From: Nitrospirota bacterium
GTDB taxonomy: Bacteria > Nitrospirota > UBA9217
Length of the DNA: 64,000 bases
Direction of reading: 5' to 3'
NCBI GenBank assembly: GCA_963790205.1
Contig: CAWBNQ010000003.1
Location: 128,001 to 192,000, forward strand
Both the position numbers and the translations under genes were made by a program. Of this stretch, positions 1-64,000 are shown one piece after another. The notes beneath the pieces are model-generated. The model searched no databases. It was not told the DNA's origin and saw only the letters and a program-made list of their open reading frames with translations. How positions within the stretch are numbered: position 1 is the stretch's first letter; every line of letters begins with the position of its first letter.

Positions 1-387
1 GGCATACTGATCAAAGCCGGTGTTAAGAAGGTCGTTGATGCGCGTTTGAACAATAGTTCCCAGCTTGCAGGCTTTGCGAAAAAGGAAGACTTGAGATATT
101 TCTTAAAAGCGCTCGGAAATATCGATTATCATCATACGCCGATTATGGCGCCGACCGGAGAAATTCTTACTGAATATAAGAAGAATAAAGGTGACTGGCA
201 AATTTACGAGAAGAAGTTTCTGGCGCTCATGGAAGAACGGCGGCTTGAGAATGTTGTAAATCCGGCAGAGCTTGATGGGGCATGTTTGCTGTGCAGCGAG
301 GATTCACCGAAACAATGCCATCGCCGACTTGTGGCCGAATATCTGAAAAGCAAATGGGGTAACGTCGATATAGAACATCTTATTTGA
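1..387 (+). CDS. DUF488-family protein (5' end outside window)
   Basis: Frame is open from base 1 (GILIKAGVKKVVDARLNNSSQLAGFAK), with the C-terminal CLLCSE...CHRRLVAE motif typical of DUF488. Confidence 0.85.
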   Translation, partial: GILIKAGVKKVVDARLNNSSQLAGFAKKEDLRYFLKALGNIDYHHTPIMAPTGEILTEYKKNKGDWQIYEKKFLALMEERRLENVVNPAELDGACLLCSEDSPKQCHRRLVAEYLKSKWGNVDIEHLI

Positions 388-1097
388 CAGGGAGGCCTAG
401 CGTGGATATCATCGTTACGGATTTGACGAGATTCGCAAAGGATGATCTGGTTTGCATAGCGGGCATCGACGTAAAATCCAAGCAGTGTATAAGGCCATTG
501 CCCTATATCAAGAAAGAGGTTTGCAAGAAGCTGAAGATATTGCCGGGCGCGATACTGGAGGCGAATTTTACAAAACCGCCGAATGTTAATAAACCGCATA
601 CCGAGGATAGGCACTACAATAAACTTTCATTTAAAGGACCATGCACCTCGGATGAATTTGAAAGTATATTGAAAAGCTCGCTTTATCCCTCGATCAACGA
701 AGGTTTTAACGGCAAAGTGCCTGCTGGCGCCAAGGTGATCCCTCCTGACAGCCCTCCCTCCAGGTCCATTATCACGCTCAAACTGAAACCTACACAAATA
801 GAGATCGTCAGAAATGCATTTGACGCCAAGAATCTGCGGCTGAACATTCTTGACAATGACGATCGGAAGTATTCCTATTTGTCGATCACCGATCTCGGTT
901 TCCACAATTCATTCATTTCGAAAAAAACGGATCCCGATGAACTGAACGAATATGTTCAGGGCCAGAAGAAGCTCTACCTCAGAATTGGTTTGGGTCGTCG
1001 ATATAAGAATCCCACGGACGGGCGAGACGGCTTCTGGATTCAGGTGAATGGGATATATACCTTCCCTGAATTCATGACAAAAGTAAGAACGTATTGA
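384..1097 (+). CDS. Dual OB-fold domain-like protein, usual DUF488 neighbour
   Basis: N-terminal VCIAGID...IRP motif and C-terminal LRIGLGR...VNGI; overlaps the DUF488 stop; lower GC. Confidence 0.55.
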   Translation: MTGRPSVDIIVTDLTRFAKDDLVCIAGIDVKSKQCIRPLPYIKKEVCKKLKILPGAILEANFTKPPNVNKPHTEDRHYNKLSFKGPCTSDEFESILKSSLYPSINEGFNGKVPAGAKVIPPDSPPSRSIITLKLKPTQIEIVRNAFDAKNLRLNILDNDDRKYSYLSITDLGFHNSFISKKTDPDELNEYVQGQKKLYLRIGLGRRYKNPTDGRDGFWIQVNGIYTFPEFMTKVRTY

Positions 1098-1168
1098 AAG
1101 GCGGCGTCATCGTTGATGTCGGGGGACGACTAGGGGCTGTTGTTGAAATTGCGTTGTGTATGCATATC

Positions 1169-1200
1169 AAGGCCGGAGAGAACCCTCTCGGCCTTTTGTT
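1169..1200 (+). terminator. Intrinsic terminator-like hairpin; variants at ~1700-1730 and ~2724-2752
   Basis: AAGGCCGGAG...CTCTC(C)GGCCTTTT upstream of each dsbA-like copy. Confidence 0.6.
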
Positions 1201-1287
1201 TTTCAGCGCCTGTTTTTGGCAGGGCGGGGGAGTGATATTCTTTACTTATCAACAGCAGCCGTCCGGTCGTTTCCGGGGTGATCCAAT

Positions 1288-1701
1288 ATGAATACAACAA
1301 GTGACAAGATGATCGAGATCATCGAATTTACCGATCCTGTCTGTACCTGGTGCTGGGGCAGCGAACCGGTGCTCCGGAAGCTCGAAACCAGGTTCGGCGA
1401 ACAGGTAAAGATCAGCTACATCATGGGCGGGTTGGTCCAGGACATCACGTCATTCTACGACAGTTATAATGACATCGGCGGCGATCCGGACCGTTCCAAT
1501 AAGAATATTGCCAAGCATTGGGTGGATGCGTCGGCACGTCACGGCATGCCGGTAAAGAGCGAGGGCTTCAAGCTCTTTTCCAAAGAACATCCCTCGACGT
1601 ACCCGCAGAACATCGCCTATAAGGCCCACATCTTAGGGTCAGGTCTCTTTTGTTGCATGGAAGCTTGGCGGGGCATCCTTGAATCTGTAGTTATTTTTTA
1701 A
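1288..1701 (+). pseudogene. DsbA/YjbH-like thioredoxin-fold gene copy 1, truncated after about 113 codons
   Basis: DPVCTWCWG motif; similarity to copy 3 stops at ~1626, followed by the transposase end sequence. Confidence 0.9.
1636..1657 (+). repeat. Solo copy of the Y1-transposase terminal repeat
   Basis: GGGTCAGGTCTCTTTTGTTGCA, identical to 4073-4094. Confidence 0.95.
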
Positions 1702-1821
1702 GGCCGGAGGGTGTGCTCTCCGGCCTTTTGATTTTCAGAGCCTGCTTTCGGCATGACGGGGGAGTGATATACTTTATTCATCAACGGCAGCCGACTGGTC
1801 GTCTCCGGGGTATGACTCACT

Positions 1822-2706
1822 ATGAATACAACAAGTGACAAGATGATCGAGATCATTGAATTTACCGATCCTGTCTGTACCTGGTGCTGGGGCAGCGAAC
1901 CGGTGCTCCGGAAGCTCGAAACCAGGTTCGGCGAACAGGTAAAGATCAGCTACATCATGGGCGGGTTGGTCCAGGACATCATGTCATTCTATGACAGTTA
2001 TAATGACATCGGCGGCGACCCGGAACGGTCGAACAAAAACATTGCCAAGCATTGGGTGGATGCGTCGGCACGTCACGGCATGCCGGTAAGGAGCGAGGGC
2101 TTCAAGCTCTTTTCCAAAGAACATCCCTCAACGTACCCGCAGAACATCGCGTATAAGGCCGCACAGCTGCAGGACCAGGCGCTCGCAAACAAGTTCCTTC
2201 GGCGTATCCGGGAAGCGTCGGCTGCCGAGGCGAGGCAGACGAACACGACCGAAGTGCTGCTGGAACTGGCATCGGAAACAGGGCTCGATATTGCCCGCTT
2301 CCTCGATGACTTTACCCGTGGTCCGGCGCAAAAGGCCTTTGAGCAGGACCTTGCGATCACGGCCAAATACGGGGCACGCGGGTTTCCTTCATTTTTACTC
2401 AAATATGGGGAGAAAGAAATGGTGATCCGCGGGTACAAGCGGTATGAAGAGTTCAAGGCGCTGATCGGGCATCTGTCGGGCGGAGAAATACAGGAACTAC
2501 CGGTTTCGGCTGATGAAGGGTCCATCATGGCATTTATAATCCGGTATGGTTCCGTGGCGCTGATCGAGATCCGGATGACATTCGACCTCGGCGATGACGA
2601 ACTGAAGACCGTGATCGACTCGCTCTTGAACAAGCAGCTGGTCCAAAAGCGACATCTTAGGGTCAGGTCTCTTTTGTTGCATGGAGGCTTGGCGGGGCAT
2701 CCTTGA
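1822..2706 (+). CDS. DsbA/YjbH-like copy 2, native C-terminus replaced by a repeat-encoded tail
   Basis: Near-identical to copy 3 up to QKR (2651), then HLRVRSLLLHGGLAGHP read from the end sequence. Confidence 0.85.
   Translation: MNTTSDKMIEIIEFTDPVCTWCWGSEPVLRKLETRFGEQVKISYIMGGLVQDIMSFYDSYNDIGGDPERSNKNIAKHWVDASARHGMPVRSEGFKLFSKEHPSTYPQNIAYKAAQLQDQALANKFLRRIREASAAEARQTNTTEVLLELASETGLDIARFLDDFTRGPAQKAFEQDLAITAKYGARGFPSFLLKYGEKEMVIRGYKRYEEFKALIGHLSGGEIQELPVSADEGSIMAFIIRYGSVALIEIRMTFDLGDDELKTVIDSLLNKQLVQKRHLRVRSLLLHGGLAGHP
2660..2681 (+). repeat. Solo copy of the Y1-transposase terminal repeat
   Basis: GGGTCAGGTCTCTTTTGTTGCA, preceded by ACATCTTA as at 1628. Confidence 0.95.
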
Positions 2707-2843
2707 ATCTGTAGTTATTTGCTAAGGCCGGAGGGCGCGCTCTCCGGCCTTTGATTTTCAGCACCTGCTTTTGGTAGGGCGGGAGAGTGATATACTTTAT
2801 TTATCAAAGGCAGTTGCTGGCCGTCTCCGGGGTATGATTCACT

Positions 2844-3755
2844 ATGAACAAATTAAGTGACAAGATAATCGAGATCATTGAATTTACCGATCCTGTCTGT
2901 ACCTGGTGCTGGGGCAGCGAACCGGTGCTCCGGAAGCTCGAAACCAGGTTCGGCGAACAGGTAAAGATCAGCTACATCATGGGCGGGTTGGTCCAGGACA
3001 TCACGTCGTTCTATGACAGTTTTAACGACATCGGCGGCGACCCGGACCGGTCGAACAAAAACATTGCCAAGCATTGGGTGGATGCGTCGGCACGTCACGG
3101 CATGCCGGTAAGGAGCGAGGGCTTCAAGCTCTTTTCCAAAGATCATCCCTCAACGTACCCGCAGAACATCGCGTATAAGGCCGCACAGATGCAGGACCAG
3201 GCGCTCGCGAACAAGTTCCTCCGGCGTATCCGGGAAGCGTCGGCTGCCGAGGCGAGGCAGACGAACACGACCGAAGTGCTGCTGGAACTGGCATCGGAAG
3301 TAGGGCTCGATATTGCCCGTTTCCTCGATGACTTTACCCATGGTCCGGCGCAAAGGGCCTTTGAACAGGTCCTCGCGCTCACGGCCAAATACGGGGCGCG
3401 CGGGTTTCCTTCTTTTTTACTGAAATATGGAGAGAAAGAAATGCTGATCCGCGGGTACAAGCGGTATGAAGAGTTCAAGGCGCTGATCGGGCATTTGTCG
3501 GGCGGGGAAATCCAGGAACGTCCGGTTTCCGTGGATGAAGGGTCCATCATGGCATTTATAACCCGGTACGGCTCCGTGGCGGTGATAGAGATCCAGATGA
3601 CCTTCGACCTCGGCGATGATGAACTGAAGACCGTGATCGACTCGCTGCTGGGCAAGCAGCTGATCCAAAAGCGCGAAGCAGGCAACGGTTATTTCATCTC
3701 GGCAAAGGCCAGCGCCGCAGCGTGCGATCCCGCAACCGGCGTGTGTTCGATATAG
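2844..3755 (+). CDS. DsbA/YjbH(SpxH)-like thioredoxin-fold protein, full length
   Basis: CTWC motif, GFPS cis-Pro loop, C-terminal domain ending ACDPATGVCSI. Confidence 0.85.
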   Translation: MNKLSDKIIEIIEFTDPVCTWCWGSEPVLRKLETRFGEQVKISYIMGGLVQDITSFYDSFNDIGGDPDRSNKNIAKHWVDASARHGMPVRSEGFKLFSKDHPSTYPQNIAYKAAQMQDQALANKFLRRIREASAAEARQTNTTEVLLELASEVGLDIARFLDDFTHGPAQRAFEQVLALTAKYGARGFPSFLLKYGEKEMLIRGYKRYEEFKALIGHLSGGEIQERPVSVDEGSIMAFITRYGSVAVIEIQMTFDLGDDELKTVIDSLLGKQLIQKREAGNGYFISAKASAAACDPATGVCSI

Positions 3756-4072
3756 GGTCGGAGCGTGCGCATCCCTCATGGCGTTTGCGGAATGCGTTTG
3801 CTTTTTCGCCGCTGAAGCAGTCCCATGCGAAAATTTAGGAGTGCGATTGAGTCCGAGGGTTAAGCATTTCGGATGTCCGAAGACCGCAGGTCAAGTTTCC
3901 GAAATGTACCGAGGACGATTGAGCACGACGTGAAGAATTTTCGCCGGGTGCCCTTCTTTCGGTTACCTTTCTTCGGGCAAGCAAGAAAGGTGACAAAGAG
4001 AATGTATGGAATTTTGAGGGGGCCGTCTAACCCACCTCCCCCAACCCTTCCTTGTCAAGGAGGAGAATCTTA

Positions 4073-4997
4073 GGGTCAGGTCTCTTTTGTTGCATTTTGT
4101 CGTTTTCTCTGCTATCCTTGCCTTATGTCCCGCCCCCTCCGCATAGAATACGCCGGCGCTGTCTACCATGTGACCTCCCGAGGCAACGAGAAGAAGCCGG
4201 TCTTCAAGGATGATCACGACCGGGAAGCGTTCCTCAACACCCTTCGACACGTCAACAAACGGTATAACTGGATCTGCCACGCCTATTGCCTCATGACCAA
4301 TCATTACCACCTGCTCATCGAGACGCCGGAGGGAAATCTGTCCATCGGCATGCGGCAGCTCAACGGTGTGTACACGCAGCTCTTCAATAAGCAACACGGC
4401 AGGAACGGTCACTTGTTCCAAGGCCGCTACAAAGCGATCCTGATCCAGAAGGACAGCCACCTGCTGGAAGTATGCAGATATGTGGTGCTGAATCCGGTGC
4501 GGGCCAATATGGTGGAAGCACCGGAAGCATGGAAATGGTCCAGCTATCTTGCCACGGCGGGAAGGGCGAAGGCGCATCCCTCTCTCACGACGGAGTGGGT
4601 GCTCGGTCAGTTCAGCGGGAAGCAAGGAAAGGCGGAAAGCGAATACCGGCAGTTCGTCAAGTGGGGGATCGGTGAGCAGACGATCTGGACCGCTGTGCGG
4701 GGGCAGGCGCTTCTGGGCGAGGACGACTTTGTCGATACGCTGGTGGACCATCTCCAGAAGAAGAAGGACATCCCCGATATCCCGCGGAGCCAGCGATATG
4801 CAACACGACCGGACCTGCCAAAGCTGCTGCCCGATACAATAAAGAACGATCAGCGGAAGCTGAAGAAAAAGCTGCATGAAGCGGTGGAGAAATACGGTTA
4901 CCATCAGAGCCAGCTTGCGCGGCACCTGGCGGTCCATCGGTCCACGATCAGTCGCTGGCTGCAGGAACAGGAGCGTGCAACAAAAGAGACCTGACCC
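4073..4997 (+). mobile_element. 925-bp element with 22-bp perfect inverted repeats around a Y1 transposase
   Basis: 4073-4094 is the reverse complement of 4976-4997; the transposase stop codon lies inside the right repeat; no clear target duplication. Confidence 0.85.
4125..4994 (+). CDS. REP-associated tyrosine transposase-like (HUH/Y1, IS200-IS605 superfamily) with C-terminal HTH
   Basis: YHVTSRGN, YCLMTNHYHLL (HUH), LFQGRYKA, YVVLNPVRA, WKWSSY; C-terminal QSQLARHLAVHRSTISR. Confidence 0.92.
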   Translation: MSRPLRIEYAGAVYHVTSRGNEKKPVFKDDHDREAFLNTLRHVNKRYNWICHAYCLMTNHYHLLIETPEGNLSIGMRQLNGVYTQLFNKQHGRNGHLFQGRYKAILIQKDSHLLEVCRYVVLNPVRANMVEAPEAWKWSSYLATAGRAKAHPSLTTEWVLGQFSGKQGKAESEYRQFVKWGIGEQTIWTAVRGQALLGEDDFVDTLVDHLQKKKDIPDIPRSQRYATRPDLPKLLPDTIKNDQRKLKKKLHEAVEKYGYHQSQLARHLAVHRSTISRWLQEQERATKET

Positions 4998-5009
4998 TTG
5001 GAGGGGCGC

Positions 5010-5765
5010 ATGGCGCGAATATTCATAACCGGTTCCGCCGACGGTCTTGGCCTCATGGAGGCGCGGCTGCTGGTCAGCCAGGGCCACCAGGTCGTGCTGC
5101 ATGGACGGAGCCGACAGCGGGCAGATGAGGCGCTTTCCAAGGTCCCTGGTGCGCTCTCCGCGGTTGCGGGCGATCTGGCAAGCATCGCGGAAACGAAGTC
5201 CCTTGCGGACCGGGTGAACGAGCTGGGTCCTTTCGATGCCGTGATCCATAATGCAGGCGTCTATCTCGTGCCCCATGGCAGCCGGACCGTCGACGGCCTG
5301 CCGCAGATCTTTGCCGTGAACTCCCTGGCCCCCTATATCCTGACCTGCCTGATCAAGCGGCCGAAGCGCCTGATCTACACGAGCTCTGGTCTCCATCGAA
5401 GCGGCGATGCGAGCTTGAACGACCTGACGCGGGATGCATCGAGCGCCTACGCGGATTCGAAGCTGCACAACGTCATCCTTGCCTTTGCCGTTGCCCGCAA
5501 ATGGCCCGACGTACTGTCCAATGCAGTGGACCCCGGCTGGGCAGCAACGAAGATGGGGGGGCGGGGAGCCCCGGTCAGTGTCGAGGAAGGGGCGCGGACG
5601 CAGGTGTGGCTGGCAGCGAGCCGGGACAAGGAAGCCCTGGTCTCGGGAAGATATTTCCATCATCTACAACCCGGGAGCTGTCACCCGGCTGCGGCGGATC
5701 GCGTGGTGCAGGAAAAGTATTTTTCAGAATGCGCCCGCTTGTCCGGGATCGCGTTCCCTGATTAG
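5010..5765 (+). CDS. Short-chain dehydrogenase/reductase
   Basis: TGSADGLG, HNAG, YADSK motifs; GGAGG RBS directly after the transposon repeat. Confidence 0.9.
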   Translation: MARIFITGSADGLGLMEARLLVSQGHQVVLHGRSRQRADEALSKVPGALSAVAGDLASIAETKSLADRVNELGPFDAVIHNAGVYLVPHGSRTVDGLPQIFAVNSLAPYILTCLIKRPKRLIYTSSGLHRSGDASLNDLTRDASSAYADSKLHNVILAFAVARKWPDVLSNAVDPGWAATKMGGRGAPVSVEEGARTQVWLAASRDKEALVSGRYFHHLQPGSCHPAAADRVVQEKYFSECARLSGIAFPD

Positions 5766-6005
5766 GGGGGAAATCTCACCGGGAACGTTGGTCAACCACT
5801 TTAGCCCTCTCCCAAAAGGGAGAGAGTTGGGTGAGGGGGGACTTTCCCGGGTGTAACAATATTTACTTCGTTCGTATCAGACCCAGGCGTCCGCCCCGAG
5901 ACGGACGATCCCACAAAATACTCCGCTTTACTTTTTCCCGGCAATTGTGCATAATACAAATCCATTACTCATTAACGGACCGGTAAGGTTATCAGGAGGT
6001 TTCCC

Positions 6006-7667
6006 ATGGCATCAGTGAACAGACTGCCCCGTTCGCCCTGGAGGGCGATGATCGAAAGCGCGTTTTACGCAAATTCGGTCCGAAAGACCAGCATGGCCGA
6101 GCTCTACAAGCTTGCGCTCAAACAGCCTGAGGTAATGGCCACGGCCCATCCTTTTTACAAGCCGTCCCAATACGGTTTGCCGAAGGACGCAAAAGTGCTC
6201 GTCTCGAACGACGGCGGAATCGTGGGCCGGACCGCCCGGGCCAGGAGGCTTGTGCGCGAGATGGGCAAGGACCGCGACAAATACCTTCGCATCCTGGGAG
6301 AAGTCACCTTTCAGCTCAACAAGCGCGAAAGCCTGTGGCTCGAGGCCATCGTAGGACTCCACAAAGACTTCATGGTCAAGGCCCATATCCTGAGCCCGGC
6401 CACGGACGCAAAGAACATGTTCGACTGGGGATGCAACTTCACACCCTGGATGAAGCCGTGGAGCGAGGCATATAAAAAATCGAAGAAGCTCGATGAACCG
6501 GACATCCTGGTGATAGCAGATCCCGAGTGGTCAGATCCGGAATTCCCGAGCGGGCTGGTGATCATCGACGAGGAGGAGAACTGCATCGCCATCCTCGGGC
6601 TGCGCTATTTCGGCGAGAGAAAGAAGGGCACCTTGACGCTCGCCTGGACCATCGGCGTGCGGCTCAACATGGTGGCCTGCCACGGCGGCATCAAGACCAT
6701 CGGCAATTACCCGCCCGTGGCCGTGTTCGGGCTTTCCGGCTCCGGCAAGTCGTCACTTACGAACAGCCTCGACCACGACGGCCTGCTCAAGAAGAACGAA
6801 AAGGTCACCGTGATCCACGACGACGCGTTCCTGATCGGGCTTGATGAAAATCTGACGGTAGCGCTCGAGCCCTCCCTCTTCGACAAGACCGATGCCGTCA
6901 AATTCCGCGACCCCATCATCAAATACTTCTATTCGGCCCAGAACGTGGCGGTGACCGACGTCGGGAACGGCAAGCGAGAGATCGTCGGCGAGGACATCCG
7001 GAACGACAACGGCCGGTGCATCAAGTCCCGCGACATGTTCAGCATAGCCGATTCCTGCAGCCGGCCCGGACAGCTCATCTGGCTCCAGAAGGACCAGTCC
7101 CTGCCGCCGGTGATGAAGGTGGCCGACAAGGGCCTGGCGGTCGCCATGGGAGCGTCGCTCTCGACGCTTCGCGCCAAGGGCGTGGAAAACGTTCCCAAGG
7201 AGGAACTGGCGAAGCTCGTGATCGAGCCCTTTGCCAACCCCTTCCGGGTCCATCCGCTCATGGAGGACTGCCGCCAGTTCCTGAAGCTCTTCAAGCTCGG
7301 CACGGAGTGCTTCATCATGAACACGGGACACTTCGGCGTGCCCGGCGAGGAGCTCAAGGTCCCCAAGGAACTCTCCCTGTCCATCCTGACGCAGATGGTG
7401 CGCGGCAGGATCGAGTGGCGCGAGTGGAAGTCCTTCCCGGGTCTTTTCCTGCCCGCGAACGGCATCGACCTTTTCGGCTCGGACTACGACAAGAAATTCA
7501 AACCGTCCCGGAACCCCGAGTATCTCCAGTTCCTCCGCAACCGGATGCAGGACCGCATCACCTTCCTGTCGAACAAGCGCGACATCGAGCGCGACATGGA
7601 GAGCGCGTTCATCGACCCGCTCGTGGCCGCGAGGACGGTGATCGACAAGATATTGAACCCGATATAA
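6006..7667 (+). CDS. Phosphoenolpyruvate carboxykinase (ATP)-like protein
   Basis: YFGERKKG, CHGG, P-loop GLSGSGKS, HDD, EPFANPF. Confidence 0.8.
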   Translation: MASVNRLPRSPWRAMIESAFYANSVRKTSMAELYKLALKQPEVMATAHPFYKPSQYGLPKDAKVLVSNDGGIVGRTARARRLVREMGKDRDKYLRILGEVTFQLNKRESLWLEAIVGLHKDFMVKAHILSPATDAKNMFDWGCNFTPWMKPWSEAYKKSKKLDEPDILVIADPEWSDPEFPSGLVIIDEEENCIAILGLRYFGERKKGTLTLAWTIGVRLNMVACHGGIKTIGNYPPVAVFGLSGSGKSSLTNSLDHDGLLKKNEKVTVIHDDAFLIGLDENLTVALEPSLFDKTDAVKFRDPIIKYFYSAQNVAVTDVGNGKREIVGEDIRNDNGRCIKSRDMFSIADSCSRPGQLIWLQKDQSLPPVMKVADKGLAVAMGASLSTLRAKGVENVPKEELAKLVIEPFANPFRVHPLMEDCRQFLKLFKLGTECFIMNTGHFGVPGEELKVPKELSLSILTQMVRGRIEWREWKSFPGLFLPANGIDLFGSDYDKKFKPSRNPEYLQFLRNRMQDRITFLSNKRDIERDMESAFIDPLVAARTVIDKILNPI

Positions 7668-7729
7668 ACTTTTTGCCACAGAGGGCACCCCCGGTTCAAG
7701 CATTCGGGGGCAGGCGCCAAGAAAATCGA

Positions 7730-7762
7730 AAGGCCGGGGCGGTAAATGCTCCGGCCTTTTTT
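7730..7762 (+). terminator. Intrinsic terminator
   Basis: AAAGGCCGGGGC...GCTCCGGCCTTTTTT after the PEPCK-like gene. Confidence 0.75.
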
Positions 7763-7775
7763 GCGTTTTCCTGCA

Positions 7776-7804
7776 TAGACAAATGGTATCCTAGTTGGTA
7801 TAAT
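7776..7804 (+). promoter_or_regulatory. Sigma70-type promoter of the TA operon
   Basis: TAGACA-17 bp-TATAAT. Confidence 0.7.
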
Positions 7805-7832
7805 AGTGTTACAAAATACAAGGAGGTATGCC

Positions 7833-8069
7833 ATGACTATATCAAAGGCTACCATTAAAGGACAAGTGCTTATTCCCGCCAGGCTCAGAAAAAAGTTTAA
7901 TATTAAAAAAGGCACCCGCGTCGCCATATCGGAAGGGGAGGGGAACGTCATCCTGATAAAACCGGTCCCCGACGACCCGATCGAGGCGTCCCGGGGAATG
8001 CTGAAGGGCAAAACATCGATGACGAAGGCCCTGCTGAAGGACCGGCACGAGGAGGCGAAGCGTGGATAG
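7833..8069 (+). CDS. AbrB/MazE/SpoVT-type antitoxin
   Basis: KGQVLIPARLRKKFNIKKG motif; AGGAGG RBS. Confidence 0.9.
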   Translation: MTISKATIKGQVLIPARLRKKFNIKKGTRVAISEGEGNVILIKPVPDDPIEASRGMLKGKTSMTKALLKDRHEEAKRG

Positions 8070-8466
8070 TTCCTACGTCCTCGACAGCTATGCGCTCATT
8101 GCACACCTGGAGGACGAAGCCGGGGGAGAGCAGGTCAGAAAGATTCTTAGGGCAGCTAAGGCAGGGAAGACAAAACTCTATCTTTCAGCGATCAATCTCG
8201 GCGAGCTCTATTACAATACGTTCAGGGAGCGGGGCCGGGAAAAAGCGGACGAAGTGGTGTTCATCACGGAACAACTGCCCATTACTATTGTAAATGCCGA
8301 TATGACTATTACCCTGGAAGCCGCGCGACTGAAGGGCAAGCATCCTGTCGCTTACGCGGACTGTTTTGCCGCGGCGCTCGGAGTTCAAAAAAAGGCCAAG
8401 GTGGTGACGGGCGATCCGGAATTCAAGAAGTACGGTGAGACCGTGTCTGTTGAATGGATCGGATGA
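8062..8466 (+). CDS. vapC: VapC-family PIN toxin
   Basis: YVLDSYAL, NLGEL, YADCFA, VTGDPEF; overlaps the antitoxin gene. Confidence 0.9.
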   Translation: MDSSYVLDSYALIAHLEDEAGGEQVRKILRAAKAGKTKLYLSAINLGELYYNTFRERGREKADEVVFITEQLPITIVNADMTITLEAARLKGKHPVAYADCFAAALGVQKKAKVVTGDPEFKKYGETVSVEWIG

Positions 8467-8648
8467 AGACGCATCCCGACAGTTCATCCGGTTGGCCGGA
8501 ATATGAGGCGATGAACCATACTTGGAGGGGATCGGACTGGTCGATCCGAGGACCCGCGAGCCCATCCGCTCGACATGGGATGGGCTTGAACGTTTCCACT
8601 GATTTTAAAATCGGTAAATAATTCGTTTTGTATGATGCGACGCAAACC

Positions 8649-8717
8649 ATCTAACCATTCGTGTAAGTCACTTAAGCCGACGCCGCTTCGCGTCGCGGCT
8701 TATTTCAGGCGTTCTCA
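8649..8717 (+). repeat. Degenerate integron attC-like site
   Basis: ATCTAAC (RYYYAAC)...TAAGCCGACGCCGCTTCGCGTCGCGGCTTATTTCAGGCGTT. Confidence 0.7.
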
Positions 8718-8720
8718 ATT

Positions 8721-9464
8721 ATGAAAGCGACCTTTCTCGGCACAAACGGCTGGTACGACACTGCAACCGGCAACACGGTCTGCATCCTGATCGAGACCGA
8801 ACGGTACGACATCGTGCTCGACGCGGGAACCGGCATCCACAAGCTCGACAGCTACGCGTCCGGCCGGAAGCCCGTGTTCATTTTCCTGAGCCATTTTCAT
8901 TTGGACCATATTGCGGGCCTTCACATCCTGGGAAAATTCAAGTTCGAACAGGTGCTTGTGATCTGCGGTCCAGAAGGTACGAAAAAAGTCCTCTCCATGC
9001 TCATCAATCAACCGTTTACCATGCCCTTTGCCCAGTTGGAGTATCGCACAGAGCTCCTTGAGCTTCCCGCTGAAATAAACAAACTTCCTTTCAATGTTGA
9101 GGCGCTGCCGCTCAAGCACGCTTCCTTCACGCTTGGTTACCGGTTCAGGATCGATGGGAAGATCGTTGCTTATTGCCCGGACACGGGTTTTTGCGAGAAT
9201 GCCCTCAGGCTTGCCGCGGATGCCGATCTGCTTATCACCGAATGCGCGTACCGGCCGGGACAGACGGTCGAGAGCTGGCCGCATCTTAACCCCGAGACCG
9301 CTGCGCGGATCGCCGTAGAAGCGCGCGCCAAGCGGCTCCATCTCGTCCACTTTGATGCCAGCCTTTATCCCGCACTTGATGACAGAAGACTTGCCGAGGA
9401 AACCGCAAAGAAGATCTTTCCGAGGACCGTCGCATCGCTCGACGGCATGCAGGTCGAGATTTAA
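8721..9464 (+). CDS. Metallo-beta-lactamase-fold hydrolase, RNase Z-like
   Basis: FLGTNG, SHFHLDHIAG, DTG, ITEC, LVHF. Confidence 0.88.
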   Translation: MKATFLGTNGWYDTATGNTVCILIETERYDIVLDAGTGIHKLDSYASGRKPVFIFLSHFHLDHIAGLHILGKFKFEQVLVICGPEGTKKVLSMLINQPFTMPFAQLEYRTELLELPAEINKLPFNVEALPLKHASFTLGYRFRIDGKIVAYCPDTGFCENALRLAADADLLITECAYRPGQTVESWPHLNPETAARIAVEARAKRLHLVHFDASLYPALDDRRLAEETAKKIFPRTVASLDGMQVEI

Positions 9465-9649
9465 GCGTGATCCCTTTTCAGGAAGCTCAATATCCTCTGC
9501 ACCGCCGCTCACAGGTCCGCGCAGGGGTCCTCGCCAGGCGGTGTCCACGTCGTTATTTATTTGCTACAATAATAAGAGACGCTGTATTCGGCCCGTGTTC
9601 ATAATATGTATATGTACAACCGTGGTTACAGGATTATCGAGGTTGATCC

Positions 9650-11407
9650 ATGAAAAACCAGCAGATAGCAAAGATATTCACCGAAATCGCCGACCTTCTT
9701 GAGCTCAAGGGCGAGAACGTGTTCCGTATCAGGGCCTATCGCAGGGCAGCACAGAACATCGACGGACTGTCCAGGGACGCGGCAACGCTTTCGGACAAGG
9801 ACCTTACCGCGATCCCCGGCATTGGCCCGGACCTGGCCGCCAAGATCAAGGAATTTATCGCAACAGGACGGATAGCGGCGCATGAGAAGCTCAAAACAGA
9901 GATCCCCGAAGGCGTTCTCGCGCTCTTGAAAGTGCCCGGTCTCGGCCCGAAAAAGGCGAAGCAGTTTTATGATTTGCTCAAGATAAAGAGCATCGACGAA
10001 CTCGAAGCAGCGATAAAAAAGGGCAAGCTCGCGGGTCTGCCGGGGGTCCAGAAAAAAACGGAGGAAAACATCCTGAAAGGGATCGAACTTTTGAAGCGGG
10101 GAACGGACCGGCGGCCGCTGGGCCGCGTGCTGCCGCTGGCAGAGGATATTATCGCTCGGATGAAGGATGGCGCGCCGGTGGGCAGGATCGAAGTCGCAGG
10201 AAGCATCAGGCGTTGGAAGGAGACGGTGAAAGACATCGACATTCTTACCACCTCGAAGAACGCCGGGAAAGTTATGGATGTTTTCGTGAAGCTCCCCCAG
10301 GTGAGCAGGGTGCTCGCGCATGGCGAGACCAAGTCATCGATCATCACCGATGAAGGCATCCAGGTGGACCTGCGGGTCGTGGAAGAAGACTCCTTTGGCG
10401 CGGCGCTCGCATATTTCACCGGGAGCAAGCAGCACAATATCAAGCTCAGGGAGATGGCGGTCCGGGCAGGCCTCAAGATCAACGAATACGGCGTGTTCAA
10501 GGGGCCGGGCGGGCAGAAGATCGGCGGCAAACAGGAGGAGGACGTTTACAAGGCGCTCAAGCTCCCCTTTATTCCGCCTGAACTGAGAGAAGACACCGGA
10601 GAGATCGATGCGGCCCTGGCGGGTAAGCTCCCGGATCTCGTGACCGTGGAAGACATCAAAGGCGATTTGCACGTGCATACGAAATGGTCGGATGGAAGCC
10701 ACGACCTCGATACCGTGGTAGAAGCCGCAAAGAAGAAAGGCTATCAGTACATTGCCATCACGGACCATACCAAGGGCCTCGGGGTGGCACACGGGCTTGA
10801 TGAGAAACGGCTCGCTGAGGAGATCATGCTCATTGATGAAGCGAATGCAAAACTTTCTGGATTCAAGATCCTAAAAGGCACGGAGATCGACATCCGTTCG
10901 GACGGCAGGCTCGATCTCCCCGACAAAACACTGGCCGGTCTCGATATCGTGGTGGCGTCGATCCATTCGGGCTTTAAGCAAACGGAGGAGCAGATCACGA
11001 AGCGGCTTCTCTCGGCCATCAGAAACCCTTATGTAAGCGTGATCGCCCATCCAACGGGACGGCTTCTCGGCGAGCGCGACGCCTATGCAATGGACATGCA
11101 GGCGGTGCTCAAGGAGGCCGCGAAGTACGGTGTCGCCATGGAGGTAAACGCCTATCCGCTCCGGCTCGATTTGAATGATCTTCATATCAAAATGGCAAAG
11201 CAGTACGGCGTCCCGATCGTGATCAATACCGATACCCATGTCACCAGTCAGTTCGACTTCATTACCTATGGCGTAGCAGTAGCCCGCAGAGGATGGGTGG
11301 AAAAGAAGGAGGTGTTGAATACATTGCCCTATGAACAGCTCATCGGGAGATTGAATGCGACGAGGGAGCGGAAGCTGAAAAAAGCGGCGCCGCGGAGCGC
11401 GCCGTGA
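9650..11407 (+). CDS. polX: DNA polymerase X with PHP domain
   Basis: AGSIRR, DIDIL, YFTGSKQHN, then DLHVHTKWSDG PHP domain. Confidence 0.95.
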   Translation: MKNQQIAKIFTEIADLLELKGENVFRIRAYRRAAQNIDGLSRDAATLSDKDLTAIPGIGPDLAAKIKEFIATGRIAAHEKLKTEIPEGVLALLKVPGLGPKKAKQFYDLLKIKSIDELEAAIKKGKLAGLPGVQKKTEENILKGIELLKRGTDRRPLGRVLPLAEDIIARMKDGAPVGRIEVAGSIRRWKETVKDIDILTTSKNAGKVMDVFVKLPQVSRVLAHGETKSSIITDEGIQVDLRVVEEDSFGAALAYFTGSKQHNIKLREMAVRAGLKINEYGVFKGPGGQKIGGKQEEDVYKALKLPFIPPELREDTGEIDAALAGKLPDLVTVEDIKGDLHVHTKWSDGSHDLDTVVEAAKKKGYQYIAITDHTKGLGVAHGLDEKRLAEEIMLIDEANAKLSGFKILKGTEIDIRSDGRLDLPDKTLAGLDIVVASIHSGFKQTEEQITKRLLSAIRNPYVSVIAHPTGRLLGERDAYAMDMQAVLKEAAKYGVAMEVNAYPLRLDLNDLHIKMAKQYGVPIVINTDTHVTSQFDFITYGVAVARRGWVEKKEVLNTLPYEQLIGRLNATRERKLKKAAPRSAP

Positions 11408-11473
11408 GCAGCGGGAAAGAGGAAGGGGTGGAATCGATCATCGTTTCTACGAGCTTGTGCAAAGGAGGTCATC

Positions 11474-11860
11474 ATGGCCAAGATGAAAAATAAATGCAGG
11501 GAGGTTCTGGATAAAGCGGAATGGATAGCGATTGCAACATCGGGTCATGACGGTCCCCATCTTGCAGGCACCTGGGGAGAATATGTCAGGGCCCTTGGCG
11601 TAAAGAACGACGAAGTCTTTCTCGTGCCTGCCGGCGGCCTGATAAAGACCGAGCAGAACCTCGCGGCTGATAAGAGAATCGAAATACTCTTCGGATCAAG
11701 ACAGGTGCAGGGCACTCATGGCCCGGGAAAGGGATGCAAGATCAGGGGAACCGGCCAGCTTCAGACCTCCGGCGAGCTGTTCGACGCCGCCAGAAAAAAA
11801 TTCCCCTGGGCAAGAGGCGTGCTTGTCATAAAGGCCGAAGAAGTGAGCGAACAACTCTGA
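11474..11860 (+). CDS. FMN-binding split-barrel (pyridoxamine 5'-phosphate oxidase-like) protein
   Basis: AIATSG.DGPHL..TW and G...G..I.GTG pattern. Confidence 0.75.
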   Translation: MAKMKNKCREVLDKAEWIAIATSGHDGPHLAGTWGEYVRALGVKNDEVFLVPAGGLIKTEQNLAADKRIEILFGSRQVQGTHGPGKGCKIRGTGQLQTSGELFDAARKKFPWARGVLVIKAEEVSEQL

Positions 11861-11961
11861 TTTCGAACACAAGAGAGGATGCTTTTCATAAAACGGGCGC
11901 CATTGGCGGAGGTTTTTACTGATGAAGTTTATCGTCTCGACAAACTTGCAAATTCCCATCG

Positions 11962-12606
11962 TTACCCCTTCCTGATCTGGCAGCTTTTGAGCGTTCCTTC
12001 TATTTCCGCCTTGAGGCTGTTGAAATTTCCCCTGCCTTTCGTCCTGATGACCACCTTCCGAAAGCCTTCTTTCACCCCTTCGTAGGAGGTGAGGATGCCC
12101 TGGAGGCGGAAATTGTGCTTTCGGACGATGTCCGCAACCTCCTTGATCGAACCTGGCCGGTCCTCGATGGTTACGCAGATCCGGTTCCCGCCGTGCCGGA
12201 CTCCCGTAATGTCCACAAGTGCGCGAAAGATGTCCTTGTCCGAGATGATGCCGGCGAGGACTCCCTCATCGATCACCGGGAGGCAGCCAATATCGGAATC
12301 CATCATCACCATTGCCGCTTCTTCCACCGGCGTGTTGGAGATTGTCGTCATGACCTTTGTTGTCATGATCTCCCGGATCCTCGTTTTGGCGAGGATATAG
12401 TGCAGCTCATAAATATCGAGGGACGTGGCCTTTGACGGGCTGTACTCTTTGATGTCCCGGTCAGAGACGATACCTTTCAGTTTTCCGCCCTTGACGACAA
12501 GGACGTGTTTGATGCGCCTCTCTTTCATCAGCGTGAGCGCGTCGGAAAGATAAGCGTCAGGCTCGACACTCAACACCTTTTTCGTCATCCAGTCCGAAAC
12601 GTACAT
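11962..12606 (-). CDS. CBS-pair plus ACT domain protein (AcuB-like)
   Basis: VSDWMT, GIVSDRDI, GIISDKDI, EDRPGSI. Confidence 0.88.
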   Translation of the reverse strand: MYVSDWMTKKVLSVEPDAYLSDALTLMKERRIKHVLVVKGGKLKGIVSDRDIKEYSPSKATSLDIYELHYILAKTRIREIMTTKVMTTISNTPVEEAAMVMMDSDIGCLPVIDEGVLAGIISDKDIFRALVDITGVRHGGNRICVTIEDRPGSIKEVADIVRKHNFRLQGILTSYEGVKEGFRKVVIRTKGRGNFNSLKAEIEGTLKSCQIRKG

Positions 12607-12706
12607 AGTCACCTCCGTGTGATTCGAGAACTTGGGAAGTTGGGAAGACAGGGGTTGTGTGCTGCTCTCACCTTCTCACCTTCCTCTCTTCGCAATTTCC
12701 GTCTTT

Positions 12707-13411
12707 TCACATTCCCAGATACGCTTTCCTCACATGTTCGTTGCCAAGCAGCGCCCCACTCTTGTCCTCGAGCACGACCCTGCCCGTCTCCAGGACGTAC
12801 CCCCGGTCCGCGATCTTCAGCGACTGAAACACGTTCTGCTCCACGAGCAGGACCGTGACCCCCTGGTTCCTGATCCCGGCAATGATCTCGAAGATGGATT
12901 TCACCAGGAGCGGCGAAAGGCCGAGCGACGGCTCGTCGAGCAGGAGCAGTTTCGGGTCCGCCATGAGTCCCCGCGCGATGGCCAGCATCTGCTGCTCGCC
13001 ACCGGACAAAGTCCCGCCCAGCTGTTTTTCCCGCTCTTTGAGCCGCGGGAACATCGCGAAGACACGGTCCGTGTTCTCGCCTCTTTTTCTTCGCGCCCTT
13101 TTGATAAAGGACCCCATCCTGAGGTTTTCGATGACCGTCATCTGCGGAAATATTCTTCTGCCTTCAGGCACCTGGACAATGCCGAGTTCCACCACTTCAT
13201 GCGCGGCGAGCTTCCCGAGGTCAATGCCGTTGAACGTGATGCTGCCGTGAGCGCGCGTCACGAGCCTCGAAATGTTCTTGAGGAGCGTTGATTTGCCCGC
13301 CCCGTTCGCCCCGACGACCGTGACGATCTCGTCTTTTTTTATCGCTACGTTCACGTCCCCGAGCACTTTCAGGTCGCCGTAGCTGAAATTCAGGTCCCTG
13401 ATCTCAAGCAT
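12707..13411 (-). CDS. livF: Branched-chain amino acid ABC transporter ATPase
   Basis: GANGAGKS, VPEGRRIF, LSGGEQQM, DEPSLGL. Confidence 0.93.
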   Translation of the reverse strand: MLEIRDLNFSYGDLKVLGDVNVAIKKDEIVTVVGANGAGKSTLLKNISRLVTRAHGSITFNGIDLGKLAAHEVVELGIVQVPEGRRIFPQMTVIENLRMGSFIKRARRKRGENTDRVFAMFPRLKEREKQLGGTLSGGEQQMLAIARGLMADPKLLLLDEPSLGLSPLLVKSIFEIIAGIRNQGVTVLLVEQNVFQSLKIADRGYVLETGRVVLEDKSGALLGNEHVRKAYLGM

Positions 13412-14123
13412 GGCTCTCCCCGAGATAGGCGCGAACGACCGCCTCGTTCGAGACGACCTCCCGAGGCGCGCCCTCGGCCAGTTTCTCGCCCGAGTTCAGG
13501 ACCACGATCCGGTCCGAGATGCGCATGATCGCTTTCATGTTGTGCTCGATGACCATCTGGGTGATCCCGAGCTTTTTGATGTCGAGGATCAGGCCGATGA
13601 TCTCCTCGCTTTCCGCGGGATTGAGGCCGCCCATGACCTCATCCAGGAGCAGCAGCCTGGGCCGTGTGGCCAGGACGCGCGCCACTTCGAGCTTCTTGCG
13701 CTCGCCGATGGGCAGGCTGCCGGCGCGGAAGTCCGCACGGCGCTCCAGGTGGACCACCCTGACCTGCTCCAGGGCCATTTCTCTCGCTGTTTTTATCGAG
13801 TTCGTGCGGCAAAGCGCGCCGACCATGACGTTGTCCACGACGCTCATTTTGGCGAGCGGCCGCGCCTTCTGCCAGGTGCGGGCCATGCCGAGCTTGCACA
13901 CGGCGTCGGGATGCAGGCCGTTCATGCGCCTGTTGTCGAACAGCACCTCACCCCGGGAGGGAGGGTAATAGCCGGTGATGCAGTTGAACAGCGTGGTCTT
14001 CCCCGCGCCATTCGGGCCGATCAGACCCATGATCATCCCCTGGTTCACTTCGAAGGAGATCTCGGAATTGGCGGCCAGACCGCCGAAAAACTTGCTGACG
14101 CGTCTGATTTCGAGTAGCGCCAT
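13404..14123 (-). CDS. livG: Branched-chain amino acid ABC transporter ATPase
   Basis: FGGLAA, GPNGAGKT, LDEVMGG; start reassigned to MALLEI at 14123. Confidence 0.9.
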   Translation of the reverse strand: MALLEIRRVSKFFGGLAANSEISFEVNQGMIMGLIGPNGAGKTTLFNCITGYYPPSRGEVLFDNRRMNGLHPDAVCKLGMARTWQKARPLAKMSVVDNVMVGALCRTNSIKTAREMALEQVRVVHLERRADFRAGSLPIGERKKLEVARVLATRPRLLLLDEVMGGLNPAESEEIIGLILDIKKLGITQMVIEHNMKAIMRISDRIVVLNSGEKLAEGAPREVVSNEAVVRAYLGESHA

Positions 14124-15196
14124 CAGGCCGCCTCCTTTCGTTTTTTTGTCGTGATCTTCTTGATGAAGCCGAGTATTCCCTCGGGCATGAACAGGATCAC
14201 GACGACGAGAAGGATGCCGTAAATGAGCACATGGGCATGGGACAGCTGCTCCTTGAGAAAGGAACCCACTGCTGAATTCTCTTGTACCAGACCCGAATCG
14301 ATCAGGGCCTGGGCGATCACGTTGCTGCGCAGGGCCTCGGAAAACGGGACCAGTACGGCTGCGCCGATCATGGGCCCGAAGATCGTGCCGATGCCGCCGA
14401 TAATGCAGGTCATGACGATCTGGACCGACAGTCCCAGGTCCAGGACCGTGCCCGGATCGATGAATCCGACATAAAGTCCGTAGAGACTGCCAGCCAGGGA
14501 AGTAAAGATCGCGGAGAGCGACAGGGCGATGTTCTTGTACAGCGTCAGATTGATACCCAGTGAATGCGCCGCGTCCTGGTCCTCCCTGATCGCCTGAAAA
14601 TAGTAGCCGAGCTTGGAATTCTGTACCAGCCATGTTACGAGGATGACAGCGAGCGCGATGACGAGCCCGGAATAGTAAAAGGGCACCTTGGACAGGAAAT
14701 CGGTGACAACGGCATTGCCGATCTTGAGCGGCGGGATATCCGTAATAAGGATGCCTTCGGCGCCGTTCGTCAGGTCTTTCAGGTTGAGGGCCGAGACCCG
14801 GAAGATCTCGGCAACGGCGATGGACGCGAGGACGAAGTAGGGGCCGCGAAGACGGAAACAGATGGACCCGATGACCAGTCCGGTGGCCATTGCAACAGCG
14901 ACGCCGGCCCAGATGCCGAACCAGGGAGCGATGTGCCGGTATTGCAGCAGGACCATCGTGGTGTACGCGCCCACGCCGAAGTACGCCGCATGGCCCACAG
15001 AGTACTGGCCGGTATAGCCTCCCAAAATGTTCCAGGCTGATCCTGTAATGACGCTGATGAAGATCAGGATCATGATGTGGAGCGCGTAGGTGCTCGTCAC
15101 GAATTTCGGCAAAGCGAACAGCAGAGCGATGGCCGCGATGCCGAACAGGACCGGAAGAGCGCTGATACTTCGATTATTGTTTCGTAAGCTCTTCAT
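14123..15196 (-). CDS. livM: Branched-chain amino acid ABC permease
   Basis: WNILGGYTGQ.S.GHAA, RLRGPYF, AIREDQDAA. Confidence 0.92.
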   Translation of the reverse strand: MKSLRNNNRSISALPVLFGIAAIALLFALPKFVTSTYALHIMILIFISVITGSAWNILGGYTGQYSVGHAAYFGVGAYTTMVLLQYRHIAPWFGIWAGVAVAMATGLVIGSICFRLRGPYFVLASIAVAEIFRVSALNLKDLTNGAEGILITDIPPLKIGNAVVTDFLSKVPFYYSGLVIALAVILVTWLVQNSKLGYYFQAIREDQDAAHSLGINLTLYKNIALSLSAIFTSLAGSLYGLYVGFIDPGTVLDLGLSVQIVMTCIIGGIGTIFGPMIGAAVLVPFSEALRSNVIAQALIDSGLVQENSAVGSFLKEQLSHAHVLIYGILLVVVILFMPEGILGFIKKITTKKRKEAA

Positions 15197-15347
15197 GTGC
15201 GGATGACCGAATAGCATGGTGAACCACGAAGACCGCGAAGTCCGTGAAAAAGCGCACGGCAGGAGTTATTCCTGAGTTCCCTTGATTGTTTCACCTTCGT
15301 GCGCTTCGTGTCCTTCGCGGTAAAGAGTTTCCACTTCAATAAAGCAA

Positions 15348-16214
15348 TCAATCCTTCGACGTGCCCAAAAGACCGGAGGGTCTGAACAGAAGGACCAGCA
15401 GGAAGAGGACGAACACGATAACGTCCTTCCAACCCGATCCGATATACACGCCGCCGACCGACTCTGCAACGCCGATGAGCACACCTCCGAGCGTCGCGCC
15501 GACGATACTGCCCATCCCGCCGAGCACGGTTATCACGAATGCTTTGAGCGTGAAGACGCTCCCCACCTGCGGAAAGATATAGTAGGTGGGAGATATCAGC
15601 GCGCCCGCCGTGCCGGCAAGGGCCGACCCGATCCCAAAGGCGATCATCGACATGCGCCTGACATTGATCCCCATAAGCTGCGCCGCCTCTCGGTCCTGGG
15701 CCGTGGCCCTGATGGCCTGGCCCATGTCGGTCCGGTACAGGAACCAGTACAGGGCCGCGGTGATGGCGATGGTGATGGCAAAGGAAACGACCAGCGGCTC
15801 GGAGACCGAGATGCTCAGGATGGTGACGCTGCTGGAGGAATAGGTCGTGGACAAGATCTTGTAATCCGATGTGAAGGCAAGCATGATCGTATTGCTCATG
15901 ATCAGGCCCATACCGATGGTCAGCAGGATCTGGTTCTGGGGCAGCGCGTTGAGCGCGCGGTTAATGAAGACTTTCTGGAGAAATGCGCCGTACAGGAACA
16001 TGAGCGGGATGGTAATGATGATGGAGACAAAGGGATCGATATGAAAAAAAGTGAACAAAAAATAAGTGCCGTACATGCCGATCATCAGGATGTCGCCGTG
16101 GGCGAAGTTGATCACCCGCATGACGCCGAAGATGATGGTCAGGCCGATACCGATCAGCGCGTATACGCCGCCGATCAGGATGCCGCTGATGAGAGATTGT
16201 AAGAAGACCGCCAT
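15348..16214 (-). CDS. livH: Branched-chain amino acid ABC permease
   Basis: GLTIIFGVMRVINFAHG, VLGGMGS. Confidence 0.93.
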   Translation of the reverse strand: MAVFLQSLISGILIGGVYALIGIGLTIIFGVMRVINFAHGDILMIGMYGTYFLFTFFHIDPFVSIIITIPLMFLYGAFLQKVFINRALNALPQNQILLTIGMGLIMSNTIMLAFTSDYKILSTTYSSSSVTILSISVSEPLVVSFAITIAITAALYWFLYRTDMGQAIRATAQDREAAQLMGINVRRMSMIAFGIGSALAGTAGALISPTYYIFPQVGSVFTLKAFVITVLGGMGSIVGATLGGVLIGVAESVGGVYIGSGWKDVIVFVLFLLVLLFRPSGLLGTSKD

Positions 16215-16400
16215 AGATCTTTCAGCTTTGATAAACTCGGAACAAATATAAAACTATGACACGGATAAGATCGGATTAAACTTCCGGAAAAATCCGGACC
16301 CTTCCGGGTTTTATCCGTGAAAATCCGTGTCAAGGCAGTTAGTCTTTTAATTCAATTTCAAAAAAAAGAAGCGGGCCATAGGTCCGCTCCTCACGAAGCG

Positions 16401-17558
16401 TTATTTTTTCCAGCCCGGGAAGGGCCAGATGGGCTTCTTGACGGCATCTTTGAGAGGCCAGACCGTCTCGTATCGTCCGTTCTGCACCTGCTCGACGAGC
16501 ATCTGGGCCTTTCTCTGGTTCCGGTATCCGTCGTAGTCCTGGAAACGGACCTCGCCGAGGATCCCGTTCCATTTTCCGCGCTGCAGCGCCTCACGCGTTT
16601 TTCCCCGATCGCCGCCTCCTGCCGCAGCGGCCTGTCCCAGGATCATCATCGACTCATAGGCGCAGGCCGCGTGATAGGTCGGCGGCTTGCCGAACTGTTT
16701 CACATAGCGTTGGTACCATGCCTTGGAGCCGGACCAGGGCGCGTCCTCGGTCCATTGGGTTGAGGAAAATACGCCGTGGCTGATGTCCTTCTCCTGCGCG
16801 AACTGGGCCACCGAGAAGCCTGCGCCTGCGCCGAGAAATGCCATGGGAGAGAGTCCGATCTCGCGCGATTGCCGCATCAGGAGGATGGCGTCAGCCGCAT
16901 AGGAAACCATGAATACGAGGTCAGGGTTCGTCGCCTTCACCTTGGCGAGCGTGGAACGGTAGTCGGGAGAACCCTTGGAGTAGGCCTCCTCGAAGACCAC
17001 CTTGATGCCTTTCTGCTCAGCGATCATCTTGGCGCTCTTTGCTCCTGAATTGCCGAAGTCCGTATTTTCATTCAGGATGGCAATGCTCCTGGGCTTGCCG
17101 AGGGTGGTGGCGAGATCGAGCAACACGCCTGCGTAGTCGCCCGTGGTGCCGGAAACGCGGAAGGTCCACTGGTAACCCTGCCGGGTGATCTCTTCTTTTG
17201 ACGCTGCCGGCACAACCAGAGGGACCTTGTATCGTTCTGCAATCTTGGCGTCGGCGTTGGCCGTGGCAGAGGTGTATGGGCCTACAATGCCGACTACGTT
17301 ATCGCGGGTGGCAAGCTTTTCGAAGGCGGCAAGTGATTTATCGGGTTTGCCCGTATCGTCCTCCTTGACCAGCTCCACGTCGATCCCCTTTTTCTTCAGG
17401 TCCTCGACGGCGAGGGTGACGCCGTTGGTCAGGTTCTCGCCGATGGGCGCTTCCGGTCCGGTGATCGAATTGATGAAACCGAGCTTCAGGCTTGCGGCCC
17501 GGGCAACGACGGGAATGGCAATAATCATTACCAAAATAACGATGAGCAATCGTTTCAT
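16401..17558 (-). CDS. ABC transporter substrate-binding protein (LivK-like)
   Basis: Signal peptide, SITGP.A..G, EDDTG.P; GGGAGG RBS before MKRLL. Confidence 0.9.
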   Translation of the reverse strand: MKRLLIVILVMIIAIPVVARAASLKLGFINSITGPEAPIGENLTNGVTLAVEDLKKKGIDVELVKEDDTGKPDKSLAAFEKLATRDNVVGIVGPYTSATANADAKIAERYKVPLVVPAASKEEITRQGYQWTFRVSGTTGDYAGVLLDLATTLGKPRSIAILNENTDFGNSGAKSAKMIAEQKGIKVVFEEAYSKGSPDYRSTLAKVKATNPDLVFMVSYAADAILLMRQSREIGLSPMAFLGAGAGFSVAQFAQEKDISHGVFSSTQWTEDAPWSGSKAWYQRYVKQFGKPPTYHAACAYESMMILGQAAAAGGGDRGKTREALQRGKWNGILGEVRFQDYDGYRNQRKAQMLVEQVQNGRYETVWPLKDAVKKPIWPFPGWKK

Positions 17559-17626
17559 GGTGACCTCCCTTGTAGTCCTCCTGTGGTTTGTGGCCATTGA
17601 AGCTGTTTAATCGGCTCACAGGGTAA

Positions 17627-17700
17627 AATTCCCCGCCGCTCGCGGCGGGGTAGTTTATTTCTAATCGCTAACCCCGCAGCAAGCTGCGGGGTTAGCGATT
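17627..17700. repeat. REP-like palindromes (CCCCGCAGCWWGCTGCGGGG family; another copy at 39581-39600)
   Basis: Perfect 18-bp arms at 17663-17700 and a related hairpin at 17631-17650. Confidence 0.75.
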
Positions 17701-17726
17701 GCTTCTGGATTCATTGATACCTTGGC

Positions 17727-18494
17727 TCAATGTTGTCCGTTGCCGCACCCGCTTCCCGGCATCCGTGCTTTCAAAAATTCTCTATTCAATTTCGCGATAA
17801 ACTTCACCTTGATACCCTTGGGGCATACAGACTCGCATTCGTAGTGATTGCCGCAGTTGCCGAAGCCCTGACGGAGCATCTCCTCGGTCATGACGCAGAC
17901 GCGCCGGCCGGCCTCGATCTTCCCTTGCGGCAGCACGGCGAGGTGCGATACTTTAGCGGCAGTGAAGAGCATGGCCGAACCGTTGGGGCAGGCTGCAACG
18001 CAGGCTCCGCAGCCGATGCACTCGGCAGCGTCCATAGCCGTATCGGCATCGCGCTTGGGAATCAGGATGGCGTTGCCGTCTGGCACGCCGCCTGTGCGGA
18101 CCGAGACATATCCGCCGGACTGAATGATCTTGTCTAAGGCGCTCCGGTCCACGATCAGGTCCTTGATCACGGGAAATGCCTTTGCGCGGAAGGGCTCGAT
18201 GTAGATCGTGTCGCCGTCCTTGAAGTGGCGCATATGGAGCTGGCAGACCGTGGTTTTTTCCCGCGGGCCGTGGGGCACGCCGTTCACGACCTGGCCGCAG
18301 GTACCGCAGATGCCCTCGCGACAGTCGCTGTCGAACGCGACGGGCTCCTCGTCTTTTTTGACCAGGCCCTCGTTCACCACGTCGAGCATCTCGAGGAAGG
18401 ACATGTCCTGCGAGATGCCCTGTGCGTCATAGCGTTCAAGTTTGCCCTTGTCCTTCGGCCCTTTCTGGCGCCAGACGTAGAGAGTAAGGTTCAT
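17727..18494 (-). CDS. sdhB: Succinate dehydrogenase/fumarate reductase iron-sulfur subunit
   Basis: [33 protein letters not shown]. Confidence 0.95.
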
Positions 18495-18507
18495 ATGGCA
18501 TCCTGTC

Positions 18508-18590
18508 CGTCATTCCGGGCTTGACCCGGAATCCAGCGACTTTGCCGTGGTAAAGAAAAGCACTGGATTCCCGCATTCGCGGGAATGACG
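18508..18590. repeat. REPIN-like inverted doublet of ATTCC...GGAAT palindromes
   Basis: CGTCATTCCGGGCTTGACCCGGAATCCAG...CTGGATTCCCGCATTCGCGGGAATGACG. Confidence 0.8.
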
Positions 18591-18596
18591 AAAAAA

Positions 18597-20510
<1,914 letters not shown>

Positions 20511-20583
20511 AATGATTGAAGTTTTGAATTTAAGTTCTTCGATATTATTCGGAATTTAGGAATTCGTGCTTCGGATTTCTTTG

Positions 20584-21264
20584 TCACTTCAATATCCCCA
20601 TCACAATCGAAATCGGTATTGTCGCATACCAGAGAAAGAGGATGATCGATGCGGTCATACCTGTTTTTTCCACCACCGGGAGCGTCCGGTCGTTGTTCAA
20701 TCCCCAGGTCTGAATGGAGCTCTGTATCCCGTGGTAAAGATGCAAGAGCAGGGCGACGAGGGAAGCAACATAAACAAGCGAGATGTCGATGTGCCGGAAG
20801 CTCCGGACGACCATCATGAACACGTCGGGTCTGCCGAGACTGTCGGGATGCGCGTCCGCGGCGATAGAGGGGTTTGTGACCTGGAAAGTAAAGTGCAGAA
20901 GATGGTAGATGAGAAAGGTAATAAGGAAAGCGCCTGTCCAGATCATGTTCCGGCCGGCGAAGGTGGCGTTGAGGTAATGAGTGAGCGCGTACGCCTGAGG
21001 TTTTGCTGAATGGTTTTCGAGCTTCAACATCGTGCCATACCATATATGGAAGGCAAAGGCCGCGACCAGGACGGCGCGCCCCCCCCAGACAAAAACCGGC
21101 AGGCCGTACAGGCTGACGACATAGGCATTGAGCTTGTGAAAGAAAATGGAGGAGTTGCCGACAACGTGAAAGATGACGAAGATGACCAGTATCTGGCCGG
21201 TTATCGCCATGACGATCTTTCTGCCGACGGAGCTTTCAAGAAAGTGCGTCGCTCTGTTATACAT
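20584..21264 (-). CDS. sdhC: Succinate dehydrogenase cytochrome b subunit
   Basis: SSVGRKIVMAITG, five TM segments with His ligands, operon position. Confidence 0.92.
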   Translation of the reverse strand: MYNRATHFLESSVGRKIVMAITGQILVIFVIFHVVGNSSIFFHKLNAYVVSLYGLPVFVWGGRAVLVAAFAFHIWYGTMLKLENHSAKPQAYALTHYLNATFAGRNMIWTGAFLITFLIYHLLHFTFQVTNPSIAADAHPDSLGRPDVFMMVVRSFRHIDISLVYVASLVALLLHLYHGIQSSIQTWGLNNDRTLPVVEKTGMTASIILFLWYATIPISIVMGILK

Positions 21265-21577
21265 ATGATCCCACAGAAGCTGATAGCCGTCTTCGATACA
21301 TCATTGCATGCGGCGCCATCATTTGTACGCTCATGAGGAAAGCCGATCCCCGGGAAGCCAACCGGAAGGTTGCATGGTATGGATCAAATTATACCTGCTT
21401 CGCCGTATTTTTGCATCAGGAATGTGCGAAGTCCTAAAAAGCATGACGTGCCGGCATTACTTCATTAGGAAAATCGCAAAATGTTCATGCATACCTTAGG
21501 TCGTAGTATGGTACAATAATAGTTAATTGCTGGACGGACCGCTTACATGACGGCTTACTGAGATCTGCAATGCGCTT

Positions 21578-22492
21578 ATGAGAATTCCGGTTGTCTCTAC
21601 GATACTTATTCTGCTCATCCTGGCAAATGGGGAGGTCGCGCTTTCTGCGACAGCCGCTCCCGTGGAAGTGGGGCCGATTCAGGTCGCTCCTAAGACCACG
21701 CTGGTCGGACAGCACCCGAGAATCACGGCAGAGGTCAAGCGAACCACGTTAGCGACCCCCCAGCAGTCCCTTGTAGTCAATGTCATCGCAGTCGTGGTTC
21801 TTCCTGACAACAGGACCAAATCGTGGATTTGGAAAAACGTGGTCCTGGCTCGCGGCGCAGCAAAGGAATTCTCTCCTCCCGATGAATATGACGTCACGCT
21901 TGCCGGGAAATACAAGATCGAGTTTCACGTCTACAGCGCCGATATGCGCCGTCGTTTCGGAACCCGCTCGACGACTTTTTCCGTGATCCCTCCTTCGCTC
22001 CCGGCTGAGCATAAGGTGCCGGCACGTGCGGAGGCTCCGCCGCACCGTGTCGCGGAACGGGGCTCCTTCGGCGTCGGACTCTATGGCAACATGCTGAACC
22101 CGGCCGGCGGGGCGACGCTCATGCTGTGGCCCTTTCAGAACGTCGGGTTGCAGGGAACGTACACGGTCGGGATCTTTACGACCTACGAGGCTCGACTGCT
22201 GGCGAAGCTCGAACTCCCTTCGAGATACAATCCCTATATCGGGGCGGGATATCTGAGCGTCTCCAAAGAGACGGACATCATCGGCATCACGACGGAATTC
22301 CGGGACAAAGGCGTCAGCGGCGTGATCGGCGTCGAGATTCCACTCGGCCGCAGCACATTCGGCTATGTTGAGGTAAGCGGAAATGCGATCCATCTGCAAA
22401 AGATCGTCACGAACGGAATGCAGACGGTGAAATCCACCGTGAAATATATTCCCGCTACCATCGGCGTTGGCATTGTCTATTACCTGTTCTGA
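21578..22492 (+). CDS. Exported protein, probable C-terminal outer-membrane beta-barrel
   Basis: Signal peptide, NPYIGAGY, terminal GIVYYLF. Confidence 0.6.
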   Translation: MRIPVVSTILILLILANGEVALSATAAPVEVGPIQVAPKTTLVGQHPRITAEVKRTTLATPQQSLVVNVIAVVVLPDNRTKSWIWKNVVLARGAAKEFSPPDEYDVTLAGKYKIEFHVYSADMRRRFGTRSTTFSVIPPSLPAEHKVPARAEAPPHRVAERGSFGVGLYGNMLNPAGGATLMLWPFQNVGLQGTYTVGIFTTYEARLLAKLELPSRYNPYIGAGYLSVSKETDIIGITTEFRDKGVSGVIGVEIPLGRSTFGYVEVSGNAIHLQKIVTNGMQTVKSTVKYIPATIGVGIVYYLF

Positions 22493-22565
22493 TGCGCCTC
22501 AGGCGCTTGACGCCATGGGTTATCAATGCTTTCCTTCGTCCCGTACGATTGTGACTTCGAGGCTT

Positions 22566-23957
22566 TTAATCCTCTCCAGCGCCCCCGGTCATTTTCTTCG
22601 GATCGAGGAGCCTGTCCAGTTCCTCTTTCGACAGATCCGTCATTTCTGCAGCGACATCTTTTAATGAACGTCCTGCCGCATAGGCCTTCTTCGCGATCTC
22701 TGCCGCCTGGTCGTAGCCGATAACGGGATTCAGGGCAGTGACAAGGATCGGGTTCTTATCCACCAAGCCGGCAATACGCTCCCGATTCACGGTGAAGCCC
22801 GCTATTGCCTTGTCGGCAAGGAGCCACGCGGCGTTGCCCAGGATCGTGATGGACTGGAGCAGGTTATGGGCGATGCAGGGGAGCATCACATTGAGCTCGA
22901 AATTGCCCTGCTGGTTGCAGGTTGTGATGGCAGTATCGTTTCCCGTCACCTGGGCCGAGACCATCATCACCATCTCGCACATGACAGGGTTCACCTTGCC
23001 GGGCATGATGCTCGAACCGGGTTGAAGAGCAGGGAGCCTGATCTCGCCGAACCCCGCGAGCGGTCCGCTGTTCATCAGCCGGAGGTCGTTGGCCATCTTC
23101 ATAAACGACGATGCCGCGGTTTTGAGGTGCCCGGAGAGCTCCACCGCCGTGTCCATCGCGGCCTGGGCCGCGAAGTGATTATCCGTCTCAACAAAGGGGA
23201 ACTGGGTGCGCTGCGAGATCTTGTCAGCAACACGCGCGCCGAACCCGGGAGGAGCATTGATGCCCGTGCCCACGGCTGTGCCGCCGAGCGCCAGCCTTGC
23301 CAGCCGCGGCAGGCAGGATTCGATGCGTTCGATAGCCTGCGCGACCTGGTAGGCCCAGCCGCTGATCTCCTGGCTCAAGCGGACCGGCGTGGCGTCCATC
23401 AAATGCGTCCGGCCTGTCTTGACGATATCGTGAAGCGCGGATTCCCGCTGCTTGAGCGTTTTGTGGAGGTGCTTCAATGACGGCAGCAGCACGTCGTTCA
23501 CCTCGAGATAGGCGCTCACGTGGATCGCCGAAGGGATGACGTCGTTGGAGGACTGGCCCCTGTTCACATCGTTGTTCGGATGGACCTTCGCTCCTGCGGC
23601 GCCGAGGATCCGCATGGCGCGGCTGGCGATCACCTCGTTGGCATTCATGTTCGTGGACGTGGCCGATCCGGTCTGGAAGATGTCGAGCGGAAAGTGGTCG
23701 TCCCAGGCGCCGTCGGCAACTTCCTGGGCCGCCTGCCGGACCGCCTGCGCCGTCGCGGGAGCGAGCAGGCCCAGCTCCGCGTTCACTTCGGCCGCCGAGG
23801 CCTTGATGAGCCCGAGGGCCCTTATAAAGACGCGCGGAAAGCGCAGGCCGCTTACGGGGAAGTTGTCGATCGCCCGCTGTGTCTGCGCCCCGTAGAGCGC
23901 GTCCGACGGCACCTTTACTTCACCGAGGGAGTCTTGTTCGATGCGATAGTCGGTCAT
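22566..23957 (-). CDS. fumC: Class II fumarate hydratase
   Basis: GAQTQRA, GRTHLMDATP, GSSIMPGKVNP. Confidence 0.93.
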   Translation of the reverse strand: MTDYRIEQDSLGEVKVPSDALYGAQTQRAIDNFPVSGLRFPRVFIRALGLIKASAAEVNAELGLLAPATAQAVRQAAQEVADGAWDDHFPLDIFQTGSATSTNMNANEVIASRAMRILGAAGAKVHPNNDVNRGQSSNDVIPSAIHVSAYLEVNDVLLPSLKHLHKTLKQRESALHDIVKTGRTHLMDATPVRLSQEISGWAYQVAQAIERIESCLPRLARLALGGTAVGTGINAPPGFGARVADKISQRTQFPFVETDNHFAAQAAMDTAVELSGHLKTAASSFMKMANDLRLMNSGPLAGFGEIRLPALQPGSSIMPGKVNPVMCEMVMMVSAQVTGNDTAITTCNQQGNFELNVMLPCIAHNLLQSITILGNAAWLLADKAIAGFTVNRERIAGLVDKNPILVTALNPVIGYDQAAEIAKKAYAAGRSLKDVAAEMTDLSKEELDRLLDPKKMTGGAGED

Positions 23958-24351
23958 ATTTTAATCCGGACGAGCCGGAAGAAATAGCGCTGAGAGCTCA
24001 CCGGTCGTGCATTCTGGAGTGAGCGCATTCCCCGCTGATGCCTATTACGAACGAACCTTCATGTGCAGCAGGGAGCTTCAATTAAGTCTGAATAAGGAAG
24101 CTGTCAGCCATGAGCTACGAGCCGGTTGCCTTCTTGGAGTCCCGAGCGTGTCGGTGGCAGAAAAGTTTTTTAAGAATCATGGTTTCAATTATACCCGCAA
24201 AGGCCGGATTTTGCATTGTCTTTTTTTTATGAACTATCAAGTTTAAAATGCAGCAGGGAGGCGATTTCACCTCTTTTCCACGACCATGCCATTGACCAAA
24301 GCGGGAATTGACACTATAATGAAACAAGAATAATCACTCAAGAGGTTTGTT

Positions 24352-25773
24352 ATGGAGGTTTGTGTGAACGGCGTCTGCAGTCCCAGCCCCAGTTACAGCA
24401 TTACCATACGGGTGGAGATCGAGAACCGCATCGGCATGTTCGCGAGGATCGCCACGGCCATCGGCAGCGCGGGCGGCGATATGGGCGCAGTGGACATCGT
24501 GCGCGTGGAGAAAGGCAAGATCATCAGGGACATTACCGCGAATGCCCGCGATGAGGAGCATGAAAGGGACATCGTCAGGGCCATCAAGGCCGTGGGAGGT
24601 GTGAAAGTTCTCCGGGTCATGGACCGCACCTTCCTCTCGCACCAGGGCGGGAAGATCGAAATCAAAAACAAGCTGCCGGTGCGGGACCGGAACGACCTCT
24701 CCCAGGTCTACACGCCGGGTGTGGCGCGGGTGTGCATGGACATCCATCGCCATACCGAGCATGCGTACCGCTACACCATCAAGGGAAATTCCGTGGCCGT
24801 CGTGTCCGACGGGACCGCGGTACTCGGCCTGGGCGACATCGGGCCCGAGGCGGCCCTTCCGGTGATGGAAGGCAAGGCCATGATCTTCAAGGAGTTCGCC
24901 GGCATCGATGCTTTTCCGATCGTGCTCGCGACCCAGGATGTCGGCGAGATCGTGTCGACGGTAAAAAACATCGCACCCGCATTCGGCGGCATCAACCTCG
25001 AAGACATCTCCGCTCCCCGCTGCTTTGAGGTCGAAGCGCGGCTCCGGAAGCTCCTTCGCATCCCTGTTTTCCATGATGATCAGCACGGCACATCCGTGGT
25101 CGTCCTTTCCGCGCTCATCAATGTCTCGCGCCTGCTGAAGCGCGACCTCAGGAAGTTTAAGGTCGTTGTCGTGGGGGCTGGTGCTGCGGGAACGGCTACG
25201 GCGAAGATCCTCCTCGCTTCGGGGGTGAAGGACATCATCGTCTGCGACCGGGCAGGGGCGCTTTATGCAGGCAGGAAACAGGGTATGGACCCCGCCAAGC
25301 GCGAGCTTGCGAAACTGACGAATCCCCGCAGGGTAAAAGGGAGCATCGCCGAAGCGATGCGAGGGGCGCAGGTATTCATCGGCTTGTCCGCACCGAACGT
25401 GATCACCCCCGACGACATCCGGCGGATGGGCAAAGACCCGGTGGTCTTCGCGCTGGCCAATCCCGATCCCGAGATCTCGCCCGAGGAGGCCCAGTCGCTC
25501 GTTCGTATCATCGCGACAGGACGCTCCGACTATCCGAACCAGATCAACAACATGCTCGGCTTTCCCGGAATTTTCCGGGGCCTGCTCGACGTGCGGGCAC
25601 AAGGCGTGAACGAGGCGGTGAAGCTCGCTGCCGCCCGCGCCATCGCCCATACGGTCGTGACCGGCGAGCTGCACGAAGACTACATCATTCCGAGCATCTT
25701 CGACCGTTCAGTCGTCGCCTCCGTGGCTGCAGCCGTTGCCGAAGCGGCGAGGAAAACAGGACTGGCGGAATAA
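24352..25773 (+). CDS. NAD(P)-dependent malic enzyme with N-terminal ACT domain
   Basis: YTPGVA, PVMEGKA, NLEDISAP, HDDQHGT, GAGAAG. Confidence 0.93.
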   Translation: MEVCVNGVCSPSPSYSITIRVEIENRIGMFARIATAIGSAGGDMGAVDIVRVEKGKIIRDITANARDEEHERDIVRAIKAVGGVKVLRVMDRTFLSHQGGKIEIKNKLPVRDRNDLSQVYTPGVARVCMDIHRHTEHAYRYTIKGNSVAVVSDGTAVLGLGDIGPEAALPVMEGKAMIFKEFAGIDAFPIVLATQDVGEIVSTVKNIAPAFGGINLEDISAPRCFEVEARLRKLLRIPVFHDDQHGTSVVVLSALINVSRLLKRDLRKFKVVVVGAGAAGTATAKILLASGVKDIIVCDRAGALYAGRKQGMDPAKRELAKLTNPRRVKGSIAEAMRGAQVFIGLSAPNVITPDDIRRMGKDPVVFALANPDPEISPEEAQSLVRIIATGRSDYPNQINNMLGFPGIFRGLLDVRAQGVNEAVKLAAARAIAHTVVTGELHEDYIIPSIFDRSVVASVAAAVAEAARKTGLAE

Positions 25774-25889
25774 CAGGGGTCAGGGGACAGGGCTCAGGGT
25801 TCAGAAAATCAGACAACCTGGTTCTCTGTCCGGCGGGATTCATCCTGTACCCTGCCCCCCGTACCCTGAACCCGGATACGAGGTAATGC

Positions 25890-27161
25890 ATGAACCGCGA
25901 TCATGAACGCCTCCACCGCGACGAGAAAGACCTCCGCAGCCTCGGCATGACCGAGCTGCAGGAAATCTACGCCGACCTCGCCCTCTCGAGGGAAGAGCTC
26001 GACCTTCTGTCCGCCCCGCGCCGTTCCTTCACCGTGAGCTTCCCCGTGAAGATGCCCTCCGGGAGAACACAGATGTTCACGGGCCACCGGGTGCAGTACA
26101 ACGACGCCCGCGGGCCGTCAAAGGGCGGCATCCGTTTTCATCCCGAGATGACCCTGGAGCACACGAGCGAGCTGGCCTTCCTCATGGCCCTCAAGTGCGC
26201 GGTAGTGAACATCCCCTTCGGCGGATCAAAGGGCGGCGTTGTCGTCGATCCCCTGAAACTGAGCCAGGGCGAGTTGGAGCTCGTGACGCGCGGCTACATC
26301 CGCGCGATCGCTGATTTCATCGGGCCGTTTAAGGACATTCCCGCGCCCGATGTCTACACCGACGAGCACATCATGGCATGGATCCTCGATGAATACGAAC
26401 GCATTAAACGAGAGCACATCCCTGCCGTGGTGACGGGCAAGCCGCCCGAGCTGGGCGGCATCCATGTGCGGCGCTACTCCACCGCCCTGGGCGGCGTCCA
26501 TGTGCTGGAGCAGGCCATGAAGGAGCGCGGCATGGAGGCCCGCGGTACGCGCGTGGCGGTGCAGGGCTTCGGGAACGTGGGCGAGAATGCAGCCCGCATC
26601 CTCCATCACTGGGGATACACCGTCGTTGCCGTAAGCGACGTGAACGGCGGCATCCTGAACCCGGAGGGCCTCGATATCACTTCGCTCAGGCGTTACAAGA
26701 ACAAGACCGGAACCGTCGTCGGGTTCGAGGACACGAAAAGCATCACGAATGCCGAGCTTCTCACGAATGATTGCGATATCCTGATCCCTGCCGCCCTGTC
26801 GAACCAACTCAACGAAAACAACGCTGGGGCCGTCAAAGCAAAGATCGTTCTCGAGCTCGCCAACGCCCCCTCGACAGCTGCGGCGGACGATATTTTGTTT
26901 GGAAGGGACGTCATGGTCGTGCCCGACATACTCGCCAATGCCGGCGGCGTGGTGGTGAGCTATTTCGAATGGAGCCAGAACCTGAGCAATGATTACTGGA
27001 CGGAGCCCAAGGTCCTCGAGAAACTGAAGCAGACCATGATCACCGCATTCAACGACGTTCACGCCCTCTGCAAGGAAACGCAGTGCAGGCTCAGGAAGGC
27101 CGCGTACCAGCTCGCCGTGAAACGCATCCTCTATGCCGAGCGGTTGCGGGGAAACCTGTAA
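25890..27161 (+). CDS. gdhA: Glu/Leu/Phe/Val dehydrogenase (glutamate dehydrogenase)
   Basis: KGGIRFHP, GGSKGG, DIPAPD, QGFGNVG, NAGGVVVSYFEW. Confidence 0.92.
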   Translation: MNRDHERLHRDEKDLRSLGMTELQEIYADLALSREELDLLSAPRRSFTVSFPVKMPSGRTQMFTGHRVQYNDARGPSKGGIRFHPEMTLEHTSELAFLMALKCAVVNIPFGGSKGGVVVDPLKLSQGELELVTRGYIRAIADFIGPFKDIPAPDVYTDEHIMAWILDEYERIKREHIPAVVTGKPPELGGIHVRRYSTALGGVHVLEQAMKERGMEARGTRVAVQGFGNVGENAARILHHWGYTVVAVSDVNGGILNPEGLDITSLRRYKNKTGTVVGFEDTKSITNAELLTNDCDILIPAALSNQLNENNAGAVKAKIVLELANAPSTAAADDILFGRDVMVVPDILANAGGVVVSYFEWSQNLSNDYWTEPKVLEKLKQTMITAFNDVHALCKETQCRLRKAAYQLAVKRILYAERLRGNL

Positions 27162-27398
27162 GGATTTTCTCCCTCGGGGACGGCGGGGGTCGCAGGGCAA
27201 TCCGCTGATTGTGGCAAAAAGGTAACAATCCTAACACCGGGGCCCGCATTTTGCCCGAAATCAATCCTGCCAAGGCATCTCATGCATGTTGTCAGCTTCG
27301 GGATTTTTTAACCGCACGTTGATATATCCTTCTGATAAATAAACAAATTAAGCAAGAACAATTCTTGTCCGCTCCTTTTTTGCCCGACATTCGTTTTG

Positions 27399-27415
27399 CA
27401 GGCACAAAAATTGCG
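27399..27415 (+). promoter_or_regulatory. Sigma54 (-24/-12) promoter
   Basis: caGGCACaaaaaTTGCg with an AT-rich tract upstream. Confidence 0.6.
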
Positions 27416-27507
27416 TTATAATACTATAAGAATGTCTTATATCGGGCCGGAATACCCGGGGATCCCGGCATGTGCTGCTGTACGAAGTGTGCGCTCAGGA
27501 GGTAGAA

Positions 27508-27855
27508 ATGGAAGATTATCTGAACAGCAAAGGTCTTTGCCATGTATGCAGAGAGGAACTGACGACGATCCATGTGGAGGCGGCTCCGGGGCTGGAGATC
27601 TTTGTCTGCGAGAAGTGTCTGGAGAGCGCGAAGCAGAACTTTATCTGGATCTGCATGCACTGCGGCAATGTGTACATCAGGCCGAAGTCGTCCGTGCTTA
27701 AGAGGCTCAGCGAGCCCGGGCTCAAGCAGGCCTACTATCAGTGCGAGGACCTGCAGATCATCCAGGGGATCGACCGGTGTATCGAATGCGGACCCGACGA
27801 GATCGTGGAATATGTTGCAGCGGCAAAGAGTGAAAAATGCGGCGGGCATTGCTGA
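27508..27855 (+). CDS. Cys-rich hypothetical protein (4 CxxC)
   Basis: AGGAGG RBS; CHVC, CEKC, CMHC, CIEC. Confidence 0.75.
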   Translation: MEDYLNSKGLCHVCREELTTIHVEAAPGLEIFVCEKCLESAKQNFIWICMHCGNVYIRPKSSVLKRLSEPGLKQAYYQCEDLQIIQGIDRCIECGPDEIVEYVAAAKSEKCGGHC

Positions 27856-28002
27856 CGGGCGCGGAAGTCACTGCTCGGGAAACACACATGATCCGGCCCC
27901 CCATAAAAACAGGTTAATCCCTTTCGCCTCGGTCCTCTTCCCCGGTGGGGGAGAAGGCAGGGGTGAGCTGTATTTTCGGAAGGAAAGCGCAGGTGATGCG
28001 GT

Positions 28003-28452
28003 ATGAAAAAAAGGCTGGCTGAACAGTTCAGCCGGGAAGTGGAGAGCTACCGGACGGCGCTTCTCTTTTGCGCAAGGAAAAACGACTGGGAAGAATTCAA
28101 AGCAAAGGCAGGGAAGCTGTTCGATTACGTGGAAACCATCGAACGCGTTGAACTCGAAAAAAGGTTCTTTTCGGTCTTCTCCGGCATTCTTGCCGCGCTG
28201 GTGCTGACCGTTATCGCCCTCTTCAGCGTAAACTTCGAGGTCAGCCCGGAATCGATGAGGCTGAAGAACACGGTACTGTTCACTGCCATCGCGGCGAGCA
28301 CGTTAGAGCTGTACTTCTATATTAACTACCGTACATACGCCGGCGTCAGGACTTCTCTTTACAAGGAGCGGCGCGAGAACTTCATCAAGAACATCGAACA
28401 AGATTTCCGGAGTTTCGATCTCCAGAAACGAGGCGGCGAACTGACCCCTTAG
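28003..28452 (+). CDS. Hypothetical two-TM membrane protein
   Basis: Two hydrophobic segments, plausible RBS. Confidence 0.7.
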   Translation: MKKRLAEQFSREVESYRTALLFCARKNDWEEFKAKAGKLFDYVETIERVELEKRFFSVFSGILAALVLTVIALFSVNFEVSPESMRLKNTVLFTAIAASTLELYFYINYRTYAGVRTSLYKERRENFIKNIEQDFRSFDLQKRGGELTP

Positions 28453-28651
28453 AACGAGGAGACAGTTCTCGTCCGTCATGTTGTTTCAGCGTCAATCTGC
28501 CCAAAGATTCTTTCTCCTGGTCTTCCGGGTGCGGCTAGATTTCAGTTCTAAAAGCAGCACTCCTCCTCTCAGCAGCATTCTTCCCCATCAGCAGGTCTTG
28601 AGGCCCGAGCTCTTCTTAAAAATATATCCTCTTCTATGATACAATATACGT

Positions 28652-29227
28652 ATGGAAAGACATGATGAACTGAAAAAGAAGACGAAGGCGGATCCCGTGT
28701 CGCCTGACCCGGTCGAGGAAATAATGCCTTCCGAATACCTGGGGGAAGTGAAGGACCATATCAAAAACGGGAAGCCTCTTCATGCCTACAGTCTCGCTAC
28801 AGAGGCTGTTTCGAAGTATCCCGAGAACCCCCTCCTCCTTTCCTATTACGGTCATCTTCAGGCTCTGGCGGTCGCCAAGTATCGGACCGGCATTGAAACC
28901 TGCAAGAGGGCCATCGCGTTAGCAGGGGAGCGAGGATTGTTCGGGGAAGAGGCGCTTTATGCTGTGTTATATCTCAATCTCGGCAGGACATACCTTGCAG
29001 CGGGCATGAAGCAGGATGCGATCGATTCTTTCCGGAAGGGGCTCAAATTCAACAGCCAGAACATTGAGCTCCTGAAGGAATTGCGGGGAATGGGGACGAG
29101 GAAAGAAACGCCCGTGGCCTTTCTTGGCCGCTCGAACCCGATCAATAAATATCTCGGCAAGGTCCTTCACACGACAGGGAATAGACACTGGGGAGGGCAG
29201 AGAAGCAGGGGTCACGGTGCGCGGTGA
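28652..29227 (+). CDS. TPR-repeat protein
   Basis: YLNLGRTYLAAG...AIDSFRKGL. Confidence 0.75.
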   Translation: MERHDELKKKTKADPVSPDPVEEIMPSEYLGEVKDHIKNGKPLHAYSLATEAVSKYPENPLLLSYYGHLQALAVAKYRTGIETCKRAIALAGERGLFGEEALYAVLYLNLGRTYLAAGMKQDAIDSFRKGLKFNSQNIELLKELRGMGTRKETPVAFLGRSNPINKYLGKVLHTTGNRHWGGQRSRGHGAR

Positions 29228-29380
29228 CAGGGAAGCGCAGTGACCGCGGAACATACAAACTAAAATCTCGCGTACGAATGACGCATGCAAAATACGAAAT
29301 ACTATTTATTGCCATAAGTCCCAACCCTTCCATGAACCCGCTCATGCCGCGTCAATAGGCAATCAAATATATTTCACGTA

Positions 29381-29725
29381 TTACTCGTTCCTCTTGATAT
29401 ACTCTCCGAGAATCCCCCTGCTGTGCTCGTCTTCATGACAATAAATGCAGAGGTTCTCCCAGTTTGATCCGTCCGGTGGATTGTTGTTGTGGTCCCCGTC
29501 CTTATGGTGCACCGTAAGGAGGTTCCGGTTCATGGAATCGAATTCCCTTCCGCACTTGGCGCAGATCAGGCCGTGGATCCTGAGGGACTGCTCCCGGTAG
29601 TCGGCATTGGCCGCGGACAGCCCCTTCAGTTCCCGGACGATCTCTTCTGCGCTTTTCCCCTCGGCCGGCATGTGCGGCTGGGGTCTTCTGATCTTTATCC
29701 GTTGCCTGTTTCCCAAGGTATCCAC
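29381..29725 (-). CDS. YajD-family HNH nuclease
   Basis: YREQSL, CAKCGREF, TVHHKDGDHNNNPPDGSNWENLCIYCH. Confidence 0.88.
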   Translation of the reverse strand: MDTLGNRQRIKIRRPQPHMPAEGKSAEEIVRELKGLSAANADYREQSLRIHGLICAKCGREFDSMNRNLLTVHHKDGDHNNNPPDGSNWENLCIYCHEDEHSRGILGEYIKRNE

Positions 29726-29841
29726 CTCCCCGTATCACTTCAATTTATAGTATAGACATTCCTATGAACCATGTACACTGTCTTTTTAACCCAAACAGCC
29801 CAGCCCTTGAAAAAAACAACAATCCGTGTATACTTTCCTCC

Positions 29842-30207
29842 ATGAAAACCAAAAAGAACTTGATCATCGTCGGAGATCGCGTCCTTATCGACCCTGACGA
29901 GCGAATGGATAAGACCCCCTCGGGACTCTATCTTCCCCCCACGGTCAAGGAAAAGGAAAAGATCCTGGGAGGGCATGTCGTGAAAACGGGCCCCGGGTAT
30001 GCGATCCCGGAGACGACGCCGGATGAAGCCTGGAAATCCGGCAAGAAGGACGTGAAATACGTACCGCTGCAGGCGTCGGACGGCGATTACGCCATATTCC
30101 TCAAAGACGCTGCGATGGAGATCGAATTCGAGGACAAGAAGTACCTCATTGTTCCCCATTCCGCGATCCTCGCGCTGGTCCGCACGGAACTATCCGAGGA
30201 TACCTGA
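29842..30207 (+). CDS. GroES/Cpn10-family protein (no groEL in window)
   Basis: VGDRVLI, TPSGLYLP, VVKTGPG. Confidence 0.85.
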   Translation: MKTKKNLIIVGDRVLIDPDERMDKTPSGLYLPPTVKEKEKILGGHVVKTGPGYAIPETTPDEAWKSGKKDVKYVPLQASDGDYAIFLKDAAMEIEFEDKKYLIVPHSAILALVRTELSEDT

Positions 30208-30432
30208 CGCGTCCCTTGTTCGCGCACTGACGCTCCAAACCGGCCAGCGCTGCATGCTTTCGGGCAAATCCGTATCATGGAAAATTGTGCTAAAATGTAA
30301 ATAGAGACAAGCACATAGAAGTCGCACGGGGACCGCAAGTCTCTCAATATACGGGACAAATTATATCTAGATTGACCGTTGCCGGTCCGCTTTTTGAGCG
30401 TCACCAGCATTCAAGGGGAGAGATTGAAAAAC

Positions 30433-32376
30433 ATGCCGAAAAATCTGACGCACAAGATCCTTGAGGGCCACTTGGTCGAAGGGGAGCTCATCCCCGGCAA
30501 AGAGATCGGGGTCAGGATCGACCATACCCTTTTGCAGGACGCAACCGGAACGCTCGCCATGCTGGAGTTTGAATCGCTCGGGCTCGAGACGGTAAAGGCA
30601 GAGCTGGCCGCCCAGTACGTGGACCACAATCTTCTCCAGACGGACAACAAGAATGCCGACGACCACAAGTTTCTCCAGACGGCCGCGGCCCGGTATGGGG
30701 TCCATTTCAGCAAACCGGGCAACGGTGTTTCGCACCAGGTGCACATGGAGCGCTTCGGCGTTCCGGGCAAGACGCTCCTGGGTTCCGACAGCCACACGCC
30801 GGGAGCGGCAGGCGTGTCCATGCTCGGCATCGGGGCAGGCGGTCTCGACGTGGCTCTGGCCATGGCCGGGTATCCGTATCATCTTCCCTGTCCCAAAGTG
30901 CTCGGCGTCAAGCTCACGGGCAAGCTCCCCGACTGGGTGAGCGCCAAGGACGTGATCCTCGAGATGCTCCGCCGTTATGACGTCAAAGGCTGTGTCGGAA
31001 AGATCGTCGAATATTACGGCCCGGGAGTAAAGACCCTTTCGGCGACCGATCGCGAGACTATCGGCAACATGGGTACCGAGACCGGGGCCACGACCTCCCT
31101 ATTCCCCTCCGACGAGAGGACGCGGGAGTATCTGATCGGGCAGGGACGGGGCGACGCCTGGGTCGCGCTTGCCGCGGACGAGGGCGCGACGTACGACGAG
31201 TATGCCGAGATAGACCTCTCGAAGCTCGAGCCGCTCATTGCCAAGCCGTCATCGCCCGGGAATGTGGTCCCGGTGCGCGAGGTGGCGGGGACCAAGGTAG
31301 ACCAGGCCATCGTGGGTAGCAGCGTGAATTCATCGTTTCGGGACCTCATGATCTCGGCAAAGATGCTTGAGGGCAGACACGTTCATCCCGACACGTCGTT
31401 CCACGTGAACCCCGGAAGCCGCCAGGTGCTCGAGAACGTGTATCAGGCAGGCGGACTCCTTGCATTCCTCACCTCGGGCACACGCGTGCATGAACCCGGG
31501 TGCCAGGGCTGCATCGGCATGGGCCAGGCGCCGGGCACGGGAGAAGTGAGCCTTCGCACGTTCCCGCGGAACTTCCCGGGAAGAAGCGGGACCAAGGACG
31601 ACAAGGTCTACCTCTGTTCGCCTGAGACGGCCACAGCGGCTGCTTTAAAGGGAGTGATCATCGATCCGCGGGACCTGTCCAGGGAAATGAAGTATCCGCA
31701 TATCGACGATCCGAAACAATACCTCATCGACGAAAAATCCCTCATCTTCCCGTCTGAGAAACTCAGAAAGACCACGGTCGTGCGCGGCCCGAACATCAGA
31801 CCACTACCGAAGCTCGAACCCCTTCCGGACACGCTCCAGGCTGAGGTGGTGCTCAAGGTCGGGGACAACATGTCCACGGACGGGATCATGCCGGCTGGCA
31901 ACCGCGTGCTTCCGTTCCGCTCCAATATCGAGGCGCTCAGTGAGTTCGTGTTTTCCCAGATCGATCCCGATTTCGCAAAGAATTGCAAGGCGAAAGGAAC
32001 GGTCGTGGTCGTGGGGGGCGAGAATTACGGCCAGGGGTCGAGCAGGGAACATGCTGCGCTGGCACCGAGGTATCTGGGCGTCCGGGCGAAAATCGTAAAG
32101 AGCTTTGCCCGCATTCACAAGTCCAATCTCTGCAATTTCGGCATCCTGCCGCTTACCTTCAAGGACCCGAAGGACTACGACCGCATTGCGCAGGGCGCGA
32201 GGATGGCGTTTCCCGATGTGCGCAAGCGCATCGAGAAAGGCGAGCGGGAGATCCCGGTCGAGGTTGACGGAAAAACGATCATGACGGCCCTGGATGTCTC
32301 GGACCGGCAAAGAAAGCATCTGCTCGCAGGAGGGACGCTCAATTTTGTGAAGAAAGAACTGCTCGTGGAGGTTTAG
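30433..32376 (+). CDS. Aconitate hydratase (single-chain, ~650 aa type)
   Basis: QDATG, DHN, GSDSHT, CQGCIG, NYGQGSSREHA. Confidence 0.92.
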   Translation: MPKNLTHKILEGHLVEGELIPGKEIGVRIDHTLLQDATGTLAMLEFESLGLETVKAELAAQYVDHNLLQTDNKNADDHKFLQTAAARYGVHFSKPGNGVSHQVHMERFGVPGKTLLGSDSHTPGAAGVSMLGIGAGGLDVALAMAGYPYHLPCPKVLGVKLTGKLPDWVSAKDVILEMLRRYDVKGCVGKIVEYYGPGVKTLSATDRETIGNMGTETGATTSLFPSDERTREYLIGQGRGDAWVALAADEGATYDEYAEIDLSKLEPLIAKPSSPGNVVPVREVAGTKVDQAIVGSSVNSSFRDLMISAKMLEGRHVHPDTSFHVNPGSRQVLENVYQAGGLLAFLTSGTRVHEPGCQGCIGMGQAPGTGEVSLRTFPRNFPGRSGTKDDKVYLCSPETATAAALKGVIIDPRDLSREMKYPHIDDPKQYLIDEKSLIFPSEKLRKTTVVRGPNIRPLPKLEPLPDTLQAEVVLKVGDNMSTDGIMPAGNRVLPFRSNIEALSEFVFSQIDPDFAKNCKAKGTVVVVGGENYGQGSSREHAALAPRYLGVRAKIVKSFARIHKSNLCNFGILPLTFKDPKDYDRIAQGARMAFPDVRKRIEKGEREIPVEVDGKTIMTALDVSDRQRKHLLAGGTLNFVKKELLVEV

Positions 32377-32435
32377 TTATCCAAACTTCGATTTGAAATC
32401 TGGATTTTGTGGTTTCCTCCAAAGGAAGGTTGTTT

Positions 32436-33659
32436 ATGGCACTGAAAGCACAAATAAGAGAGCTCAGGCAGGAAAAGCCTGACGCCGATAATACTACAAA
32501 GAACAAAGGCCTGAGGGGAGTGACGGTAGCGGACACGAAGATCTCCGACGTGGACGGAGAGAACGGCGTCCTTATCTACCGCGGGTACCGGATCGAAGAG
32601 CTTGCGAAAAATTCGACCTTCGAGGAGACGGCGTATCTGCTTTTACACGACGCCTTGCCCACGGCAGGGCAGCTTGCGGAGTTCTCGCGCGGGCTCGTCG
32701 ATGCCCGGCGTTTGCCGGGTTTTGTTCTCGAAATCCTCAAACGGCTGCCTGCGCAGGCCCGGCCCATGGATGTGCTCCAGGCATCGGTGCCGCTCTTGGC
32801 GACGGCCGACCCGGACCTGAGCCTGGAGACGCGCGAGGCGAACGTCGCAAAGGCCGTGCGGCTCATCGCTCGGGTCGCAGGGATTGTTTCTTCCTGGCAC
32901 CGGGTCCGGAACGGCCTCGAACCGCTTCCCTCCGATGACGCGCTTGCTCATGCCGGAAACTTTCTCTGGCAGCTCACGGGAAAGAAGCCCGACGCTGAGA
33001 CGGAGCGCGACCTGGACATCGCGCTGGTTCTCCATGCGGACCATTCCTTCAATGCCTCGACTTTCGCCTGCCGCGAGGTGGTTTCGACGCAAGCGCACAT
33101 GTACGCGGGCGTGGCCGCGGGCGTGGGGGCGCTCTCCGGTAGCCTGCACGGCGGCGCGAATGCGCAGGTCATGAAGATGCTTACGGAGCTGCAGGATGAG
33201 AAGGACGTTTCCGGCTGGGTGAGAAAACAGCTCGACAGCGGCCAGAAGATCATGGGCATGGGCCACGCGGTGTACAAGACCACGGACCCCCGGGCGAAGT
33301 TTCTCAAGGAGATGGGCCTGAGACTTGGTCAGAAGTTGCGTGAAGAGCAGTGGTATCGCCTTTCAACCCAGATCGAGGAGACCGCGGTCTCCGAGCTCGA
33401 GAAGCGGGGCAAGACCACGATCAAGCCGAACGTCGACTTCTACAGCGCGCCGGTCTATCACTTGATGGGCATCCCGGGGGACCTCATGACCCCTGTCTTC
33501 GCCGTGGCGCGGGTCTCCGGCTGGACCGCCCATATTATCGAAGAGAAGTTCGGCGAGGCGCAGGAAAAGCCGGCGCTCTACCGTCCGTCGTCGGATTACA
33601 TCGGCAACTACTGCGGCAAGACGGGATGCGTCTATGAACCGATAGAACAAAGGAAGTAA
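32436..33659 (+). CDS. Citrate synthase (or 2-methylcitrate synthase)
   Basis: YRGY, HADHSFNAST, LHGGAN, GMGHAVYK, PNVDFYS. Confidence 0.93.
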   Translation: MALKAQIRELRQEKPDADNTTKNKGLRGVTVADTKISDVDGENGVLIYRGYRIEELAKNSTFEETAYLLLHDALPTAGQLAEFSRGLVDARRLPGFVLEILKRLPAQARPMDVLQASVPLLATADPDLSLETREANVAKAVRLIARVAGIVSSWHRVRNGLEPLPSDDALAHAGNFLWQLTGKKPDAETERDLDIALVLHADHSFNASTFACREVVSTQAHMYAGVAAGVGALSGSLHGGANAQVMKMLTELQDEKDVSGWVRKQLDSGQKIMGMGHAVYKTTDPRAKFLKEMGLRLGQKLREEQWYRLSTQIEETAVSELEKRGKTTIKPNVDFYSAPVYHLMGIPGDLMTPVFAVARVSGWTAHIIEEKFGEAQEKPALYRPSSDYIGNYCGKTGCVYEPIEQRK

Positions 33660-33757
33660 GAAAAATCTTGGGGGATGTTTTACCGCAGAGGACACAGAGT
33701 TTAAGATTGGGTATGCGGGAATGAAAGATTATAGAAATAAGCTTCAGGAGGATGCAG

Positions 33758-35263
33758 ATGGCAACTAAAAAAGCAAAGGTCCAGGCACGCCGAGTGAAGA
33801 AAGGAGCAGCCCGTTCCAAACCGCGGCGTTCCGCGTCCTCCTCGCAGGGGGTGAAAAAAATGAAAGTCAGCTCATTGAAATCGTTTAAAGAAAAAAAGAT
33901 GAAGATCCAGTCGATCAATCCCTTTACTGAAGAGGTGATGCAGGAGTTCACGCTCATGACGAAACCTGAGATCAACGAACAGGTCGAGAAGTCCCGCAAA
34001 GCGTTCAATAGCTGGAGGAACCTCTCTGTTTCCGAGAGGGCGATCATGATCAAGAATCTGGCCGCGCATCTGAGGGCCGAGAAGCGGAAATACGCCGAGT
34101 TCATGACCCGCGAGATGGGCAAGGCCGTCAAAGAGTCGCTGGCCGAGGTTGAGAAGTGCGCCTGGCTCTGCGACTACTATGCCGAGAACGCGGAGCGGTT
34201 CCTGAAACCCGAGGAGATCAAGACGGAAAATAAGAAGAGCTATGTCATGTTCCAGCCCCTCGGGGTGGTGCTCGCGATCATGCCCTGGAACTTCCCGTAC
34301 TGGCAGGCCTTCCGGTTCGGCATCCCCGCGATCGCGGCCGGGAACGTGGTCCTGTTGAAGCATGCCTCGAACGTGCCGCAGACGGCGCTTTCCATCGAGG
34401 ACGCCTTCAAGGCGGCAGGTTTTCCGGACAGCGTGTTCAAGACCCTGATCATCGATTCAAAGGAAGCGCTCAAGCTCATTGATAACGATCAGGTAGACGC
34501 CGTGTCGCTTACCGGCAGCAACAAGGCAGGCGAGGAAGTCGGCGCTCACTCAGGGAGAAAGATCAAGAAGGTCGTGCTCGAGCTCGGCGGCTCCGATCCC
34601 TTCATCGTGCTCGATGACGCCGACATTGAAAAGGCGGGCAGGATGGCGGTGAGCGCGCGGATGATCAACGCCGGCCAGAGCTGCATCGCGGCAAAGCGTT
34701 TTATCGTGATGGATAAGGTCGCCGAGGAGTTCAAAAAACATTTTATCGCGCGGCTTAAAGAGCTGAAGATCGGAGATCCCATGAATGAGACTACGGACGT
34801 CGGGCCGGTGGCGAGAAAGGACATCCTCGATTCCCTGAACGAGCAGCTTAAGGACGCGAAGGCCAAAGGCGCGGAGATCGTGCAGATAGACCACGTTTTT
34901 AAGAAAGGGCTGTTTTTCGCGCCCAGCGTCGTATATAATCCGAAGCGCAACATGAAGGTCCTGACCGAGGAGGTGTTCGGTCCGATCGCTCCGATCATCA
35001 CCGTGAAGAATGAGGAGGAGGCTGTCAAGATAGCGAACGATACCGAGTACGGCCTTGGGTGCTCCATTTGGAGCAGCAACACGGAGCGGGCGGAAAGACT
35101 TGCCGCCAGGATCGAGACCGGGACCGTGGCCATCAACGACATGGTGAAATCCGATCCGCGGCTGCCCTTCGGCGGCGTCAAGAAGTCGGGCATCGGCCGC
35201 GAGCTGTCGCATTTCGGGCTGAGGGAGTTCGTGAACGTCAAGACTGTGGCGGTGAGAGAATGA
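33758..35263 (+). CDS. NAD(P)-dependent succinate-semialdehyde dehydrogenase (Sad/GabD1-like); conserved core starts at 33899
   Basis: IMPWNFP.WQ, LKHASNVP, LELGGSDP, NAGQSCIAAKRF, PFGGVKKSG.GRELS. Confidence 0.88.
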   Translation: MATKKAKVQARRVKKGAARSKPRRSASSSQGVKKMKVSSLKSFKEKKMKIQSINPFTEEVMQEFTLMTKPEINEQVEKSRKAFNSWRNLSVSERAIMIKNLAAHLRAEKRKYAEFMTREMGKAVKESLAEVEKCAWLCDYYAENAERFLKPEEIKTENKKSYVMFQPLGVVLAIMPWNFPYWQAFRFGIPAIAAGNVVLLKHASNVPQTALSIEDAFKAAGFPDSVFKTLIIDSKEALKLIDNDQVDAVSLTGSNKAGEEVGAHSGRKIKKVVLELGGSDPFIVLDDADIEKAGRMAVSARMINAGQSCIAAKRFIVMDKVAEEFKKHFIARLKELKIGDPMNETTDVGPVARKDILDSLNEQLKDAKAKGAEIVQIDHVFKKGLFFAPSVVYNPKRNMKVLTEEVFGPIAPIITVKNEEEAVKIANDTEYGLGCSIWSSNTERAERLAARIETGTVAINDMVKSDPRLPFGGVKKSGIGRELSHFGLREFVNVKTVAVRE

Positions 35264-35384
35264 CAGAAGAAGCAGAGGACGAGGGACGAGAGACGAGAGA
35301 CGAACGAGGCGATTGTTCGTCCGTCGTCCGAGCGAGCAACGCGAGCGGTCGTCCATCGTCCTTCGTTTGCTACGGGGAGTCAGC

Positions 35385-37019
35385 ATGAAAGCATCCGACC
35401 TGTTCGTTCGTCAGCTGGAAGAGGAAGGAGTTGAATATATCTTCGGCCTTCCCGGCGAGGAGAACCTCGATTTCCTCGAATCGCTGCGCACGTCGAAGAT
35501 CAAGCTGATCATCACGCGCCACGAGCAGACGGCGGCGTTCATGGCCGCTACCTACGGCAGGCTTACCGGAAAGGCGGGGGTCTGCTTCTCCACGCTCGGA
35601 CCGGGGGCCACGAACCTCATGACGGGCGTGGCGCACGCGCAGCTCATCGGCGCGCCGTTCGTCTCCATTTCGGGACAGAAGGCGATCCGGGAGAACCGTC
35701 AGGCGCGGTTCCAGCTCATCGACGTCGTCAGCATGATGAGGCCGATCACCAAGGATGCGGTTTCCATCGTCGACCCCGGGACCATTCCGACGGTCCTCAG
35801 GAACGCATTCAAGCTCGCCCAGGCGGAGCGGCCGGGCGCAGTGCACGTGGAACTTCCCGAGGATGTCGCGGCGAGCCAGACCGACGCCACGATCCAGCAG
35901 CCGGGCCTCGTCCGGAGGCCCGCGCCCGATCCCAAGGCCCTCATCCGGGCGGCCAACCTGATCAACCGCTCGAAGAACCCGCTCGTCATCCTGTCGTCGG
36001 GCGCGAACCGGAATATGATCACGCGCCAGCTCATGCAGTTCATCGAAAACACGGGCATCTATGCCGTGCACACCCAGATGGGCAAAGGCGTGCTCTCCGA
36101 CCTCTCCATGTACAGCCTCTATGCGGCCGGCATTCACGGCCGGGACTACGTCAACTGCGGCATCGATCGGGCGGACCTGATCATCACCATCGGGTACAAC
36201 ATCGTCGAATATCCCCCCTATGTCTGGAACCGGGGCCTCGACAAGAGGATCATCAACATCGACTTCGTCGAGGCGGAGGTCGACAAGTATTTCAACCCGG
36301 ACATCGAAGTGGTCGGCGACATCGCCGGCTCGCTCCTGCAACTGGGAGAGCTGGTCGAGACCCGGAAAAACGGAGACATATTCAGGGCCATGCGCACGTT
36401 CCTGAACAAGAAGCTTTCCCTCGATACGAAGAAACACTATCCCTTGACGCCGAAGGAAGTCGTGTACCAGGTGCGTTCCGTGCTGTCTCATGAAGACATC
36501 GTGACCCTGGACAACGGCATTTATAAGCTGTGGTTCTCGAGGCTCTACCGGACCTACAAACCAAACACGTTTCTCCTGGACAACGCCCTGGCGACCATGG
36601 GAGCCGGGCTCCCGGCCGCCATTGCCGCGAAGATGGTTTGCCCCGACCGCAAAGTGCTTGCCGTGGTGGGTGACGGCGGATTCATGATGAACTCCCGGGA
36701 GATCGAGACGGCGCTTCGCTGCAACACGCCCGTGGTCGTCCTCATCCTGAACGACAATGCCTACGGGTTCATTAAATGGGAGCAGCAGGCCAAGGGGTTC
36801 GCGGATTTCGGGCTCGACTACAAGAACCCCGACTTTGTGAAGTACGCGGAGAGCTACGGGGCCGCGGGCATGAAGGTGGGGAAGGACGATTCGTTGTCGG
36901 AAGCGCTACGCAAGGCGTTTTCACTCGATACGGTCGTCCTGGTCGAATGTCCGATCGACTATTCCGTAAATTACGAAACCTTTTCACGCGAGTTGTCGAA
37001 CATCGTTTGCGATATCTGA
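35385..37019 (+). CDS. ThDP-dependent enzyme, acetolactate synthase large-subunit-like (possible 2-oxoglutarate decarboxylase)
   Basis: FGLPGEENL, RHEQ, LGPGATN, LDNALATMGAG, GDGGFMMN. Confidence 0.88.
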   Translation: MKASDLFVRQLEEEGVEYIFGLPGEENLDFLESLRTSKIKLIITRHEQTAAFMAATYGRLTGKAGVCFSTLGPGATNLMTGVAHAQLIGAPFVSISGQKAIRENRQARFQLIDVVSMMRPITKDAVSIVDPGTIPTVLRNAFKLAQAERPGAVHVELPEDVAASQTDATIQQPGLVRRPAPDPKALIRAANLINRSKNPLVILSSGANRNMITRQLMQFIENTGIYAVHTQMGKGVLSDLSMYSLYAAGIHGRDYVNCGIDRADLIITIGYNIVEYPPYVWNRGLDKRIINIDFVEAEVDKYFNPDIEVVGDIAGSLLQLGELVETRKNGDIFRAMRTFLNKKLSLDTKKHYPLTPKEVVYQVRSVLSHEDIVTLDNGIYKLWFSRLYRTYKPNTFLLDNALATMGAGLPAAIAAKMVCPDRKVLAVVGDGGFMMNSREIETALRCNTPVVVLILNDNAYGFIKWEQQAKGFADFGLDYKNPDFVKYAESYGAAGMKVGKDDSLSEALRKAFSLDTVVLVECPIDYSVNYETFSRELSNIVCDI

Positions 37020-37051
37020 GGGTACAATTTTATCGGGAAATAATTAAGTCC

Positions 37052-37478
37052 TTACAGAATCTGCATCCGATGGGAAGAAATCGAGGCCCGGATTCTCCAG
37101 CAGCATGACTGCGATGATGACGAAGTCATCCCATTTTCGGACCAGCTATAATCTTTCCGTCGTCGGATCGCTCTTACGGACGATAACGTCGATCTGCATA
37201 CCGCTCCGGTTTTCGTTCGCGATGATTTCATCCAGTTCCTGTCGCTCCTTTTTGAGAAGACGCCGGTAGTCCTTTTCCAGGTTCGGAAGCGGGATGTTCC
37301 GCCTTTCAATCCCGAAAGGATCATGTATTACGTGAATAACGGAAAGCTTGGCCCCATATCGTTTGGCCAATGATACGCCGTAATGCACGGCAACCTTACA
37401 GTATTTGGTCATTCTGCTCACGACAGGAACAGGTTTAACATCTTCCATGGCCTGCAACCTTTTTGATTTTTTATTCAT
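37052..37478 (-). pseudogene. Degenerate universal stress protein gene
   Basis: USP-like LAKRYGAKLSVIHVI N-terminal half; stop at 37146 before the usual C-terminal strands. Confidence 0.55.
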
Positions 37479-37604
37479 GCCTTACAAAGATGAAGCTTAA
37501 CGTTATCCTGGAATAGAGAATATCCGGATAGCAGCCGATGGCGCCCAGTCCGCCCACAATAGCACCTCTTCCAGTGCGTCAATTTTATTTGGATCAGTCG
37601 CAGG

Positions 37605-39515
<1,911 letters not shown>

Positions 39516-40017
39516 CGGTCTATTATAGCACAGGCTTCAGGGCGTGCGGTGATGCCTTGTACTATATTTAACTTGCAATTCCCCGCAGCTTGCTGCGGGG
39601 TCACCTTATGTGTTAAGCTCGGAGCGTGAAAGAGCGAACTAAGGTAAACAAGGGAAACCACTGTGCTATTTGAATTTACGTTAGACGTCATTGTCTGCTA
39701 ATTTAACGATTTTATTGTTCGGAGCAGAAAAAAGTAATAATTTTGATAGTATCTGACTTTTTTCGGGCTATAATTAAATCAAGAACTTAGGTTGTTGAAT
39801 TGTAAAAACTTAATGGTCAGACGAAAAATTTGAAGAGCGAAGAAATCACCTATGACGAACCCATAAAAAAGTTAAATGTTCACGCGGAGGCACGGAGCAC
39901 ACGAAGAAAATCCTATTGATGATGACAGGTTATCTCTTGGTGACTTCGTGGCTTAGTGTGAGACAAGACTTTTCCCGACGTTATCAATTATAAACTCGTA
40001 AAAAGAGGGAGGTCAAC

Positions 40018-40266
40018 ATGATTACCGCATTCGTGCTCATTACCGTCCCCAGCAAGCGTTCCGGCGAGGTCGTGGAAGCGCTCCGCAAGCATCCCGAGGT
40101 CCAGGAAGCGGCCGCCGTCTACGGCGACACGGACATCATCGTCAAGGTACAAGCGCCCTCCCTGATCGAGCTTGACCAGGTGATCATGGACGGCATCCAA
40201 GGGAGCCCGGATGTGAAGACAACGCGCACCTATCTTGTTGTCGAAAAACTGCACTGGAAACGGTAG
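40018..40266 (+). CDS. Lrp/AsnC ligand-binding domain protein
   Basis: ITAFVLI, VYGDTDIIV, TTRTYLV. Confidence 0.85.
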   Translation: MITAFVLITVPSKRSGEVVEALRKHPEVQEAAAVYGDTDIIVKVQAPSLIELDQVIMDGIQGSPDVKTTRTYLVVEKLHWKR

Positions 40267-40652
40267 TCCCGCGCCCTTTCCTAGTCGGTCGAGTTCCACC
40301 TTCGACCTCAATTGGGAAGAAGGGAAGAGCCGCGCGGAGACACGAAGAACGACGGAAACATTGAAGCGTTCGCAGGAACAGGAACAGTCTCTGTCGAAAG
40401 CGAATGGTGGGTACAAATGTCATGGCGCTGATTCTTATCCGGTCTGCTGGCCCGGCGGTGCTAAAAAAACAAAGAGGAGAAGTAAATAGCGGTCCGCGAG
40501 TCAGCAGGGTATGTGCACCTGTCCTTAATCAGCATATAGTATATCCAGCCTGCCCCCTCAAAACAATTATCTCTTCCGGAACAGAGAAATATTTGAATCA
40601 TGACCGGCGCCGTGCTATCATAATGCATCACCGAAGGGAGAGGAGCTTTTTC

Positions 40653-41285
40653 ATGAAAACGGAAGAACGCAGGGATTTCGACAAAGAAGCCGCCGCCTGG
40701 GACGAGAACCCGGGCAGGGTCAGGCTCGCTCATGACGTGGCGGCTGCAATTATCAGGGAGGCCGGGCCAACCGGAGAAATGGACGTTTTGGACTTCGGCT
40801 GCGGGACCGGCCTGGTCACCCTGCGTCTCCAGCCCCTGGTCAGAACCATTACCGGCGCAGACAGTTCGAAGGGCATGCTCGGCGTGCTGGAAGGAAAGGT
40901 GGCGGCGCAGGGGCTTGCGAACGTACGGACGCGGGCGATCGATTTTGAGAAGGGCGAGCGCATCGACGGGAAATTCCATCTTGTGGTGAGCAGCATGACC
41001 ATGCACCATGTGCCGGACACGGCCGCCCTGTTCAGGCAGTGGTACGACTTGCTCTACCCGGGCGGCATGCTGGCCGCAGCGGACCTCGATACCGAAGACG
41101 GCTCGTTTCATGGAGACAATACCGGCGTGTTTCATTTCGGCCTCGATCGTGAAAACCTGAAGGCGCTTCTGCTTAAGACCGGCTTTCATGACGTCCGCGC
41201 GGTCACTGCCGCGACGATGATGAGGGACGTCGCAGGCGGCGGGAAGCGGGAGTTCCCGGTGTTTTTGCTTGTGGGCAGGAAATAA
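40653..41285 (+). CDS. Class I SAM-dependent methyltransferase
   Basis: LDFGCGTG, SSMTMHH. Confidence 0.9.
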   Translation: MKTEERRDFDKEAAAWDENPGRVRLAHDVAAAIIREAGPTGEMDVLDFGCGTGLVTLRLQPLVRTITGADSSKGMLGVLEGKVAAQGLANVRTRAIDFEKGERIDGKFHLVVSSMTMHHVPDTAALFRQWYDLLYPGGMLAAADLDTEDGSFHGDNTGVFHFGLDRENLKALLLKTGFHDVRAVTAATMMRDVAGGGKREFPVFLLVGRK

Positions 41286-41410
41286 CCGTCCCCCTCGCCT
41301 CGGTCCTCTCTCCGGGAGGGAGGGAATAAAAAGTTCCCGTGCCCCAGGGGAGAAGGTCGGGATGATCGCCGATTTGCCGGTCATGTGCCCGGCCCAAGAC
41401 AAAGATACCT

Positions 41411-42514
41411 ATGCTCGAACCCATCATCTCACAGTTTTCCATTCCCGGAACGATGATCAAGACCGGACGCTTCGGCTCCGGGCTGATCAACGACACCTAT
41501 CTCTGCGAGTTCAGCGAGGCGGATGAAACGCGCAAGTACATTCTTCAGCGCATCAATACCGCGGTGTTCAGGCGGCCGGAACAGGTGATGGAGAACGTGG
41601 ACGTCGTGACGACCCATATCGCGGACCGGCTCCGCGCGCTGGGTGTGAGCGACCCCTACAGTGTCACGCCCGCGCTCATTCGCGCCCGCGACCACGCATC
41701 GTACCATCGGGACGCCTCGGGCGCGTACTGGAGGATGTTTCATTTTATCGAATCGGGCGTTGTCCTCGACAGCGTCACCGATGCCGGCCACGCTTACGAA
41801 GTAGGCCGCGGGCTCGGCAGGTTCCAGTTCCTGGTCTCGGACCTTGAGCCCGGGAAACTTCACGACACGCTTCCGGGCTTTCACCATACACCGGAATATC
41901 TCGTCGAATACGATGAGGCCCTCAAGAAGGACGGCAGGGGGCGGGCGTCGGAGGCGGGCGCTGAAGCGGCCTTCGTCTCGCGCAGGAAGGCCCTTGCGCC
42001 GCTTCTTACGGACCTCATGAACCGGGGAGAGCTCCCGCTTCGCGTCGTGCATAACGACCCCAAAGTCAATAATTTCATGATCCACAAGACTACGCGCGAA
42101 GCCCTGTGCATGCTCGATCTGGATACGGTGAAGCCCGGGATCGCGCTCTTCGACTTCGGCGATTGCGTGCGCTCGGCGGCAAATCCCGCCGGTGAGGACG
42201 CGAAAGACCTCAACACCGTGACGTTCGACCTGCCGCTCTTCGAGGCCGTGACGCGCGGGTATTTGCGCGAGGCCGGCGCGTTCCTCACAAAAAAAGAGAT
42301 CGAGCTGCTCCCCGCGTCGGTCAAGGTCATTACCTTCGAGCTCGGGATCCGCTTTCTCGCCGACTACTTCCGAGGCGACACCTATTTCAAGATCAGGTAT
42401 CCGGCCCACAACCTCCACCGCGCCAGGGTGCAGTTCAAGCTTCTCGAAAGCATCGAGGCGGCGGAAGAGCGGATGGTTTCCATTGTACGGGACATCGTGA
42501 GATACGAATCATAA
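41411..42514 (+). CDS. APH-family phosphotransferase (N-acetylhexosamine kinase-like)
   Basis: GLINDTY, LQRIN, HNDPK.NN, DLDTV. Confidence 0.85.
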   Translation: MLEPIISQFSIPGTMIKTGRFGSGLINDTYLCEFSEADETRKYILQRINTAVFRRPEQVMENVDVVTTHIADRLRALGVSDPYSVTPALIRARDHASYHRDASGAYWRMFHFIESGVVLDSVTDAGHAYEVGRGLGRFQFLVSDLEPGKLHDTLPGFHHTPEYLVEYDEALKKDGRGRASEAGAEAAFVSRRKALAPLLTDLMNRGELPLRVVHNDPKVNNFMIHKTTREALCMLDLDTVKPGIALFDFGDCVRSAANPAGEDAKDLNTVTFDLPLFEAVTRGYLREAGAFLTKKEIELLPASVKVITFELGIRFLADYFRGDTYFKIRYPAHNLHRARVQFKLLESIEAAEERMVSIVRDIVRYES

Positions 42515-42608
42515 GCGGCATCCGCCGGGGGCCTTTGCCTGCCGCAAACTCCTTCTGTCGGCCGCCGATTTTTAATGCCAATTCTCCCTTTACCTGCCCC
42601 GCCTCTCT

Positions 42609-44123
42609 GTGCTAATATACCTTCCCGTGAGTCCTATTCAACCAACGATCATTCCCCGCTCGGAACATGCCGTTTCCCGCAAGTGGATCAGCCCCAACGC
42701 CGTCCGCGTGCTCTACAAGCTTAAAGAAAAAGGCTACTTCTCCTACCTCGTGGGCGGCGGCGTGCGCGACCTGCTGCTCGGCCGGGAGCCCAAGGATTTC
42801 GATATCGCAACGGACGCCACGCCGAACGAGATCAAAAGAATATTCCGCAACTGCCGCCTCATCGGAAAGCGGTTCCGCCTTGCCCACATCCATTTCCATA
42901 ACGAGATCATAGAGGTCGCCACGTTCCGGTCCTCGTCAACAGATGAACCTAATGCGGAGGTTAAGGCTGAGGTTAAGACGGCGGCACCGGAGCTTGTCCC
43001 GCTTTTGCCTGAAGGCGATGCCGCACCTGCCGGGACGCCGGCGGCAGTCGCCGTGGCGAGACCCCGCCCGCCGCGCATGCTCAAGACCGAGGACGGCATG
43101 ATCCTCCGGGACAACGTTTTCGGCACGCCGGAGGAGGACGCTCTCAGGCGCGACTTCACGGTGAACGCGCTCTTTTACAGCATCGCGGATTACTCGGTGA
43201 TCGATTATGTGGGCGGCATGCGGGACCTCCGAAGCGGGCTTATCCGCATCATCGGCGATCCCGTTGTCCGCTTCACCGAGGACCCGGTGCGGATGGTGCG
43301 CGCGGCGCGTTTCGCCGCCGTGCTCGGGTTCGAGATCGAGGAAGGCACGAGCCGCGCCCTTCTCGAACTGAAGGACCGGGTCGCCCTGGCATCGCCCTCC
43401 CGGATGTACGAAGAAGTGCTCAAGCTCTTCCTGCTCGGCGAGGGGGAAAAAACCTATCAGCTGCTCAGAAAGACCGGGCTCTTCGGCGTCATCTTCCCGC
43501 GGTTGAACGAATGGGTCGACACGGAGCGGGAAGGATTTCCGCATATCTGGATCGGCAAGGCGCTTGAGTGGGTGGATGCCTGCGTGCAGGCCGGCAGGCC
43601 GGCGCCGCCGCATATTCTCTTCTCGCTCCTGTTCGGGCAATATATCGAGGAAAAGGCCGCGGAGCTCAAGGCGTCGGGCGCGCCGGCGCTGGACGCCGCG
43701 ACCAGGGCGGTGGCCGGGGTCCTCGCGGAGCAGGCGCAGCGGGTGCAGATACCGAAGAAGATAGGCCTTGCCATGCGCGACATCTACTGGAACCAGCAGC
43801 GGTTCACAAAGCGCGAAGGAAAATATCCCCGCTATTTCCTGCGCAGGCCGGGGTTTGCCGACGCCTGGGAGTATTTTCGCTTCACCAGCGAAGTGACCGG
43901 CGAAAACCAGGAACTCCGCGCCTGGTGGAAGGGGTTCATCAAGGCCAATCCGCTTACTCCGGGCGAGGAAAAAGAGGTCCAAAAGGGCGCTGAAAGAAAA
44001 GCGAGACCCAAGCGGCGCAGGCGGAGACGGGGCGGCAAGAGCGCCCCGGAAGTTCGAGGTCAGGGGAAAAAGGAATTTTCACCACAGGGTGGTGACCGGA
44101 ATAAACCGGAAAACAAAACCTGA
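42609..44123 (+). CDS. pcnB: Poly(A) polymerase I
   Basis: VGGGVRD, KDFDIAT, LIGKRFRLAHI (PAP signature), RRDFTVN, EDPVRM; basic C-terminal tail. Confidence 0.92.
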   Translation: MLIYLPVSPIQPTIIPRSEHAVSRKWISPNAVRVLYKLKEKGYFSYLVGGGVRDLLLGREPKDFDIATDATPNEIKRIFRNCRLIGKRFRLAHIHFHNEIIEVATFRSSSTDEPNAEVKAEVKTAAPELVPLLPEGDAAPAGTPAAVAVARPRPPRMLKTEDGMILRDNVFGTPEEDALRRDFTVNALFYSIADYSVIDYVGGMRDLRSGLIRIIGDPVVRFTEDPVRMVRAARFAAVLGFEIEEGTSRALLELKDRVALASPSRMYEEVLKLFLLGEGEKTYQLLRKTGLFGVIFPRLNEWVDTEREGFPHIWIGKALEWVDACVQAGRPAPPHILFSLLFGQYIEEKAAELKASGAPALDAATRAVAGVLAEQAQRVQIPKKIGLAMRDIYWNQQRFTKREGKYPRYFLRRPGFADAWEYFRFTSEVTGENQELRAWWKGFIKANPLTPGEEKEVQKGAERKARPKRRRRRRGGKSAPEVRGQGKKEFSPQGGDRNKPENKT

Positions 44124-44204
44124 AGCACCTGAGATGTCTTGATCAACCCGTTCTATTTCTTTTGTCTCACCCCCGTGTTCTCTGTGGTTAAAAAGGTATC
44201 AGCT

Positions 44205-44966
44205 ATGCCCAGATTCCCCCGATTTTTCATATCCCCCGAACAGGTGGTCGGCCCGTTGATCACCGTCTCCGGCGAGGACGTGCGCCATATCGGAGCGGTC
44301 CTTCGCATGAAGACAGGCGATGAACTTCTGCTCTGCGACGGTCAGGGGACCGAGTATTCGGTCAAGATCGCCCGCGTCGACCGGTCCGAGATCAAAACAG
44401 AGATTGTTAGCAGGACGCGGCGCGAGCTCGCCTATCCCCGCGTCACCCTCGGCCAGGGGTTGCCCAAGTCGGACAAGATGGACTGGATCGCGCAGAAGGC
44501 CACGGAACTCGGCGTTGCAACGATAACCCCGCTCGTTACGGAACGGACCATCGTCAAGGTCAAGGACGAGGAGAAACGCGTTTCCCGGTGGCAAAAGATC
44601 TGCCGCGAGGCGGCCATGCAGAGCAACAGACCTGATATCCCCTCTGTCGGGCATATCATTGCTTTCAATGATTTTCTCCGAACACCGAACTCTGAACTCC
44701 ACACCCTGAAGCTCCTTCCTTGGGAAGAGGGAACAAAACCCATGAAAGACGTTCTCCGGGGAAGCGAAGGCATCAAACATATTAGCGTTCTTATCGGCCC
44801 CGAGGGAGGATTCTCCCCGGCTGAAGCGGAATTGGCGACGAGCAGGGGGTTCCATCCCGTGAGTCTCGGGCCGAATATTCTCCGCACCGAAACTGCGGCC
44901 GTGGCGGTTTTGAGTATGATCCTCTATGAAACAAGCACCAATGAGCAAATAACAAATATTAAATAA
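44205..44966 (+). CDS. rsmE: 16S rRNA m3U1498 methyltransferase
   Basis: QKATELGV, IGPEGGF, LGPNILRTETA. Confidence 0.95.
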   Translation: MPRFPRFFISPEQVVGPLITVSGEDVRHIGAVLRMKTGDELLLCDGQGTEYSVKIARVDRSEIKTEIVSRTRRELAYPRVTLGQGLPKSDKMDWIAQKATELGVATITPLVTERTIVKVKDEEKRVSRWQKICREAAMQSNRPDIPSVGHIIAFNDFLRTPNSELHTLKLLPWEEGTKPMKDVLRGSEGIKHISVLIGPEGGFSPAEAELATSRGFHPVSLGPNILRTETAAVAVLSMILYETSTNEQITNIK

Positions 44967-45378
44967 GAGATTTAAGATTAAGATCATCTCCAATGCGAGC
45001 GTGCTAAAAGACTTCTCAGGGAGCTCGGGATCCTTTGTTTTTTCTGCACCGCCGCTCACAGCTCCGCGCAGACATGCCAGGATATCTTCTATTTTACGTG
45101 TCAATGCGGCAATCCATGAGCGCTTACGCTACGCACGCGCATGCATAATTTGTGGTTCACCGGGTTTTTTGCCGGGCATGTAAAGCGCGTCCCTGTTCAC
45201 GGGATGCAGGGGCCTCTGGAAAGGCAAAAGATTAAAGCTGTTGCCTTACCCCTGCGCCCAAAAAAATACAGGATCTTGAACATCCAGAAGGGTTTGTAAA
45301 TTGTATCCCCCGGTATTTTCCTTGACACTAAAATAGGTGAGATGTTAATATCAACGTCTACGAAAGGCAGGCTTTCCC

Positions 45379-45831
45379 GTGAAACTGGCAATCGGCTGCG
45401 ACCACGGCGGTTTTGAACTGAAGGAAGAAATCCTCAAATTCCTCAAGACCATCGCGAATATTCAGGTTTCCGACTTCGGGCCCGCGGGCAAGGACTCCGT
45501 TGACTATCCGGACTTCGGCGCGAAGGTTTCCGAGGCCGTGTCGAAAGGCGCCATGGACCGCGGCATCCTCATCTGCGGCACGGGCATCGGCATGTCGATC
45601 GTGGCCAACCGCTACCCCGGGGTGCGCGCCGCGCTCTGCCACGACCATTTCACTGCGCAGATGAGCCGGGAACACAACGACGCCAACGTCCTCGTCATGG
45701 GCGAACGGGTCATCGGCAAGGGCGTTGCGCTGGAGATCGTGAAGACCTGGCTCGATACGGAATTTGCGGGCGGCCGGCACCAAAAACGACTCGACAAGAT
45801 ACGGGAAATTGAAAAATCGATAAAGGGATAA
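45379..45831 (+). CDS. rpiB: Ribose-5-phosphate isomerase B
   Basis: GCDHGG, DYPD, CGTGIG, HNDAN, GGRH. Confidence 0.95.
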
Positions 45832-45835
45832 CACC

Positions 45836-47089
45836 ATGTCAGAACTGAACCAGCAGGACCCGGAAGTCTATAACGCGATCAAAGGCGAGGAGGAGCGCGA
45901 ACTCTCCAAGATCGTCCTTATTGCGTCGGAAAACTACGTGAGCCAGGCAGTGCTCGAAGCGCAGGGCTCGGTGTTCACGAACAAGTATGCGGAAGGATAT
46001 CCCAACCGCCGCTACTACGGCGGGTGCGAGTTCGCCGATCAAGTGGAGACCCTGGCGATCGAGCGCGCGAAACAGCTCTTCGGCGCCGATCACGTGAACG
46101 TCCAGCCCCACTCGGGCTCTTCCGCGAACATGGCCGTCTACTTCAGCGTGCTCCAGCCGGGAGACACCATCCTCGGCATGGGGCTCCCGCACGGCGGGCA
46201 CCTGACCCATGGGGCCAGCGTCAGCTTCTCGGGCCAGCTCTACAAGTCGTTTTCCTACGGCGTTGACAAGAAAACCGAACTCCTCGATTACGACGAAGTG
46301 GAGCGGCTCGCCGTCGAACACAAGCCCAGGATGATCGTATGCGGCTACAGCGCCTACTCCCGCGTCCTCGATTTCGCCCGGTTCCGCAAGATCTCGGACA
46401 AGGTCGGGGCATACCTCATGGCCGACATCGCGCACATCGCGGGTCTCGTCGCAGCGGGCGAGCACCCGAGCCCGGTGCCGTACGCCGACTTCGTGACCAC
46501 GACCACCCACAAGACCCTGCGCGGACCGCGCGGCGGCATGATCATGTGCAGGGAGAAGTTCGGCAAGGCCGTGGACAAGGTCATCTTCCCCGGCATCCAG
46601 GGCGGACCGCTCGTGCACGTGATCGCGGCCAAGGCCGTATCGTTCAAGGAAGCGCTCCAGCCGGAGTTCAAGGACTACCAGCGCCAGGTCAAGAAGAACG
46701 CCCAGGCCCTGGCCAGGCGTCTCACCGAGGACGGGTTCCGGATCGTCTCGGGCACCACGGAAAACCATCTCATGCTCGTGGACCTGACCCCCAAGAATAT
46801 TACCGGCAAGGACGCCGAGACGGCGCTCGACGCCGCGGGCATCACGGTGAACAAGAACAGCATTCCCTACGACCAGAAACCGCCGGTCACCACGAGCGGG
46901 ATCCGCCTCGGCACGCCGATCGTGACCACGCGCGGCATGCGCGAGCCCGAGATGAAGGTCGTCGGCGACTTGATCTGCGAGACGCTGGCCAACGGCCATT
47001 CCCCGGAAAAGCTTGCTGCTCTCAGGGAGCGGACCAAGGCCTTCTGCAGCAAGTTCCCGCTGTTCGCGATGGAAAAAGCAAACGTATAG
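45836..47089 (+). CDS. glyA: Serine hydroxymethyltransferase
   Basis: [28 protein letters not shown]. Confidence 0.97.
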
Positions 47090-47189
47090 TATTGCCACAG
47101 AGTCACCGAGAGCATAGAGAAGAGCATACGGTTAAAAAAGATTCCTCTATGTCTCAGAGCCTCCGTGGCTGCTTTTAATTTTAAACGAC

Positions 47190-47645
47190 ATGACTAAACA
47201 CACCCGCCCCTCGTGGGACGAATATTTTATGGAGATCGCGCACCTCGTGAAGAGGCGCGCCACGTGCCTCCGCCGGCAGGTCGGGGCCGTCCTCGTCAAG
47301 GACAGGAACATCCTCGCCACGGGCTACAACGGAGCGCCGTCCGGTATCGAGCACTGCCTCGAGCGGGGCTGCCTGCGCGAACAGCTCGGCATCCCCTCGG
47401 GCGAGCGGCACGAGATCTGCCGGGGCCTGCACGCCGAGCAGAACGCGATCATCCAGGCAGCCAAGCACGGCACCGGCATCGAGGGCTCCACGCTCTACTG
47501 CACGAACCAGCCCTGCGGCATCTGCGCCAAGATGATCATCAACGCGGGCGTGAAGCACATCATCTACGAGGACGGCTACCCGGACCAGCTGGCCGCGGAA
47601 ATGCTGAACGAGTCCGGCATCAAGATAACGCACTATAAGAAATGA
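47190..47645 (+). CDS. dCMP deaminase (ComEB-like)
   Basis: [20 protein letters not shown]. Confidence 0.92.
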
Positions 47646-47731
47646 AGGTGGGAGATTGGGAAGATGGGAAGTTGTGAAGGGGAAACCCATCTTCTCAGCT
47701 TCTTAAGTTCCCAGCTTCCCACGGTAAAACC

Positions 47732-48214
47732 ATGCGCTGCCCCTACTGCTCCAGCCTCGACAATAAAGTGGTGGATTCCCGGATCGGCAAGGAAGGCGAT
47801 TCCATCCGGCGCCGCCGGGAGTGTCTCAAGTGCGAAGGGCGGTTCACCACGTACGAACGCGTCGAGGAAGTGCTCCCTTCGGTCATCAAGAAGGACGGCA
47901 GGCGCGAGCCCTACGACCGGATGAAGATCCTGAACGGGCTGAAAAAAGCCTGCGAGAAGCGGCCCGTCAGCGTCGAGGCGCTGGAAAAGACCGTGGCCGA
48001 TATCGAGAAGTCCCTCCAGGATAAGGGCTTCAAGGAGATCCCGAGCACGGCGATCGGGGAAGAGGTCATGGGGCACCTCCACAAGCTCGATGAAGTCGCC
48101 TATGTCCGCTTCGCCTCGGTCTACCGCTCGTTCAAGGACATCAACGAGTTCATGAAAGAGCTCAAGGACATCCTGAGCAGCAAGGAAATGAAAGAATTAA
48201 AAGACTCGACGTAA
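47732..48214 (+). CDS. nrdR: Transcriptional repressor NrdR
   Basis: MRCPYC, RRRREC, ATP cone, AYVRFASVY. Confidence 0.97.
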
Positions 48215-48337
48215 AGATTCACGATGCAGGATGCAGGACGCATGACGATCCGGCAATTCAGTAAGAGGCGTCCGTCTTAGGTTTTTTATCGTGTATCGTG
48301 TATCCTGAATCGTTCCCCCATCTTTCCTCTAATCCTC

Positions 48338-50512
48338 ATGCATAGCCTCGTCGCAGACATAGCCGTCGGCATATCCGTCCATAAAACTTTTCACTACCGT
48401 GTCCCTGAAGAGCTGCAGGGTCTTCTCGTGCCCGGCTCGCGGGTACTCGTGCCCTTCGGGAGCAGGAAGGTCGCGGGAACGGTGCTTGGGTTTCCCGAAA
48501 CGGCCGAGGTCCCGGGCCTCAAGACCATTGCCGAAGTTCTCGACAACCCTCTTCCCGCCGAACTTCTCGAACTGGCCCGCTGGATGGCGGATTATTACAT
48601 GCATCCCCTCGGCCAGACCATTGAAGCCGTCGTTCCCAGGGCGGTCTCCCGCGCAAAGCCAAAAAAGAAAAAGTATCTGCAGCTTGCCTTGGGGGACCAC
48701 GACCTCGATTCTATCCGCGGGCCGAAGCAGAAGGAACTCATCTTGCTCCTGTGCGATCACCAGGTCATGAGCATCGAGGACCTTGGGAAATTTTCTTCGG
48801 GCACCATCAAGTCGCTCTGCGACGCGGGTATGGCGCATATCGTCGAAAAGGAAGCCGAAGGAAAACCGGCGCAAAAGGGATTTATTCCGAGCGATCCCCC
48901 GGGCCTCATGCCGGAGCAGACCGAGGCCGTGCGCCGGATCAGCGAGACCGTTTCAAACGGGAGCTTCGGAGTGTTTCTCCTGCACGGGGTGACCGGCAGC
49001 GGAAAGACGGAAGTGTATCTCCATGCCATCAAAGAGCTTTCGCGTGCGGGGAAAGGCTCCATTGTGCTCGCGCCCGAGATAGCGCTCACGCCGCAGCTTT
49101 TGTCGCGGTTCCGGCTGCGCTTCGGCGAGCGCGTGGCCGTTCTGCACAGCGGGCTCACGGACCGCGAGCGGGCGGACGAGTATCGCCGCATCCAGACGGG
49201 ACAGGTGGACGTGGCCGTGGGCGCGCGGTCGGCCGTGTTCGCGCCCTTTAAAGACCTCGGGCTCATCATCGTGGACGAAGAGCACGAGAATTCCTATAAG
49301 CAGGACGAGGGCCTCCGCTACCACGCGCGGGACGTCGCGATCATGCGCGCGAAGTTCCAGAATGCCGTCGCCGTGCTCGGCTCGGCCACGCCGTCGCTCG
49401 AAAGCTATTACAACGCGAAGAACGGCAAGTATGAGTACCTCCGGCTCGCGGTCCGTGTGGACCACCGTCCCATGCCCGAGGTCGAGATCATCGACGTGAA
49501 GGCGCTCCCCAAGCAGGAGCTGTATTCGCCCCGGCTCCTTTCGGACATCAGGCTGCGGCTTGAGAAGAAGGAGCAGACGCTGCTGCTCCTGAACCGCAGG
49601 GGCTTTTCGTCGGTCCTGATCTGCCGCGAATGCGGCGCGGCGATCAAATGCCCGAGCTGCAGCGTGTCCCTCACCTATCACAAGTCGGAACAAAAACTCA
49701 AGTGCCACTACTGCGGATTTCTCACTCAGCCTCCTGATAAATGTCCGGCCTGCAACGGCATCGAGCTTGCCTTGATCGGTTCAGGCACGCAGAAGATCGA
49801 AGAAGAACTGCAAGCGCTTTTTCCCGCTGCACGGCTTAAGAGAATGGACAGCGACGCGGTGAAGGGCAGAGACGCTTATGACAAGCTGCTGCAGCAGGTC
49901 GACCGTCTGGAAGTGGATATCCTGCTCGGGACCCAGATGATCGCCAAGGGGCACGATTTCCCGGCGGTGACCCTCGTGGGCGTTGTTGACGCCGACGTGG
50001 GACTGAACCTGCCGGACTTCCGGTCCGCTGAAAAGACGTTCCAGCTCATCACCCAGGCCGCGGGCAGAGCGGGAAGGGGAGAGGCCGCGGGCGAGGTCAT
50101 CATTCAGACCATGAACCCGAACCACTACTCGATCCAGCACAGCAGGACCCACGACTACGAGGGATTCTATAACGAAGAGCTCGTGTTCCGCACGGAACTC
50201 GGCTATCCCCCCATCGGGCGTATCATCAAGCTTGAATTCAAAAGCGCGCGTGAGTCTCTTGCAGCGGAAGCGGCAAAGACTGCGCAGAACCGCATCCGAA
50301 ATCTCATGCGCGGAAAAGACACGATGCTCCTGGGGCCAGCTCCCGCCCCGATCTCGCGTTTGCGGGGCCAGTACCGTTTTCAACTGCTGTTACTTTCTCA
50401 GAAACGGGAGGCGATCAGACGGCTTGCAGTCGAAGGGAGGAATGTTGTGGAAGAGAAGTACGGCAGGAAGTGCAAAGTCATTATCGATGTCGACCCGGTA
50501 GACTTAATGTGA
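48338..50512 (+). CDS. priA: Primosomal protein N'
   Basis: GVTGSGKTEVY, DEEH, Cys-rich Zn region, QAAGRAGR. Confidence 0.96.
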   Translation: MHSLVADIAVGISVHKTFHYRVPEELQGLLVPGSRVLVPFGSRKVAGTVLGFPETAEVPGLKTIAEVLDNPLPAELLELARWMADYYMHPLGQTIEAVVPRAVSRAKPKKKKYLQLALGDHDLDSIRGPKQKELILLLCDHQVMSIEDLGKFSSGTIKSLCDAGMAHIVEKEAEGKPAQKGFIPSDPPGLMPEQTEAVRRISETVSNGSFGVFLLHGVTGSGKTEVYLHAIKELSRAGKGSIVLAPEIALTPQLLSRFRLRFGERVAVLHSGLTDRERADEYRRIQTGQVDVAVGARSAVFAPFKDLGLIIVDEEHENSYKQDEGLRYHARDVAIMRAKFQNAVAVLGSATPSLESYYNAKNGKYEYLRLAVRVDHRPMPEVEIIDVKALPKQELYSPRLLSDIRLRLEKKEQTLLLLNRRGFSSVLICRECGAAIKCPSCSVSLTYHKSEQKLKCHYCGFLTQPPDKCPACNGIELALIGSGTQKIEEELQALFPAARLKRMDSDAVKGRDAYDKLLQQVDRLEVDILLGTQMIAKGHDFPAVTLVGVVDADVGLNLPDFRSAEKTFQLITQAAGRAGRGEAAGEVIIQTMNPNHYSIQHSRTHDYEGFYNEELVFRTELGYPPIGRIIKLEFKSARESLAAEAAKTAQNRIRNLMRGKDTMLLGPAPAPISRLRGQYRFQLLLLSQKREAIRRLAVEGRNVVEEKYGRKCKVIIDVDPVDLM

Positions 50513-50885
50513 TGGAATCGTCTCGCAGCGTTGCAAAGAATGCAGTGAATTTATTTTGATTACTTCTCGCCCGGACACACCGAACCAAAACGATTTGGCC
50601 GCAAAGATGCGCAAGATTCGCAAAAAAACAGACACTACTCTTATGCTTTTTGCCTGCACCCAGTGTTTACGAGTGCGTATGCGCGAGTGCAGGGCGCGCA
50701 TTTTTGCGGCAAATTTCTTTTTGTTTTGAGAAGAATTTTATTCCTTAAGTTACTAACTCCGAGCTCTGAACATTGAACTCTGAACTTTTGTTATAGGTCA
50801 TCCGCACTCCCAACTCCTAACTGTTGTTCACGCGTCTCCCGCCTGACTTCCTACGAGAAAAAGCTTCTTGGGCGAAAATAAGCGC

Positions 50886-50914
50886 TTGAAACCACCGGGA
50901 TATCTCAGTATAAT
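50886..50914 (+). promoter_or_regulatory. Sigma70-type promoter of hicBA
   Basis: TTGAAA-17 bp-TATAAT. Confidence 0.65.
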
Positions 50915-50955
50915 AATTTTATAGGCTGTGGCTGAAAAAACGGGAGGGAAACTGC

Positions 50956-51156
50956 ATGAAACTGCACGTCAACATAGAAATCGATGAGTCGGGCTACTAT
51001 GTGGCGGAGGTTCCCGCATTGCCGGGGTGCCTTTCACAAGGGAAAACGCATGACGAGGCGCTCGCAAACATCAAGGAAGCCATCGAGGGATGGTTTGAGG
51101 TCATGGAAGCGAAGGTTGTCCCGCCGCCTTCTCATCTCATAGAAGTAACCGTTTGA
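50956..51156 (+). CDS. hicB: HicB-family antitoxin (short, no DNA-binding domain)
   Basis: VPALPGCLSQGKT.DEA..NIKEAI. Confidence 0.92.
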   Translation: MKLHVNIEIDESGYYVAEVPALPGCLSQGKTHDEALANIKEAIEGWFEVMEAKVVPPPSHLIEVTV

Positions 51157-51377
51157 TGGGAAGCGATCTGAAACTGGTTTCCGGCTTGGAGGCTGTAAAA
51201 AAGTTCCAACGAGCCGGGTGGACTGTCATGAGGCAGAAAGGCTCGCACGTCATGCTGACAAAGCCTGGATACCAGTGGACGCTTTCTATTCCACAACATG
51301 AGGAACTTGGTCCAGGGCTGCTGCGAAAGCTTCTCAAACAAGCCGAAATATCGGTAGAAGAATTTAACAAATTGTAG
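51156..51377 (+). CDS. hicA: HicA-family toxin
   Basis: RQKGSH, IPQH.EL..GLLRKLL. Confidence 0.92.
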   Translation: MGSDLKLVSGLEAVKKFQRAGWTVMRQKGSHVMLTKPGYQWTLSIPQHEELGPGLLRKLLKQAEISVEEFNKL

Positions 51378-51527
51378 AGTTCTTGTTCCCCTCGCAAGCC
51401 GCGAAGCTCCTTCCTCCCCGAACCCCGAACTTTGACTGCCGTAAACATCCTGATTCTGAATCATGCATCCTGCAGTTCCATTCCGCAATCCGAAATTTGC
51501 AATCCGCAATTAAAAAGCTACTAACTC

Positions 51528-52394
51528 CTAACTCCCAACTACGGCCGCAGCCTGAAGCCGGCCGTGTTCCGTTACGCGGTCGTACTCTTTATTGTTTTTC
51601 TTCTCTTCCTCCAGAACTGCTTGCGCCAGCGCGTCTGCCCTCAGCTTCAGCTCTCCACAGGTCGGATACGCGGGGAGCAGCAGGTAAAGATTATCGTATA
51701 TATCCTGGCTTGCCTTTCTGTCTATTTCTTCATGTCCTTTTTCATGGTCCTCCAGGGCAACAAGGCCCCTGTTCCAATCGTCCGCCAGCTTCTGATCGCT
51801 GCTCATGTCCTTCCATCGGGGATACGTGAAGGTTATCACGGTATCGATCCTCACGCGATCTATGGCACACACGCCGTTATGCTGCTTGAAACCGATGTTC
51901 CAGCGATACACGGCGTGCGTAAGGCCCGCGTAGCCCTCGGGGCCGAGGCCGGCTATCTGGGAGCGGAGCTCTTCTTCGGTCGAACCGGTGATATCGTAAT
52001 ATTTCGTGTCCGTGCTTATAAAAACGCCGGGTTCGCTGATCGGCGTGGAGCCGGTCGTGCCGGAATAGAGAACGTCGATGGTCCCCGGAATGCCGCTGCT
52101 CCCGGAGGCAATAGCGGAGACGATGGCAGCGACGAGAGCAAAAAAGCAGATGATCGGGAGCGAGCTTATTGAAAGGCCGATAAGAGCGCGTTTCCTCGGC
52201 TTATCCCTGAAGGTCGCAACGATGCTGAAGGGAAAGGAAACGAGCGTGCCTGCCAGTGCGATATTTTCTATGAATGATTTCAGGAAGCTTCCGCAGGGCG
52301 GGTTGATCACGAACCACGCGATAAGCGCGAGAAGGGGAACGAGCGCAAGCCGGATGCTGATCGTTCCCAGTCGTGTTCGGGGCTGTTCGTCCAT
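51528..52394 (-). CDS. Membrane-anchored DUF922-like Zn-dependent protease
   Basis: Three N-terminal TM segments; YYDITG, TYPRW, HEKGH, YDRVTEHG. Confidence 0.8.
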   Translation of the reverse strand: MDEQPRTRLGTISIRLALVPLLALIAWFVINPPCGSFLKSFIENIALAGTLVSFPFSIVATFRDKPRKRALIGLSISSLPIICFFALVAAIVSAIASGSSGIPGTIDVLYSGTTGSTPISEPGVFISTDTKYYDITGSTEEELRSQIAGLGPEGYAGLTHAVYRWNIGFKQHNGVCAIDRVRIDTVITFTYPRWKDMSSDQKLADDWNRGLVALEDHEKGHEEIDRKASQDIYDNLYLLLPAYPTCGELKLRADALAQAVLEEEKKNNKEYDRVTEHGRLQAAAVVGS

Positions 52395-52537
52395 TGGTCT
52401 GATTATAGAAGAAGAACGACAATGATGCAATCGATAATCTTCCCGGGGAGGTCTCTTCTTGTTTGACTCTGGGGCAGATCGGAAAGGCCTTCAAGGTCGC
52501 GTGAACACTGGTTACAAGAGGAAATGTTAAGATACAA

Positions 52538-54138
52538 CGGGCTGTTGCCCAAATGATATTGAGAAAGCCACTCAGTAATGCTATATTGCTGCGACGTCAA
52601 TCACGACATCAGGAGCCAATAGCCATGATGGGATTGCAGCAACCGCCTCAAAGCAGCTTGTTCTATATCGGCATCAATATAGAAAAACGGGTTCGTGAGA
52701 ACCATCCTTTGAGAAAAGTCAATACGCTGATCGATTTCAACTTCGCCTATGACGAAGTCAAGGACTTGTACGGCAACAACGGCAACGTTTCAGTGCCACC
52801 ACCAATTATCCTGAAACTGATGCTACTCCTGATCTTTTATAATGTCCGCTCGGAGCGGGAGCTGATGGACACCCTGCCAGAGCGTATGGATTGGCTCTGG
52901 TTTCTCGGGTATGACCTTGATTCTGAAATTCCCAACCATAGCGTGCTATCCAAGGCCCGCAAAAAATGGGGCCTCGATGTTTTTCAAAGGTTCTTCGAAC
53001 GTATTGTTCTGCAGTGCGCGGAAGCCGGTCTTATTGACGGCCGCAAGATCTTCGTCGACTCCAGTCTGGTGGATGCAAATGCCTCCAACAGTTCGGTTCT
53101 CGATACCCGGAACCTGAAACATCAGTTGCACAAAAATTATAAAAAGCTGGAAGCCCGCTTGGAAGAACGCACCGAAAGCACTGATCCTTCCAGGACCTAC
53201 GAAAAAAAGAACAACCGCTATATCTCCACCACCGACCCGGACGCGGCCCTGGTGAACCGGGGGAAATCCAAACTTTCCTACCAAGTGCATCGGGCCGTTG
53301 ACGGTAAAAAAGAAATCATCACTGCAACCGACGTAGCGCCCGGCGATGTGAACGAAGCCCATCTGATGCTTTCGCTGCTTGAGCAACACCACGCAACAAC
53401 GGAAGTCGAGGCCGAAACGGTTGTTGCGGACAGTAAGTACGGAACGATCGACAACTTCCTTGCCTGCCATGACAAGGGCATAAAGGCGCATATCCCGGAT
53501 TTACGAGACGTGGCGATCAATCGCATAGCGAAAACCGACATCTTTATGGAAGATAGATTTTCCTATGATCCTGCCACCGACTCCTATATGTGCCCGGCAG
53601 GAACTCAGCTCAAGCCGAAGTCGCTGCATATAGCCAGACAAAGCCGGGATTACGCAGCGCCCAGGAAAGTCTGCGCAGCGTGCCAGCTTAGAGAGCAATG
53701 CACGAAAAACAAGTCCGGCCGAACGATCAAGCGTCATCTCCGGCAGAATGTTCTGGAGCGCATGCGTGCAATCAGTCGATCAGCCAATGCACGGTACGAC
53801 ATCAAAACCAGACAACACCTGATGGAGCGATCCTTTGCCAGGGGCACCCGATACGGCTTCGATCAAGCACGCTGGCGAGGCCTTTGGCGAATGCGGGTCC
53901 AGGAATATATGACCTGTGCCATCCAGAACATGCAAGTGCTAATAGCGCATGCTTCCAAGCCGAAGAAAGCAGCTGCGGTACGGCTGCTCGTTGTTCAAAG
54001 AACAGTGGCAAAGGCTTTCGGATCGCTCATTTTGCATATTCCCTTGAGACAGAACCGATATTGCCCGTCATTAGCTTAGACCTCTTTACGCATCAAGGCG
54101 CTTGATCGTTCGCGGGAAGTCCTTTGGGCAACAGCCCG
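52538..54138 (+). mobile_element. IS1182-family insertion sequence
   Basis: 16-bp TIR CGGGCTGTTGCCCAAA at both ends; 4-bp ACAA target duplication. Confidence 0.88.
52625..54079 (+). CDS. IS1182-family DDE transposase
   Basis: DUF772-like N-terminus (NHPLRK, SEREL), STTDPDA, ADSKYG, YMCPAG, MERSFA. Confidence 0.9.
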   Translation: MMGLQQPPQSSLFYIGINIEKRVRENHPLRKVNTLIDFNFAYDEVKDLYGNNGNVSVPPPIILKLMLLLIFYNVRSERELMDTLPERMDWLWFLGYDLDSEIPNHSVLSKARKKWGLDVFQRFFERIVLQCAEAGLIDGRKIFVDSSLVDANASNSSVLDTRNLKHQLHKNYKKLEARLEERTESTDPSRTYEKKNNRYISTTDPDAALVNRGKSKLSYQVHRAVDGKKEIITATDVAPGDVNEAHLMLSLLEQHHATTEVEAETVVADSKYGTIDNFLACHDKGIKAHIPDLRDVAINRIAKTDIFMEDRFSYDPATDSYMCPAGTQLKPKSLHIARQSRDYAAPRKVCAACQLREQCTKNKSGRTIKRHLRQNVLERMRAISRSANARYDIKTRQHLMERSFARGTRYGFDQARWRGLWRMRVQEYMTCAIQNMQVLIAHASKPKKAAAVRLLVVQRTVAKAFGSLILHIPLRQNRYCPSLA

Positions 54139-54162
54139 ACAAGACCTGACCCTAAGCGCTTT

Positions 54163-54666
54163 CTGTACTCCTCGGTCCGAATGGTGAATCGCGCCGGGAA
54201 GGGGGTTTCTGCTCTGGATCGCCATCCGAAGCGCTGAGAGGCTCAATGCCGTGTCGATATTCCGTGAGATGGTATATCCGATTGCTTTCCGCGAACAGAG
54301 ATCCAGAATAACCGCCAGGTATACGAAGCCGACTGCGATCCGGATATAGGTGATATCGGCAACCCATACCTGATTGAGGCTGGTTACCCGCAGGTCTTTA
54401 GTCAGGTTCGGATATACGGGATAAGGATGGTTTCTGACGAAGCGCCTGGTTTTCTTGACCAGAAGGCCCTTTTCCCGCATGATCCGGTGCACTTTTTTGT
54501 GGTTTACCGGGACAGCTTCCCGATGCAGCTGACGAGTGACTTTCCGATACCCGGCTTTCGGGAACTCTTCGGTGATTTCCTCGATCCGGTTGACCAGGAC
54601 CTGGTCCTCAGGGAGCAGTTCCTGTTTCTTTGAATTATAATAGTAGCTGCTTCGAGGGAGCTTCAT
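54163..54666 (-). pseudogene. IS3 OrfB truncated after HHSDRGVQ
   Basis: WVADITYI, LDLCSRK, HHSDRGVQ; catalytic Glu region absent. Confidence 0.9.
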
Positions 54667-55016
54667 GAGTTCGCACCCCCTCGTGACGGTTTTGATAAGG
54701 TCTCGGTGGTCGGTAATGAACTGCCTTTTTTTTGGGACTGATCGAAGCTCTGATGCAGCGCTTTTTTTAAAAACTCATTTTCCAGGTGAGCTTTTCCGAG
54801 CGCCTGCTCCAACTGGCCGATACGTTCTTCCAAAGCAGCTTCTTTGGCAGAGTCGGCCTCGAAGCTGTTTTTGATAAACTGCTTCCTCCAATGATACAGA
54901 AGCCCGGAGGAAATGCTGTGTCTCCGGCAGAGCTGGGCCGCAGTGCTGACCCCGCTCAAGTATTCTTCAACAACTTGGCGCTTGAATTCGGTACTGAACT
55001 TCCTCTGTTTGCTCAT
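54663..55016 (-). CDS. IS3 OrfA (HTH)
   Basis: RKFSTEFKRQVV, LLYHWRKQ, ENEFLKKA. Confidence 0.85.
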   Translation of the reverse strand: MSKQRKFSTEFKRQVVEEYLSGVSTAAQLCRRHSISSGLLYHWRKQFIKNSFEADSAKEAALEERIGQLEQALGKAHLENEFLKKALHQSFDQSQKKGSSLPTTETLSKPSRGGANS

Positions 55017-55806
55017 GACAAGATCCTTTCTGCCCCTCGGGGCTGAAGATCCTGTCCGACATTCTAACATATTTGTCTAAACGGAGGGGGTCAGTTCAAA
55101 CTCTTCCTTCTAACTTCAATTTACCCCACATCCTGCAGTACTATTCCGAATTCGACTCCGCACTTGATATTACCCGTTTGGGCAGGTATGCAAAAAATAT
55201 TAGTGTTGACAGTAAAATGCAGAAGACTATAATCGATGACGTCCCCCAACGGAAGAACACCCACTCATGCACGCGACATGTATGTAGTACAAATAATTAT
55301 AGAAGTATATTCTAGACCGCCCATGATTGGAGTTAATTTGTGATAAGTCCTGCAAGCAGGGAATTAAAACAAATTCAGGCTAACGACTACGTCAGCAAAG
55401 CCGAAGAAGCAACTCGTAGTAAACGCCACGAGGATGCGGCCACTTATTATTTCCACGCGGCTGAACTCTTCGAGGATATTCAAAGTTTTAAATTAGCAGC
55501 AGAATGCTACAAACATAGTTTTGTCAACAAGTTGTCATCATCTTCGTTGCTTAAGGATAATCCTGATGAAAAATACGTGGGGAACATGGAGTCGCTATAC
55601 GAAAGAGCCAAGGATCCGCATGGGCTTGAACATGCATATGGTTTTATAGAAAAAGTTTGTAGACAGAATTACTTAATAGATTTGTCAGATAAGTTTTATT
55701 TAAAAAAAATGACAGTACGTCAGAATTTATTTAAAAATAAAAACATTATTAAATGGTTGGGCTACTTCGCATGGGGCAAGTCTAGTAGTTATGGGTTGAG
55801 TCTTAA

Positions 55807-57139
55807 CAGTTTGCTGAAAAAGTCCTTTTCAAACGTGATGTAAATGCGTATAGTGGCGCAACGGCAGTTGACAAGGAGGCCACATGCGCGGTGAAAACGA
55901 GATTCAGAGCGGGATGTTCAGTTACTTTTCTCCTGAACAGCGTGTCCCGGCCCAGCATCCTCTGCGGGCGATCAAAGCCCATGCGGATACGGTTCTTGCA
56001 GAGCTTTCGCCGGTCTTCGACTCCATGTACAGCAACATGGGGCGGCCGTCGATCCCGCCGGAGAGGCTGCTGAAATCCCAGCTCTTGATCGCCCTGTACT
56101 CGGTGCGTTCCGAAACCCAGTTCTGCGAAATGGTGGATTATAACATTCTCTTCCGCTGGTTTTTGGATATGGACCTGGAAGAGTCGTCCTTCGATCCCAC
56201 GACGTTCACGAAGAACCGGGATCGGCTTCTGGAACATCGGGTGGCCGTGAAGTTTTTTGATCGTGTGGTTAACATCGCCCGGAAAGGCGGGCTGCTCTCG
56301 GATGATCATTTTACGGTGGACGGCAGCCTTATTGAGGCCTGCGCCAGTCTGAAGAGCTTCCGTCCCAAGGACGAGGACCCTTCGGACCGCCCGACGACGG
56401 ACGATGATCCGGGAAATCCCACGGTGAACTTTCGGGGTGAGAAACGGTCGAACAAGACTCATGCTTCTACCACTGATCCCGAGTCTCGTTTGATGAAGAA
56501 GAGCGCGGGCAAGGAGGCTAAGCTTTCTTTCGGCGCCCATGCCTTGATGGAGAACCGAAACGGCCTGCTGGTCGACATCACCGTTACCCCGGCAACGGGT
56601 GATGCGGAACGGGAGGCGGCCAAGGATATGCTTACCCGTCAGGCGCGGAAACGCGTTAAACCCAAGACCATCGGTGCCGATAAGGGCTACGATACCCAGG
56701 GCTTTGTTGAGGCCATGCGGGGCAGAGAGATCACGCCGCATGTTGCGGCCAACACCGAAAGAAGAGGCGGCTCTGCCATAGATGGACGCACCACGCGGCA
56801 CGAAGGATACAACATCAGCCAGCGAATCCGAAAACGGGTGGAAGAGATCTTCGGATGGCTCAAGAGCATCGGCGGTTTCAGGCGGACACGGTACAAGGGA
56901 AGAGATCGAACCCACCTTCAAGCCTTGTTCGTCGGAGCTGCATACAACCTGCTGCGAATAGTAAATATCCAACGGCGAACTGCGGCTGCTACATAGCAAA
57001 AGCGCAGTAGAATCCCGATAATGGGTGCCGAAAGGCGATCTTGAATGAGCTACAAAGTGTGTCATAGGCTTTGCAGTAGGATAAAAATCAAGCTCCGAAT
57101 AGAATTTTTTAAACTGAAGGCCACTTTTTCAGCGGCCTG
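55807..57139 (+). mobile_element. IS5-family insertion sequence
   Basis: Imperfect TIRs CAG...GCTGAAAAAGT; TTAA duplicated at 55803-55806 and 57140-57143. Confidence 0.9.
55884..56996 (+). CDS. IS5-family transposase
   Basis: GRPSIPPERLL, VDGSLIEA, GADKGYD, RKRVEEIFGW. Confidence 0.93.
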   Translation: MRGENEIQSGMFSYFSPEQRVPAQHPLRAIKAHADTVLAELSPVFDSMYSNMGRPSIPPERLLKSQLLIALYSVRSETQFCEMVDYNILFRWFLDMDLEESSFDPTTFTKNRDRLLEHRVAVKFFDRVVNIARKGGLLSDDHFTVDGSLIEACASLKSFRPKDEDPSDRPTTDDDPGNPTVNFRGEKRSNKTHASTTDPESRLMKKSAGKEAKLSFGAHALMENRNGLLVDITVTPATGDAEREAAKDMLTRQARKRVKPKTIGADKGYDTQGFVEAMRGREITPHVAANTERRGGSAIDGRTTRHEGYNISQRIRKRVEEIFGWLKSIGGFRRTRYKGRDRTHLQALFVGAAYNLLRIVNIQRRTAAAT

Positions 57140-57438
57140 TTAAAAGATGGATTGTCTCAATTTGTTTCATGGCAGCCTTTTATGCCATTATCCTCTTGCC
57201 AGCCCCAATACCAGTGATGGGTTGTATTAGTATCAGCAGCGCATTCCCGCGACGCAGTATAGTCGAGCATATTGTATTCAGTATAATTACACTGGGTCCT
57301 TGGGAATGGACGTCCATTACTCCAATCAATACAGCAGGCTCCTTTATAATATTGCTAAAAGTGCTAGTTGGCTTCTTCTTGTTTGGAATACTTATGGATC
57401 TTCTTAAAAGGCGAATAAACAGGTGATAGGGGAATGCA

Positions 57439-57687
57439 ATGAAGAAATTCAATTACCGTTTGATACTATTTGCTGTTGTTCTTATATGCGGCCTTATCCC
57501 TACATTAGAAGGAGAAAAAGTAACCGTATTGTATTTAGTTACAGCTACTGCATATGCGGTAGTTTTGTCTGCATATAGATTTTTCAATTTATTAGATAAA
57601 TATACCTTATTATGGCAACGCATCGTTCGTTTGCTGATAGATCTTATATTTCTTACTATTTCGGCACTTGAAATTTGTGCACGCTAG
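57439..57687 (+). CDS. Small AT-rich hypothetical membrane protein, possibly truncated by the adjacent element
   Basis: Three hydrophobic segments; TAG abuts the element end. Confidence 0.55.
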   Translation: MKKFNYRLILFAVVLICGLIPTLEGEKVTVLYLVTATAYAVVLSAYRFFNLLDKYTLLWQRIVRLLIDLIFLTISALEICAR

Positions 57688-57705
57688 CAGTTTATGATAA
57701 AAATC

Positions 57706-58749
57706 CTAGAGAAAATTGGGTGACACTTTTCCGTTGATCGTAACGGTAATAAACCCTTTCATCCTCAGCCAGGCCTCGACGGCGATCCGCCAGGCTGCTT
57801 GCGACTGAACACTACCATCACTGCATAGTATATCACCTTGCAAGTTTGTCATCCAGTCATAGGCAGCGCTCCTTTCCCATTTGGTAAACGTTTTTTTGTT
57901 CGTGAAGTACACTTGGCAGGCGTTGCCGCCATGCAGGCACGGACGGGGTTGGTGGTTAAGGTCATGTTCAACCGTCGATGCATATGCCTCCATGTGCTCG
58001 CGCGGACAACTGGACTTATACAAGAGTTTTGCAGCAAGCCCGTTCTTCAGCTCGGTTTGTGCCTCTTCGATCGCGCCGTTGTAGGGCGGATAATGGACTG
58101 GACTGTTCAACGGCAGGACGAAGTAGTCGGCGAGCACAGCATTGACCGCTGCATGATTCAGGTTCGCGCCATTGTCGCGCTTGAGGAACAGAGGCGCACC
58201 GAAGCGATCGAAGGTCGCTGCGAGATAGCCGGATATCTCTTCGCCGCAGGGCACATCTCCCGTCATAGGAGTGAACTTGTAGCGAGACGCGAGGTCCTGC
58301 ATATGGTTCAGGTACACCTTGCCACCGTCTGTGTCACGATGTTTGTATTCACAGGGGTCCATTGACCACGCGACGTTTGGCACGTTCCAGCTGATCCGCC
58401 GCAGATTCTGACGATGGAGTGTATTGAGGTCATGCCTCGCCATAGCGACCATGCTCTGCAGGTCTCGCCGTGACACAGAGGACGCGTGGCTCCCGTATAA
58501 TGCGCCCGTGCCCTGCGTGCGGCTCTGCCCGTGAGACAGCTTTGCGATATCCCCTGTAATCCCCTCAAGATCCGGAGGCTTGACCTTGGGAGGACCCGGT
58601 TGCCGCACGAGGGGCGTGGCGTTCTTCTGTCGCAGACGCCAACGGATAAAGCTCGGGTAGGGGAGCCTCACGGCACTGCAGATCTCCTGGTAGTGCATAC
58701 CGGTTTTCTCTCTCATCCGGTCAACAACGGCAAGCATACTGGTTATCAT
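57706..58749 (-). CDS. Second DDE (rve) transposase-like protein
   Basis: WSMD, QDLASRY, KRDNGANL, NGAIEE, LNHQPRP; stop inside the TIR. Confidence 0.85.
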   Translation of the reverse strand: MITSMLAVVDRMREKTGMHYQEICSAVRLPYPSFIRWRLRQKNATPLVRQPGPPKVKPPDLEGITGDIAKLSHGQSRTQGTGALYGSHASSVSRRDLQSMVAMARHDLNTLHRQNLRRISWNVPNVAWSMDPCEYKHRDTDGGKVYLNHMQDLASRYKFTPMTGDVPCGEEISGYLAATFDRFGAPLFLKRDNGANLNHAAVNAVLADYFVLPLNSPVHYPPYNGAIEEAQTELKNGLAAKLLYKSSCPREHMEAYASTVEHDLNHQPRPCLHGGNACQVYFTNKKTFTKWERSAAYDWMTNLQGDILCSDGSVQSQAAWRIAVEAWLRMKGFITVTINGKVSPNFL

Positions 58750-59126
58750 TTCTTCCTTCGCTTTCGTTTTTTTTCCTCCGACTCGTCAGCTCTTTTTTTC
58801 ACACGGGCATTGTGGAGTTCATACGCGTGCAGCATGTCCCGCACTTCTACCGTTTTCTTAGCGACAAAGAGCTTGTTCTGGAGCTCAGCGATTTGCTCCT
58901 GTAAACGCTGTTTCTCCTCGTCCTGCGGTATACTCGGCCTTCCAGGGGATTTATCCTCCATGGCCTCGGTCATCGCCTGTAATGCCCGGCGCTCCCACTC
59001 GTAGTAGGTCTTCCGCGACACGCCGAGCCTCCGTGCGCCTTCCTCGGCCGTGATCTGGCCGCTGCGCACTGCAAACACCACCGCAGTCCGCTTTCGGGCA
59101 AGCTCCTTGTCTTCTGAGTCGCTCAT
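58746..59126 (-). CDS. HTH plus coiled-coil accessory protein
   Basis: TAEEGARRLGVSRKTYYEWERRA...PGRP; ATGA overlap with the next gene. Confidence 0.8.
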   Translation of the reverse strand: MSDSEDKELARKRTAVVFAVRSGQITAEEGARRLGVSRKTYYEWERRALQAMTEAMEDKSPGRPSIPQDEEKQRLQEQIAELQNKLFVAKKTVEVRDMLHAYELHNARVKKRADESEEKKRKRRKK

Positions 59127-59143
59127 GCACACCGACCTTTCCG

Positions 59144-59539
59144 TTATGGGGTCTCAGCCTTGCGCAGGGGGGAGCTTTCGGGCTTCAGGTCCTTTAGCTT
59201 CTCCGGTTTCCTTGCTTCCTGCGCCTTCGACAGCGTCTTTTCCAGCCTGTTCTGTACCGGGAGCATCAGGCGCTTTTTCTCCAGCATCGTCTGCAGCCGC
59301 GGGCTGAGCGCCGGCCCCTTGTCCAGGATCACCCGGGGTTCCAGAGCCTGGAGCATTCCCTCCATCGCCCGTTTCTGCCACTGGGAGAGCACCATCCACG
59401 GTATCCCCATCTCCCGGCATACTTCCGCCGGCCTCCGCCGCTCCGTCCATATTGAGAGAACCGCCCGGCATTTCTCCATCGCCCCGTGGTTTGTCATCTG
59501 CCGCTTCTTCTCGCTTTTTATCTTCTCCGTTTTTTCCAT
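59144..59539 (-). CDS. HTH-like accessory protein overlapping the transposase tail
   Basis: PAEVCREMGI..VLSQWQKRA; GAAGGGG RBS; resembles the next ORF. Confidence 0.65.
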   Translation of the reverse strand: MEKTEKIKSEKKRQMTNHGAMEKCRAVLSIWTERRRPAEVCREMGIPWMVLSQWQKRAMEGMLQALEPRVILDKGPALSPRLQTMLEKKRLMLPVQNRLEKTLSKAQEARKPEKLKDLKPESSPLRKAETP

Positions 59540-60701
59540 GGCCGGCCCCTTCTTCGTTTAGATTGTAGACTACTTCCTGCGTGGTGTCATCCTCTTCATC
59601 GTCAACCGATAGACGCAGCTTGCCCTTTTCCGCCCGCAGCACTACCGACTGCCCCTCCATGCGGCCCACCATGTAGAACGGCAGCTTGGGCTTCCCGCGG
59701 AGCGCCATCTCGAGGAGATTCTCCTGGATGCCATGCTCGATCGTCTTCCTGAGCTCGCTCTGGATCTCAAAATACCGGTCCGCGGGACACAGGCCGCCGA
59801 TCCCCTGGTGCGGTCGTTTGTGGTTGTAATACTTCACCCACTGCCGTATCCGCTCGGCGGCGTCCTCGAAGCTATCGAACTGCGCTCTGACAAGAAACTC
59901 CAGGTAGATCGTCTTCCAGAACCGTTCGATTTTGCCCAGGGTCATAGGGTGGTGTGGTTGGGATTTGATGTGGTGGATCTTGTCTTTCTTGAGCTCCAGC
60001 TCAAAACGGCTGTGCCCGCGCCAGCTCGTATACTGCCGCCCGTTATCCGTGAGCATCTCTTTCGGCGGGTTGTACTCGGAGGACGCCCGGCGGTATACCT
60101 CGATAACGTTCTGGCCCGTCTGAGTGCGGAAAAGCTCGAGCCCCGTGATGTAGCGGGAGTAATCATCGATGTAGCCGATCAGGTACGCATAGTGGCCGCC
60201 AAGACGGAACGTGAAGATGTCCGTTTGCCACAGCTGGTTCGGCGTTGATCGTTCGAAAAAACGGGGACGGGTGATATTACGCTGACGCTTCTTAGGCGGG
60301 GACTTGATGAGGGATGAATCGTGAAGGGTCTTGCGGACTGTTTCAGGGCTGGCGGAAAGAAAAAACGCCCTCTTTAAAACCTGTGAAATGCGCTTGATGC
60401 CGAAGAGCGGGTTGGCTTCTTTTACCTCGACGATCTTCTGCCTTACCGGAGAAGGAAGACTGCGCCCCTTACCTCTGTAATGCGTTGCGAGCCCCGCTTC
60501 GCCATGACGACGATAGTCGCGCACCCAGCGCCCGACCGTCCCACTGCTCAATCCGCATTCCTGCCGAATCACCGAAGCAGGGACGCTTTCTTCAACAAAC
60601 TTTTTGACGACTTGAAGCTTGAAATCCGGTCCATACCGCTTGCTTCGTTTCGGGAACTTCCTTTTCCTGCCTACTTGCTGTATACTCTTTTCTGGTTTCA
60701 T
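59154..60701 (-). CDS. IS481-like DDE (rve) transposase with HTH and low-complexity tail
   Basis: WQTDIFT, IDDYSRY, LTDNGRQY, GKIERFWKT, YNHKRPHQG. Confidence 0.9.
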   Translation of the reverse strand: MKPEKSIQQVGRKRKFPKRSKRYGPDFKLQVVKKFVEESVPASVIRQECGLSSGTVGRWVRDYRRHGEAGLATHYRGKGRSLPSPVRQKIVEVKEANPLFGIKRISQVLKRAFFLSASPETVRKTLHDSSLIKSPPKKRQRNITRPRFFERSTPNQLWQTDIFTFRLGGHYAYLIGYIDDYSRYITGLELFRTQTGQNVIEVYRRASSEYNPPKEMLTDNGRQYTSWRGHSRFELELKKDKIHHIKSQPHHPMTLGKIERFWKTIYLEFLVRAQFDSFEDAAERIRQWVKYYNHKRPHQGIGGLCPADRYFEIQSELRKTIEHGIQENLLEMALRGKPKLPFYMVGRMEGQSVVLRAEKGKLRLSVDDEEDDTTQEVVYNLNEEGAGHGKNGEDKKREEAADDKPRGDGEMPGGSLNMDGAAEAGGSMPGDGDTVDGALPVAETGDGGNAPGSGTPGDPGQGAGAQPAAADDAGEKAPDAPGTEQAGKDAVEGAGSKETGEAKGPEARKLPPAQG

Positions 60702-60780
60702 GATGACACTCCTTTCAAAACCTAACTTTGGAGTGTCACCCTATTTCCTCAAATCCTTGTTATCATAAACTGGTCGCTAG

Positions 60781-61080
60781 GACAAGTTTAAATTTTGTGC
60801 TGACGGCGCTGATGCGGTCAAACAATTTTCGAATGATATATTTCAGTTAGTAATAGTTGATCTTCATCTTGGCCAAGGAGGTATTCAGGGGCGTGATGTG
60901 ATAGAAGCCATCAGAAAATCACCCAGTGAGGTTCCAATAATCGTTGTAACTGGTACTGAATACCCATTTTATGATCAAGAGAGTCAAGAGTTCAAAAACT
61001 TGAACATACAAAAATACGAAAAGAAACCTATTAAGGCTTCTGAACTTGAAAAGTTGGTGAGAAAACAATTAAATATTTAA
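60781..61080 (+). pseudogene. Response-regulator receiver domain lacking its N-terminus
   Basis: DGADAV..FQLVIVDLHL..G.DVIEAIRK..PIIVVTG..KPI; the first beta-strand and acidic pocket are missing. Confidence 0.75.
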
Positions 61081-61266
61081 GTTGACGTAGTCAGGATTGA
61101 TGTGTACAGGTATTATCAACGAGCTGGGAGCCAAATCGCGAACTTTTGGGGCAACGTAGGGGGAGGTTGATGTATTTAGCGCGAATCACATGACTAGGAC
61201 CAGATTCGCATCGTGACGAGACGGGTCCTTGCTATAAGACCACGGTTTTCCCCGACAGGCTGGATT

Positions 61267-61300
61267 AAAAAGCCCATCGATGTATAGATGGGCTTTTTTT
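61267..61300. terminator. Bidirectional intrinsic terminator
   Basis: AAAAAGCCCATC...GATGGGCTTTTTTT just downstream of the emrB-like gene. Confidence 0.8.
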
Positions 61301-61326
61301 ATTTTGCAAACGAATCCGTGCTTATA

Positions 61327-62865
61327 TCAATGCGCTGCCGGCGGCGGACCAGCGACGTCGGGCGCGGCGCGCTGCATGATGAACACGAGCGGGAGTACGC
61401 AGATGATGAGGGCGCAGATCGTGAGGAACGCGTCGGTAAAGGCAAGGGTCGTCGACTGCCGGATGAGTTCCCGGTACAGCATGCCGTTGGCGGCGCCCGC
61501 GGGAAGGCCCTGTGAACCCAGGAACGCCCCGAGTTTGTCATGCAGGAAGGTGTAGGCCGGGTCGAAGGGAGACAGGTGCTCCACGAGCCTGGCCTGATGG
61601 AACTGGGCGCGCCGCGCAAGTATGGTGGTCGTGAACGCGATGCCCACGCTTCCTCCGAGGTTGCGGAGCAGGTTGTACAGGGAACTGGCCTCGGTCATGT
61701 GCTCCCGGGAAATGTGCGAGAGGGTCATGGTGGTGAGCGGAATGAAGGTGAATCCCATGCCGAGCCCCAGGACCACGCGCGGCCAGACAAAGGTCCAGAA
61801 GTCCGTGGTGAGGTTGAACCGCGACATCATGTACGTGCTGAACGCGCAGATCACGATACCCACGGCCAGGATCCTCTTGGGATTGACCTTGCTGACGAGT
61901 TTGCCGGCTATGGGCATGGCGATCATGGTGGCGATGCCGCCGGGGCCCAGGACGAGCCCGGCGTAGAAGGACGTGTAGCCCATCATCATCTGGAGGAAGA
62001 CCGGGAGCAGCACGATGCTGCCGAAGAGGTTCAGGAACACGAAGAACATCACCGTGGCGCCGCTCGTGAAGGTCCGGTCCTTGAAGAGCTTCAGGTTCAC
62101 AATGGGATGTTCGGAATAATACTCGTTGATCGCAAGCAGGGTAAGGGAGATCGCCGCAATGATGCCGAAGGTCATGATCAGGTTGGAAGCGAACCAGTCC
62201 TCGCTCTCTCCCTTGTCGAGCACGAACTGGAGCGAACCGAGGCCGACGGTAAGGAATATGAGCCCCCAGTAGTCGATCTTGACTTTCTGGCGCTGCATGT
62301 ACGGCGGGTCCTTGATCACGATGACGTTCATGATGATCGAGAGGATGCCGATGGGGATATTGATATAGAAGATCCAGCGCCAGGACCAGGTGTCCGTTAT
62401 CCAGCCGCCCAGAAGCGGCCCGACGATGGGGCCCAGCATGGCGCCCATGCCGAAGATGGCCATGGCCTGGCCGTGCTTTTCCCGGGGAAAGCTTTCGAGC
62501 AGGATGGACTGGCTGATCGGGACGAGCCCGCCGCCGCCGATGCCCTGAAGGATCCTGAAGAACACGAGGCTGTGCAGGCTCCAGGCCGAGCCGCACATGA
62601 AGGAGCTGAACGTGAACAGGGCGATCGAGGCGATCTGGTAGTTCTTCCTGCCGATGAGTCTTGCAAGCCAGCCCGCCATGGGGATGACGATGGCGTTCGA
62701 CACGAGGTAGGCGGTGATGGTCCACGTGGCTTCGTCGTAGCCCGCGGAGAGCGATCCCCTGATGTGTTCGAGCGACACGTTCACGACCGACGTGTCGATG
62801 ATCTCGATCAGCGTGGGGAGCATGACGGTAAAGGCGATGAGGCCGCGGCTTGTTTCTGGTTTCAT
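61327..62865 (-). CDS. emrB: DHA2-family MFS efflux permease (EmrB-like)
   Basis: IDTSVVNVSL, FRILQGIGGG, WRWIFYINIP, RNLGGSVG. Confidence 0.92.
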   Translation of the reverse strand: MKPETSRGLIAFTVMLPTLIEIIDTSVVNVSLEHIRGSLSAGYDEATWTITAYLVSNAIVIPMAGWLARLIGRKNYQIASIALFTFSSFMCGSAWSLHSLVFFRILQGIGGGGLVPISQSILLESFPREKHGQAMAIFGMGAMLGPIVGPLLGGWITDTWSWRWIFYINIPIGILSIIMNVIVIKDPPYMQRQKVKIDYWGLIFLTVGLGSLQFVLDKGESEDWFASNLIMTFGIIAAISLTLLAINEYYSEHPIVNLKLFKDRTFTSGATVMFFVFLNLFGSIVLLPVFLQMMMGYTSFYAGLVLGPGGIATMIAMPIAGKLVSKVNPKRILAVGIVICAFSTYMMSRFNLTTDFWTFVWPRVVLGLGMGFTFIPLTTMTLSHISREHMTEASSLYNLLRNLGGSVGIAFTTTILARRAQFHQARLVEHLSPFDPAYTFLHDKLGAFLGSQGLPAGAANGMLYRELIRQSTTLAFTDAFLTICALIICVLPLVFIMQRAAPDVAGPPPAAH

Positions 62866-63073
62866 GAAGGTTCTTTCATATCAACGGCTAAAAGATGGTT
62901 TGCCGCTGAGGTCTCCGGGGACGCCGAGGAGAAGCTGTTGCGCATGCTGAAGCCTGCGGCTTTCCCCTGACCCAGCCCTCTCCCCGCCGGGAGAGGAGAA
63001 AGGCAAGTCTTCTCTGTGACCTCTTCTGTGGCCGAAGAGTCGTACAGGAACCGGGCCGCCACAGAGGGCTGCT

Positions 63074-64000
63074 CTACTTTGCGATGATGGTGGAGACCAC
63101 GGACATGCCGATCCGCAGGACGTGGTCCTTGTCCGCCCCCTGGTCGAACACGATCTTGACCGGGATGCGCTGCACGACCTTCACGTAATTGCCCGTGGCG
63201 TTCTCCGCGGGAAAGAGCGAGAACGTCACGCCCGTCCCCGCCATGATGCTGTCCACTTTGCCGTTAAGCGCCCTTCCCGGGTAGGAGTCCACGGAAATAT
63301 TTACCTGCTGCCCAGGCCGGATGTTTTCCAGCTCCGTCTCTTTATAGTTCGCGATTACCCAGATATCATTGAGTCCCACCACGGCCATAAGCGGTTGTCC
63401 CGGCTGGATCTGGTTCCCGATCTGCACCGACTTTTTCGTGACATAGCCGTCGGCAGGCGCATAGATCTTCGTGTATTGATAATTGAGGTCCGCGAGGTCC
63501 GCCGAGGCCTCCTTCTGCTTGATCGTGGAGGCCTGCGTCAGCTTCTGCGATTCCGCCGCGCGGAGCTGTTCCTCGGCCGCCTTGACCTGCGCCACGGCCA
63601 CTTCGTAGCCCGTCATGGCCCGGTCGTAGCGGTCGCGGGGAATGGCCTCTTTTTGAAAGAGGTTCTCGGACCGGGTCTTTTCGATCTCGGCCAGCTTGAG
63701 GTTCGCCCGCTGAAGCTCGAGGTTTGCCTGTGCGGCCGCGATCTTCGTCTCCGCCTCGGCAAGCTTTGCCTTTTCCGCGCCGACCACGGAAGATGCCTCA
63801 CGAAGCCGCGCATGATAGTCTGCGGGGTCGATCTCAAGCAGGAGGTCGCCCTTTTTCACCGGCTGGTTGTCCGTAACGTAGATCTCCCTTACGGTCCCGC
63901 TGACCTTCGCCGCTATGGTGTGGATATTGCCGTCGATAAAGGCGTCGTCGGTGGAGATGTGCGTCTTGCGATAGCCGGAGTAAAACCAGCCGGCGACCAG
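63074..64000 (-). CDS. emrA: HlyD/EmrA-family membrane fusion protein (5' end outside window)
   Basis: STDDAFIDG near the window edge, ANYKET, PAENATGNYVKVVQRIPV. Confidence 0.9.
   Translation of the reverse strand: MVAGWFYSGYRKTHISTDDAFIDGNIHTIAAKVSGTVREIYVTDNQPVKKGDLLLEIDPADYHARLREASSVVGAEKAKLAEAETKIAAAQANLELQRANLKLAEIEKTRSENLFQKEAIPRDRYDRAMTGYEVAVAQVKAAEEQLRAAESQKLTQASTIKQKEASADLADLNYQYTKIYAPADGYVTKKSVQIGNQIQPGQPLMAVVGLNDIWVIANYKETELENIRPGQQVNISVDSYPGRALNGKVDSIMAGTGVTFSLFPAENATGNYVKVVQRIPVKIVFDQGADKDHVLRIGMSVVSTIIAK

Follow-up and report, generated by a model that had tools for sequence, protein, structure and literature searches.

How did three copies of a dsbA-like gene, two of them cut short, come to stand in line beside a transposase gene, with a copy of that transposase's terminal repeat at each cut? 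This question is raised by a locus in a Nitrospirota genome, lying in the 64,000-nucleotide stretch of DNA analysed here (the window).

Organization of the locus

The features of the locus, in window coordinates, are as follows.

1..1097, +: end of a DUF488-DUF488-DuOB module, candidate defence system PDC-M45 (Pfam, PADLOC)
1138..1287, +: leader of allele 0, hairpin 1169-1196; unlike the leaders of alleles 1 and 2, common to genome G026
1288..1626, +: dsbA-like allele 0, codons 1-113 only
1627..1658, +: solo left end 1, nine outer bases and core 1636-1657; the outer bases recur in other samples
1659..1821, +: leader of allele 1, 12-pair hairpin 1700-1727
1822..2651, +: dsbA-like allele 1, cut within codon 277 of 303
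2652..2682, +: solo left end 2, eight outer bases and core 2660-2681
2683..2843, +: leader of allele 2, hairpin 2724-2751
2844..3755, +: dsbA-like allele 2, intact, 303 aa, Thioredoxin_5/DSBA
3820..4063, no strand: dispersed repeat of ~180 bp, then a tract homologous to locus L108, clipped at 4063
4064..4094, +: left end of the element, outer bases and core 4073-4094, without hairpin
4125..4994, +: TIRYT gene, 289 aa, Y1 HUH core and C-terminal helix-turn-helix at ~255-286
4976..5008, -: right end of the element, core overlapping the stop codon, ~10 outer bases as in the related L112 element
5010..5765, +: short-chain dehydrogenase gene, directly after dsbA in the element-free loci L095, L105 and L106

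As the preliminary description had stated, the 22-mer core occurs three times in one orientation (1636, 2660 and 4073, +) and once inverted (4976-4997, -), always without mismatch; none of 100 shuffled controls matched it at up to three mismatches. The three plus-strand copies are identical over 29 nt, and the element is bounded by a 23-nt perfect inverted repeat. The end was found to exceed the 22-mer originally given by 8-9 outer bases, and every joint runs from truncated DNA through 8-9 outer-tip bases of the element into the repeat. The repeats are indeed the ends of the element of the adjacent Y1-HUH gene and lie exactly at the truncations: the first two cut dsbA-like genes at codon 113 (base 1626) and codon 277 (base 2651), and the clipping before the third is real, because the L108 homology runs to base 4063 and then stops. 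Both solo ends break off at a common inner base, and the 4-mers preceding the three joints are GGCC, AGCG and GAGG. The distance from repeat start to ATG is 186 and 184 for the dsbA-like genes and 52 for the transposase, in line with the spacing first noted. Of the leader features proposed for alleles 1 and 2, the hairpins were found, whereas a promoter scan gave no consensus site for the plus-strand genes.

The claims of missing 3' halves and one-sided joints also held. The missing parts of the cut alleles were absent from the genome by tblastn, which returned three hits only, and the flanks of the element share a 5-nt word at longest, that is, no target duplication. Simple insertion into dsbA was ruled out because neither displaced halves nor a target duplication are present. 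On the other hand, a scan of the 4.34-Mb assembly at up to four mismatches found just four copies of the 22-mer, all at this locus, so that cassettes spread through the genome under this exact end are not supported. The scan for ends suggested at that time did reveal co-oriented clusters of solo ends in the accessory regions of relatives.

Classification of the transposase

The transposase carries the Y1 motifs NHYH (59-62), YVVLNP (119-124), FQ and WSS, with core residues H60-Y61-H62, Y119 and W138-S139-S140. It matched the Pfam family Y1_Tnp (E 6.5e-14), scored above the cut-off for NF047646, and had TnpA-REP 4ER8 as its best fold match. Matches to helix-turn-helix families were weak (HTH_23, E 2e-4; HTH_28, E 1e-3; both below Pfam's cut-off), and the structure model contains three confident helices at 243-288. 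By published feature descriptions, the element is a TIRYT, that is, TnpA-Y1 subclass 2.1, group 2.1.2, of Quentin et al. 2018 (PMC6006769) and RAYT group 1 of Bertels et al. 2017 (PMC5581495). TIRYTs and TIRtrons are described by Di Nocera et al. 2013 (PMC3733652); the preliminary description, which recognized no described system, has to be revised in this respect, also in view of the nick-extend-rejoin model put forward for its relative TnpA-REP (PMC3333891). Shared features include a Y1-HUH gene with a C-terminal helix-turn-helix, which in this subclass is of the HTH_23, HTH_28 or Bac_DnaA_C type, inverted repeats close to GGGGWSAS, the absence of REP hairpins and scattered solo repeats. Seven of the eight GGGGWSAS positions are present here (the first base is A), the full motif occurs in many distant relatives, and PMC3733652 ascribes it to most TIRs only.

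Other assignments were rejected. A canonical REPtron is excluded by the lack of GT[AG]G-footed hairpins flanking the gene, and IS200/IS605 by Y---NP instead of Y---Q, the length of 289 aa in place of a short transposase limited to the core, an NF033573 score of 17.6 bits against a cut-off of 55, and the lack of subterminal hairpins. Folding of the element ends was not stronger than that of shuffled sequences (z +0.2 to +1.8); since they are unstructured, hairpin recognition was ruled out. Viral or plasmid carriage was also rejected, with no exact match in viral contigs and none among 72,556 plasmids. In the literature covered, which largely excludes subscription journals, we found no TIRYT substrate, cut site, role or biochemistry, and no paper on gene stacking by the TnpA-Y1 class.

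Three separately evolved alleles

The dsbA-like copies are alleles 7-10% diverged from one another, a point that the preliminary description does not mention. They are separately evolved natural alleles and not decayed duplicates. The dN/dS between them is 0.07-0.25, and synonymous changes make up 10/13, 13/20 and 26/50 of the differences (20-23% expected). Alleles 1 and 2 show 39 differences over the 492 sites of codons 114-277, about as many as separate each of them from L093 (36 and 41). Both states were found in outside alleles at 31/49, 10/13 and 15/20 differences, compared with 15% under the null, in a comparison that drew on 12 outside alleles. Decay of one gene after duplication was ruled out by the dN/dS values, the differences from L093 and these shared states. 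We name no donor, because in the dsbA allele trees the three copies fall in unresolved forks.

It should be noted that alleles 1 and 2 have three synonymous and eight non-synonymous changes in the first 113 codons and resemble each other closely over codons 13-150, which would also suit a local duplicate. Their end-to-leader joint is identical. Such features may be expected if the same enzyme acted on its own molecule only, producing local tandem duplications and adjacent deletions, and homologous recombination then swapped in alleles of other strains. This alternative, the strongest competitor though in our view rather unlikely, is also favoured by exact local duplications of up to 902 nt in relatives, by unit 1 (1024 nt) corresponding to the first part of unit 2, head joint included, and by patchy divergence between alleles 1 and 2 such as recombination tracts give. 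However, differences extend from 28 nt inside the head to ~10-25 nt short of the cut, and allele-0 states reach up to 9 nt from the allele 0 joint; thus, exchange tracts would need to extend as far as the border at either joint. In addition, allele 0 is without the head that would have been copied along in a local duplication.

Ends and junctions in relatives

Perfect tandem duplications were found at 44 of 196 distinct end sites in relatives, starting 5-13 nt outside the core with a weighted mode of 10 (the tally takes the shortest duplication per site, and one row, C1, was mis-reduced). T could stand as the first duplicated base in 3 of the 44 events. The outer 7-mer was repeated within 32 nt at 38 of 117 ends (77 loci), compared with 138 of 20000 random positions, and exact duplications of 26, 37, 40, 115 and 902 nt have the same outer start. 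The left junction varies: in X4 the dsbA stop is joined to the left end, 311 bases shorter, whereas in X1 and X2, both from one study, the junction lies at 4016. The outer bases seen in the window come after unrelated DNA in X1 and X2 and after a cut transposase gene in X3. Since the duplications start outside the repeat and the left junction differs between samples, these data point to a nick outside the end.

Ends also appeared to cluster. Close dsbA homologues had an end within 250 nt upstream in 5 of 17 cases, compared with 13 among the 5134 long ORFs in this genome, a count for which the pattern was set after the sites had been viewed, the background was the whole genome and some near-identical loci were included; more distant homologues gave 0 of 27. 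Among the genomes of relatives hand-picked for this count, 64 of 104 end sites had a neighbour within 15 kb (12 expected), and neighbouring pairs were same-direction (22), back-to-back (10) or non-element facing (1). In locus L003, a cut unit differs at 5 and 7 of 361 positions from copies at other loci and at 13 from its neighbour, with which it shares one change at an otherwise invariant glycine. As a possible second case of stacking in trans the evidence from L003 is mixed, and we left it out of the support.

Two further explanations were considered. The first is that TIRYTs entered an accessory hotspot and that decay or deletion by host recombination left solo ends between modules which had arrived otherwise. 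With 47% G+C compared with 60% in the backbone, the locus is an accessory island; whole elements flank dsbA on either side depending on the locus (L097, L112 and the window), and insertion sequences also land within ends. Such passive scars are nevertheless very unlikely to explain three truncations exactly at the outer tip, solo ends that stop at the same inner base, a common outer start for duplications of every size, and the lack of both target duplication and displaced gene half. The DUF488 module has at its head a solo end that belongs to a second repeat family, 761 bases before window base 1 (G000:C3:127240). In neither of two relatives holding this module was it headed by an end, and in one of them an end lies 43 nt after it; the module was therefore dropped as a conserved end-headed cassette. 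Orthology of the hotspot across L108 and L112 was not accepted, because the downstream PEPCK genes belong to different families.

The second explanation is an assembly artefact, a concatenation of haplotypes from three co-occurring strains. The genome resembles a metagenome assembly (14 contigs, contamination 3.97%) and the alleles are diverged at strain level. Among contigs from five other runs (best share 0.40), none spans the stretch, the window joints were not seen, and bases 2690-2700 were without cover; this lack of cover argues neither for nor against the joints. Against this stand the lack of dsbA homology across the joints, the outer bases of real junctions from other samples that the joints carry, and a like joint that cuts a paralogue elsewhere in this genome and occurs in other genomes. 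With only 29 nt in common, a mis-join within a 1-Mb contig would also have had little to build on. An artefact thus has a very slim chance of being the cause.

Possible mechanism of gene stacking

The anatomy of the locus, the fixed outer start of the duplications, the variable left junctions and the separateness of the alleles are established. To account for them, we lean towards a reading in which fragments headed by an end came from other strains and were joined to nicked ends, and give it somewhat better than even chances. The enzyme likely nicks one strand ~10 bases outside any end copy and rejoins the tip to free DNA ends. The helix-turn-helix would bind the hairpin-less repeat, and Tyr119 would nick about 6-13 bases outside it and remain attached to the 5' tip, so that the flank would carry a 3'-OH. 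Extension followed by rejoining would give tandem copies of the tip, and trimming followed by rejoining would give adjacent deletions. Rejoining between two molecules would insert a fragment that has an end as its first border and may break off at any base on the other side, and such a reaction would yield an array with neither target duplication nor any trace of the missing 3' parts. The predicted product is [allele 0, cut][end, allele 1, cut][end, allele 2][end, transposase, end]. As first proposed, the enzyme may thus move end-plus-passenger units. The inner joint of a solo end to its cargo lies outside what the rejoining model accounts for. Also at odds with this reading are the lack of an end of the 22-mer family ahead of allele 0, the joint and codons in which alleles 1 and 2 agree, and the DUF488 module without an end at its head in two relatives. 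For BIME amplification, nicking, extension and attack on the Tyr-5'P complex have been proposed (PMC3333891).

Comparison with other systems

The layout suggests that the enzyme likely pastes incoming fragments at its own end sites, a somewhat integron-like arrangement without an integrase.

Integrons hold co-oriented accessory units, defence cargo among them, with short recognition sites between them beside an enzyme gene. They use the tyrosine recombinase IntI and an attI site, and attC hairpins close whole, mostly promoterless genes. The present array is similar in its co-oriented accessory units between short sites beside an enzyme gene and in its defence cargo. It differs in that no integrase was found among the neighbouring proteins scanned (part of the island's ORFs), the sites are not hairpins, and units come with leaders of their own and break off within genes at no fixed base. 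With two of three cargo genes cut and unstructured sites, integron membership was rejected.

IS91/ISCR elements (PMC13181058) likewise have an HUH enzyme, no target duplication, one fixed and one variable end, and carry neighbours; judged from sequence, our layout and allele divergence fit one-ended mobilization of neighbouring DNA of this kind. However, the two ends of IS91, oriIS and terIS, are distinct and lack inverted repeats, and its target is a fixed tetranucleotide (CTTG, GTTC, GTCC), whereas inverted repeats and three different 4-mers were found here. IS91/ISCR membership disagrees with the ends and the targets and was rejected.

E. coli TnpA-REP (PDB 4ER8) shares the fold. In PMC3333891 (Ton-Hoang et al.), with cutting away from the bound repeat and in vitro strand transfer, nick-extend-rejoin amplification is proposed; TnpA-REP is described there as binding GTAG-footed hairpins and cutting C|T, with short non-coding BIME units, whereas our element has no hairpin, no C|T rule and units of up to gene size. 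A TnpA-REP of subclass 2.1 that adjoins prochlorosin genes (bioRxiv 10.1101/2020.03.09.984088), with whole and truncated copies interspersed with cargo but no inverted repeats found, has been proposed to diversify adjacent genes; an added note by its authors states that no causal link has been demonstrated.

Implications

The contribution of this locus is the stacking of alleles beside the gene of a little-studied DNA-nicking transposase. The three alleles provide evidence, at the sequence level, for joints linking DNA of different ancestry, and the footprints predict a nick 6-13 bases outside an unstructured repeat and Tyr119-dependent joining. Subclass 2.1 was present in about 15% of surveyed bacterial strains (PMC6006769). 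It is conceivable, although we hold it with some doubt, that TIRYTs represent widespread integrase-free gene capture, in which solo ends seeded in accessory DNA would serve as both origins and acceptors and any DNA downstream of one end could be pasted at a further end, either whole or cut. If so, the locus would preserve three captures, made one after the other from different strains, and polar arrays of defence and accessory genes would form by a third cassette-array route beside integrons and IS91/ISCR. If joining between molecules holds, it would provide a small DNA-joining enzyme with a 30-base site and a new assembly route for bacterial defence and accessory islands.

Layout of the array

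The 22-mer end repeat of the transposase element occurs in four copies, at the positions and in the orientations claimed in the preliminary description; shuffled sequence gave no match, and a search of the 4.34-Mb assembly that allowed up to four mismatches gave no further copy. The three forward copies share 29 identical nt. The features are as follows:

1288-1626, dsbA-like allele 0, codons 1-113
1636, forward, end repeat
1822-2651, dsbA-like allele 1, codons 1-277
2660, forward, end repeat
2844-3755, dsbA-like allele 2, whole
4073, forward, end repeat
4125-4994, transposase ORF, 289 aa, Y1_Tnp domain and weak HTH matches
4976-4997, reverse, end repeat

As had been described, the first two copies of the dsbA-like thioredoxin gene are cut, at codons 113 and 277, and their missing 3' halves are absent, the three window copies being the only dsbA-like matches in a whole-genome search. 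The absence of a visible target duplication (the longest word common to the element flanks is 5 nt) and the clipping ahead of the third repeat, where a match to the homologous locus L108 stops at base 4063, were also borne out. Similar palindromic purine/pyrimidine tracts of REP-like appearance lie at 5795-5845 and 4030-4063, the second of which the left end clips, and a dispersed non-coding repeat of ∼180 bp at 3820-4000 recurs at about eight more places in the genome and at many in relatives. The small gene pair at 7833-8466 is presumably an AbrB-type antitoxin with a PIN-domain toxin.

Divergence of the dsbA-like copies

Judged by their sequences, the three copies are separate alleles. Pairwise differences are mostly synonymous (10/13, 13/20 and 26/50; dN/dS 0.07, 0.12 and 0.25) and so cannot have been gained in place by a gene truncated at codon 113. 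Alleles 1 and 2 show 39 differences in the 492 sites of codons 114-277, which is similar to their distance to alleles of unrelated metagenomes, and both states are present among 12 outside alleles at 31 of 49 differences (15% for a random new change). The leader of allele 0 is distinct and also occurs in genome G026. However, alleles 1 and 2 have their head joint in common, and three synonymous and eight non-synonymous changes separate their first 113 codons; both points count against separate alleles.

Class and mobility of the transposase

The element is a TIRYT, a Y1-HUH transposase gene with C-terminal HTH between terminal inverted repeats. The protein lies above the NCBIfam cut-off for REP-associated tyrosine transposase; a 35-sequence alignment shows no variation at H60, Y61, H62, N123, P124 and W138-S140 and almost none at Y119, and the structure model (pLDDT 86.8) best matches TnpA-REP 4ER8. 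A fold test found no folding of the element ends. The element fits TnpA-Y1 subclass 2.1, group 2.1.2 (PMC6006769), the TIRYT of Di Nocera et al. (PMC3733652) and RAYT group 1 (PMC5581495).

Nearly all relatives that share 70-89% identity with the enzyme come from Nitrospirota assemblies. At locus L112 an element of 91% identity sits upstream of dsbA, and at L095, L105 and L106 dsbA adjoins the dehydrogenase gene without it; thus, the element has changed place. The dsbA-TIRYT regions precede PEP carboxykinase genes of different families (ATP-type at 6006-7667, GTP-type at L112:2518-4305). An antisense open frame of 566 codons (3963-5663, reverse) across the transposase and dehydrogenase genes is probably a shadow frame. 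The family profile also detected a distant Y1 homologue and a transposase fragment in the source genome (G000:C3:349302-349823 and C2:86850-87245).

Ends in the genome and in relatives

Of 64 genomes of the family, 23 carry the repeat family (control, 0), and at ≥18 bits the source genome gave 22 end-like sites, against none in two shuffles. One end-like site, of a second repeat family, heads a DUF488-DUF488-DuOB module (PADLOC PDC-M45B/C) 761 bases ahead of the window; neither of the two relatives with the module has such a head. The module belongs to a low-G+C island (G000:C3:122337-127954 and window 1-1097) that also encodes proteins of 1340 aa, with weak matches to STAND NTPases, and of 292 aa, without family match.

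A survey of ten hand-picked relatives' genomes gave 104 sites in nine of them, 64 of which had another site at most 15 kb away, where 12 were expected; site pairs were same-direction (22), back-to-back (10), facing at element size (9) or otherwise facing (1). Among accessory ORFs, G010 has a run of seven co-oriented ends and G031 a run of eight. An end lies ≤250 nt upstream of 5/17 close dsbA homologues, versus 13/5134 long ORFs of the source genome and 0/27 distant homologues, with a pattern made after the fact and three loci of short flanks dropped.

At a second array-like locus (G000:C1:217300-219100, reverse), two ends are accompanied by a paralogue that an end fragment truncates at codon 55. 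The locus also contains a small ORF, a further end fragment, a lipoprotein-like ORF and, as its right end, a copy that carries short tandem repeats. Just ahead of a dsbA leader, solo ends follow the stop codon of a nucleotidyltransferase gene pair by 8 nt (L093:1927) and that of a PDC-S06 defence gene by 15 nt (L108:4806). At four sites an insertion sequence carrying a 508-aa ORF, and at one site a same-ended miniature of ∼140 bp, lie inside TIRYT-type repeats:

G000:C1:543316, IS or miniature
G000:C1:218664, IS or miniature
G000:C3:24889, IS or miniature
G000:C3:182153, IS or miniature
G000:C14:361824, IS or miniature

The insertions sit at nearly one position in the repeats, which suggests that this insertion sequence targets TIRYT-type ends.

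Outer boundary, duplications and deletions

The 8-9 bases ahead of each solo repeat are not part of dsbA or of the 22-mer. They recur ahead of the repeat in L112 and in sequencing runs of other samples, after unrelated DNA in X1 and X2 (one study) and after a cut transposase gene in X3; in the source genome, a similar outer word with seven repeat bases cuts a paralogue at codon 55. An assembly artefact fits worse and is very unlikely, although the window's own joints were not seen in other samples.

The outer 7-mer is repeated within 32 nt at 38 of 117 ends (77 loci) versus 0.7% of random positions, and perfect tandem duplications are present at 44 of 196 distinct end sites. Such duplications start 5-13 nt outside the core (mode 10), and most of their inner ends fall at +1 or +5/+6, the remainder tailing out to 891; the outer-start rule also holds for exact duplications of 26, 37, 40, 115 and 902 nt. 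The left junction varies by loss (311 bases absent in X4; X1 and X2 joined at 4016). That the ends are passive scars likewise fits worse and seems improbable.

Because the outer start stays constant across duplication sizes, we infer that the enzyme nicks roughly ten bases beyond the repeat and retains the 5' tip. Extension after nicking and then rejoining would give duplications, and trimming before rejoining would give deletions; a comparable model was put forward for BIME amplification via TnpA-REP (PMC3333891).

Proposed gene-scale rearrangement and known systems

We somewhat favor rejoining between molecules as well, in which a fragment would start at an end, stop anywhere and be pasted at a nicked resident end, or would be joined at one side, with recombination finishing the insertion. 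This would account jointly for the arbitrary cuts, absent halves, absent target duplication and allele divergence, and not for the inner joint of a solo end. A possible but less favored reading is that the same enzyme duplicated and deleted DNA locally and that homologous recombination then exchanged alleles.

The integron-like array proposed earlier stands in layout, and the likeness to integrons goes no further. One fixed and one variable end resemble IS91 one-ended transposition, but membership of IS91/ISCR is ruled out by end structure and target (PMC13181058). For the same subclass beside prochlorosin genes, a preprint proposed diversification and found no inverted repeats, an added note stating that a causal link was not shown (10.1101/2020.03.09.984088). 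In the article texts searched, there was no account of end duplications or of gene stacking by this transposase class. Thus, the claim of an undescribed system is narrowed: the feature is real and its element class, TIRYT, is known, whereas its gene-scale behavior is undescribed in the literature found.
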